Program-made: the position numbers and the translations under genes
In this document: in pieces, positions 1 through 64,000 of the stretch
How positions within the stretch are numbered: position 1 is the stretch's first letter
Layout: the number at the start of each line of letters is the position of its first letter
The notes under the pieces: model-generated
What the model was told of the DNA's origin: nothing
What the model saw: only the letters and a program-made list of their open reading frames with translations
Databases searched by the model: none
Assembly: GCF_000143415.4 (NCBI RefSeq)
Contig: NW_003314273.1
Location: 2,418,719-2,482,718, forward strand
Source of the DNA: Selaginella moellendorffii
Taxonomy: Eukaryota; Plantae; Lycopodiophyta
Direction of reading: 5' to 3'
Length of the DNA stretch: 64,000 nucleotides

Positions 1-97
1 GGTATATGAAAGAGCAGATGATTAACAGTTTGGTTCAAGAACTCGGAGTAGTCAACAAACATAACTTTTATAAACTTTTAATTGCCACGAACATGCA

Positions 98-1860
98 TCA
101 CATTTTACTGAGTACAAGCGGCACTCCATGGGTAGGCTTCAAGCCATGCTTCATCGCAGGATTATGGCGGTAGTTCGGTGAAAGCCGGAATGAGAATCGC
201 TGTAGTATCATAGCCAGAATGACTTTGGCTTCGATCATCGCAAACGACTGGCCCACGCACACCCGCGGCCCAAACGAAAACGGCATGAAAGCATTGGGAT
301 GCTTGCACGCGCTTGAGATCCCATCTTTGAAGCGATCCGGATTGAATTGGCCTGCATCTTCTCCCCAGAGCTCCTTATCCTGATGCAATCCAGCGATTGG
401 AAACGACACAGATACTCCTCTTGGAACGTGTAAATCTTGCAGCCAAGACTCCTCCACACACTCCCTGGTCATCTCGACTACTGGTGGATACAGCCGCAGA
501 GTTTCGTAAAGGATCATTCCCACCTGTTCAAGAATCAAGATATTAAGTTTTGGAATTAGGAGATATTGATCGACTTACGAGCTTGAGCCTGCTGACACTC
601 TCGCCATCAGGAATCTCATTGCCACATACTTCGTGTACCTCAGCACGGGCGCGTTCTTGCCATTCAGGATAGCCTCCCAGTAGCATCAAAGTCCAGGTTA
701 GTAAGGTGGCTGTGGTCGCATGCCCCGCAATGTAGAATGTCTTGCATTCCTCTATCAGATCCCTGCTTGTGAAATTAGTGCTGCTGTCACACTCCTTTAG
801 CATCAATCCGAGTAAGTCATTCCCGTATGTATTGCTCCCCCCTGACTTCACTGAGTTCCGACGCTCGTCTATGATCCCAGTGATCAGAGAATCCAACTTC
901 TGATGAAGCTTCCACAGTCGGAGGTTGATTGGAAGTGGGAGAAACCTGTAAGCAAGTGATTATGATTCAGTTCAATAGATGATCCAGCCTACCTGAAGCC
1001 TGGAATCCAGGAAAAGCTGACGAGTTTGGGCATTAGCTCTGGGAATTTCTTAGATAATATCTCGAAAACTCTCTGCCCTTCGAGATAGCTAGTTCCAAAT
1101 GCTGTATGGGAGATAACGTCTCCTGTGAGCTTACGCACCTCTCCAGAGATTTCAATCTCAGGATTCTGCTGCCTCGTAGCTTCCCATTGATCAAGCATGC
1201 GAGATGCGCACCCTGTGATTGTACCGGTCATTTGCTGTGTACAGGAGAATCAGAAACACTTATCAGCCAGATTTCATGAGAAGATAATAGTATGAGTACC
1301 CACTTTAATACGTTCATGAAAAAATGCCGGTGCTACGAGTCGCCTGTGATGACTCCATTCCTCTCCAGTAACAGAAACTAATCCACGACCAAGGAACAAG
1401 TTTGCCAACCGTAGCCCAGCCTCTGATTTATCAAACTGAGAAAACTTCTTAGACAAAACCTCCCGTACGATCTCAGGCTCGGAGACCGATATCCTTGGCT
1501 CAGTTCCCCACCAGAACACAAATCTCTTCCCTGGACCATGATCATCAGAAACGAAGCTTTGAGATTCATCAGGGATGACAAGAACATACCATATTGCTTC
1601 CGCCATTTGAGCAATGAAGGATGTACCCGATGGAAAATGTCGTGGCTGAAACTTCCCATGTCATGATCCTTAATGGCGCTCCTCATGTTCTGAATTTCAG
1701 CTATTTGGCCTACCATGAATCGGGGTGGAGGCCCCTGAATGCCCTCCTTCTTCAGCTGCGCCGCGATCACCCTGGGGCGCCACCAGTAGACCGTCACGAA
1801 TCGCCATAGCGCTGCAGTGAAGAGGACGATGCAAGTGCTCAAGATCCAACTCCCTTCCAT
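98..1860 (-). CDS. Cytochrome P450, CYP72 clan, 5 exons (1860-1590, 1530-1304, 1234-993, 945-579, 523-98)
   Basis: N-terminal TM anchor and GIQGPPPR proline hinge; I-helix TFYIAGHATT; K-helix ETLRLYPP; PERF-type FNPDRF; heme motif FSFGPRVCVG. Four GT-AG introns keep the reading frame. The 5-exon layout is typical of the CYP72 clan. Confidence 0.93.
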
Positions 1861-2360
1861 TTGCTGGACTTAGCACTAAAGAAAAACTCGTAGAATACTT
1901 CCATCTATCTGGTGAAGGGTGTGAACACGTGTGAGATCTCTCACAGCTTAGCTCATTTCTCAACTGTTGCTCTAATGTTTCATCACTTGGTCATCAATGA
2001 ATAGATGACCAAGTGGGAGATGTGCCAGGTGGGCCAGTGCATTTAAGCCAAGCAGATGGAGTGTTATAGAAGTAAGGACCTATCCCTAGGAAACTGCTTG
2101 GAACTTGGAGTGTTACACTGTTACTCATTGGTTGGTGGTGGTTAGTGTGTGGTTACTCACTTGTCAATGATATTGGATGACATAGCAAGTATATCAAATT
2201 CAAACTAGAGTTTTAAATTATTTATAATACTGTTTTGATATGGATACTCTCAGTATACATATATTTTTCTAGCTATTGGATTAAAACAACATAGTTTAGA
2301 GTATAGCCATCAATCAGCATTGTGGAGTAGATAGGATCAATTTTTAGTTTGGGCTTGCAT

Positions 2361-3669
2361 TGCTTCACCAACTTTATCTCTCTTCCCTTAACTCAATTGA
2401 AAAAGAGGCTTTAGTGGCTATTTTATCCCTATTTATCTTCCTAAGTTTTAAGGATTCATGATGATAATATATTCAAATCTCATTTTATGATCACATACAC
2501 TACACTCACCCCTCCTTTAGAGATGTCAATGTCCTTATTGACTATTGACTAACAACCCTTACTTTCTATGATCACATACGCTACACTCACCCTTCCTTTA
2601 GAGATGTTAATGTCTTCATTGAGTATTGATTAACAACCCTTACTGAGCCAAGGGGAACCAACACCTCTATTTTCACACTGAATCTACTAATCCTTCCATT
2701 GTATAGACCAGCTATTCCATATGAGACAACTAGTCATCCACCATTTCAAAGGTGTCAATATCAATGAACTTCCATTTTCGCACTGAATCTACCAATCCTT
2801 CCATTGTGTAGACCAACTATTCCATGTGAGGCAATTAGTCATCCACCTTTTCAGAGATATCAATGTCCTTATTGACTATTGAAAAACTACCCTTACTGAG
2901 ACAAGGGGAACCAACACCTCTATTTTCGCATTGAATCTACTAATCTTTCCATTATATAGACTAGCTATTCCATATGAGACAACTAGTTATCCACCCTTTC
3001 AAAGGTGTCAATGTCAATGAATCTTCATTTTCGCACTGAATCTACCAATCCTTCCATTGTGTAAACCAATTATTCCATATGAAACAATTAGTCATCCACC
3101 TTTTCAGAGATGTCAATGTCCTCATTGATTATTGACTAACAACCCCTATTGAGCTAAAGGGAATCAGCATCTCCATTTTCACATTGAATTTACCAATCTT
3201 TCCATTGTGTAGATTAGTTAGTCATCCATCCAAGGGGAACTAGCACCTCCATTTTTGCATTGAATTGTGTAGACTAGCTAGTTATCCACCCAAGGGGAAT
3301 TAACACCTCCATTTTCACACTGAATCTACCTCCATTTTTGCACTAAACCTACCAATTTTTTCATTGTGTAGATCAACTAATCATCCACTCAATATGTATG
3401 ATTTCAAATTTAGGGGTAGGAATATACCTTGTTTAAGGGTATATTATATTTTTAAGTAGCCACTAATCAATGGGAATCGAACTTGTGCCATTTGCTTCGA
3501 TACCATATGTAGCACATTTTATCTTTCTCTCTTTAAACCAATTAAAAAAGGGGCAATTACTTGATGAGAAAGCTTTTAGTGGCTATTTTATCCCCATTTA
3601 ACCCCCAAGGTTCTAAGGATTCACAATGACAATATATCCAAATTTCGTTCCATGATCATATATGTTACA
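2361..3669 (-). mobile_element. TRIM (terminal-repeat retrotransposon in miniature), LTR family B
   Basis: On the - strand: 162-bp LTR TGTAACA...GCTACA (3669-3508), iMet-like PBS TGGTATCGAAGC (3505-3494), non-coding internal region, PPT AAAGGAGGGGTGAG (about 2518-2505), degenerate 3' LTR (2504 to about 2361). Homologous to 18840-19339 on the + strand. Confidence 0.8.
2510..3392. repeat. Complex tandem repeats expanding the TRIM internal region
   Basis: Repeated blocks such as TTTTCGCACTGAATCTACCAATCCTTCCATTGTGTAGAC and TCAATGTCCTTATTGACTATTGA, occurring about 6-7 times. The PPT-LTR start is also duplicated at about 2570-2600. Confidence 0.8.
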
Positions 3670-5244
3670 CCACTACAAAATAGAAACTATTTCTGCAAAA
3701 TTAGTGATCCACTCTAAATTGAGAAAAGATGGAAAAGATATATCTCAAATGTACCACCACCACTAACACTACATTTACCAACAGGAATCCAAGTCCATCA
3801 ATGGCTTCTCTCACCTAGGGTGACATTCAGATGGTAGGGATCTTTGGGGTGGAGTTACACACTGGGCCTCAACAACATGGTGGAGCATTGTAATAGGGTT
3901 GAAAGTGTGATGAGATCACCAAGAAGAGACGATCATCCTCCTGGACAGCGATGATGATCACCACCACCCACAACAGTGCAATGTCTTCAATGGTGAGTGG
4001 CAGACATAGTGGCAGCCATAGGGAAAGAATGCCTTCAATACGCTCTAGAATGATATAAATTTGTTTAAACATTAACTCACTATGTACTTGTTTTAGACAA
4101 AGAATCCTCATTATGAGAGAATCACTAGAAAGATGAAAGTGAGCTATTGAAAAATATAGTTTTTCATGTAAATTGCGAGATGTCCACAACACAGGTTGAG
4201 CTTGGTGTTATACTCTCCAGACAGGTTCTTAGAAAACTAGAACCATCCAATCTGGTCCAGTCTCATTGCATATAGTCAATGAGTGTTTTTTAATGCACCA
4301 CCTAAGTGCCATCGTTCTTGAGGAATGAAACTTCATGCCAAGCTGTAGATGTGCAGGCCTTGAGCAATCTAGTAGATTTTACAAGCTCAACAATTCAGTT
4401 TCCAGCACAATGCAATTCAAAACCCTTAGTGTCAAAAAATACAGCACAATTGCAATATTGCATCAAGTGAGTTTTCACAATGATTTTAAGAAGACAAAAC
4501 AACACAATAGTGTGAAGATTTGTTTTTGTATTTTTAATAAATTGTTCCATTTTCACAAAATAATCAAACTTTATTGATAATACCAAGTTGTCATTCGAAC
4601 TTTAGTAAACTGTTAACCTATTGTGATAAGTGCACTTTAAAATGTAAAAGATAGAAACAATGATAAATTTCAAATTCATTAGCACTGATGCTAAACCCAA
4701 TTTGGCATTGAAATATATAAATTTTCATATTATCAAGAAAATTCAATGTAATTTCTTCATCAAAACTCAAAAAACCCCAAACGTTTTTTTCCATAATTTG
4801 AATAAATGCAGAATATTTGTTGTTGTTTTGGAAGTCGTGATATACATTACATATTTGCTCTAATACATCAAATATAACATTTTGTACTTAGTGAAAGATA
4901 TTAGCATTAGCCACAACCATACCATTAACATCCACTATAATATATATCTTTTTTATTGAGTTTGATAAAACACAAATAATTTAATATTAAATAAATTACC
5001 ATACACAAGGAGTTATTTCTTTTCTAAATTTTTAATTATTATTTTACATATAAAGGTTAAATATAATATTGCAATTTTGCGCTTAATATAAAAGATAAAT
5101 AATGTTAAATATAATCAGATAATTTATCTGTAGATCACTTTGTACAGATAGAGTAATTAGTAAAAAATAATCACTTTAACATTTTGGATAAGTTCATTTT
5201 AAATTTTTGGTTTGCTTAAGCAAACCTGTAAAAGGACTAGGATA

Positions 5245-6112
5245 GTAGTGGATATACCTAAAATATGCATGGATATTCTAGGACATTTAACTATCTAGTG
5301 GTTGTTATTCATTTAGATTAATCTTGTATTTATAATTTATAAACATGTTTATAAATTATAAACTGTCTTAACCCTTTCTAGTATATTCTTTTTTAATGGT
5401 TGTATTTATAAATTACAAACATGCTTATAATTATAAACCTTATTTGATCAATTGGATTAATAAGTAAAATAACACTCTATTAAGCAAACCAAGTGTTGCT
5501 ACATACAACACGTAACAATTTAATCAATATTGTAAATGTAGCTATATAACATACAAAATTAATAATGTAAAAGTAAAGATATTTATAGTATTACAACCTA
5601 AAAGTGTAAATTTTGACCTTTTTCTGTGTAGAGAAGTTTTTGCAACCATATCCACCATAGTACTAGAATATTTACATTCTTCATAAGTTGTGAATTTTTT
5701 TTTTCTCAAAATCAATCAAGCTACCTTTCATGTGTGGAAGAAGCTCATACAAACCAAGTATAACATCATTGCTATCTTTGCACTGACGTATTGGGCCAAA
5801 AGTTTAAATATAAGTTTAATAAAAGTTCAAGAATCAAGCATTATATCTTTTTGTTGCATTAGTATGTAATCTATGAGGTTATGGGCAAGTCCAAGATCCA
5901 GGAACTCACTCTAGAAATATCTACTTGTCTTTTTAATATAATCTTTTGGATTATAGCCTAATCTAAGTACATTCCAACCGTTAGATCATAAAATATGCTA
6001 GAATATACCTGAAGTGTTTTAAAAGATTTATAAATTATAAACATAAGATTAATCTAAATGTATATCAACTGTAATATGTTAAAATATTCAAGCATATTCT
6101 AAATGTATTGGA
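5245..6112. mobile_element. AT-rich foldback/MITE-like element
   Basis: About 5250-5390 and 5995-6110 are imperfect inverted repeats (ATTTAGATTAATCTTGTATTTATAATTTATAAA vs TTTATAAATTATAAACATAAGATTAATCTAAAT). The left part recurs at about 40005-40195. Confidence 0.45.
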
Positions 6113-6589
6113 AATTTTTGTAAAACCCAAAGGTTGATGCCACTCTCATTGATCCTGTCCAGAATGCATCTTCTAAGGTTTCTTCTTAGCTCTTCTGCAC
6201 TCCTGATTTGTGAGCTTGGATCCTCCCTCCTTCACAGTTTAAAAAACTCATGGAAAGGTTTTTTCCTTTGTTTTCTCTTTCCTCAGTGCTGATCAGGGTA
6301 GTCTCCTTAGTGAGTGAGAGAGCTAGACAGGATCCAATCTTTCTTAGTAGCATCACATCAAGAAGAAAGGGCTTCTCCAAGGCGATGCTCCATCCTCCTT
6401 TAAATGAAGGCGTTTGCTGCCAGGGATCGATCTACTCGCTCACACTGGAGGAGCTCCAGAATTCAACGCAGGATGTGTTCATGAAGAACATCTGGACTCA
6501 CTCCTTATGATTACCTTTTAAGAATTACCCATCGCAGTCACTCTCACAGCATTCCAGCAGGAGCAAAGGGCCAAATTCGTCGGTGCGGT

Positions 6590-7605
6590 GAATCAAGTGA
6601 TTGAGGAGGAGGTGTTGCAGCAGCTGCAGCTGCGGGATGTCTGGCGGATGAGAGCAGTGTGCAAACGGTGACTCCCCAGGCTTTCGCGTGCGGCATGCAC
6701 AGGCAAGCATTCCAGCAGCTGTTCCTTATGTTCTTGCAGGCACGTTATGCGAAAGCAGGGGCTGCCCATTTAACAACAGCAACGCCTTCAACTGGATAGA
6801 GAAGTGTGCCCAGAGGGTGGGTTTCTTGTAGGGAGTGCTGGTGGATTGCTCTGCTTTGTGAAAGGGAACCAGGTCCTAGTAGGCAATCCAGTCACTGGAT
6901 GCTTTAGAGCGTTGCCAGATCTCAGGGCTAAAGAGGTGATTTCATCCTCTTACATGGGCATCAGTCAAGACTTCAAGGAATACACAGTCTGCTTTGTAAA
7001 AAGTCGTTCTTGTGAAGAAAAAAAAGTTGAGATCAGAGGTAAGGTGAGAAGTGTCTACACAATGTTCACAACAGTTCATGTATACAACTTGAGACTGGGA
7101 TGCTGGAGGGCTGCTAGCACACCATTGGGATGGTGTCAGTTGGAGAATATGGGGGAAATGGTGGGCAATGCTACTTTGTATTTGCTTTGTGGTCACTACA
7201 AGAATTTGAATGATCCAGAGTATGTCGGTCTGTTCACTTTGGATTTGGAAGGGTTGAGGTTTGAATTAAAGCAGACTTGGCCATGGGATCAGCGGCTACA
7301 CAGGAATCATGGTTTATTTGTTTCCTGCCATGGTCGTAAAGGTGTGTTGTGCTGCACTCAATTCAAAAACAGCATGCAGCTATGGTATATGCAAGGGTGA
7401 TGTTGAAGGTGGAAATCTGGCTAAAGGTGTTGGTAAAGAATGCAATGCTATATGTTTGAATGGATCTGTTTTATTTGTGGAGGAGAAGTCTTTATCTACA
7501 ACCATTTTGAATTTATCTACTACAGATGCAGTTGCTTTCCCATTTCAGATAAATTCCGATCTAGCAAATTTCGTAAAATTTACACCTTCGCTTTTATTAC
7601 CATAA
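6590..7605 (+). pseudogene. F-box protein pseudogene (F-box plus beta-propeller-type C-terminus)
   Basis: F-box motif VIEEEVLQQLQLRDVWRMRAVCKR* with TGA at the conserved Trp. Downstream GSAGGLLCF...VLVGNPVTG is typical of plant F-box/FBA/kelch proteins. The reading frame is broken (ORFs 6804-7400 and 7309-7605). Confidence 0.75.
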
Positions 7606-9659
7606 CTTGTGTTGTGTTTCTTTTTATAATATGAATTACTTAGTCTCGTCTATTACTTTTATTTTCCTCCTTGGGGTGCTGGGCCAAGCGCCCGATACAA
7701 ATGCGTGAGGTATGCGCACCTCTTTCTTTCTTTCTCTCACTCCTTCTAGGGTTTCCTCCCTAGTGCTCCTGATGCATGCTCTGGAGCTCCGTGCTGCTTG
7801 TGATCAATAGCTCATCTTGTGTGATCTGTTTATCCCCTCCTTTCTTCTCTTTCTCCCCCTTTTTTTCTGCAAAAGTTGGAGACTTGATCAAGAGAGAAGC
7901 ATGCACCTGCAAATGGCTATATCGGTATACAAAATAATAAAAAATGAAGGAATATAATCATGTCAATAATATAGAATACTTACAGTTTAGAAAATGTTGT
8001 TTCTTTTAATTGCGCTATTGTTTTTTCTTCCAAATATATGTATTATTTCACTTTTAAAGGAAATAAAATATAACTCTTAGTCAACCTTTTTAGTTTTAAA
8101 AGAAATGTCTTAAAGTTTCACAACAAATCAATATTATAAATACAATCATGGTAGAAATACATTGTTTATTTTGATTAGGTTGGAAAGTGCATGATTATAT
8201 TTTAGAGTTTGTGTTTGCTAATGATAATTACTTGCTTAAGAATGTTTGAATGCTTTATTCTGAAGAGAAAATTGGGAATGTTAAGTATTTCAAGAGCAAA
8301 GAGTCAATAAAAATGATGCAATCGAAGAGAATTAACCATAGAAGGCAACTATATTACTGAAGAATTTGTTATGCCAAACAGCAACATGGTTTCCTTTATG
8401 TTTTATAGTTTTATGCAATTTCTTTTTTATGACTGGTTTATCTTTAATCCTATGAATGCTAAGTGTAGCACCTAATAAGGCTAAGTGCTTGTTTAGATTG
8501 CATAGCATTGAATATTAATGTTAATATCTTAGCCATTGCACATCATGATAAATGGTGAATAATGATGTTGCCACTATGGCCTTTTACCCTATACTCTTTA
8601 TTCCATTGAGATTGTTCTAATGAAATTCCTATGAAGTCTCCAGTTTTTAAATAGCTAGAACAATTTTTATGCCTTTGAGTATTTTCAGAAGTTTAATGAC
8701 TTAGCTTTTAGGTTTACATAGCTATGTTTGGCATGCTGTTACAGACATAGAGGATATATGTAGTTTTATATATAGAAACTGAGAGTTGTAATTCTTCCTA
8801 GTGAGATCTAAAAGATGGCAAAATATCATCAACTTGTCATCTTGGGTGACTACTAGCTTTTCAGCTTCCAAAACTCAACAACTACTAGTGGCTGAGCTAG
8901 AGTTACAATTTTTAGTAAACAGCATTCTTCATTGAGACTGATTGACAAGCATTATCCTAAAAGTGGCAGCAATGGATAGTGTGCATCCTACTTTTTCATG
9001 GTGATAGCAAATGTTTCCAAGTTGTAGGGGGAATCTGGTGTGTCTGGAGACTCTGTTTACATTTCAACATACTGCACCTATGAGTTGAGGACACCTAAGA
9101 CAATCTCTGTTCCCACACCCTATCTATTCACTATGATGACTGGCTCAATCTGATACAAGCATCCCTATCTAGAAGATCCAAGGCCTGTGCCTCCCTGCCA
9201 ACCATGTTGTTGCAAGAGCTGATAACCAATATTATCACTCTTGAACTGCCCTATCATGGATGTGAGCCAGCAATCCACTCCTCATTCTCATTGACACCCA
9301 TGAAGTCTTGTGGTCTTGAGAAGTGAATGAGATTCACTAAATCTGCCAAAGCTTTTCCTTTCTGATCTGGCTTGTTTTTGGACCAACTGTACCTTCTCCT
9401 GTAGAGGCTTGTGTTGAAAAACTTGCTACAGTGGAGGCCAAGGAGTAGGTGTGGAAATAAGCATGGTTTCCCTATGCCATATATTCTTGCTTTCATTCCT
9501 TATCATGACCATAAAGCTGACAAAACTCATATTCGGGTGGATATTAGGTGTTGGCATTTGCATTGTCTAAGTAATCTCATGGTGGACTCCTAAGCAGCAT
9601 CAACTAGTCCTTGCCCCCAACTAGAGTATCTTTGGCCTTGGCCATGGTCAATCTATTTT

Positions 9660-10725
9660 TGCATAACTGTGGGTATCAAAAGTTATTTGTTAGCTAATCT
9701 TTTCGGATATTCTTTCCTTACTGCCACAATGGTAGGAAGTTAATATTGTTGGTCCTTTTTTCAATCTTTGCCTAAGTTAGTTGAGAAATTGGCCTTCGTG
9801 TGTGTAGTTAACAAATGAGAATAATGGTGGAATTCCTACATGCTAGTAGTCAAACATATTTGATCTGGTTAGAGAGACTCATTTGTTGATTTGCATTTGC
9901 TAGTTTTAGGAACCCTTTGAGTATTGACCTTGGTCCCTTAATATTCGCTAAATGATAACTTACCATATCTGCTAAACATTCTTGCTATCATGCACCTTGT
10001 GTTAGTTTTGTTCAGTTTTAATTGCTATTTATGGAAAGTGTCTAGATTTGCTAATTTGGCATATCTACGGAATGTAGAGATTATTCTAAACACAATGGTG
10101 TTTGTCTTGTGTATAAATTCGCAATCTAGCACCATTCCATATTTAGTAAGTTTTGAGTTAATCCTAGAGACTAACTCCTAGTATTAAGGGTGACTAAGGG
10201 TGAAAGACATTCCTCAAGGGGGGGTGAGGGGGCTGTGGGGGGTTCCAAATGTATAGTAAGGATAGTGGGTAGGTTGGGCATGACTAACCAACCTGAGGTA
10301 TAGTTTAGCTCTTGTTTAGATGCTTATCTCTGTTCTGCATCTGGCCTTGGCCTAAGCCCAAATCCTACACCATGTTAGCTAGTGCAGTACTTATATCCTC
10401 ACATTAGGCTACTGGTATGCTGAAATAGTGCCAGACTCTATTTAACTCCATTTTGCATGAGTCTTGGCATTGAAATGCTGGGACTATTTCAAACTTCTTG
10501 AGCTGTACACTCAAGAGTTACTTTGTGTTTTAGTTCCTTCACTCCTTAGCTCCATGCTTAGGAGTTTGGCACCATTTCTTCATTCAGTGGCTGAAGGCCC
10601 TAAAACTCAAGTTTTACTTTGTTGTTCTTGGACATGGGGTATATGACATGTGGTATATAGAGGGTTTAAGTTCTAATTTGTGGTTATTCTATGGTAAATC
10701 ACTAGAGAAAACCACATACACTACA
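9660..10725 (+). mobile_element. Solo LTR, family A (degenerate)
   Basis: Colinear similarity to 17675-18821 from start to end; ends ...CACTACA. Confidence 0.75.
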
Positions 10726-10744
10726 TTCTTTATGTCTATTAGAT

Positions 10745-11270
10745 TGTAGCACATGTGATTTTCACTCTTGACCCTATGGTGGTTTACTATAAGATAACTA
10801 TAGAATTGAACCTTAACCCTCCACACACATGCCATGTATCTATGAGGGAACTTGAGTTTTAGGGCTTGGGCCACTGAATGAAGAGACGGAGCCAAATTCC
10901 CAAGTATAGAGCCAAGGAGCAAAGGAAGCAAAGCACAAAATGACTCCTAAGCATACAACCCAAGGAGGGAAGAGACAGGAATATGGAGTGACTTGGAACA
11001 ATTTTAGAGTATCTAGCATCCCAATGCTAAGACCAGTATGCAAAACAAAGATAAATAGAATTTATTGCTATTTCAGCATATTGGTAGTTTAATGCAAAGA
11101 TATGGGTACTTCATCAGCTAGCATGATATAAAGTTTGGGCCCAAACCCAAGCTAGACACAAAATAAGAGCAAGTATGAAAGTAAGAGTTAAATTATGCTT
11201 TAGATTGGTTGGCCATACCTAACCTAACCACTATCCTTACTATACATTTAAAACCCCCACAACCCCCAAT
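10745..11270 (-). mobile_element. Partial LTR family A, inverted
   Basis: Begins TGTAGCACATGTG, the reverse complement of the LTR A 3' end; matches the reverse complement of about 10200-10725. Confidence 0.75.
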
Positions 11271-11369
11271 AGCATAAACTAGTCCTTGTCCTCAGCCAAA
11301 ATATCCTTGGTCTTAGCCATGGCTAGCCTATTATTGCCTCAATGAAGTTGTTTCTATGTTTATTTGATT

Positions 11370-11647
11370 ATAGTGCATGTGGTTTTCACCTTTCCCTTAT
11401 AGTGGTTTATCATAGGATAACCATGAAGTGGAACCTTAACCCTCAACATGCCATATGCCATATGTCCATGGGCAGCAAAGTTAAACCTAAGTTTCAAGGC
11501 TTTGGCCATTAAATGAAGGGATAGAGCCAAACTCCCAAGCATAAAGCCAAGGAGCGAAGGAAGTGAAGCACGGAATGACTCATAAGCATATAGCCCAAGG
11601 AGCAAAGGGACAAAGATATGAAACAACTTAAAACAATTCTAGAGTAC
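11370..11647 (-). mobile_element. Partial LTR family A, truncated at the Gypsy element
   Basis: Similar to 10745-11010; ends abruptly at TGTAAGG (11648). Confidence 0.65.
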
Positions 11648-11744
11648 TGTAAGGAACCAACTCGTCGAGGTGTCGTAAGCTAAAAGAGCCCTGAAAGCAT
11701 GACCAAAATGATAAAGAGTTCATCGGATGGGACCAAGTCTAAGA

Positions 11745-11995
11745 TCGAGTCTAAGACCGACTCTAAGACCGAGTTTGAGATAGAGTCTGGAATCGAGTCC
11801 GATACCGATTCGGAGACCGAGTTCGAGACGGAGTCCGAGATCCGAAATCGGGTTCGAGACCGAGTCTGAGGTCGAGTCCGAGGTCGGGTCCGAGATCGGG
11901 TCCGAGATCGAATCCGAGACCGAATCCGAGATCGAGTCCGAGATCGAGCTAGAGACTAAGTCCGAGATCGAGCTAGAGACTAAGTCCGAGTACTA
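11745..11995. repeat. Hexamer-based minisatellite (GAGTCC/GAGACC/GAGATC) in LTR C; second copy at 17470-17650
   Basis: Direct reading of the sequence. Confidence 0.9.
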
Positions 11996-12499
11996 ATACG
12001 GGTCAAGGGGTGAAAGCCCAAAGCATGCGTCTCCCGGGGGGGGGGGGGGGGGGGGGATAGTGAGGTTCAAGAACCAATTTTGAAGGAACTCTCTAGTGGG
12101 GCTTCCAAACTGACTTGAGGTTGGGACTGGGACCGAGGGGCCTTGGGTGGGAGTGAGCATGAACTTGGTTGGTGTTGGAGGGGCCATCCAAGGAAGTGCT
12201 CAAGAGCAGCTCCCACTCCCGAAAGGGAAACCGACTACGGTGCTCCCGGCTCATGTGGAGTGGTGCCCCACTTGAGTACCATGCGGCTCATTGGTCCTCA
12301 CCCTTCTTAAGGGCTTGGACCTTCCCTTTGGGATGAAAGTGGGGGGTAGAGGTACCTATACCGGGCCGTTAGGCCATGGTGTTTCGCCCTGGCGTCCCGA
12401 AGCAAGTGTTGCACCAAAGACTTGGGATTTAGAGGGTCCTATGATCAAGTCTTGTGGTACCAAGGGATGTTAGGAACTTGGAAGCTTGGTGTGCTTGGC

Positions 12500-15400
12500 T
12501 GCTTATGCTTGGCTGCGGACCTTCGGCAGGGACTGAGGCAAAACCAGACAAGGTCAAACAGACCGAAGTAAAATCAGTCCCACAAGCAGTGCCCAAGTAC
12601 AAACCAAAGCCCCCACTGGTCTTCAAGGGAGTGAACGACTATAAGGTGGTGGAGGATTGGTTTTACGATATGGAGGACTACTTCCGAGCGTTGCAGTTAC
12701 CGAGCTCGGAAAAGGTCCCATGTGCAAAACCATACCTGGCAGATAATGCCAAGTCTTGGTGGAGAAGGACAAAGGCCAACGAAGGACCGATGGCCACTTA
12801 GGACATGATGAAGGCGAGGATCCACGTGACTTACGTTCCTTCGAATGTTGCTCTGCATCTAAGAGATGAGCTAAGTAGTCTGAAGCAGACCGGAACCATT
12901 CAGGAGTATGTGAATGGGTTTATGGCAAAGAGGATACTTGTCACGGACATGGGGGATATGGATGTGTTCCATGCCTTTATATCAGGCTTGCAAACCTGGG
13001 CTCGCGGTGAGGTGATGCGTTGGAACCCGACCAACTACAAGGAAGCATTGGATGCGGCCATCAAGGTGCATTTCAATGATAACCTGCGAAAGGGGAACAT
13101 GACGGGGTCGGGGTCCATGTTTAGCAAAGGGGCCAAACCAAGGGGAATATATAGCAAAGGGAAATTCAAGAAGAGTTTCTCTAAGAATGAGTCCTTGGGG
13201 TTCCGGAAAGGCAAATCCGGTGGCCAGCGAGCAAGTATGTGGGAGTCAAGCAAAAAGAGACAAACCTACGGATAAGAAGGTCAAGTCATTTAGCAGCGTG
13301 GGTAACAACGTATGCTACAATTGCGGTGAAGCAGGACACTTTTCGAGGGAATGTCCCTACCCGAAGAAGGATAGAGCTAATATGGCCATTAAGTCGAGTG
13401 AAATCCAAACTGAAGTATATGATCCAGTCCCTAGCTCAAAGTTGCTTATTACATGAGCAACTTTGGTAGAGAGTAATTCACGACATCTACTAGCCCTCCG
13501 AGGGAAGCTCGGATGTAGTTTTGTTAAGATCCTTATTGACACGGGTGTTTTAGATAATTTTGTGGCTGCAGATATAGTTTGGCAAGTCGGACTAACGGTG
13601 CAATGGCTGGGCGAACCAAGGACTATAGAGTTTGTTCAAGGTAGCCAAAGCATCGATGAGGTACTTTGACAAGCGAGAGTCGAAGTAGGGACATGGAAAG
13701 TAGACGTGGATTTCACCGTGTTGGACATGGCGGGATTTAACGTGATCTTCGGGATGGATTGGTTCAATCGGTTTGTGGTAGCCTTGCATGGACAAGGTAG
13801 GAACCTTGTGGTACTAGTGAATGACCAAGGAAGAAGATCTAGGGTGGAAGCCTAGGATCTAAAGGTAGAGCAATGTAAGGCCAAAGATTCCTGCCTAAAC
13901 CTGGTGTCCACGAGATGACAACTCACTAAAGGAACCAAGGCAGTATTTTTGTGCTTACTCTCAATGAAGACTGATAAAAAGACGGGAACGGAAGAAATAC
14001 TTTTAGTGATCCAGTAGGTGTTGGACCACTTCTAGGATACCATACCAAAGGAGCTAACGGCGGGGTTGCCCCTTGCACAACCGATAGAACATAAGATTGA
14101 GCTGGCTGAGGGTGCTGAGGCGGTGGTTCGTCCCCCCTATCGTTTGAACGAAAAAGAACTTGCGGAGCTCAAACGCCAACTAGAGGAGTTGGTGGACAAA
14201 GGGTATGTTAGGTTGAGCAAGTCACCGTATGGGGCACCGGTGTTATTTGTGAAAAAGAAAGATGTGAGCTATGAGCATGTGCATAGACTACTAGTTGCTC
14301 AATAAGTATACAAAGAAGAACAAGTACCCTTTGCCAAGCATTGAGGACCTGTTCGATAGGTTGGGAAAGGCAAAATACTTCTCGAGGATTGACCTAAGGT
14401 CAGGATACTACCAAATCAGGGTAGCAGAGGAAAATGTCGAGAAGACAACTTGTCGAACAAAGTATAGGAGCTTTGAGTTTCTGGTGATGCCCTTTGGGCT
14501 ATGCAATGCGCTGACAGCGTTTTTGGCATTGATGAACCACATCTTTATACCCTATTTGGATCACTTTGTGGTTGTCTATATTGACGACATCCTGATCTAT
14601 AGCAAAATACTAGAGGAGCATGCCGGACACTTGACGAAGGTGTTTGAGAAACTAAGGGAACACCAGCTGTATGCTAAAGAGAGCAAATGTGACTTTGCTC
14701 AACAAAAGGTAAAGTTTCTCGGGCATGTGGTGGGCAAGGATGGGCTCAAGGTGGACCCTGAGAAGGTCTAAGCGATCCAAAATTGGGAGCAACCATCGAA
14801 TGTACACGAGTTAAGGGCATTCTTGGGGCTATGCAACTACTACTGAAAATTTATCAAATACTATTCGAGAGTAGCCCTACCCTTAACGAACCAAACAGAA
14901 AAAGGGAGGTATGGACAGCAGAATGCGAGGTGGCATTTGTCCACCTCAAAGGGAAGTTGAGGAAGGCTCTCGTGTTGGCGTTACCAGACTTTGGTAAGGA
15001 CTTTGAAGTATAAATGGATGCTTCAGACTTTGCGTTGGGTGCAGTTTTGAAGCAAGACAACCATCCAGTAGCGTTCTTCTCGAAGAAGTTGGACAAGGCT
15101 CAACAAAAGTGGCCTGCCCACGAGAAGAAATTGTTTATGGTGGTCAAGGCGCTCAAGGAGTGGAGACACTACCTTGGGAGACACTTCAAGGTTTACACGG
15201 ACAATATGGCAACGAAACCCTTTTTGTCACATCACAGCCCAACCTGAGAGGGAAACAGGGTCGGTGGGCCAATGCTTTGGCCGAGTTTAATTGCGAGATT
15301 CTGTACAAGCCTAGGAAGAGCAACATTGTGGCAAATGCGCTAAGTCGAAAAGCAATCTTGAAGTTGGTGATATCCAGCACGACAGCAACCTTTTAGGATG

Positions 15401-16952
15401 ATGTGCAGACAGCATATGAGAATGATGGTCTAGCACAAGAAGTGTTGCTGAGGAATCTAGAGGCACGGGAAGTTCACCAGAGAGGTGAGCTGCCAATGGA
15501 AGAGAAAACAGGCTATGTGGAACGCAATGGACTCATCTATTACAAGCAAACGAGGGTGTATGTTCTAGAAGGGGAACTAAGGAAGGTAGCCTTAGAAGAG
15601 TGTCATGATGGACCTCTTGCAGGACACAGTGGAGTGCCCAAAATGATGGGCTTACTCAAGAGGAAGTACCACTGGCCAGATATGGCTAAGGATGTTTAAG
15701 ACTATGTAAAGATATGTCCAACATGTCAGTAGGTCAAAGCTGTGACTAAGGCTAGTGGTGGATTGTTACAAAACATCCCAATTCCAGATCATCCGTGGAA
15801 ATGTTTTACCATGGATTTCATCACGGGATTCCCCCCAAGTGAGGGGTTTGATGCAATATTCGTGGTGGTGGACCAATTTTTGAAGATGACATATTTTATA
15901 CCCACCACAACGGAAGTGGATGCGGAAGGTGTGGCAAAGCTGTTCTTCGAACAAGTGGTTCGAGTGCAAGGAAGGTCAGAGGAGATCATCTCAGATTGAG
16001 ATAAGATCTTTACCAGTAGGTTCTGGAGAACTCTCTTGGAACAGTATCGCACCAAGTTGAAATTCAGCACAACCTATCACCCACAGACAGGTATTGGGTA
16101 TTAAGTCAAGTTGGATGGCACTAACACTTTTTGACAGATGGACAAATGGAAAGGGTGAATAGGCAGCTGGAGGATTATTTGCGATGCTATGTCTCTGGAG
16201 ACCAAACTGATTGGGTAAGTCATTTGGGACTTGTGGAAATGTGCTATAACAACTCACCACACTCAAGTATCGGGGTGAGTCTATGGGAAGTCATCGATGG
16301 GCAAGCTATTGAAGGTCCTGTAGAACTCGGCGTGGCTAAGTATCATGGAGAGTTACCCGCAATGGAGGCATTCACGGTGGAAAGACTCAACATTTGGAGT
16401 CTAGTGAGGGATTCCTTGGAACGGGCTCAACAAAGGCAAACCAAGTATGTGAATCAGAAATGTTAGGACGTAGAGTTCCAACCTGGGGAGAAGGTGTGGC
16501 TGAACACCAAGAACCTAAGGCTACCAAGTGGGATAAGTTGGAAGTTGACCCAAAGGTAAGATGCATGTATTCCTGGAAGTGAACTGATCTTGAGTTCTTT
16601 AAGCAGGTTCGCAGGGCCTTACGAGATTGAGGCACGAATCGGTAAAGTGGTTTACCACCTCTGACTTCCTCAAGAGATGGGGAAGATGCACTCAGTGTTC
16701 CATGTGAACCTACTCAAGCCGTACTTTGAGGATCCGCTTTGCAAGGACCAAGTGAGACCTTTACCTGAGGTCATCCAAGGGGAAGAGGAATATGAAGTGG
16801 AGGCTATCCTCAATGCGCGCAAAAACAAGTGACAAGGACACGAGATGAGAGAATTCCATGTGAAGTGGAAAAGATTTCCACACTGCAAAGCAACATAGGA
16901 ACCGGAGGAGAATCTAGCGAACGTGCGAGATCTAGTGAAAGAATTTCTGTAA
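12500..16952 (+). pseudogene. gag-pol polyprotein, disrupted by many stops and frameshifts
   Basis: Gag DWFYDMEDYF...AKSWW and LKQTGTIQEY; zinc knuckle CYNCGEAGHFSREC; protease LIDTG; [30 protein letters not shown]; RNase H DASDFALGAVL; integrase CHD..GH, MDFITG, HPQTDGQ; chromodomain EEYEVEAIL...FHVKWK...EPEENL at 16782-16952. Confidence 0.93.
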
Positions 16953-17674
16953 GGCAGAACTCTATGTACTTATGCAAAGTTCAATTAAAGTATCAATTTG
17001 TGAAGTTGAGCAATGGCATATGTTGGGACCCAAAGGCGCGCCGAAGGTAAGCTAATTAGCATGGGTTAGCTAGGTCAACCAAGCATAGGTAACTACGCCG
17101 ACTCCCTGTGGGGATGTGGAATCCGTAGATGTATTATACGGACGTTGGGTTCGAGTCCCAACCTCCTAGTAAAGCAAGGCTGGGTTCAAGTCTCGACCCC
17201 ATACTAAGGTTTGGTGAGGTGAGGGGTATAGGGACACCTATATTTTGTTGTCATGGGATCTTGGCCGGGGAGGCTAACTTAGGCACACCGCTAAGTGGGG
17301 GGATGCCCCTGGAGACATGGTCAACAAGTCGTAGGATAAAAAGAGACGTTTGATGTGGGCATCGAATTTCTTCTATGGGTGGTGGAGTTGTAAGGAACCA
17401 ACTCCCCGAGGTGTCGTAGGCTAAAGGATCCCTGAAAGCATGACCGAAATGATAAAGAGTTATCGGATGGGACTAAGTTTGAGATTGAGTCTAAGACCGA
17501 CTCTGAGACCGAGTTCGAGATAGAGTCCGGGATTGAGTCCGAGGCCGAATCGGAGACTGAGTTCGAGACCAAGTTCAAGACAGAGTCTGAGATCCAAATC
17601 GGGTCCAAGACCGAGTCCGAGGTCGAGTCTGAGATCCAAATCGGGTCTGTCGGTCTTCCCAAGGGGGGGGAGAG

Positions 17675-18821
17675 TGTCACAAATGTGACTTCAGGTATTG
17701 AAAGTTACCTGTCAACTAGTCCTTATGGACACTCCTTCCTTATTGCCACGATGGCAGGAGGTCGGTATTGTTGGTTCCCTTTATTAACCCCTCTTGTTCA
17801 AGTGTTAGTAAACTGGGCTTAGCACCTGTACTTAGCCAGATGGACATAAGGTAGGAACTCCTATGTGTTTCTAGCTGAGTATACTCGGCCTGGCACTTAG
17901 TTTTCTTTTGCTCTGTCTTGCACTGGCTTGACAAGAACCCTTGCGTATTGAAATTGGTCCTTCAATATCGCTGGATGATAGCTTACCGTGTTTGCCAAAC
18001 ACCCTCGCTATCATGCCCTTTGTGTTAGTCTTAATTCGGTCCCAAATACTAATTATGGAAAGTGTCCAGAATTGTTCATTTGGCATATCTACAGAATGTA
18101 GAGATTGGCCTGAACACAATGGTGTTTGTCTCGTGTCCAAATTCGCAATCTAACGCCATTCCATATTTAGTAAATTTCAAGCTTGTCCCACAGACTAACT
18201 CCTAGTACTAAGGGTGGTTTGGGGTGAAAGCCCAAAGCGTGTGTTCCTCAAGGGGGGGGCGGGGGGTTTGTGGAAGGTTTCAAATGTATAATAAGGATAG
18301 TGGGTAGGTTGTGCATGGCCGACCAACCTGAGGTATAGTCTAACTCCCGCTTGCGTGCCTGTCCTTGTTTTGCGTCCGACTTGGGTCTAAGCCCAAGTTC
18401 CATTATGCTAGTTGGTGGAGTACCCATATCCTCATGTTAGGCCACCGGTATGCCGAAATGGCACCAAACTCTGTTTTGCTCTGTTTTGCGTGTTGGTCAT
18501 AGTATTGGGATGCTAGTTGCTCCACGACTGTTCCAAGTCGCTCCGAGCTCCTGTCCCTTCGCTCTTTAGGCTGTATGCTCGGGAGTTGCTCCGTGATCCG
18601 GTTCCGTCACTCCTTGGCTCTATGCTTGAGAGTTTGGCACCATTCCTTCATTTAGTGGCCCAAGGCCCTAAACCTAGGGTTTCGCACCACTGTCCCTTGG
18701 ACACGTGGCATATGACATATGGCATGTATCACGTGGCATAAAGAAGGTTTAGGTTCCGCTTCGTGGTGTTATCCTATGGTAAATCACCATAGGATAAAGG
18801 GTCAAAACCACGTGTGCTACA
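17675..18821 (+). mobile_element. LTR family A, full copy (about 1.15 kb)
   Basis: TGTCAC...GCTACA termini; preceded by PPT AAGGGGGGGGAGAG (17661-17674) and followed by a PBS-like TTTGGT. Confidence 0.85.
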
Positions 18822-18839
18822 TTTGGTTTAGGGCCTTGG

Positions 18840-19352
18840 GCAAATGGCACGGGTTCGATTCCCATTGATTAGTGGCTACTTAAAAATATAATATACCCTT
18901 AAGCAAGGTATATTCTTACCCCTAATTTGAAATTGTAGATATTGGGCATCCATGCGTATGTCCTTCCTTTTGTGTGGAGTATCCACAGACAAAGGTATCC
19001 ACTGTGGGACTACAATACGGGTGGATGATTAGTTGCCTCACATGGAATAGCTAGTCTACACAATGGAAGGATTAGTAAATTCAGTGTGGAAATGGAGGTG
19101 TTGGTTCCCCTTGGCTCAGTAGGGGTTGTTAGTCAATAGTCAATGAGGACATTGACATCTCTGAAGGGGGGGGTGAGTGTAACATATGTGATTATGGGAT
19201 GAGATTTGGATATATTGTCACTATGAATCCTTAGAACTTTAGGGGATAAATGGGGATAAAATAGCCATTAAGAACTCTCTCATCAAGCAATTGCCCCTTT
19301 TCTAATTGGTTTAAGGGGAGAGAGATAAGGTGCGCTATAGTTGGTATCAGAG
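18840..19352 (+). mobile_element. TRIM family B internal region + PPT + LTR (19178-19339) + iMet PBS (19342-19352)
   Basis: Reverse-complement homologue of 2361-3669; PPT GAAGGGGGGGGTGAG directly before TGTAACA; TGGTATCAGAG after the LTR. Confidence 0.8.
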
Positions 19353-22300
19353 TAAATAGATTGGTCCGTAGCTGTTTAGCACGGCATTAGTGGATCCTTC
19401 CTAGGCATGGTTACAAGTGGATCAATCCAGGCTATAGAGATGAGTCTATTGATTTAAGTAATTGCTGCTGTGCTCTGCCATAAACTTTTCTTGGGTTAGA
19501 CTGAAGGCAATGCCAAAGCAAGGTTGAGGTTTAGTCAAAGATGAGACCAAAAAGAGAGTTGTCAGGGACGAAGGATAAAACAAATAAATCATCTTCCCTT
19601 CTTGGAGAGATGATTTGCAACAAGGTGTAACTCATTGTTTATGTTTGCATTATGCAATCAAGAGTCCCTACCTTGATGCATGTTGAAAATAATGGTCTTA
19701 TAAATGGTGAGTCATGGGATTGATAGCGGTGAAACGTTATACTATTTTGTCTAGGCTTGCCATTGGAAGACTTGGGTTACAATGCTCAATTCTTTTTCAG
19801 GGAATTTTGCTATTGCTCCTTGAGTAGCTTGGTATTAGATTAGTTTTGAGTTTGGTCAGAAAGAAAGTGGCATAGGCTTATCTGTGTTGTGAACAAAAGT
19901 TGGTGGTGTTGGGTGTTGTAAATCTTGATTGGTGGAGTGTGGCATTTATGTTGCATTTTGTCAAATCAAGTTAGCACTTGATATTCATGTAAATCTTTGA
20001 AGTAATGACATGGGTGTTGCTCATGGTGTTGCTCAATTGATGACCAAGTCATTGTGATACTTATATCATATCCATGTGATAATGAGCGATGTGTTTACGA
20101 AGTTTCTTAGTTAAACAATGATCAACACCAAAGTGGTTGATGGTGAAGCTAGTCTACTTGCAAGTAGTAGCATTTTAGTAGGTTTGACCAGATTCTTATT
20201 AGTGGTCCATTATGCTAAGCTTGAGTTGGTATGTTATTTCTTTGAGGGTTTGCTCATAAAGTGTTGAAAAAGGGTTGTAGCATTCATTTGCTATAACTCA
20301 TCAATTAATCCATTAACACTTGGAGTAGATTGTTGGATGAAGAAGATGTGTGGTTGAGGCATTAACATTGCTAGCACTTGTGTTAATAGAAGTGGCATTG
20401 TTGTTCGAGTGATGAGGAATTCTTCCTTAGAGCTTGATTTTCCATGTCATTTTTCTTGTTAATGTTTTAGCTTCACATTAGATTTTGAAAGTGGTTGAAA
20501 AAGAGTGTTAGTGCAATGTGGATATTCGAAGATGTAGTCTTCGTGGTCAAGCTTTGGATGTTCATTTTGCATTTTATGGATGTCAGTGTTGGATGTCGGT
20601 AATATGGGCAAAATGTTCGATGCTTAAGCATACTATGGGTTATGAGAATTTGTGTTGAGGTGAATCTATGTGAAGTTGTTAGTAGGAGGAAATTGGTTGA
20701 GACTTGGAAGTTTATATTCCTGGACTGAGAGTCATTCTTTCTCTAAGATGGAAAATTTTCTATAAATTTTCTTAGACTTTTCCAATGGCTGATCTATTGA
20801 TCATTTTATCCGAAAACCTTTCCGTTTTCGTAAGCTAGTACAAACTAGTGAAAGGGTTGGAGTTGACTTTAGTTAGCCTAAATCTTAGTACGTAGTTTGT
20901 ATGATGCAACCCGAAAGGGATGCTAACTTTTGGGGCTAAGGCAATTGAGTTGGATAGAGTCTGGAGTTAGTGCAGAAAAGTGGCCGTTGCACTTTTCTAA
21001 GAAAGGTGACCCTTGTGCCTTTCTTCTATAAGCGTTCTGCTAGGTGGCAGATTACACCTTGCATTTCGTTAAACTCTATGAGAGTAGTGAGCTCTCATTA
21101 ATCTTGATTTGGTTTTAGTGGCTCTACGCCTTGGCTAAAGATGGTGATGTCCAACTTAGTTGTTTAAAGTTAAGATGTTAGTACCCGTACTATAGCTTTG
21201 TCTATGAGGAGGTTGTGTACTAATATGAGTCCATCTCATAGTCTTCACTTTAGTTTGGACTAAATGTTGGTCATGGATAGCTAGCCTCTTCAAGGCATGC
21301 TTAGAGCTATTAGCTTAATGTGTTGGTGAGTTTATTACGGTTGAGTTGGATTCGAGTGGTCATTTAATTCGTTCTCTATGAACCTTTATCTCGTACCTAG
21401 GGTATTATGTTCATGTTGGACAAATGTGTAACTCGATGACATGAGTTTAATGTTGGGTCTTGTGAAGGCAAGTTGAAGAGTGATTGTTGGTTGCTTTGCA
21501 ACTAATGATTACTTGTAAACTTAGTCAAAAAAATTTGACACTTGCTTCACTTGATGAAGATTTAGCAGTGATGGGCTTGCTTTACCGAATGGTGTTGTGG
21601 AGGATCATGTTGTTAGACTTACATACATGTTAGCATATCGACTCTACCTTTATCAATATCATTTGGTTATGTTTAGTTTATAGTGTTGGATTTTATTGAG
21701 TCTTGGACATGGTGAATCACTCCTTGATGAAGTGTTATCTATAACTGAGTATTGTTGAAGAATTGGTTTTGGATACTAAATATAGTATCTTTGATTTTGG
21801 TTAGCTTGATTGCTAAAAGGCTTTGAGTGGTGATTCACTCTTGCTTTCTTTTAGTTTTGTTCTGGTGCTGATGGCATTGAAGTAATGCCTTGTCGTTGAC
21901 ATTGTTGATGTTGAGATTCGAGTGAAATGAGATATCTCTCCGTAGGATTGATATTAAATTTCATTAGTCTCAATGAACATGGTGTTAATGATTTGGCTAT
22001 GGCTTTGTGTTATTGGTATTTGTACAATTGCTAGATAGCAACTGTATTGATGTTCAAATGAACTGAGTGGCAAGTTGAGTTAGTTGTGTTCTATACAAGA
22101 TTATTTAATAGGGGTTGAGCTTTAGCTTTTCCTTGAAAAGTGATTTAGTCGTGGACTATGCTAACTTTACAATAGGAGGAGTTAGTGATCGATATTTGAA
22201 TGTTTGAATCCTTGTTGGATTTGAGTTGGAATATATCGATCATTAATGATTTATCTTGTGCTTGTTATAAAGTGAGTTACGTCTTGCTATAGGTAGATTC

Positions 22301-23840
22301 ATGGAGGATTATTTAATGATCACTTATTGAGCATAACTTTGTTATGCTTAGCTTTTGGATTGATGCAGACATACTCTTCATTAGCTTTGGAAGTTTAGCT
22401 TATAGATGTGTTGAGGAGGATATTATGGGTTGTACCATGATTTCTTCTTTAGTATTGAAATTAGTTCATGCAAGACTTATGATCATTGTTAGGCAAGACT
22501 TAGCTATAGGCTTCTTCAAGCTTTTTGTTCTTTGAGTTTTCATGTTCATTATTCCATTTATTAGGAGTTGTTGGGGGAAGACATTTTGGCTTGTTAGCTT
22601 TGATGTTGTAATTAGTATTTGCATCTGGCAATTATTGGTGATTGACTATCATCTAGAATAATTGATTATCTTTATCAAAAGGTTTTGCTTGATTATTGTT
22701 GATATAGACTGATTTGCTGTTCTTTGGGATGGTAGATTCTTTCTTCGATGATAATTATGCATCTCTAAGGAAAATTCCTCATCACTTAACATAACAATAT
22801 CATCTCCACTAACACAAGTGCTAGTGATGTCAATGCCTCAACTGCACACCTTCTCCATCCAATAATCTACTCCAAGTGCTAATGGAACAACCGACAAACC
22901 ATAGCAAGTGAATGTTATAACCCTTTCCAACACCTTATGGGTCAACCCTCAAGTAAATAATGTACCAACTTAAACTTAGCATAATGGACCACCATTGAGA
23001 ATCCTGTTAAAGTTACTACAATGCTACTACTTGCAAGTAGATTAGTTTATCCATCAACCACTTTGGGGTTGATCATCATTTAGCCAAGCAACTTCGTAAA
23101 CACATTGCTTATTATCACATGGATATGATATAAAAATCACAATGACTTGATCATCAATTGAGCAATACCACAAGCAACACCCATGTCATTACTTCAAAGG
23201 TTTACATGAATATCAAGTGCTAACTCAACTCGACAAAATGTAACATAAATGCCACACTCCACCGATAGAGATTTATAACACCCAACACTACTAACTTTTG
23301 TTCACGACATGGACAAGCTCATGCCACTTTCTTTCTGACCAAATTCAAAACTAATCTAACACCAAGCTACTCAAGGAGCAATAGCAAGGTGCCCTGGAAA
23401 AGAATTGAGCATTGTAACCCAAGTCTTCTAATGGCAAGCCTAGACAAAATAGTATACCATTTCCCCACTATCCATCCCATTACTCACCATTTGTAAAACC
23501 ATCATTTCCAACATGCATCAAGGTAAGGACTTTCAATTGCATATTGTGAACACGAGTAATGAGTCACACCTCGTTACAAATCATCTCTCCAAGAAGAGAA
23601 AATGATTTATGTGTTTGATCCTTCGTCCTTGATGACTCTCTTTTTGGTTTTAACTTTGACTAAACCTCAAGCTTGCTTTCGCACTGCCTTCAGTTTAATC
23701 CAAGAAAAGTTTATGAGAGAGTATGGCAATGATTACTTGAATCAATAAACTCAGCCCTATAGTCTTAATTGATCCACTTATTCATGCCTAGGAAGGATCC
23801 ACTAGTGTCGTGCTAAATAGCTATGGACTAGCCTATTTGC
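19352..23840. repeat. Large inverted repeat: arms about 19352-20432 and 22763-23840, spacer about 2.3 kb
   Basis: The arms align as reverse complements along their length, e.g. GTGGATCCTTCCTAGGCATG / CATGCCTAGGAAGGATCCAC. Confidence 0.88.
20440..22760 (+). mobile_element. Highly eroded LINE-like remnant (tentative)
   Basis: MRICVEVNL at about 20642 resembles the L1 ORF1 motif ARVCVEIDL. Faint endonuclease-like traces at about 21430-21730. No intact ORF. Confidence 0.3.
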
Positions 23841-25030
23841 CACTCACAACAAACCTAGGGAAGGTTTACTTTCACCCACGGTACACAGAATAACTCATGG
23901 AACCACCGATATGTTAACATTAATCCTGCTAACTCAAAGTGTAACCTTGAGTTGCTAATGTGCCTCCCTCATGAGCCCAAGTGCAAACTTGTGCAAAATG
24001 GTACACCTCAAATCCATCCTATGAGCCCAAGAGCAAGCTCACATCATAAAGTATAACAAGGTAACCAATTCCATACCCAAGGAACGATTGCAAAGCCTTT
24101 GCACCCAAACATGTACCCACTCGGATCATAATTTTCATCTTTGCGTATGCAATGAGACTAGTTGCTCAATCTCATTGAATAGTACTCCCCGAGACTCACC
24201 CTCTGATACCCCCAAGGTCAAGACCAAGTGGAAAGACCAAGTGGAAAGGACATATAAAATAATTGAATTATAGCAATGTAATAGTGTTGTGAGTCTAAGA
24301 AAATAGTCTTTAAGGAAGGACTCATAAGTGGGTTGCAAAGTTGGGCTGTGGATTGAGCCCATAGCAGATAATGTTAAAGAGACTTACTAGGGGTGAACAC
24401 TCTTTGAACTTAGGGAAATAAAACCTTTGTTATAGAACTAAAAGGATATCTCAAGTATGGAGGTAGTGATTTTATGTTCCTTGGTGCAACAATCAAAGGA
24501 TAGAAACAAAAAATTAATGGCTAAAAATGGACTATGGAAATCATTGGAAGGAAGCTAAATGGCAAAATTAGGCAAGGAACACTCGTGTGTTAGATGCTAA
24601 CGGATTGTGGGAAAAGAAATATATTTTCAAAGATAGATTCCTAAATGTTCCAATTTGGAGAAGGTGAAAGCTCCAAGAAATGGAGCGGAAAAGTAGCCAA
24701 ATAATGGGCTATGGATAGCCCTAACACAAATTATGGATAGATGAAATTTAGTGCCAAGGGTGGTATGAAATAAAAGGGAGATGATAATACCCTCAAGTAA
24801 GAACTTTTTAAGATGGGGAAATAGTGTTTGTATAACCAGTGTAATACAAAGTGTTGAATACACCTAGGAAATTGATTCGAGATGTCAATATTAAAATTCC
24901 AGAATGTGATAGTTATGTTGGTAGAGGCTGAGACTACTCTTAAATGAGTAGTAAAATTGAAATAGAAAAAAGTGTCTCTAATGAGTTTAGCATAAACTAA
25001 ATGAACAAAAAGGGAAGGAACCATTATAAA

Positions 25031-26520
25031 TGTCACGAATGTGACTTTAGGTATCGAAAGTTATCTATCGGCTAGTCCTTTCAGATATTCTTTTCTTACT
25101 GCCATGACGGTAGGAAGTCAGTATTGCTGGACCCTTTATCAATCCCTCTTGTACTAGTGGAGTTAACTTGGCATTTCGAGTGTACTTAGACTAGATGAGC
25201 ATAAGGACGGAATTTCTACATGTTATTAGTTAAACATACTTAACCCAGTAAGGAGTTCNNNNNNNNNNNNNNNNNNNNNNNNNNNNNNNNNNNNNNNNNN
25301 NNNNNNNNNNNNNNNNNNNNNNNNNNNNNNNNNNNNNNNNNNNNNNNNNNNNNNNNNNCTTACTGTGTCTGCAAATACCTTTGCTATCATGCCTTTTGTG
25401 TTAATCTCATTATAATCCCAAATGCTATTTATAAAAAGTGTCTAGATTTGCTCATTTGGCATATCTATGGAATGGTGTTCATCTCGTATCCAAATTCGTA
25501 ATCTAAAGACATTCCATATTTAATAAGTTTTGAGTTTGTCCCAAATACTAACTCTTAGTATTAAGGGTGGCTAAGGGTGAAAGCCCAAAGCATGTGTTGC
25601 TCAAAGGTGGGGGACGGGGGGGAGGCTATAGGGGGTGTAAGTGACTAAATTTTCCATTTTACTTTAGTCATTTAACTACACTTCAACCATTTGGAGGAGT
25701 CTCACTCATAACCTCCATAAATCTTATTCCAGGCTTAGGGCTTGTTAACCCCGAGAATGGCATCCTTGCCACTCAACCTTTGCACTTGGTCTAAGTGCTT
25801 TATATGTTTAATCCTATGACCAACACCCAAAGGTGGAGCTTGTTGGGAGTTTCACTCTCATTCTTGACTTTCTGAGTCAAAGCTTTTTAGTCAAAATGTG
25901 TTACTCTCATTTAGCTTCCATTTCAACCACTACCATATGGCACCCTTTCGGTTCCACTTTTGGGGCTCTAGAATTTATATCTCATAGAGGGTTCCAAATA
26001 TATAGTAGGGATAGTGGGTAGGTTAAGCATGGCCGACCAACTTGAGGCATAGTCTAACTCCTATTTGCGTGCCTATCCTTGTTCTACATTTGGCTTGGGT
26101 CTAAGCCCAAGTTCCATACCATACTAGTCAGTGAAGTATCTATATCTTCACATTAGGCCACCAATATGCTGAAATAGTGATAGACTCTGTTTGGCTCCAT
26201 TTTGTGTGCTGGTCCTAGCATTGGGATGCTAGATGCTCTAGAATTGTTCCAAATTGCTCTGTGCTCCTATCTTTTTGCTCATTGGGTTGTATGCTTAGGA
26301 GTCATTCTGTGCTCTAATTCTTTTTCTCCTTGGCTCCATGCTTAGGAGTTTGGCTTTGTTTTTTCATTCAATGGCTCAAGGCTTTGAAACTCAAATTCCA
26401 CTCCACTGTCTTTAGGGACACGTGGCATGTGACACATGGCACATGAAGGGTTTATGTTCTACTTCGTGGTTATCCTATAGTAAATCACTATAAGATAAAA
26501 GGTAAACCACATTGCCAACA
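25031..26520 (+). mobile_element. LTR family A inserted in internal E (spans the N gap)
   Basis: Starts TGTCACGAATGTGAC like 17675; the 3' half matches 18280-18815. Confidence 0.8.
25636..25986 (-). mobile_element. Internally deleted mini-LTR D inserted in LTR A
   Basis: Carries both LTR D termini (reverse complement of 30830-30956 and of 27176-27300); putative 5-bp TSD GGGGG/GAGGG. Confidence 0.65.
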
Positions 26521-27424
26521 CTTCCCATAGGAGAAAGAGGGCAAACCTGAATAGTTTTCAAAACTGGGAAATATTAAAGTTAATATGTGTTTTTTTTCAT
26601 ATTTGTTTATGTGAAGCCAATGAAGATAACTCTTGGAGGTCATCCTCTGTAGCAGTGGGGAGGGATGGAAAGAATGAATTTTTACATTGGCATATAGAGT
26701 GTTAGCTGGTTTCTCTGACATCTACAACCAAATTACAATAAGCAAGGTCATTGGAAATCAAGTTCTTACTTTCTTGGATGTCCTCACTATGGAGTTGCCT
26801 TTGTACATTTTGAGTAGTCAGGGCTGGACAAGCAGCAGCAGTAGGATCTGGGGAATGAGCAATTGCTGTAGAATGAGATGGGGCAAGAGATTTTTTAGTT
26901 GGGTTCTCCACTTGTTCGTCTTTAGTTTGCTCAATATGAATCTCGTCCCTATCCTGAGGCATCTCGTGCTACAATAAGTGGTTTAATGAGTCTCTAAATT
27001 AGAGAGATTATGCTCCTTAGAGGATAGCCAAGGCATGGTGAGTCATTGGTATCAAACCATTGATGAATATTAGCTTGGGGCCAAGGATAGAAAATGGTAA
27101 TCCATGATGGGGTTACTTTATAAAATGGTTTATCATCCGATGAGGACATCAAACTTTGTCTATGGGTAATAGAGTTATGAGACATAAATCCCTAAGCCCT
27201 AAAGTGGAGCCAAAAAAGTGCCACATAGTAGTAGTCGAAATGGAAGTCCAACAAGTGTAACATGTTTGGACCAAAAGCTCTAACTTGGAAAGTCAAGAGT
27301 AGGATAGAACTTTGAACAAAGTGCTAAAAAAATGAATATGAAGCAATTGGTGATTAAGTCTCTAAAAAGAGACACAAGAAGGACTAACACATAGCAAATG
27401 TTGTGACATATGGAAGTGTTAACA

Positions 27425-27960
27425 ATGAGTCCGAGATGGGACCCTAGAAGGAGTCCGAGGTGGAGTTTGAGAAGGAGTATAAGAAGGAATCCGAGATGGA
27501 ATCTGATATGAACCCGAGATGGACCCGAGATAAAGTCCGAGATGGACCCAAGATGAAGTCTAAGATAGAGTCCAAGATGAAGTCTAAGATGGACCCAAGA
27601 TGGAATCCGATATGGACCTGAGATGGACCCGAGATGGAGTCTAAGATGGACCTGAGATGGAGTTTAAGATCAAGACAGAGACCGAGATCGAGACTGAGAC
27701 TGAGACTGAGTCCAAGTCCAAGTCAGAGTTTGAGTCCAAGTCTGAGACCGAGACTGAGACTGAGACCAAGACCAAGTCTGAGACCGAGGCTGAGACCGAG
27801 TCCTAAATTGAGTTTGAGACCGAGTTCGAGACCAAGTCTAAGACCGAGGCTGAGACCGAGTCCTAGATTGAGTTTGAGACCGAGTCCGAGACCGAGTCTG
27901 AGACTGAGTCCGAGCCCGAGTTTGAGTTTGAGTTTGAGTCCGAGTCTGAGTCTAGGTCCC
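27425..27960. repeat. GAGTCC/GAGACC/GAGATG hexamer minisatellite in LTR D; second copy at 29370-29690
   Basis: Direct reading; it generates the spurious Arg/Pro/Ser/Leu-rich ORFs. Confidence 0.9.
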
Positions 27961-30900
27961 AGGGTGAAAGCCCAAAGCAATCATCTTCCAGACCCTAGGG
28001 GAGTATAATAGAGGGAGCACTCCAATGGAACTAATTTGGCTAGGAAATGTTAGTTTGGCCAAGAAAGGCCAATGCAACCAAGGAAGGCTATACCCACATG
28101 TTGGGCGATGATATATCTATTGAGGAGTCCAAGGCTAAAGTGAATATGAATAAACAAGTGGGTAGCTTGGTGAAGTGTTTAAGTGCCAACTCTAGCTTCC
28201 CTGGGATATCAAACAGTCAGTGTGACCCAAGAAGGCTATACCCATGTATTGGGTGATGATATATCCATTGAGGAGTCCAAGGCTAGAGTGAATACGGACT
28301 GACAAGCAGGGTAGTTTGGTGAAGTGTTCAAGAGTTGGTTTTAGTTCCCTCAGGAGATCAAATGGTCGATACTCCCAATCCAAGTGTGGGTGGCACTACC
28401 TACTTAAATACTTAGTGTGGCTCATCAAAACCTTGCTCTAGCCACATGGCTAGGGCACCCAAATGTAGAAGGTGGGGAGAGTACTCATGAGGCTTGTATA
28501 AGGCCATGGTGTTTCAAAATGTTGTCCCAAAGTCTTAAACTGTGAAAAAGAAGAGGAATAATCCTTTAGTGTAATAACTAAGGATATGGTCACATAGTGA
28601 AGAAGTCCTAAAAAATAGTGGGACTTAGTGGCTAGACCTTTGGGCCTTGACCCAGTGGTGGTGTTGGTAAGCATGGCTGTTGATGAAGAAGGATTTTGGT
28701 GGGAATGGAATAAGGGACATTGGGGAAGGGTGTTCCTCATATCTCTAGGCATCCTAAAGGTGCTAAAGTGTGATTAGAGGATGACCACTCATGGACAAAT
28801 GGCATAGTCTTTAGGAAATGGGTCTATGGTATGGGTGATCTTGGATTACTAATGAAACAAAGGTGAATGATAGCCTTAATGTAACAAGTTGATATGTCAA
28901 TGGTACCTTTGAGTATCAGTTATAGGATCCAGTATGTGATGCACTTGGACCAAGTGCAAAGGTTGAGTGGTAGAGATACCATTCATGGGGCTAGCATGTC
29001 CCCAAATCAAGAATAACAGCAACAAATATCATGGCCACAATCATATTCTTGCCCTTATCCTTGAACTCGAGTAGTAACAACATCAACCTCCATTGGCACA
29101 AGACTATCTCCTATAGGAAGTGGAGCTGAAGGACGTGTAGCAAAAAGTTTAAAGCCCCAAATTGGAGCCAAGAGAGTGCCATGTGGTAGTGGCAGAAGTG
29201 GAAGCCAAACGAGTATAACACAATTAGACTAAAAGCTCCAACTTAAAAACATGAGAGTAGGAGTGCAACTCCCAATGAAGTGCTTGAGGAATGAGTATGA
29301 AGCAATCAATAAGCGAGTTTCTAGAAAAGGGACATAAGAGGACAAATATATAACATATGAAAGTGTCAAAACCGAGTTTGAGATGGACCCAAAATGAAAT
29401 CCAAGAAGGTTTGAGATTGGAGTCTGAGTTGGAGTCTGAGATGGAGTCAAGATGGAGTCCAAGAAGGAGTCTGAGATGGACTTGAGATGGAGTCTGAGAT
29501 AGAGTTTGAGAAAAAGTCTGAGATGGAGTCCAAGAAAGAGTGAGATAGAGTCTGAGAAAGAGTCTGAGATGGAGTTCAAGAAGGAGTCCGAGATGGAGTC
29601 TGAGAAGGATTTTGAGACTGGGTTCGAGATCAAGGCTGAGATTGAGACCAAGACCGAGACTGAGACCAAGACTGAGACCGAGACCAAAAGGACGGCTACC
29701 GATGTGCTGCAATTGGCGCGCTGCAGCGGGGACGACACGTGCTAGGCTTGGCTCGGACAAGGGGGTCACCCATGACATTGGCCTTTGGGCGCGACACACG
29801 TTGCACATTCAATAGCGTCACCAATATCCCAACTAACAGTTTTACTAGATTAGCCAGCGGGGCGAGGGGCCAGATTTAGCGGAAAGACCCCCGCCCTAAT
29901 TTTCCCTAAATAGGATTTAAAAGCTTTGAAAATACATAAAGTCTGAGTCCAAGTCCAAGTTCAAGTCCGAGTTCAAGTTTGAGGGTGAAAGCCCAAAACA
30001 ATTATTTCCCAGACCTTGGGGGGTTTGGTGAGCTCCACAGTGGAACAAATTTAGTTAGGAAAGGCTAGTGTGACCAAGGAAGGTTATACCTATATGGTGT
30101 GTGATGATATAACCATTAAGGAGTCCAAGGCTAGAGTAAACATGAATAGACAAATGGGATAACTTAGTGAAATGTTCAAAAGCTGCCTTTAACTCCCCCA
30201 AAAGATCAAATAATCAATGCTCCCAATCCAAGTGTAGGTGACACTACCTACTTAAATACCTTATGTGGCTCATCAAAACCTCATTCTAACCATATGGATA
30301 AATCACCCAAAGGCAGAAAGTGGGGAGAGTACCCACAAGGCTTGTATAGGGCCACGGTGTTACGAAATGTCACCCCAAAGTCTCAAACTATGGAAAGGAA
30401 GAGGAAAAATCCTCTGGTGTAATAATTAAAGATATGGTCACATAGTGAAGAAGTTCTAGAAGACAGTGGGATTTAGTGGTTGGGCTTATGAGCTTTGACT
30501 TAGTGGCAGTGTTGGTGAGCATGACTATCGATGAAGAAAGATTTGGTGGGAATGGAATAATGGACATTGGGGAAGGGTGTTCCCCATTTCTCTAGGCATC
30601 CTAAGGGTGCTAAAATGTGATCAAGGGATGACCACTTATGAACAAATGGCATAATCTTTAGAAGATGGGTTTGTGGTATGGGTGGTCTTGGATTACTAAT
30701 GAAACAAAAGTGAATGGATATAGTCTTAGTGTAACAAGTTGATTTGTTAGTGGTATGTTTGGATGTCTATAGTAGGTTTGGACATGTGGAGCACTTGGAC
30801 CAAGTGCAAAAAACTAAGTGGCATAGATGCCATTCATGGGGTTAACATGTTCCCAAGTTAGGAGTAAGACTTATGAAAGTTGTAAGTGAAAATCCTCCAA

Positions 30901-32308
30901 GTGGTCAACGGTGTGGTTAAGTGACTAAAGTAGAATAGAAAATTAAGTCATTTACAATTTGGTATTAAAACTATTCCTTAGTCTAACTTTTATTCATGGT
31001 CAAATATATCACCACTTGTATTGGCATTAAAAAGTCTTAAGAGTGAGTCCATCCTTGAGTAGTATATCAAGAGAGCATAGCTCTCCACTTTAGTTTATAT
31101 ATGAATATGTAAGTAATGTGGTAGATAAAAAAAGGGCTAATAAGGGAATGACTCTAAGATTTTGGGAACAGTAAAAGCTTTTCCTAAGAGATTTAAGGAT
31201 ATTATCCATATAAAATAGTGCAATAATCAAAAGATAGGAGCAAAAGACTAATAACTAAGAATGGATTATAAAAATTATTGAAAGGAATCCAAATGACAAG
31301 TTAGATAAGGAACACATGTGGTGGATATCAATGAATTGTGGGAAAGGAAATATATTTCCAAAGATGGATTTCCCAAATGCTCCAATATGGTAAATGTAAT
31401 AGCTTCAAGAGATGAAGCAGCAAAGTAGCCAAATAATAAGGCCATGGATAGTCCTAGGATAAATTATGAATAAATGGAATTTAGTGTCTAAGGTGGCACA
31501 AAGTAAAAAAGAGGATGATAGTGCCCTCAATTGAAGGATTTTTTAGGATGGAGAACTAGAGTTTGTATCACATGTGCAATGCAAAATGTTGAAAACACTA
31601 AAGAAATTGACTTGAGAAGTCAACATTATAATTCTAAAGTATGATGGTTATATTGATAGAGCTTAAGACTACACTAGAATAAATAGTAAAAGTGAGATAG
31701 AGAAGGTGTCTCTAACAAGTTTAATGAGAACTAAATGAACAAAGGGAAAGAACCATTACATATGATCTAATGAGACTTTAAGTTGTAAAAACTACACTCC
31801 TTAAGAGATGGAAAAAGTATGGTGAGCCTTCAATGTTTAACCATTAATGAATATTGACTTGGTGCTAAGGAAAATAATAATCCATGATGGGGTTACTTTA
31901 TGAAATGGTTTATTATTCAATAAGGATATCGAATTTTGTTCATGAGTGGTGGAATTGTGAGACACAAATCCTTAAACCCCAAAGTGGAGTTACAAAGGTA
32001 GCCAGCCTCAGAAATGAGAGGTTTATGAGTAGATATGTAGCCATGTCTACTTCATTGTCAATAATATCTCAAAGTGCTAGAGGTGTATGTAAACTCAATC
32101 ATAAATCAGGATATTGAGATTATAAGATAAGATTTGTATACCAATTTTTAAATATGATAAATTATTTAATAAACTCTATAATAATACAGAACTGGTTAAC
32201 AATATTTTTACTAAGCTTTTCTATTTACTAAAATAGAAGTATAAAATAGAATAAATTAGAAAATTTAACACATCTAAACTAGTGAAATAGTATATAGAAA
32301 TAAATAAA

Positions 32309-32731
32309 TTATGAAAATTCTAAATTAAATCTCTTCTTAGGTATAGACCATTCTCTTCCATAATGTTTATGAGTTTCAAAAATTCCATATCCAAATATAT
32401 AATACTCTATATATTCAGATTCTTCATATTCACTATTACTATTTTGAACATAAACAGAGAAACTTCTTAAATTTTCTTTATAAGGTCCATCATTAATTTT
32501 AAAATCACACCAAAATTGAGTTCGACCAATCCATCTTGTTGCAAACTTGAATGAAAATCTTTGTCTATCATTTAAATTACCTGGGTTTATATTATCATCT
32601 TTTGATGCACAAGATGGATAAATTGAGTAGCCTATTCTATTAATAATAAAAATTTCAATAGAATTACAACTAAAAAATAATAAAAATATAATAATTATAA
32701 AAATATTTATCTTCAGCTTAAAATACTTCAT
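32309..32731 (-). CDS. S-protein homologue (SPH, Self-incomp_S1 family) small secreted protein, copy 1
   Basis: Signal peptide, then IFIINRIG...CASKDDNI...L...QRFSFKF...GRTQFWC, the SPH signature C-x-SKDD and F-x-F...T-x-FWC. Intronless. ATG at 32731. Confidence 0.85.
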   Translation of the reverse strand: MKYFKLKINIFIIIIFLLFFSCNSIEIFIINRIGYSIYPSCASKDDNINPGNLNDRQRFSFKFATRWIGRTQFWCDFKINDGPYKENLRSFSVYVQNSNSEYEESEYIEYYIFGYGIFETHKHYGREWSIPKKRFNLEFS

Positions 32732-33552
32732 CAAGAAATTTATAAGATAGATGAAATATAAATGACTTATTATGTAAAGTTGTTTTCCTTATGCTAATAT
32801 ATAATAGAAAAATAATAGTTTAATAGATAGTTTTAATTTATTTTAAAATAACATAAAACAAAATAAAAAAGATATTATAAATTTATAATTAATTTGTTTT
32901 ATAAGGGTCATCGAGAGACTTCTATTAGTTGAATGAAGCTGCAGCTGCCGTCGTGGGAGGAGAAAATTTGTAGGAGCACCCTTCTTNNNNNNNNNNNNNN
33001 NNNNNNNNNNNNNNNNNNNNNNNNNNNNNNNNNNNNNNNNNNNNNNNNNNNNNNNNNNNNNNNNNNNNNNNNNNNNNNNNNNNNNNAATCCGGACCACTC
33101 GCTCTTGTATATAAGCTAGGGTTTTTGGGCTAATTGATATGCACATTTATGTATTCCCTTTCCATATTCCAAGCACTCACAACTTGTAATATATATAAAA
33201 ACTAATACTCCAAAAAACTGAAAAATAAATTTAAATATAGATAATCACAATGAATAAATATTGATCTTTTATTTGTAAGAACCACTATATATATTACTAT
33301 TAACTAAAGTACTTCACAACAAAATAAACAAGATAAATATTATAAATTTAAGAAAAAACTTTAAAGATAAAAAGTTTTACATTTATAAAACAAATTAATT
33401 ATAAATTTATAATATATTTTTTATTTTGTTTTATTTTATTTTAAAATAAATTAAAAATATCTATTAAACTATTTTTTTATTATATATTAGCATAAGGAAA
33501 ACAACTTTACATAATAAGTCATTTATATTTCATCTATCTTATAAATTTCTTG

Positions 33553-33975
33553 ATGAAGTATTTTAAGCTGAAGATAAATATTTTTATAATTATTATATTT
33601 TTATTATTTTTTAGTTGTAATTCTATTGAAATTTTTATTATTAATAGAATAGGCTACTCAATTTATCCATCTTGTGCATCAAAAGATGATAATATAAACC
33701 CAGGTAATTTAAATGATAGACAAAGATTTTCATTCAAGTTTGCAACAAGATGGATTGGTCGAACTCAATTTTGGTGTGATTTTAAAATTAATAATGGACC
33801 TTATAAAGAAAATTTAAGAAGTTTCTCTGTTTATGTTCAAAATAGTAATAGTGAATATGAAGAATCTGAATATATAGAGTATTATATATTTGGATATGGA
33901 ATTTTTGAAACTCATAAACATTATGGAAGAGAATGGTCTATACCTAAGAAGAGATTTAATTTAGAATTTTCATAA
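33553..33975 (+). CDS. S-protein homologue (SPH) small secreted protein, copy 2
   Basis: Same protein as copy 1 except one D to N change (KINDG vs KINNG). Confidence 0.85.
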   Translation: MKYFKLKINIFIIIIFLLFFSCNSIEIFIINRIGYSIYPSCASKDDNINPGNLNDRQRFSFKFATRWIGRTQFWCDFKINNGPYKENLRSFSVYVQNSNSEYEESEYIEYYIFGYGIFETHKHYGREWSIPKKRFNLEFS

Positions 33976-34565
33976 TTTATTTATTTCTATATACTATTTC
34001 ACTAGTTTAGATGTGTTAAATTTTCTAATTTATTCTATTTTATATTTCTATTTTAGTAAATAGAAAATCTTAGTAAAAATATTGTTAACCAGTTCTGTAT
34101 TATTATAGAGTTTATTAAATAATTTATCATATTTAAAAATTGGTATACAAATCTTGTCTTATAATCTCAATATCCTGATTTATGATTGAGTTTACATACA
34201 CCTCTAGCACTTTGAGATATTATTGACAATGAACTAGACATGGCTACATATCTACTCATAAACCTCTCATTTTTGAGGCTGGCTAATCACACTGAGCAAA
34301 AAGATTAGCGTCCAAATAAGCATGAACTAGATATCTACTCATGCTCTAATTGACAACCTCTCATTTCATAATGTTTATATGGATGGTGCTAACATACTAA
34401 GGTTCAGAGCATAATGAGCACACGAAAGCAAAAGGATTAGTGAGGCCGTCCAATGTTCTATTATCAAGCAATTGTAAAAAAAATTGTAATCTTACATTCA
34501 CAAGAATTTATAGTGGTTTTGAAAGTACCTACAAACTTAATCCAGTGTATCTTACAATAACTTAC

Positions 34566-36983
34566 TTAAATGTTGTTTAGGATGTTCTTGGATGAAGTCA
34601 GACGCGAAAATGACGCAATAAATCGGCTCTAAAACAAAACAAACGAGAAAGACAAAGTGAAGCTCTGCAGCATATCAAAAGTGTCGGAAGTTACCATTTG
34701 AAACAAGACCATGGTCCACCAGCAGCTGCTTAGGCCGAAGCCAAGCTTGTGAAATACCTGTTCATGCAAATGTGTATGATTCTTAAACCAGGTGATGTTT
34801 GCTTTCTTACCAGCATAAGTACAGTTCCACACACAAAAGCAAATGCCATGTTAAGCCCCAGAAAATTCAAATCCCCGCTAGCCTGTGAATGCCAACGTTA
34901 TTTAAACCCGATAGTTATCTCAGTACATGCAAATTATACCAGAAGCGTCCCTTCGAGAGCGAGGGCTGGCGGAGTCAGCGCTATGCTGAAAAAGAACGGT
35001 GTGACGACGGTGTGCATCTGCGGCGCAGCAGAGTATCATATCAGTTCCATAGCATGATAATCATCGCCCACCTTTTCTATGATTGCGGAATCATTTGTAA
35101 AGAGCTGCGGAAGGAAGACTGGAATCGAAATGCCTACAACCGCTGAAGCTACTCCTAGAACCACGCCGCTGACGAGGAGCTTTTGTAGCAGCCTTCGTGC
35201 CTGCAAAGGATGGAGGAAAAGTTACGTCAAGAACACAAACGAGATGCATGAGACTTGCCTGTTTCTGTTGGCCACCACAAAGCAGTCCGGGCATGAAAGA
35301 CTGTGCAGTCTGAGCCAGGGGTTCTCCCCAGACCGAAAACAATGAAAATACCCCAACCATAACCTGTCAGACATCTAAGTCAAGCGAAAATGAGTAACCA
35401 GGAAAAAGATGTTGTGATCGACCTGATGAGCAGCTAGAGTCACCGCGCCTAGTGAAGTTGCAAAAAATGTGATACTTGTGTAAAAAGCCACCTACAGGAT
35501 ATAATGTTAATGCTTTGGAGCTCACTGTGTCACATTTACCTTGGACAACATCGTCAAAAGGACCGGACCCGTTATTTTGATCATTTGAGCGAGGTCTTCC
35601 ATGCGAGGGACTTTGATCGCCAGGGGATCATAGCCCTTGTCTTTCAGTGACTTTAGCGTCAGGAACCCTCCAACATACTGCAAGCACAAAGTATCAGAAC
35701 AAGCTTTCAAAGTATATCATCAAGTGCTAGATAAGTTTGCGAACCTGCGCTAGCATTGTCGCCCAGGCCGCACCAGCAATACCGTATCCAAGAAATGTGC
35801 ACAGCAGGACGTCTCCTACAGCGTTGATGAGGCTTACGACTGCTAGCACTTTGAGAGGGCTTACCGAGTCCTGCATCCCCAAGCTAAGGAAAAGAAGAAG
35901 AAGAAGAACCTTAAAACGTTTGCATGGCTGATAAGAATGATCAAGAGTGTACATACCTTGCACCTTGCCCAACCATCGTAACCAGCACTGCCGGCCAAGC
36001 GAAAGCTCTAATCTGAAACATTGCTCAAGCCATAATTTCAGAACATAAACCTTTTGCGGATCTTACATCAACGTAGCACGCGGCCGCAGGAATAACCGCA
36101 GTGTTTCCCCCAACAAACGCTGCAAGAACACCGATTTTGCTATCGTCTTAAGAACACCTCGAGAGACGTACCATGAAGCATCGTTCTGGACGAAAGCTTG
36201 ATCACAGTGAACATCACCACGCCACAGGAAACCGCAACGAACAGAAACCTCGCTAGATGGTTTGCTGCCTCCGTTTCGTCCTGGGATGGCGAATTCACGC
36301 CGAAGATAATGCTCATCAAGGAACACTTCCGTGAATACCTTTTTCGCAAGCGATATTGCCACAAGATTTGAGATGGCAACTGACAAGAACAGGAAACAAT
36401 AGCCCAGCCCATCACAAACCACCGTTCCAGGTCCTGGAAAACGAGAGACCATATATGAAACAAGTATATGGTTTGAACTTTACGTACCAAGAGCGGCCAG
36501 TTCTATGGAACTCGTGATGCCGACCACGCTCGTATCTATCAGACTCATAATCGGACCAGATAGCCATATCCCCAGAGCTGGACCTGCAAATGCGAAGATC
36601 TGGCGCATTTCCTCGACCAGATTCGTGCTATCATCGTCTTGAAGGAAAGCCGGTGCTTCAGGTGCGTTGTCTTCGAGAATAGTAGCAGTGCTCGCAACCT
36701 TGAGCAGTCCTTCTGTTGCTTCGATGGCGTTGTCTCCAGAAACGTAATACTTGACAGGATCATTGCTCGCCGGAGGCAAATCCCTCTCTGCTAAATCCCT
36801 CTCTTGGAATTCGGCAGTGGTGGCATTCTCCGGCTCGAGACAGCGCCACCGCTGCTTACCTCTCACTCTGAGCAGAGCAATGCGATTGAGGCCACAACGC
36901 CGCGATCGCCCAGCTGCAAATCTGTGCAAATGGGATGCGAATTCCGCCCTAGCGGTCCAGAGACGCAATGGGGCACACTCCAT
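34566..36983 (-). CDS. MATE/DETOXIFICATION transporter, DTX46/EDS5-like, with probable plastid transit peptide; multi-exon
   Basis: [81 protein letters not shown] introns. Last exon [20 protein letters not shown]. Confidence 0.9.
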
Positions 36984-37879
36984 AGCTATCGAATGGCTCT
37001 AGCGATAGAACAAAGAAAAAAAATCACTGAAAAGCTGTGATCCGAGCTGAGATTCACTGAAACCACTGTGAGCGCTCTTTACCCTCGTCCAAGCTGACAA
37101 GGAATTGCCACTCGATCAGACAAATGTGTGAAAGACGTACCGCCATTGAAACTCAATCCCGGATAAGGCACGTGTACAAATACGTGGCATGCGTATCTAT
37201 ACACACACACAAAGTGTAAGTTGGTTAGAAAAAACAAGGAGAGACTCGTTTCTCTTGAGCTTTCTATTGAGAAATTCTTTTACAGGGCGAGAGTCGCGCT
37301 CTTGGGACAAGAATTCTATCATCACCGTGTATCACATGCAAATAAATATGCAAGAAAAAACACAGAAACATCGATATGACAGACGAGCAAAACAATGCAT
37401 TGAGTATAGTTGTTCAGCGACACAATCTCAGAATCATCAACATGGAAAATCCTGTAACCATCTGCAAGAAAACTTATTTTTCTCTGAGATCTCGATTGGT
37501 TGCTAGAGAGTAGACAAGAAGCGCGCACGTTGAGAAGCGACTTTTCCTATGTGGAGGTGGACGACGTCTATCCCCGAGTCAGAACCGGGGGTCTTCGTAA
37601 CAAAATCTTTCACGGTTTAAAGAGTTGAAAGCAAAAATCGAAGAGCATGAGATAGTACCTCTTGATTCGGAAGCTTTTGTCGAACTTCGCGAGGTGATGA
37701 TGATGTGCCCGAAGCTGATGAACCTGGACCCGAACAGCAGCCAAGTCACTCACGGTCTTCATCGAGTCGCGCAAGTTGATCTGCGCTGACGATGGAAAAG
37801 ATACATAATTGGATCGGAAGTATAGCCTCAAGGCCATAAGCGAGAAGCAACGGTGTAAAGCCAGTAGGTAGTTTCTCAG

Positions 37880-39760
37880 TCGTCAAGAAAGTCGGCCATG
37901 CGCGCGGATTATCCTGAACTAGCTTCTAAAATCGACTTAAGAGATTTGCTAGGAACCTCCGTTTGCCTTGAGGCCAATATGCACTCGATTTGAAGTGTGA
38001 TATCCCCAGCTTTGTAGTCAGATCCGCTACAACTGCTCCCAAGAAATGGGATCCTCGATCCGAAAGATGGAACACCAAAACGACAACAAATGTTATTGTA
38101 AAGAAAATTTACCTTGGTTTGCTGGTCGGCACAAGATCTAGCCTCCGCCCATTTTGTGATGCTATCAGTCACCCCAATAATATAAGCATGACGATTAAAA
38201 GCCGCCCCGAATAGCCCAAACTCCAGCGCGTAAAGGGATCCTCCGGCTCAATATGGTGCAGAGGAAGCTTATCTAAGTTTTTTTCTTGTGGACGAGATGT
38301 TATATCGGCGTCATGAAGATACTGCGTTGCGTTGGTGAGGAGGAGGCTGCACAGATCCTAGCCGCAGCACACAACAGTGGAGGTCTTTCGCAGCGATGAA
38401 CACGAGCAAGATAATTCTGTGAGCTGGATATGGCCTACGTTGTACAGACAGGCTCTGCAGCATTGCCACTCTTGTCCACGGTTTCAAGCAGTCGTGTCCA
38501 ATGATATCCTGTATCGCCTCGGAGAATTTTAAGCAAATCCTCATACCAAGGACATTAAACTAGGAAGACTGGACTGGTGGTTGCTGAGCCGCAAGCTGAT
38601 CATTCGGCGCACATAGTGATACTATGAACGTGGGATCCACGTTCTTGTTCTTGTTGGTCAACAACTTGGAGTTGAAGGATCCAGTGTGCGTGTTAGCCCT
38701 GTAGTACTGGTCTACTCAGCAGATAAGAAAGCCGGAATGTGAAGCCGGAATCTTCGATCTCAAGTAATGGTGAAGCTTTTGAAAAGCAAAAGCGATGGCC
38801 ATGCACTAACGACCAAATCGAAATTTCGCCAGCTCCGGCTCTCAAGATTTCGACCAGTAATATAAAGAGCCGACAGTGCTATCGAGGAGGAGGCACGTGA
38901 AGTACCTTGACATAAAGCGATATTGATGATCTCCTGATGTACAACCACAAAGAGGTGGAATTGTTGAGTGAAATCTAGTGGCTGAAGCGCAATAGAAGAG
39001 CATCGTTCATATGCTTGTTGACACATAAAGAGAGCAGAAGATCGTAAAAGATTATAAAGCAACTTGGGAATATTAAGGGGAAATGGAGCATAGTAAAGTT
39101 GCTCAATCTTGGGCTTATATATCTCAATTCCATGAGCACTAACAAGGTGTCCCACTAGTTCCGTCAGAAACAAAAAACTTGGTGGAGTTGACTGATACGA
39201 ATATCATGAGAACTCCCAGTCACAAGATCATCCATATGAGTCGTGGAATGTGAATACCATAAGACGTTGAAAAGATGCAGGAGCGTTCATAAAATCTTCA
39301 AGGTGTCTGGAAAACGGCCTTCAGTTGATCTGGATTTGATTGTAGCCTGAGTAAAGGAACATCATGAATATCCAGAATAAATAGAATAGTCACGAATAGT
39401 CGCAAATGCGTATGTTGCCATTAGCTTTACGTATTGGAACAATGGAAGATACTTAGTCAGCCACCTCCATAGGACAGATAAAAATAAATTGAAGGAGTTA
39501 CAATTCTTGCTTGACAAGCGGCTCCAACATGGGATTGATCTTGCAAGCTGGTTGTTGAACCAGGACATGCCTTAGATGTAGAATAACGCTGGGATCCACA
39601 CCTTTCAAGTCGTGATAGTACATCCAAGAACTCTCGAAAAAGAGACTCCAGTGAGCTTTGTTTGTCAGTCGTAAGTGCGTTTCCAATATAGAGCGGCTTG
39701 GAGACTGTGATATCCGAGTTGTAATAACTCAGGATGAATTCAAGAGCTCAGAGAGATGAC
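37880..39760 (-). mobile_element. Eroded Ty3/Gypsy pol relic (non-chromovirus, Athila/Tat-like)
   Basis: DLKGVDPSVILH; YSGYNQI and MNAPASFQRLM (RT); GHLVSAHGI; TKWAEAR...FLYNNICCRFGVP (integrase). Many deletions. Confidence 0.75.
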
Positions 39761-40474
39761 TATTCAAAACTTTGTAAACAACCACAAACTTGACAGGCCC
39801 ACAGCTATCAGTCTGATCGTATATGTAAATTGGATATGCTGGATAACAAAGATGGTGGTGCAATATTCAACTTTGTTAGAAGGTTCCTTCCCCAACAAAT
39901 GATAATGAGAATATAACTTATCCAGAGGAAAATAATAAAACTTCTGATAGTAGAAGAACAGGAGAAGAAAGTGAACCGAATCCACAATGTCAATTCCAAT
40001 AATTCTAGTGGATATGCCTAAAATATACTTGGATTAGATTTATATTTATAGTTTATAAATATGTTTATATTTTATAAACTTTCCTAAACACTTCCTAATT
40101 TAAATTAATTTTTTGTTTATAAATTATAAATATTTTATAATTATTGATCAATTGGATTTATAAATAATAATAAATAAGAAGTAAATCAAGTGTTTTATTT
40201 TTCCTTGCTAAAAAATCATCATTCTATAAAGTTAAATTTCAGGCCATAAAACTCTCCTCGCTTGTATTCCCGTGATTTCCATCGGGAAATCATCCAGCTT
40301 AGCATGGGAGCCGTGCGATTGTTCTTCTACCCTCCACAAACTTCCACTCATACTTTCCTTCCATCAGAATAAACACAAACGTGAATGTCAATTCCTGACT
40401 GTCATGTCCATCGTGTTTTTTTTCACGCTTCTCGCATTGTCTGCTATCAGAGAGATTCACACCATAGTGATCTA

Positions 40475-41105
40475 CACAGGGTCAATGTCTATCCATGCAT
40501 GAAGGATGGTGAAGGGGATAAGGAAGACAAAATCCACGTTGGTTGTCGATTCAGACGCAAAATTCTATTGCTTGAAGCTTGCGTGGAGATTTTCATCAAG
40601 TAAATTCATTTTCCATGTTTCCGTTCACAGATGCCTTGTAGCTGTGTGGGACTAGACAAAGTGGCTACCATGCTTCGCAGGAGAAATTTGTACAAAGACT
40701 TAAATCCTTCCAATTTTCCATTCTTCTTGTGGTGATTGAGCCGGACTAAGATCTTCTCACGGCCATGGCGGTGGTGCTCATGGTATGCTTGGATTCACGT
40801 GGTCTTGGGGCCCGTTGGTGTGGCTGGTCGCCAGCGAGATCTTCCCAGTCGAGGTTCGCTCCACCGGCCCAGAGCATGACCGTGTGTACCAATCTCTTTT
40901 CACTTTCGCCATGGTCCTTCCTCAAGTATAGAACTCTCATCCTTTTCACGGAACTCCTCGTCCCCATGACGCTCTTTGCTTCATTGCTTCCGCCCGAGAC
41001 CAAAGGAATTCCAATCGAAGAGATGAGTGGGTTGTGGAAGAGGCATTCTGGAAGAAATTTGTATAGCAGAGAAAAAAAAGAACAGGATTGACTATGTCAA
41101 GCCCT
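40475..41105 (+). pseudogene. Inverted pseudogene fragment of the adjacent STP sugar transporter (3' part)
   Basis: RFRRKILLLEA, MAVVLMVC and LLPPETKGIPIEEMSGLWKRH match 43505-44130 in the opposite orientation, with frameshifts. Confidence 0.88.
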
Positions 41106-43129
41106 TGACTAACATTTTGCAATTTTTGTTGACTCAAAACTCATTCATGTTTTCAGTTTGAGTTTTTTCAAGATCTCTAATGTACTTAAGAAAATTTGTA
41201 AATATAATTTTATTCACACACTATATTTTTGTAAGTAAAGTCTCGATATTTGTTCAACAGAATATAATACAATATATATCTAAACTTGAGTCAATGTTGT
41301 GGTTATAGATTACTATCTAAGTTGTTAAAACAAAAATCAATTCACATTTAGTATTTCTATGAGAAATCTGTGATTATGATCCTCTCTGTCGCTCGAGACA
41401 TTAAAGCTTAAATACAATGTTTTGGTTTAGTCATAAAAACAATTTACAAATCCTAAACCACTAGTATTTCTATTGCAATTCTTTTAAGGAAACCCTTTTC
41501 ATGCTTATTATTGAAAATTTACTATTAATAATTTATTTTTGAGAAAGTGAGGAAATACGAGTGTACTTTGGTGTTCAACACAAATCCATTTAAATTTTGT
41601 AATAAGCAAAACTGTTAATTATGTTTAAGAATATTCTTGGTATATTATCATTCTAGAGTGATGGGATCATGTTGTAATCATAAAAAGTTTTACATTTTAA
41701 CATTTATACCAATAAAAAATTCCTAAAACTCTGTGAAGATTTATTTATGTGTGATTCAGATTGTGATTAATGATTGTGATTTTATGATTCATATTCCATT
41801 TATGATTCATATATGTGATTCAAATTGAACCAATATTTTGGCCATCTTTTCCAAGACAAGACCATGAGTGTTTGTCTTGTTTTCCAGCTTACCTTAATAA
41901 ATATTCAAATTCTGCAAGAAAAATATATTAGTATAATTTTTTTATATATACAAATTCTGCAGAAAAATATAGTTATCTCACCTTAAGTAATAGTTTCTTC
42001 ACCTTTTCAATCCAATGGTTTATGATTGTGATTTTCTGGTTCTTCTCTAATTCATTTGTAATTTTCTTTAAATATTATAAACTAATCTTAATATTCTAAA
42101 AACTAGACTAAGCTATCAAGCCTTTTTTATCCATCAATATAGCTTGTTGTTAACAGCAAGATAAACCAAGACTTATTGTAAAGGGTATTAAATTATTTAT
42201 TCTAACAAAAAGCTCTTGACAGTAATTTAAAAGTATAGAGTAGATTATAATATAAATGTTAAAGTAGCATATATAAATTTTGTGAGTGCATGGAATATGA
42301 AAATAAAATACAGAAATATACATATTAATTAACCTGAAAACCTTAACTTATATATAGAAGCAAGTGGTCCAAATTAAAACTAATCCAATAGTTATCAAAA
42401 TCTCAGTATACTAATATTAGTATTTGACATCATAACTGTACACTTGAACTTCAAATCATTCCCTTCTTTTAAAATGATGGAAGACAATCAAAGTTCTTTA
42501 ATGGATGGGCAAGATCTGGAAGAATATCAGGAGGAAGTATTAGTTAATTTGTAAGTGGTGTTTGTTTTTCATAGCCACTGCATATGCACAATTTTTAGAG
42601 GATTAACTTGTTAGATGTTATATTAAAATTTATAAACTTATGGTTTAACTTGCCATAACACTTAATATGATCCCTTTCACTAAGCAAAAAACTCTTTAGA
42701 CAAATCACAAAGCATAAGATTAGGAAACTAAATTAACACTAAATCATCACTTTGTATTCCATATATGGATAGTTATAATGCCATTGTTGTCCCATTTTTA
42801 CATGACCTAAATTTTTAGTAGATTTTGTTTGGATCAGTAAAAAAATGTTTGGCAAATAATAATCCCAAAACCTAAGATCCGCAGCTTGTTGCAATTGCAA
42901 AAGTAAACTCAACTTTGTTAGTAATATAAAATCATAATAATATAATAGTTTATATGGTGAAATATCAACAGAACTTTACACCCCTATGACATACACATAT
43001 TGAAGAAACAATAAATAATTATCCTAATCCAAATGCTAAAGTTTTATATACTTTATAATCATCCCTTTAAAGGTCCAAACTAGCTATTCAACCAGTTATA
43101 TTAAACTCACACTATAGTATTTATTGGAC

Positions 43130-43405
43130 TCATTATCAGACTACCACTGCAAATGAAAAGATCTAGCATATTTCCTCCACTAAACCTCTACTATCATCAT
43201 TTTGGAGGAAGATTGGTGCGGCTATGCTAGCAGTACTCTCCCTTGAGCAGTCCTTTTGTTGCATTGTCTCCAGAAACATAACACTTCATAGGTTCTTGGA
43301 GAGAAGTCCTTCTCTTTGAATTCAGCAGTGTCTAGCTCGAGACAATGCAACCCATGCTCTCATTCTGACCAGAGCAATGCCATTGAAGGGGGATCACCCA
43401 ACTGT
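43130..43405 (-). pseudogene. Degenerate copy of MATE exon 1
   Basis: Colinear matches to 36547-36915, e.g. CCTTGAGCAGTCCTT, TTGTCTCCAGAAAC, GCTCGAGACA, CAGAGCAATGC. Confidence 0.75.
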
Positions 43406-43551
43406 AGAGTTCTAGGTGATTTTGATCACTGTTTGACCACTAAAAGATTTTAAACTTAACAGCCTCGAACTGAATCATATATTATGCCCATTGAATTCAG
43501 TCAAGGGATTGACTTAGTCAAAGTCAATACTGTTATTCTCTTTTTTCTCTC

Positions 43552-45246
43552 TTATACAAATCTCCTCCACAACCAGTGCCTCTTCCACAAGCCACTCATC
43601 TCTTCGATTGGAATCCCTTTGGTCTCGGGCAGCAGCAATGCGGCAAAGAGCGTCATGGCCACGAGGAATGCCGCGAAAAGGATGAAAATTCCATACTTGA
43701 GCACGCACAGCATGGAGAGGAAGGACTGCGCCATGGCGAAAGTGAACAAGAGATTGGTGCACACGGTGATGCTCTGGCCGGCGGAGCGAACCTCGAGTGG
43801 GAAGACCTCGCTGGCGACCAGCCACGCCAGAGGACCCCAAGACCATGCAAATCCAGAGATGAACAAGCACACCATGAGCACCACCGCCATGGCCTGCATT
43901 GGCGTGAGAAGATTCACCGAGTCTTTTAGTCCGAGGCCGAGAAGAATCGCAATCCCCACCTGCAAGAAGAATGGATCCATAAGAAAAACTGGATTTTGGA
44001 AACTTGAGCTTACTTGAGCGATGAAGAGCTGCACGCCAGCTTCGAGCAAGAGAATTTTGCGTCCGAATCTATCCACGACCACCATGGAGATGATGGTGCA
44101 AACTGCGTTGATCCCGCCGATGACCACCGTCGAAACCAGTGAGGCATTGCTGCCAAATCCTACAGTCTCGAACAGCACCGGCGAGTAGAACATGATAGCG
44201 TTGATTCCACCAGCTTGCTGGAAGAACTGGAGGCAGATCGCGCAGATGAGCGGCGGCAAGTTTTTCTTCCGGATGATGTCCCGGAACGGGTTCTTGATCA
44301 AGCTGGAAGCCACGCCAACTTCGACGAGATCGTTAAACTCTTCCTCCACTTGGTCGGTTCCCCGGATCTTCTCGAGCACTTGCTTCCCTTGAGTCAAGTA
44401 GCCGCGCTCGATCAGACTGTTTGGCGTTTCCGAGAGCACGAAGCTCCCGAGAGTGAGAAGAAGTGATGGGATCCCTCCCAGAGCAAAGGACAGCCTCCAT
44501 CCCCACGGATATGCTGCCGTGAAGTAGTTTACCAAGTTGGCGATGAGGATCCCGGTCGTGATGTTTAGCTGGAAGAGAATGTTAAGTCCTCCACGCAAGT
44601 GTGGCGGCGCAACCTCTGAAAGATAGAGTGGAGTAGCCTGCGAAGAACAAACTCTCGATCGATCAGATCAGCCTTGGAGAGGAAATAAGATCGAAGGAAA
44701 ACGCTCACCTGGTTTCCAAAACCAATTCCACAGCCAAGGAAGTCGCGACCGATGATGAGCATGGGAAGGCTTTGAGCTCCAGCATTGAGGACAGTCCCCA
44801 CGAGATAGAAAATCCCAGCGATGAGCATCGTCGGCTTTCTCCCCAGGTTCCTCGTCGTGTAGGACGCCCCAAACGTGGAGATCAATCCCACAACATAGGT
44901 CGAGGACGTGAAAAGCTGAAGAAGCTGGTCATTGTACCGGCAGTAATTCCCGGATCCGCTGCTGCCTTTCGATGGATCGCGGCTGATCGACGGGAAGAAC
45001 TTCGCCAGGAAAACTTTCATTGCCGACACACCGCCTGGAAATCGAGATCGACCGATCAGCCAAAGGAGATTTTAAGGATCTTGCGATCGATCACTCACCA
45101 GAGATGCCGATCACATAGCCAAACATGAGGCCGCTGCTGGCAGCGATGACGCAGGCGATCAAGACGCTGGATGTGAATTTCTTCTTCTCCCTCTTGATGA
45201 GCTGTTCTTCGCATCCTTCCAGCGTTCTTCCCTGGTCGTCCGCCAT
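43552..45246 (-). CDS. Sugar transport protein (STP/MST hexose transporter, STP13-like), 4 exons
   Basis: FLAKFFP, NYCRYNDQLLQLFTSS, GRKPTML, PLYLSEVAP, QFFQQ.GINAIMFYSP, DRFGRK, WSWGPL.WL..SEVFP, PETKG. Introns at about 45098-45035, 44709-44638 and 44033-43960. Confidence 0.93.
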
Positions 45247-45427
45247 AACCAAAACCTCGATCAAAATAAACTTTTTTTCCAGCTTTATATTCCCGCTAAA
45301 TGGATAACGCTTACTAAAAATATCCGGGCATATTTTCTGTGATCCGATTCTTGGAATATGCTGCCTTTTTCTTTTTTACTGGCAACGGCTTTCTAGGGTT
45401 TATGCTCGGGGTCGAGGATTTTGGAGC

Positions 45428-46591
45428 ATGGCGGACGGGCCCTCTCGATCCGTGGTGATATTCGGCGATGGATTCCTGCCGCACGTCGCCGCGCAGCACT
45501 CGAATCTCCATTCTCTGGCATCCGATGGCTGCTGCGGGTTTCTGGCGCTTCGATCGCCGGGTAAGCGCTTGTGATTTTGCTTTCCCCTCCTCCTAGCATG
45601 TAGAAACAAGAAATTCTTGATTTCAGCAGCTGCTTCCGATGGAAATCGAAGCGCCGAGGCTTTGATCCAGCTGCTCGATCTCTACGATGCTTACAAGGTG
45701 GCATTTTCTTTATGGAGATTTTTTTTGTGTTCTTATGCCTTCTGTTCTACTCTAATCAGGAGGGCAAGGGCTTCCAGACTGTGTCTGAAAGGTAATAATC
45801 TTCGCAAAGGTGTCTATACTTTTTTTGTTGCTATCTTCTTTCAGATTTATGGGAATGAATGCAGCACTCGTGACGAATTCCGAGCAAGCCGTTGCTGTTG
45901 GCAGTAAAGCAGGATTCGTCGTTAGTCGTTTCCAAGACTTGCATGAAGGAATTGGTGCCGAAGATATGCCTTCTAAATTTCTAGGCATGGTTGGAGTTGG
46001 CGACTCCGCGGGAGGAAAGCCTTTCGACTTGCTTTTCCTACACTTGGTGGCTGACAACGATCTGGAAAAGTCGCCAGCAATTTCTACGGAGTGGATGGAT
46101 TCTCTGGTTGGGAAACTGAAGAACGCTCCTGCAAAGAATCTCCTCCTGGTGCTTATTCTTGGGTACGGGAACGCTCTTTCTGAAGTGGAAATCCCCGAGC
46201 TCATCGATCAGCAGCTACGTCAGCTTCGTCCACGGCAAAGCTACTCAATCAAAGGCGGAAAACCTGTAGAGGACATAAGGTAATGTTTTTGTTCGTTTTG
46301 CTTTTTCTTTCTTTCTTTTTTAATCTTTCTAACGACAAAAACATGTTTCTGGCAGCAAAGATTGTTCTCTTCTAGCGGTTTTTCACCAAAAGGCAGTGAC
46401 ACGTAGAGACCACTGCACATGTCTTCAGCTCGGAGAGTTTCGCCAGGTACCGTGTGCCTGTTGCGTTTTATTAAGTGTTCTAACGGCGTGTTTTTTTATG
46501 TCAGAAATGCGGGAATCTCACAATTCTGGCAGACAGGTTCCTTCATGAGGTTGCTTTTAAGCTTTGGAAAGCACCAAAGTATGGTGCATAA
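45428..46591 (+). CDS. Conserved uncharacterised plant protein, multi-exon
   Basis: Exon 1 MADGPSRSVVIFGDGFL...LHSLASDGCCGFLAL; QLLDLY; RFMGMNAAL; LRPRQSY; C-terminus EVAFKLWKAPKYGA*. GT-AG introns. Confidence 0.75.
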
Positions 46592-47878
46592 GCCGTCGAG
46601 GCGAGGGGCTTTGTAAATGGCAACGGTGAGGTAATGTCTGCGTTACCGTTTGCCAAATATAAAGGAGCCGATTGCTTGTCAACGAACAATCACAGCTCCA
46701 GTTCTTAATTCTAATGACATGTACTCAGATCTTGTGGCAATGATTGTAAAGGTGAGGCTTGTTTCAAGACCCTTTTGACGACCTCTAGGACGATTGGGCG
46801 TTTATCTACAGAAGGGCCGACCCTGCAGAGCTCAGAGATTGCTTGCTGGACTTGTGCAGGAATTTTAGAAGGCTTGTTTGAAAAAACAGACCTCAACGAG
46901 CACGTTTGATTCAGGTACCAGTTGTTTTAAAAGAAATCCTCAGTCTGTTGTTTGTGCTGCGAAGGCCTTGCAGAGTGGAGGAAAGCATGCGGCCACACAC
47001 ACGTCTTGCAGCTTCCGGATATGATCGACGACAAGCCTAGTGAAGCTATTTTCTTTTCCGCTCTGCAACTTTGAATATGGGCGTAGTTATCATACTTTAG
47101 CTATGAATTTGAACAGGAAGCGCTTACTCCACACAGCCTTGAGATGAGACAAGCTGTCGACAGCTCTTGAGCACGCATGCACGGAAACGAAGCGATCGGG
47201 CATCAAGAATATCATTGTTGCAGGGCAGTAAACAAGTACAGCGGCCTGTCTGCGGTGCCTTTCTATCTCTCAAGCTCAACCAAGATGTTTCACCGGGGAG
47301 CCGATCGCGTTCCTTCGCTTTTTTATTCAGTTGGGAAGCCAGGTGAGGAAATTCCTCGCAATCCATTTTCTTTCAGTTTTTCCCTGGAACATGGGGGTTT
47401 TTAACATTTTTTTTGCAATTTTCATTTTCTATCGCAGGCAAGTCACGATGCTGCAAATTGGAGTGAAAGAGAAATTTAGAGGAAGAAGCTGCCGCTGGAA
47501 GAAGTTCAGTGACATAGTATCTGATGCTGACCAAAAGAGGGGAAAAGACACATCCGTATCTGATCCCGATCATCGGGTATCCAAGGTGACGTTGGATTGG
47601 ACACACTGGGACGACAGTAACAACAACGCTAGACAGCCAAGAGCTCTCGATCGATTTGCCGGAAACGTCAGCACTGGAAGGGGTTATTTGAGAAAGCTTC
47701 CAAGCTGCTGGCTGGAACGCTAAAAGGAAAATGATGGCACAGGAGGGTGTGACACAGGAGAAGAATGAAAATCATGACGGGGTGGGGAGCAGTGATCAAA
47801 GTCTTCAGCTGGAGCAACCGATGAAACTGGGCGACCCGAGCAAGAGGAAGTTAAAACGAGGAAAGAAGAAGATATCTG

Positions 47879-48754
47879 TCAGAACGGCGGTCGGTTCCCG
47901 GCAGCGGCCCACGCGAGAACATCGGGAGGAAGCTGGCAATTGGCTAGAGGATTCTGAGCGAGGTTGAACAAGGCCATGCTGCATGGATCCGAGGTGACTC
48001 CGGAAGCCGCCGACACATTATTACTCGCAACCTGGTTGGGGTCCTCGTCCTCGAGCGGAAGTCGATCATAAGTCGCACCAACGAAAGAAGCGGCGATGAC
48101 GAGCACTGGACTTGCAGCCATTAGAACTCCCACGACGCTGCCTCCCAGGACTTGACCGGGCTGCGATCCAGCCAAGGCCACAGTGAGTCCAGCCACGGCT
48201 ACAGGCGCGGGAGGAGGCAGGAAGGCTCCGGACAGGGACAGTATCTCGAAGCGGCCATGGAAGGTGACGGTGGAACCGGGTGCTGCGAGCTGCCGCAGCG
48301 TGACATTGGCGACAGTACCGCTACCGCCCAGCACGCAGAGCCCGCGCTGCCTTCGTCTAGCAAATGCGGCTAGAGTCTCTCCAACGTCGCATCCGCCGGC
48401 AATCTCCAGGACGTGCGGACGCATGGCATTGCCGCTGTCGCGGGTGATGATGATGGGTGGCTTGGGCTTGTTCTTGGAGCCGGGTGGCCGGCCACGGGGC
48501 TTGCGGACAATCTCCCCGGCTCCCATCCCGCCGCTGCTACTGGTGGTGGCCGCCGTCTTCAAGTTCTTGTTGTTACCGCGGGACTTGTCGATGGTGGTGG
48601 GGGTGGTGATTCCTCCCGGACCTCCTCTTCCGGGGCCGCTGCTGTTACTGTTCTCTTCCTCGGAGGTGCCGGCCTGGGCCAATGGTAGCGGGCTTACAAA
48701 CTGGTGGTGGTGGTGGTGATGCTGGTGGTGGTGACCGTGAAGGCCAGGATCCAT
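47879..48754 (-). CDS. AHL: AT-hook motif nuclear-localized protein (clade A AHL, intronless)
   Basis: AT-hook [17 protein letters not shown] followed by a PPC/DUF296 domain (MRPHVLEI...[10 protein letters not shown]...GQVLGGSV...AASF). His-run at the N-terminus. First ATG at 48754. Confidence 0.95.
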
Positions 48755-49613
48755 GCTCTTACATGCCAGCAACCGGGTGCCGGGATGGAAATCTTGACTG
48801 GCTCCCTGTCGAGAGGGAATTACTGCTCATCTACTCGACCGACACTAGTGACTTCGGCGCTGGTAACAGGACCAGATCTGATCTGATCTCGGCCAATTCT
48901 TGCCTCCTGCTCAAGCGAAACTGCAGTACAGCGATCGAAGGTGAGAGAACTCTCGCAGAAATCTCTCATTTTCTTTTCTTATTCTTTCTAAAATGCTTGC
49001 TCACCCTCTTTCAGTTTCCCTGTTGGAAGATATCAATTTGGACGACGCGAGTCCGCTTGACGCACAGTGGTATTGGCCCGGCAGCGCTATTTTCTAAGCC
49101 CAGTGGAGCAACATGAGATGGGGAAAAATAAGCAACAAAGGCAGCCAGCAATCTCCCCGGCAAAGACACTGATGACGTCGATCGAGCAGGCTTAGTGACG
49201 AAGAGACATAGATAAAAGAGTAAGCAGCAGGAGCAGCAGCAGCAGCGGCAACAGCAGCACCAACAGCAGCATCAAGGGAATAGCCAGCAGCAGCACCAGC
49301 AGCGGCAGCACACAACAAGAAGCAGGAGAAGAAGTAGAAAAGAAAGGGAGCAAGGCAGACCCACCAAGGGAGAGGCAATCTGGAGCCAAAAAAATTGCGG
49401 ACACAAGATTTGCGAGGCACCTCCCAGGGGATATTAAATTGGCAGAATAGAGCCGAGCTCGGGGCCGGGGCAAAAGAGCGATGCCACACACACTTATCTT
49501 AGCAGCGCTGGTGGTGCGAGACGACGAGCAGTGGTGATTGAGAAAACAAAGACGAAACAAAGGGAATGGGGGGTCGACGAAAATACTAAACAAGTGAGCT
49601 TATGGACTGGGAG

Positions 49614-49638
<25 letters not shown>
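49614..49638. repeat. (GA)n microsatellite upstream of AHL; CAG-rich tract nearby at 49223-49325
   Basis: Direct reading. Confidence 0.9.
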
Positions 49639-49644
<6 letters not shown>

Positions 49645-52600
49645 TGGCTTTAGACGACGATGACGATGATCTCTGCTGTGCTGCGGCTGCGCTGCTCACT
49701 CTTGGCCTTGGTGGTGGGGTTCTTAGTATGGGATAGGTGAAGTGGTGGGTGGACCAGGGACGGCGCATGGGGTCCCTCCAGTGATCCATTTACTACGCTC
49801 CCCCTCCCCGGCATCACACTGCGGGTACGTTCAATTTACAAAGAGCAGGAGTTCTTCGCGTTCTCACTTTATTTTTTCAGCTGGTCGTCCTCGAATCTCA
49901 ACTTCGCGGGATCCAAAGTAGCTACAGTAGTGGCGAGCAAGCGGCCAAAACCACCAAAAGGTACGTGTAGACCTCTCTTGGCTATAGTAGTCTCTAGCGA
50001 ACAACAGCGCTTCTCTCCTTGATCGAGCTCTTTGCTCTAAGAGTTTTTATCGTTTGTTTTGGCTGTGGCAGGAGGAGGTAAACAAGAGCTGGGAAATGTT
50101 GGACTGGATCTAACTAGTCGCGCAAAGCCCGGCTTTTACCGTCGTGCGCCACCAGTGTAATTACAGCCCGCTCGTGAATGGCCATCCCGAGGCCGCGGCA
50201 GGGTGAGGTAAGCCTTTGTTTACGTTTGGAAATGTTTGTTTTTGCGTGGTCTGCGTGGTTGTCTGTCTGTCTGCAAGTGCGTGAGGGTCCGTGCGAATGC
50301 CGATCGATGACGATGATCGCCATCGCCCTGTGACTTGTAGACGAGGGAGGCAAAGAGGTTTTTGTTTGCTTTCGCGTCTGTTTTGGTTCGCTCTAATCCA
50401 ATCCGATCCACTGCAGGGCAGCCGCATTTTCTGCAGTTAGAAACATTGGTGCGTGCGTGGTCTTTGATATACTTCCATCAATTGACACAACTTGTGCGCT
50501 TTGTGATCTTTGCAGATCCTATGTTGTCACGCAAAAGAACTTACGCTCATCGCGTCGTCATCGTCGGCATTATTGAAGATTGACCAGTATATGATCCATT
50601 CGATTTGATCGCAACCGTGGCCGTTGGATCGCCCCCGCCCCAACGGCTGCCCGTGCCACGCGGGCTTCCCTCGCGAAATTCCAATCGTCTAGTTGTCGGC
50701 CGCCAGGGCGACATATACGGCAATCCCGAGGCTGGCGGTATTTACTGCCCAGGTAAATACATTGGCATCGTATGGGACCAATCATCATACGCATGGTATG
50801 GTATGGTGGTGTTATCTAGATTCAGAGAAAGAAATGATTAATTCTGGTTTTGTTTTCAGGTTGTTTGGAGTAACAAACTTGTTTCCCAAAAGAATGAAGA
50901 ACCTACTTACTCACTCCTACCAAGTTTTAAATTCAATGATCAAAAGAGTGTGGCTTAACAAACAACTTCTTTTAAACGTCTCTAGCTGTGGATTTGGAAG
51001 TTCTTGCTGGTATACTAAATGTACATTATACACAAGAAACCAGAGTTCTTCCAAATCCACAAATGATAGAGCACATGGAAAAATCAAATTAGGAGTACAG
51101 AACAAAGACTATGGTTTGGATTAGCATTATATCATAGACAGGTGTGAAATTAATCCATGGTTTGCATTACATGCATGCACGTGCATCCATGTGCAGCCAC
51201 GTTACATTCCTGGAGCGAAAAGATTATATAAATATGTACTTCTCTCCACATGCGCTCTATGTGGTCGTAGCGCTACGTATTTATATACCGTTTGAGCATC
51301 GCTCTCGATTCTTCCGAGATGCCCAATGAAATCTGGACGAGCTCTGGGCGATGGGACGGGCATCTTGACTCTCGGCTCTCCATTACCAATGGCGATGTTC
51401 AAGAAAACCGGGGCCTCCTTTGCGGTTTTTTCACAAGGTTTAAGAAAAAGGCGAGCGATCTTGCAACGAAAATCAAAGTGGTCACGACCTGTTGATCCAC
51501 TTCTAGCACGCACTCATGCGTAAACTTCCCGAGATCATCGCTTGCGGATGAATTCATGTGTGACACGCCAAATGCAATGCAGTGTGGAGAAAAGAATCCC
51601 ACCACCACTGTATGTGTGAGAGAGACATTATACCAAGTTGTGAATGAAAGATCTCTTTTTTCTCGTTTTTGGGACTCCTCCTTGTCCATGGATGGTTGTA
51701 GACCATGGTGTAATATTTTAATTAAGTGGATGGACGATGTGATACTTTGCTTGGTTGGATCGTGAATGAGAGAGAGAGAGATCTCCTCTCTGGCCGTCCA
51801 AAATCCCTAGCATATAGTGTTGTGTGCAAGCCTGGCCCCTAAACTCCCATGGAATCTCAGCCATTCACATCTTTGCAGCAAACCATGTGAAAGTGTCGGC
51901 CACCAACAATGCATCATCTCTTTTCATCTTGGGGCCTTTGAACCAGGCAGGGGCTCTACAGTAAAACACGCTTCTCATTGAAATAGTCTCTTAAGGAATA
52001 CTAATGCTAACCAGGAACCAAAGTCAGTGATTTTGGTAGAAGTAGAAAAAAGTTTCATCCAAAAACTTGACAATGCTAACTACCAGATTTTTCTAAGAGA
52101 TCGATCATATCATAAGTTTATACTTCCCCCCATAACTTGGGACACAGAAAAGAGCTGTGCTGCTGCTTGCTACCAGAAAAGTACACACATCTCAATTCCT
52201 GACAAAGCCAAAACCATTTTATAAAAGAAAAAATAGGTGCCCATTCCATTCTCTATTACATTTCTTACTAGTATAATGATCTTTCTCTCTGTACTTGCAA
52301 CCTTATAATATTACAACCTCGGAGAGTTTTCTCGTTTCCCGTTCAAAAGGGAAAAATAGAAAAACCTTTCAAAAGCTTTCATTCATTCATTCATCCATCC
52401 AACCACAAAATAAAAACGCCAAAAAAGTAAACACAGGCTTGTCGTTCATGATTTCCTCGTTCTCGTCTCATCTAGTCTCATCTTTCTTTTCTCCTTCTTC
52501 TTCTTCTTCTCCTCCTCTGAAAGGTTCCTGCTCGCTGCAAAAGCCATGACTTACAGCAGCAGTGATTTCCAAATGGAAAAGAGAAAAAGAAAGTTTGCGA

Positions 52601-53026
52601 AGACTCACTTGGACGAGCGCGGACCACCGCAATTTCTCTCTCTCGTGTGCGTGCACAACATCACTCGCTGTCGTCTCATTCCCCTGTTGTCTTCCTCCCC
52701 AAAGAGCGAAGGCCTCGCCACACCTATTAAATCAATTCTCCCTTTTTTCGGTATTTGTCACTGAGCTGTCTGTAACTCGCCCAGTCCTGTAGTCCAGTCC
52801 CGGCCTTCTCTTTTTTCCACTGTCGTTCTTTTTTGCAGCGCCAGGCATTTCGTAGACCAGGAACTTGCTGGAAAAAAGAAATCATCCCCGCCCCCGTGAG
52901 GTGGTTTTCTTTTCTTTTCTTTTTTCTCGAAACGTACGTAGCCAGCCCCGCACGATGCTGTGATCTTCAGTAAGTAAAAGAGTGTCGCGTACCTCGTCGA
53001 GTTACGAGAAAGGATGCCGCTTTCTC

Positions 53027-54526
53027 TCAGAGCCTGGAAGGAATAAGTGGTGTGCTCTCTTGCAAGTATGCCTGCGCCGCAGCAACGCCGCTTCCCAGTT
53101 TTACCGGGAAGCCAACGTCCTTGAGTGCCATTTCTACTCCAGCCAGAGCAGAGATGAGTTGAAGCTGCGAGAGTGAATGATCCGCTTGAGGTCAGGAGGA
53201 AAGTGAGAGATGAAAAGACTTACTTCGTTTAAGAATCCCAAATGTCCGATGCGGAACACCTTTCCTGCCACCTTGTTCAGGCCGATTCCAATGCTCAAGT
53301 TGTATTTTCTCCAGGCTACACGAACCACGTCTGTGCTGTTCAAGTAGGATGGAACCACGACGGCAGTCACCGTATCACTGTACAGCTCTGGATCTTTGAC
53401 GCAAAGCTCGAGGCCCCAAGCTTTCACAGCCAACCTGGTGGAAGCCAAAGAAACGCTCAGTATAATGCTAGACAGAGAGAAAAAAAAATCTCTTAGAACT
53501 ATACCTGGTGGCATGAGCTAGCCTGTGGTGTCTCTTGATGACATTTTCCAGGCCTTCTTCAAATAGAAGATCGAGAGCTGCTCGGAGGCCGTAGAGCAAC
53601 TGTATGGAAGGCGTGTATGGCCAGTAAGAGCCGAGCTCGTACGACTTGAGATAAGCTGACCAGTCGAAGAATCCCCGCGGAGAACGAGCAGACTTGGAGG
53701 CCTCGAGAGCTTTGGGACTGGCACAGAGGATACCGAGACCGGTTGGAAGACCGAGCGATTTTTGCGAGCCAGTCAGAGCAACATCGACTTTCCACTCGTC
53801 CATGCGAAACGCGAGTGCTCCAATCGACGAAACTCCGTCAACCAAAAGCAGAGCTGGATGCTGGTTTAAATCTGCTCCAAGACAAGAAGCAAGTAGAACA
53901 ATTATCTTAGCCGTCTAAGAGAATCCCAGGAAAGCTTTGATCTTACCAAGTATGGCTCTCACAACTCCCAAGTTGATGTTAATACCGGTGGAAGTTTCGT
54001 TATGAACGACACACACCGCCTTGATCCGGTGCTCCTCGTCGGCTCTGAGCTTCGAATCGAGAACTCCCAAGTCGACTCCGCCTCCCCATTGGCACTGGAC
54101 AGCGTCCACGTCGAAGTGGAGTTTCTGGAGCTGCTGGCTCCAGAGATGGCTAAACTGCCCAAACACGAAAGTGAGAACGCGATCTCCAGTAGAGAGAGTG
54201 TTCACAGCAGCGCATTCCCACCCTCCAGTCCCTGCCAGGAAGAAGAAGAAGAAGAAAATCCCAGAGTAAAAAAAAACTCTTAAGAAACTCCCAAAAACAC
54301 TATTCTCTAGATTAAACATACCAGTTGTGGGGATAATGAAGGGAGTCCCAGATTGCGTGGAAAAGATGCGCGTGACGTCCGCAAGGAGCTGCCGTGAGAA
54401 GACCGGGAATGCTGGCGATCGATGATCCTCATTGCCGCGATTCAGTGCTTGCATCACCTTTTGCGGGATATTGGATGGCCCCGGCACGAAGAGATGATTC
54501 CGCCCTGGCGCCATGAAGTAGTCCAT
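53027..54526 (-). CDS. AGT1: Peroxisomal serine/alanine:glyoxylate aminotransferase, 5 exons
   Basis: MDYFMAPGRNHLFVPGP, PTTGTGGWE, VHNETSTG, VDGVSSI, PLP lysine in GSQK, WPYTPSIQLLYGL, VFRIGHLG. C-terminal PTS1 PSRL*. Confidence 0.95.
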
Positions 54527-54684
54527 GGAGCAAATCCGCCGCCAAGGAAGAAAGCCCGCCGCTTTCGATCGATCGGCCGAATGAGGCGCTAGAACCCTAA
54601 CTTTGCTACTTCGCCGAAATATGCTAGCATGCGCGATGAGCTAGCAATCGAATTAAACTAATTAAACAAGATCACATCTAATAC

Positions 54685-54685
<1 letters not shown>

Positions 54686-54744
<59 letters not shown>

Positions 54745-54755
54745 CACACACACAC
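54686..54755. repeat. Compound (CT)n(CA)n microsatellite in the AGT promoter
   Basis: Direct reading. Confidence 0.95.
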
Positions 54756-55103
54756 AAGTAGTTTTGGTATTTTTCCCATTCCCATAGAAAAAGATTGCGT
54801 AAAATCGATGCGCAGTGGCCTTTCCATGAACAGAATAATTCCTCGCTTATGTTCTTTCTTCTCAATCAATGTTATTCGCTGAATCATAGTACAAGTTCTC
54901 TTTGGAGATCAATCCTTCACGCAAAAGTAAAAAAGAAAACTTAGAAGTTTAGATCAAAAGAACCACGAAGCTTGACTTATTCTCGTCAAAGAAACTAGCG
55001 CATTGTCTTGTCCAACTCACTTTCCCGCACCTGGAGGATACTGTAAAGGAATATAAAACTAGCAAGAAATTTACCTTCGGACATATCAGCTTTGCGACAA
55101 TGA

Positions 55104-55543
55104 GGAATCGTCCGGCGCAACGTACCATTCCAGTGGGAGGGGACCAATGGCTCAAAGAAATGGCTGGACTCCTGCTCAATCAGTCAAGGTGGAGAGTTTA
55201 GACGATGCAAATCCAACTACCAAGTGGTGGAGTGGCTCTACGCTGAAATTCGCAGGAGCGATCTCGGCAGTGGCACCAACACCAAAGTCGCGATTCGCAA
55301 GTGAGTGAAGGAGACACGGTCACATAATCGGGAACAGGGAGGCCTCGGAACATCTTCCCTCAGACTCGAAACATCAACCGGGGCGTGAAGCTCATCAATG
55401 ACGCGGCAATGAAGAACACTGTGAAGGTGTGGTTCCGGTTTGAATATGGCAACGCGGCGAAGCCCTGTCGTCCCACAAAGTTTCTCTGCTTCGTCGAGCT
55501 TGGAAGCGGAGCCACCATCAACAATGACTTGACTAATGCTTGA
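55104..55543 (+). pseudogene. Relic DNA/RNA non-specific (His-Me finger, Endonuclea_NS_2-like) endonuclease
   Basis: Three frames in succession give VVEWLYAEIRRSDLGSGTNTKVAIRK*VK, then GHIIGNR, then NIFPQTRNINRG...VKVWFRFEYG....RPTKF. Confidence 0.65.
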
Positions 55544-55677
55544 TATGAAAATCAGGTTTTCTTAAGTAGATATATTTGTATATAGCTTTGCTGGAGTGCC
55601 TGAAAAAGAGAAGAGAAAGAAAGAAAATAGATAAAAATGCATTCATGTATACAGATGAGTTACCAGAGTTTCCAATA

Positions 55678-56776
55678 TCATTCTTTCTCCGTCGATGGAG
55701 CGGTAATGTTTGCTTTGAGCCACCTCGAAAGATTGGATAGAAACGGTGTATACGCAAAGTAGCAACATATGACCCAGGTAACAACACCCTGAAACATATT
55801 CACGTACTTGAAGGCTAGATGAGCACGACTGTTACCTCGTCAAAAATGAATATATTCGGATTCGAGTAGTGCCACAAATGAAACCACCTGTAGGTAGCAA
55901 AGCACGATTTCGTGAAGTAGCCAGCAAGACAAATTGAGTTTTTCTAACTGTTGAGCTTACTTGATGATGGGAATCTCCAAGGCAGGACACAACACACCAA
56001 CAAGGCTCGCAAGAGCAAAGCCATGCACTGTGCCCTCAAATAAAGCCCAGTTGAGTTGAGCGCCGGCAAACAGTATATATGCTTCGATGTTGTAAGGCAC
56101 ATTTGCTCGGTACAATTGAGCGCTCAGCTCAAGATAGAAAACCAAATATCTGTAAACGAAAAAAACTCTAAACTTTAGAAAAAATTGCAAGAAATCTCGA
56201 CTTACACAAAACACAGAGCTAGCTTCTCGAAACTTGGAGGTCGAATCGGCCTGTTCCTAGCGAATTGCTCGTCAAGTGCTAGATGCAACAATCCAACAAC
56301 ACCATAGAACGTCCCAAGAATTGGAAACACCTGTTAGTGGATTTAACCCAAGAAGAAGAAAAGCAATGCTTTTAGCGAGCAGGAGTTGTCCAGTAGCTCA
56401 TGTCCTCCGTACCCAGAGATTGGTGCGAAGGGGCCCGATGTTGATTGCCCAATTGCCATAGACCTGGAGTTCAACGCTCGAATGAATGGCGTCTAGAAGA
56501 GGCCCGAGAATAAATCCCGCTCCAAACAGAGCGCCACCGATGACCCCCAAGCCTGCCAGAAACTGGGAACGCGACATCAAAAAGAGCTCCGTGACAGAGA
56601 TTTTGGGAGATTTTCGAATAAATACCTCGATTGCTTGGAATCTTGTCGCTTCCTCCACTCGCATTGCACGCGGTGAGCCGGCTCCTGCCAAGCCGCGCTC
56701 GCTTGCTCGCGGCCGTGCGAGATATCCCTAGTACAAATCGAGGAGTCGCGCCATCGCAGCACAGCGCCACCGCCAT
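55678..56776 (-). CDS. INSIG-like multi-pass membrane protein with probable transit peptide, multi-exon
   Basis: [80 protein letters not shown] introns. Confidence 0.8.
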
Positions 56777-56846
56777 CGCCCAAGAACCCTAGCTCCTTCC
56801 CGCTACAAACAAGAGCATATTCCTCAGCCCGAGCCCTAAAGTCATG

Positions 56847-56858
56847 CGCCACGTGGCG
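56847..56858. promoter_or_regulatory. Palindromic G-box CGCCACGTGGCG in the divergent promoter between the INSIG-like gene and CML
   Basis: Perfect 12-bp palindrome about 70 bp upstream of the INSIG-like ATG; reverse CCAAT (ATTGG) at about 56874. Confidence 0.55.
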
Positions 56859-57317
56859 AATACGAGGGTTTTGATTGGCTGCATGGAGCCAAGAGGGTTG
56901 TGGCTCCAAGGGCCCGCCCTCTCTTTCCGAGGGCCTTCCTTTCTCTTCTCTAAGTTTCTCGCCATTCACCAGCATTTTGTGGAGCGATCGAAGCAGCGCG
57001 GCTATGGCGTCGCTTCTTCTCCACGATCTGGCCGGCGCCGCATTGATCTAGCGGACGGGGGCTATCGCTAAGTCTCTTTTGTCGGTAGAGGCGCGGGCCT
57101 TGTGGGATCACGAAGCCGCCGACGCGGAAGACGCAGTGAAGCTGCTGCCGATCGGTGGAAATCTCACCTCAAAAGCTTCGATCGAGCTTTCCGGCGAGGA
57201 TCCGAGGTAAAAGAGAGGTAGATTTCTTGGATATTTCGGGCAGCGATAGCGGAATGCTGGCATCGCAAGGCGGCATGTGGTGAGATTTCCAGGCTAGCTA
57301 TAGGCGCGCGCACGACG

Positions 57318-57983
57318 ATGAAGCTCCCGAAATATTTGAGGAGGAAGAACGGATCTTCGTCAGCGTTTTCCAGCTCCAACGAGTCGAGATCATCCAAGTC
57401 GGCAATGGAGGGCGATCTCAAGGCCCCGCTCAGCAGATCCCAATCGGCCGAGATCTCCTCCGACTCCTCCTCCTCCTCCTCGGCTCACAGCAGCATGAAC
57501 AAGCAGCAGCATCCCAGGCACATCCAGGAGCTCGAGCACGCCTTCCGCTACTTCGACGCCAACGGCGATGGCAAGATCTCGGTGGCGGAGCTCGGGGGAG
57601 TGCTCAAATCCCTGGGCGAGAACCCGAGCGAGGAGGACTTGAGAACGATGGTCCGGGAAGTTGACGCGGACGGGGATGGGTTCGTGGATTTCGACGAGTT
57701 TGTGCATCTCAACACGGAGATCTTGGGCGACGCGCTGGCCGCGAGCGTGGAGGAGCTCAAGGCCGCGTTCTACGTCTTCGACACGGACAAGAACGGCTAC
57801 ATTTCGGCGGAGGAGCTCTACAAGGTCATGTTTAACTTGGGGGAGAAGGGGGTGACAATGGAGGATTGCAACCGGATGATTGGGGGAGTCGACTCGGATG
57901 GCGATGGGTTTGTGAACTTCGAGGAGTTCCAAAGGATGATGTTGAGCAGCAGCAGCAGCAGCGCTGCTCCCTCCACCGCATGA
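57318..57983 (+). CDS. CML: Calmodulin-like protein with 4 EF-hands and a Ser-rich N-terminal extension; intronless
   Basis: EF loops [36 protein letters not shown] and [12 protein letters not shown]. Confidence 0.95.
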
Positions 57984-59651
57984 TAGCGACGAAGCTTTTT
58001 TTCTTCTCCGCGCCAAGGTGAGAGCTCTCAAACCAAAATTCTCCCTTTTTCTTGTTGTTTTGTGCTTGTTTGTTTGCTTGTTGTTTCCGTTTTTTTTCCG
58101 TTTTCGTGCGCGCTCTAATCACGATTTCTACAGAAAGTGGCTAACTTATTCCTCCGCTTTTCTGTAGGCCTAGCTCATCTATCAAGCCATGATCACAAAA
58201 CTTTGAAGCTCCTTCCTCCCAAATCTTGGGGAACCTTTTAAGATCTCTTTAAACTTTGGCTCATCTCATCTCCTTTTTCCTTGAACCCTGCCTTTTTCTT
58301 CGCAGTCTTCTCAGTAATTTATAATGCAAGAAGCTCCCATGATCGATAATGGGGGAGTTTTAAAGCTTGTTTGTGGACGGTGTTTATTATAGGTGTTGGC
58401 CCGCGTAGCCCCGAGTGTGGCCGGACAACTGTGATTGACAAACAATTGTCCTAGCAGGTACAAATCCTATCCTTTTCTTTCTACATTTTTTTTCCTTAAA
58501 AACTCTTTGCTTGTGCTGTAGGTGCGCAAAGAGCGCTGATTTGTGACGAAAGCGAGTAACTTACTAGGTAAGCTTAAAGCTGCTGCTGCTGCTGCGCGAT
58601 TTCCAAAAGGTGACCGAAGAGATGTCATGGCATCTCTGTGACTTTTTTTCTTTTTTTTTTTCTAACGAAAATGCGTCTTTCCCAGGGAAAAAACTTGATG
58701 GGCGCTGGTTGCGCATTCATCACTGCCGCGTTTTTGACCAGTGCCGGCCTTGGAAGAAGCGTGACAAAAACGGGTGCTGCGAAGAGGAAGGTAGGTTTGG
58801 AGTTACTTCACACACACCTGACTGACTCTTTCTCATTTGGCTGAAAGGAAAGCGTGCCCGACTGACACGACGAGACGACTGTGGCGCAATCTTTTCTCTC
58901 CTCTTTTTCGCGGCAAGCACCAAAGCGGCGGTGGTCCAGTGAGAAGTTGGGAGTTCATTCTCGTTTTTTTGTTTTCGATGGAAACTCTCGGCGCAGATCT
59001 GGACGGAAACATTGATATTGGGCTCCAAGAGCGCGACAATTGCTCTGCGGCCTGGCCTGGCCTGGCCTGGCCTACACCGGACTGGAGAAAAAATCTGGCT
59101 TTCCAGTACGACAAGCTTGCCGTCCTTCGTGCTGCTTCGCGGAGCGCCAAAGTCAGAGCTACAATTTCTATCCATGGCTCGCCCCGCCGCGAGGAAAAAG
59201 ACGTGCGCCTGAGGCGGGCGCTCACGCGACTTCGAAGTTTCCAGCGGGGGCCAAATAGATTTTTATTCTTCCTTTTCTTCTCTTTTCATCACCGACTTGC
59301 GAGAAAACGCGCTGCTGCTAAAACTCGTTCTTTTACTCGGCTTACTCGGCCTGCCGCGAAGAACAGAAGAACTCACTTTTCATCCAAGCATGGAAATTGG
59401 GAGAATTTACCTCTTTCTTAAGAGATTGCTCCGCCCTAAACAATGCGGCCCTTGCCTGCGCGAGAATTATCAATCTAGCAGCTGAAAATTTCATGCCCTA
59501 ACCTCGCGATCTTCTTTCATTTGCTGCTCCGGCCTGACCCAGAAGAAGTACACGGTGATCGCAGCTATAGACCAAGCTGCGACATTGGCGCGGCCGCGAA
59601 CGCCACCTAAAAGATTGCCGAGGATTGCAGACACCGGCGTCCTCGGCATTG

Positions 59652-59705
59652 CAAGAACCCTAAAATTTGAGAAACCCTAAATTTGAAGAACCCTAAAATT
59701 TGAAG
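59652..59705 (+). promoter_or_regulatory. Three tandem telo-box-like motifs (AACCCTAAA) upstream of MSL
   Basis: GAACCCTAAAATTTGA-like unit repeated three times, including one exact AAACCCTA. Confidence 0.5.
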
Positions 59706-59922
59706 AGCACTAAAGATCAAGACCGTTGATCAGTGGATATTCCTTCTTCACGGTGAGCACGTGCCGGGCATATCCTACGCGTATATCGGCTCGAAAGTCT
59801 TAGTCCTTAGCTCACGGACACTGTCTTTAGCATTCGCTTATATTTTCGCGTTCTAGGGTTCTAGAGCGCGCAATTTCTTCTTTTTAGGGCGGGATTTGGA
59901 GAGCGCTGCCGGCGATGCGCTG

Positions 59923-62505
59923 ATGGCGGTGATGAATGCGTTGCGAATTGGCCAAATCCACGGCAGTGGCGTCCAATTCAAGAGAAATTTTCAGGTATTT
60001 CGCTTGCGTTATCGAAATGAGGGTATTTGATTGTGATCTTTCTCCAGAGCTGGGGACAAGCTCCATTCCAGCCAGGTCTGCGGTCGTCTAATTGCGCATG
60101 GGTAAGCCTCTCTTCTAGCTACATTTGTTCTAGCACGACATAGAATAAATCTGTGGTTTTGCAGCTTTACAACCAGGATTTGTGGTGTGTCCATTTGTGG
60201 GCTAGCTTGAGAGCTGTTCCAAAATGTGCAATCAGCAAGCCCAATGCGGTATCTTCATGCCTCGGACTTACATCGACACAAAAGGATTTTCACCAAATCT
60301 TTTCTACTGCACTGGCAAAGTCAGATACATTTTTGTTTGGGCTCCCATAGAGGTATTGACACTCTTGTTTTCTTCTTCTTGGCTGCTGTAGAGTGCTCAG
60401 TGTGTTGAAAGCGCATCCAGTTTTCTCGAGCTGTGCTCCTCCTCTGGCCATGATATTTTTCGCGGTGTATGGACTACTTCCGACGATAAAGATGATCCAG
60501 CAAGGCGTGTTTGGGGTAAGCTGGATGCCTGGTAGTGAAAGATTTTTTGACAGTTCTTTTTCCAGAAGGAGAGCTGGCATAAATCTCAAACGGAACACAT
60601 ATTGGTAGCTTATGTGCGCCCCTTACTTATCTGGATGGGTGTTATCTCCATTTGCGGGTGATTCTAGATTTTCTTTAGTGACGATCTTCTCATGATTTCG
60701 GTGTATAGGTCTATCGATCCTGTGGTCTTGTCATCTGGAGCGTCGCAGGCAATCAAAGATCGATCAATTAATTTTGTAAGATCATTATCAACAGTCCTCG
60801 CGTTTGCGGTGTGTGCAACGAAGTAAGCTTTTTCTTCGCCATTGTATTGTTTTTCTCATGCTTTGATTTTTATTTACCTTTTCAGCCTAACCGAAAAAGT
60901 TCAAAAGTCTTTGGAAACACGCGATTCGGACAAGGGCCGAAATGTATTGTGGTTATTTTTTCCGTTGCGGTATCTTATACGTGTGATCTTTTATACTTCC
61001 AGCTCGGGATTCAATTCATCAGCAACGCTGTCCGGTCGTCTGTTTGGGTAGCAGCGGTGTGTCTTTTCATGGAACTTCTAGGATTTTCGACTCAAAAGTG
61101 GATCACGGCTGGAGGCCTTGGAACAGTTCTTGTTACGTTAGCAGGCAGAGAGGTGGGGAGTATTCAGTTGCTGTTTTTCTCAAAAGGAACTGACTGTGAA
61201 ATGCTGACAGATTCTTACGAACTTTCTATCGAGTATTATGATTCATGCTACTCGACCTTTCATAGAAAATCAATGGATACAAACAAAAATTGAAGGCCAG
61301 GAGGTTTCCGGGACAGTTGAGGTATGTTGTCAAAGGACCTTGAAGGAAAATGTTACTAAAATTCGGCTTGCTAGCACGTCGGTTGGTGGTCTCCAACTGT
61401 CATTCGAGGTGATGACCGCGAAGCCGTCCATATTCCTAATCACAAGTTCACCGTGAGCGTCGTTAGGAACCTTAGTCAGAAAACACACTGGCGAATCAAA
61501 ACGCACCTGGCCATCAGTCATTTAGACGCTGGAAAGATAGCCGTAAGTGTTGTTTTTACTCCACAGCATTTCAGGGACTCATTTTAGTGTCCTCTGGCAG
61601 CTCATCGTCGCGGACATGCGGAAAGTATTGGCGAAACATTCTCAAGTTGAGCACAAGAGATTGCACAGACGCGTTTTCCTGGACTATGTTCACCCAGAGA
61701 GCCAGGCCTTACATGTGAGTGCGATAGATGTTCTTGTTTGTCTTCGCCTAGTTACCATCCCTCAATCGTTTCAGGTTTTGGTGTCGTGCTTTGTCAAGAC
61801 ATCCCGCTTCGAGGAGTACCTCCGAGTGAAGGTATTGGTCAGCTTTTCAGCAGTTCCATTTCCATTGTCTAATCGTTCACTTGGCAGGAAACGATATTGC
61901 TCGATATCCTAAAAGTAATCAGTCACCACAACGCTCGGCTGGCGACTCCAATTCGCTCGATACATCGAGTTTCAGCAGACGAGCCGCAACAGGCTCCGGC
62001 CAGCAAGTACGACAGGCCACTTCTCATAAGTGAGACCTCGGTGCTGTCGTCAGAGCATCCGCTAACCAGATCAAAGTCACAGTCCGAGATTGTGGCCGAG
62101 AACATCGACAAGAGTCAAGGCAATCCGGGTGAAGCAAAGCCTCAACTCGCGGGCCTGGATTCCATGGGCCTGAATTCGAAGGACATAACACTGCTAGGAG
62201 CGGCGTTCGGGAAATCTCACGCAAAGCTGCCGGTCGAGGAGGAAGAATCTCCTCAACCGAAACCGGCGGAGATAGATGGCGAAAATGCACAGGTTGTCCG
62301 AGGCAAGATCTACGTGCAGGACGATGTCAAAGAGCAGATTGTTGGCAGCGTAAGAGCAGTGAAAGGAGATGGAAACGGCAAGAAAGGCCTGCCGAGATCT
62401 TCGTCGGTAGAAGAGAACTTAGTTCTCGGCGTTGCTTTGGATGGATCAAAGAGGACATTGCCTCTCAATGGTCCAGAAACCAATATAGATGTTAAAAGGC
62501 TGTAA
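59923..62505 (+). CDS. Mechanosensitive channel of small conductance-like, plastid MSL2/MSL3 type; multi-exon
   Basis: [115 protein letters not shown]. Start codon inferred. Confidence 0.92.
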
Positions 62506-62635
62506 ATAACACTTACAAAATAGAAAATCGCTCTTGTAGATTTCCGTGTGATTCATCATAGAGTTCATGAAATAAGATATGATAAAAGAGATCCTACACA
62601 ACTATATAAGCATCTAATTTTATTTTTTTTTATCT

Positions 62636-63160
62636 TTAGAGAAGTTTGATTTTCTCGCCACAGCTCCAGGGGTGCTCTTGATTGCGGTTCTTTCGGACCT
62701 GGAAAGCCGCGGACAATTTCCCACACAGTCTCATGATCCTGGAGTTTCCTTTCTTTCCAAAAGCTCCCGAGAGGCTGCTCGATCGCTCGAGCTTGGCACC
62801 AGCTCCTCCACCCAGCAGTGCTTCCTCGAGCCTCCTGCTGAAAGAATTGAGCTCGTAAGCGTCGAGCAGATTGCTTCTCCTGTTGTCTACCACAATCTGG
62901 AGCTTCCCGCTCTCTTCCAGAGCTTCAAAAGCTTCCATCCTAAACCGCGAAGTCGAAGCTCGAGCAGCCCCTGCTGGTGCTGTCACTACAGCATGCTGAG
63001 AATCGGCGTTTCCGGCACCTCCTCCTCCTCGACCATACCATGCCCAAGCTGCGGCCTTTCTCTGCTCGATCAAGCCTGCATTCTCGTCTCCCGAGCTCCG
63101 CTCGTCTTTCACCTCGCACTGATCAAAGTAGCTGCTCCTTGCTGCTCCTACACGATTCAT
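62636..63160 (-). CDS. Conserved uncharacterised plant protein
   Basis: AAAWAWY...SRFRMEA...LLDAYEL motifs, recognised as a land-plant family of unknown function; single 174-aa ORF. Confidence 0.7.
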   Translation of the reverse strand: MNRVGAARSSYFDQCEVKDERSSGDENAGLIEQRKAAAWAWYGRGGGGAGNADSQHAVVTAPAGAARASTSRFRMEAFEALEESGKLQIVVDNRRSNLLDAYELNSFSRRLEEALLGGGAGAKLERSSSLSGAFGKKGNSRIMRLCGKLSAAFQVRKNRNQEHPWSCGEKIKLL

Positions 63161-63704
63161 ACGACCTGGGTGACCACATCAAACGCAAAAAATCAGAGTC
63201 GGATTTATCTTTCCGGCCTAGACAACCAAAAGCTGTCTACGATTACGAAAGAAAAGGAGAAAAAGCCTACTAGACTGGATGAATGATGTAAAACTTACGC
63301 GAAGGCCAGAAAAATCCCATGTGATTCTCCTTTTTTTTCCGAGCACTAGCCTGTGAATGATAGACAGCCTTTTGAGGCACGCGAAGCTAGCTGCAAAAAC
63401 CGAGTTTTTCTAAGTATGTAAACCGTAAGATAAGATAAACACAGCACAACCTTGGACACATTCCTGACTGTACTGCCTGTCGCGAGGATGGCCACTGCAG
63501 TGAAAGAAAAGAATTTTTAAGAATCTGCTGCAAAAAAACAAAGGAAAAAACAGACCTTGCTCGTCACCGCGTCATCCGGAAGAAATCTGCAACGTAAAAG
63601 ACTGGACAAGGAAGAAAACGATAAACAAAAGTTAGAGAAAAACAAAATGGAGATGGAGCGTCCAGTTTAAGCAGCTGCGATGGTAGAAAAGATCTTCTTC
63701 TTTA

Positions 63705-64000
63705 CTAGAAAATGTGGACAATGTCATAGACGAGCGTCCAAAAGAGCACGAAAGACATGAGCCCCTGGAGGAAACCATCGAACGCCACGCGGTGCCACGA
63801 ATCGAAGAAGGCGCTGGTGTTGAATCGGGTCTTGGCAGCGAGCCCAGCCGATGCGCACAGCATCACCAGGAAGTAGCAAAGGAATCCATACACACCGGTG
63901 AGCCCTAGAACGCCCGCGATGGCGCCCGCCACGATCGACAGGAACGTCCGGCAGTAGTAGGCGATCCTGAGATTGTGCTGCACATTTTCGGCGCTGAGAG
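63705..64000 (-). CDS. EMC6: ER membrane protein complex subunit 6 (5' end lies beyond the window)
   Basis: SAENVQHN..IAYYCRTFLSIVAGAIAGVLGLTG..GF...SFVLFWTLVYDIVHIF*. Confidence 0.92.
   Translation of the reverse strand, partial: LSAENVQHNLRIAYYCRTFLSIVAGAIAGVLGLTGVYGFLCYFLVMLCASAGLAAKTRFNTSAFFDSWHRVAFDGFLQGLMSFVLFWTLVYDIVHIF

Follow-up and report, generated by a model that had tools for sequence, protein, structure and literature searches.

A dead EssD-like nuclease pseudogene in an antisense 3'UTR exon of Selaginella moellendorffii and the history of its family

The genome of Selaginella moellendorffii harbours, on contig NW_003314273.1, a short stretch of DNA in which fragments of a toxin-like nuclease can be read in successive plus-strand frames, raising the question of whether these fragments are the remains of a genuine gene and, if so, from where such a gene came and what became of it. 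In the following, all positions refer to the window, the whole stretch of 64,000 nucleotides (nt) that was analysed. An initial annotation had quoted peptides from three plus-strand frames, which were recovered by translation of 55000-55600 at the positions given for them, including the TGA at 55302, the Gly-His at 55318 and NIFPQ at 55349. The reference point chosen there, the flowering plants, was misplaced, as the genome is that of a lycophyte.

Identity and lesions of the relic

The plus strand of 55100-55543 constitutes a full-length pseudogene of an EssD-like PF13930 His-Me finger nuclease, spanning from the canonical ATG of the family to the stop codon. The region proposed initially was right, with the relic being larger, as it starts at the ATG at 55100 (M-R-N-R-P in the relic versus M-x-N-R-P in relatives), and with six frame changes instead of the two assumed. 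The TGA occupies 55302-55304, the Gly-His pair 55318-55323, NIFPQ 55349-55363, NINRG 55370-55384 and the terminal stop 55541-55543. With a GC content of 52.9%, compared with AT-rich flanks of 35.7% and 28.6% and 42.5% for the window, the relic represents a GC island; on its minus strand no long open reading frame (ORF) was found.

The identity of the relic has been established by several searches. A phmmer search with the 71-aa piece encoded by 55328-55540 against 1.84 billion proteins retrieved nine matches at E<=1e-3, of which six are PF13930 Endonuclea_NS_2 proteins (best E 4e-8; five above the gathering cut-off). In size these are proteins of about 136-177 aa or, where the match falls at the C-terminus, of 700 aa, and they share 42-51% identity with the piece across residues 7-70. 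A family hidden Markov model (HMM) built from 20 family members (alignment A2), with the relic left out, matched among 3953 six-frame fragments of the window solely 55328-55540 (E 6e-20) and 55104-55301 (E 3e-8). Equally, intact relatives as tblastn queries produced two colinear high-scoring pairs on the relic in different frames, and at the DNA level the relic aligns colinearly from ATG through stop with two intact genes, one on an mRNA-like contig (L004, encoding P0010) and the other an S. moellendorffii gene in locus L001. Neither tblastn nor the family HMM detected further family copies in the 64-kb window. On the other hand, Pfam and NCBIfam scans of each relic piece gave no match (PF13930: none at E<=10, the gathering cut-off being 27 bits), and a word-based protein search with the 71-aa piece, restricted to a length window of 39-124 aa, returned nothing. 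The assignment to the family is therefore transitive, via intact relatives; the profile comparison foreseen initially failed with PF13930 on the pieces and succeeded with the subfamily HMM. By descent, as judged from the subfamily HMM match at E 6e-20, the relic is a member of PF13930.

The lesions and a retained motif of the relic are as follows, with deletions defined in the DNA alignment A1 against the two intact relatives.

After 55143, plus strand: deletion of 10 nt, frame change
After 55175, plus strand: deletion of 9 nt versus L004 and 6 nt versus the S. moellendorffii gene SmL001, in frame
After 55192, plus strand: deletion of 1 nt, frame change
55302-55304, plus strand: TGA stop in frame, on a column conserved across the family
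After 55315, plus strand: deletion of 24-38 nt, frame change; the conserved Asp-Asp-Ala before Gly-His is gone
After 55334, plus strand: deletion of 4 nt, frame change
After 55345, plus strand: deletion of 13 nt, frame change
55349-55389, plus strand: retained NIFPQ...NINRG motif with both conserved Asn kept
After 55389, plus strand: deletion of 21 nt, in frame; the invariant Glu column is gone

In total, five deletions break the frame, two preserve it, and a single stop has been acquired. In an alignment of 64 sequences, the invariant columns, in the numbering of the intact Selaginella protein, are D108, G111, H112, G119, N127, N136, G138, E145 and R174. The motif series D-D/Q-A-G-H, W-N-I-F-P-Q, N-x-G, Glu and R-P is complete in the intact Selaginella copies and incomplete in the relic, which keeps G-H (with the catalytic-type His codon at 55321-55323), N-I-F-P-Q, N-R-G and R-P and is devoid of Asp-Asp-Ala, the Trp before N127 and the Glu. 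With the conserved Asp pair and the Glu lost, the relic is dead and unable to encode an enzyme. Furthermore, the lesions are real and not assembly errors, since the sequence of 55073-55598 is reproduced by RNA-like contigs from three studies without a single difference or gap.

Antisense placement in a neighbouring transcript

The relic had been placed between two genes. This location did not hold once contigs from three transcriptome-sized runs and one DNA run were positioned on 53000-58000: the relic resides inside a transcribed 3'UTR exon of a membrane-protein gene on the minus strand, to which it is antisense. The RNA nature of the RNA-like runs is presumed, and their assembled contigs are compatible with a weak sense-strand transcript. 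The setting comprises the following features.

53000-54536, minus strand: class-V aminotransferase gene, the upstream neighbour, spliced with introns of 59-75 nt
55029-55072, minus strand: 44-nt 3'UTR intron, joint seen in contig sets X1 and X10
55073-55598, minus strand: 3'UTR exon of the membrane-protein gene, defined by RNA-like contigs with CT..AC junctions to 55028 and 55663; the entire relic is contained in it, antisense
55599-55662, minus strand: 64-nt 3'UTR intron, 15 nt downstream of the stop codon, joint seen in X1, X3 and X10
55678-56783, minus strand: coding exons of a multi-pass membrane-protein gene, 242-aa open frame in the spliced model, stop codon 55678-55680

All junctions in 53000-58000 end in CT..AC, that is, GT..AG on the minus strand. 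The minus-strand transcript includes the further exons 54832-55028, 55663-55788, 55836-55885, 55959-56149, 56206-56328, 56411-56562 and 56626-56783, and contig X10 record 7 joins the relic-bearing exon to the coding exons. Because the open frame of the membrane-protein gene stops at 55678-55680, the relic exon and the introns 55599-55662 and 55029-55072 belong to the 3'UTR. The 242-aa product looks like a conserved multi-pass membrane protein, and Pfam, searched exon by exon, assigned no family to it. The aminotransferase gene has a weak PF00266 match (E 0.01) on an exon read through an intron, and, judged by the N-terminal sequence, presumably encodes the serine-glyoxylate aminotransferase AGT1. 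Located within a spliced plant transcript among genes with spliceosomal introns of 44-82 nt, and found in DNA as well as RNA-like runs from 10 studies, the relic is truly integrated in the host genome and not a contamination. The small introns and the closest named homologue are both in keeping with S. moellendorffii as the host.

Several observations on the surroundings can be added. The second 3'UTR junction of the membrane-protein gene is situated about 540 nt past its stop codon. With introns placed beyond the stop codon in this way, an mRNA is usually open to nonsense-mediated decay, and regulated transcripts often show such an arrangement. Between the aminotransferase gene and the 3'UTR end of its neighbour, a (CA)n/(GA)n microsatellite extends over 54658-54762, where contigs break. 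In the RNA-like runs, contig depth is by a wide margin greatest over an EF-hand (calmodulin-like) gene on the plus strand (57118-58000; ORF 57318-57983, 221 aa), the contigs of which differ from the window by small in-frame lengths (6-8 nt), suggesting alleles or haplotypes; an exact look-up of this ORF in the protein collection gave no match. Elsewhere in the window, minus-strand ORFs encode a sugar transporter (43552-44598; PF00083, E 1e-68) and a PCC-domain protein of the AT-hook/AHL type (47879-48772; PF03479, E 5e-21), and assembly gaps of 100 N are located at 25259-25358 and 32987-33086. An Rfam search of 54500-56000 gave no match, and no notable repeat or hairpin was found. A retrocopy was also considered, as an A-rich tract lies about 60 nt past the stop of the relic, but is not supported, with neither a target-site duplication nor flank similarity to the living copies being detected.

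How the relic is to be read can be decided against this background. That short His-Me-like motifs have arisen accidentally in non-coding DNA might be argued from the single pieces that match neither Pfam nor NCBIfam and from the blank word-based search of the 71-aa piece; yet with both family HMM matches (E 6e-20 and 3e-8) being the only ones among 3953 fragments and with an alignment to intact genes that is colinear over the full length from start codon to stop codon, such an accident is vanishingly improbable, and chance resemblance has, on the sequence evidence of phmmer, tblastn and family HMM, already been refuted. Extremely improbable is equally a live gene, in which the frame changes would be assembly errors or be bypassed by recoding with the nuclease still produced. 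Transcription of the region and the retention of the catalytic-type His and both conserved Asn would accord with such a gene; against it stand the contigs of three independent studies that reproduce 55073-55598 exactly, the five separate frame breaks plus the stop, the deletion of the conserved Asp-Asp and the invariant Glu columns, and the spliced transcripts, the sole ones seen deriving from the opposite strand. A co-opted relic, on the other hand, which in antisense orientation in the 3'UTR would regulate the mRNA of the neighbour or, by base pairing, the living nuclease paralogues, is very unlikely. The stable inclusion in a spliced 3'UTR exon in several studies and the two 3'UTR introns, a frequent mark of regulated transcripts sensitive to nonsense-mediated decay, could speak for a regulatory role; the DNA identity to the living paralogue of just 65% is too low for RNA-RNA targeting, neither Rfam nor the inspection for repeats and hairpins pointed to a structured element, and the many deletions resemble neutral decay. 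The best overall explanation, with a probability of roughly 0.92, is a dead PF13930/EssD-like nuclease pseudogene, an old duplicate of the Selaginella lineage, which is now antisense 3'UTR DNA and is without a function of its own.

Intact sister genes and their fold

Intact paralogues, the existence of which had been anticipated, are indeed present in S. moellendorffii as two tandem ORFs of 198 aa with a signal-peptide-like leader, located on GL377634.1 (about 112-124.5 kb; L001:5911-6507 and L001:11098-11694). Between them lie a germin-like gene and, at about L001:9780-9960, a fragment of the nuclease family with an internal stop; further neighbours are germin-like cupin genes. The 21-residue leader of both copies combines a basic residue and a core rich in Leu with small residues at -3 and -1. 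The public model LOC112340718 (XP_024515362.1, designated P0003 here; 136 aa, 'uncharacterized protein') treats 33 in-frame codons as an intron and takes an internal Met for its start. The GL377634.1 locus, read directly, contains instead an uninterrupted ORF of 198 aa, so that XP_024515362.1 is mis-spliced. An exact look-up in the protein collection found neither 198-aa sequence, and the second copy is unannotated there. Between the tandem ORFs, 44 of 594 nt are different, and a dN/dS of 0.18 indicates purifying selection.

XP_024515362.1 is the closest named relative of the relic and its sister in the tree. The relic shares 65% nucleotide identity with the living copy (dN 0.33, dS about 1.5, dN/dS 0.23), and a ratio far below the neutral expectation since the split suggests that the relic probably remained functional over a long period, the estimate of long constraint before decay being rough, as dS is near saturation. 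The flanks of the relic showed no similarity beyond shuffled controls to the living copies, the leader-coding part included, and the relic exhibits the leaderless form alone. As to the defence-nuclease system conjectured initially, a partner or immunity gene was recognised neither beside the intact copies, with their germin-like cupin neighbours, nor beside the relic, with its aminotransferase and membrane-protein neighbours.

The initial reading of a decayed, intronless nuclease of the Endonuclea_NS_2 type is borne out by the intact relatives, which pass the PF13930 threshold, match the EssD structure 8GUO and share the fold of EndoG, EsaD, EndA and the Serratia nuclease. The intact sister scores 32.3 bits versus PF13930 (cut-off 27), and the relatives P0003, P0005, P0006, P0009 and P0001 pass as well. 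The family profile matches EssD 8GUO with E 7e-10 and the Serratia nuclease with just E 0.1. An AlphaFold model of the intact 198-aa sister, derived from the 64-sequence alignment, reached a pLDDT of 87.2 and a pTM of 0.81. Foldseek against the PDB retrieved 50 matches with this model at E<=1e-3, nearly all of them beta-beta-alpha-metal nucleases, led by EndoG, EsaD (8GUN), EndA, EXOG, NucA and the Serratia nuclease, with two ENPP1 chains lower down. As modelled, the fold of the intact sister is thus the beta-beta-alpha-metal fold of the EndoG/Serratia nuclease group. In the 2017 classification of His-Me finger nucleases, PF13930 and PF01223 are placed together in group 5, non-specific nucleases that serve as bacterial virulence and competition factors (PMC5714182). 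By homology to the nucleases of this group, the living proteins should be metal-dependent, sequence-non-specific DNA/RNA nucleases, with Mg2+ as the predicted metal and with export predicted for the Selaginella copies.

Among the closest known systems is EssD/EsaD, the nuclease toxin of the type VII secretion system (T7SS) of Staphylococcus aureus (8GUO, 8GUN), the nuclease domain of which is matched over about 115 residues and, in the case of EsaD 8GUN, superposes with the intact Selaginella model at 2.6-3.9 A over about 135 columns. The motif series D-x-G-H ... N ... N-x-G ... E ... R-P is common to EssD/EsaD and the Selaginella proteins. In contrast to EssD, the Selaginella proteins are stand-alone domains of about 170 aa without the LXG/T7SS delivery region, in place of which the living copies carry a eukaryotic-type signal-peptide-like leader; no EsaG-type immunity gene is present near the Selaginella copies, and the copy in the window is dead. 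The same PF13930 domain forms the C-terminal tip of polymorphic toxins, in cyanobacteria and an uncultured 5.4-Mb genome as proteins of 620-730 aa (Nostoc, Fischerella) and as Rhs proteins in Dickeya, Pectobacterium and Serratia. Unlike these toxins, which fall outside the clade of the relic, neither the relic nor the Selaginella copies possess an N-terminal repeat or delivery module. The PF01223 (Endonuclease_NS) nucleases, namely the Serratia nuclease, EndoG, EXOG, EndA and NucA, have the same fold and catalytic layout, with a general-base His and a Mg-binding Asn, and are the top Foldseek matches (E 1e-5 to 1e-3, TM about 0.45-0.54), although at 12-18% sequence identity and with the plant family being about 70 residues shorter. 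Several family members show weak PF01223 matches below the cut-off, and the family is therefore considered a sister family within the superfamily group and not a member of PF01223.

Relatives, origin and history of the family

A profile search recovered 152 relatives among proteins sourced from NCBI, UniRef and EukProt, with S. moellendorffii as the sole named plant. Other named relatives are Neoroseomonas eburnea, bdelloid rotifers (Adineta) and Rhs toxins of Dickeya, Pectobacterium, Serratia and Pantoea. A scan of GTDB genomes added Nostoc and Fischerella, in which the domain tips the 620-730-aa proteins, and a metagenome scan added two contigs of about 1 kb and four distant matches with uninformative context. 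The contig contexts of P0034, P0005, P0009 and P0052 are plainly bacterial. Two kinds of contigs encode the closest relatives of the Selaginella genes, at 50-57% identity: mRNA-like ones of about 1 kb, in which a GC-rich coding sequence is framed by extended AT-rich UTRs, and one of 3 kb, on which a single GC-rich gene is embedded in AT-rich DNA. Both kinds look eukaryotic. All family members seen are intronless. In a limited search of the literature, no paper describing an EssD-like nuclease family in Selaginella was found.

In a maximum-likelihood tree of 56 rows, in which the relic was read with X at the breaks, the relic pairs with the living Selaginella gene as its sister (support 99/87). 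The clade of this pair holds two eukaryote-like groups and the bacterial P0034; alphaproteobacterial and cyanobacterial members are positioned further out, with the rotifer and Rhs sequences beyond those. The bacterial stand-alone member of 168 aa closest to the plant genes is located on metagenome contigs (L008:10001-10507 and L009:10001-10507), in a region rich in mobile elements with DDE transposases, a resolvase, integrases and a TacA-type antitoxin module. This nuclease gene is met by a converging ORF of 64 aa, which could be an immunity candidate. A feature-based Atlas search placed clusters of about 185-aa PF13930 proteins on top that are mostly labelled Nucleocytoviricota. This giant-virus lead is unsupported, as two pattern scans of IMG/VR with narrow patterns from alignments A2 and A3 retrieved no relative and a paper on giant-virus footprints in Selaginella leaves the nuclease unmentioned.

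The horizontal acquisition suggested initially is upheld in part. The family is mostly bacterial with one named plant, bacterial clades surround the group and P0034 is nested inside it; the nearest relatives, on the other hand, reside on eukaryote-like, mRNA-like contigs, and the phylogeny places eukaryote-like clades next to the Selaginella pair. As the simplest reading, the family most likely entered eukaryotes from bacteria, possibly in the Selaginella lineage itself and possibly in an older ancestor, the nesting of P0034 among eukaryote-like sequences making the direction less certain. Vertical descent would imply an old plant or eukaryote gene family that was lost in seed plants, with the relic as a decayed paralogue of a native gene. 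Such descent appears unlikely, albeit to be taken seriously: the nearest relatives (50-57% identity), whose contigs resemble mRNA or eukaryotic DNA, flank the Selaginella pair in the tree as two clades and could come from other non-seed plants, against which it has to be held that no named plant other than S. moellendorffii appears in the 152 profile matches, that every member seen is intronless, that P0034 from a bacterial contig rich in mobile elements nests inside the clade and that bacteria make up the clades immediately outside it (Neoroseomonas, alphaproteobacterial and cyanobacterial toxins).

For the preferred reading of a dead duplicate in a family of bacterial ancestry, the following course of events can be proposed. 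The family would have entered eukaryotes from bacteria, in which the domain is found either alone or as the toxic end of large polymorphic toxins. The relic itself is an old duplicate that arose in the Selaginella lineage, with the two intact tandem genes as its sisters; it has kept the original leaderless start codon, whereas the living copies carry the 21-residue signal-peptide-like extension. Probably under constraint for much of its history, the relic gene subsequently decayed by the five frame-breaking deletions, the two in-frame deletions and the stop, and in the process lost the invariant Glu as well as the Asp-Asp that precedes the catalytic His. No protein is made from the relic today, its DNA apparently being transcribed only as the antisense strand within the spliced 3'UTR exon of the neighbour. 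A more specific and only tentative possibility is that the relic is the fossil of a leaderless first stage after the transfer of a bacterial toxin nuclease into a lycophyte ancestor and the tandem copies a second stage, marked by loss of the original start codon and by an export signal gained through an extension upstream, the subfamily having also spread to several other eukaryote lineages. If true, the two loci would record the stepwise taming of a bacterial toxin domain, dangerous inside the cell, into a secreted plant nuclease.

What is new is the dead family member, the EssD-like PF13930 family itself being already known. The relic indicates that the Selaginella lineage has carried the family for a time sufficient for duplication, dispersal, divergence (dS about 1.5) and the loss of one copy, which argues against contamination and a very recent arrival. 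The original start codon retained in the relic helps to mark the export-signal extension of the living copies as a later addition. Equally, the relic points to mis-annotated living genes, as the 136-aa model hides a 198-aa ORF and the second copy is unannotated. Apart from providing a clean example of a dead gene absorbed in antisense orientation into the spliced 3'UTR of a neighbour, the relic thereby draws attention to its living sister copies as candidates for a secreted plant nuclease of bacterial ancestry.
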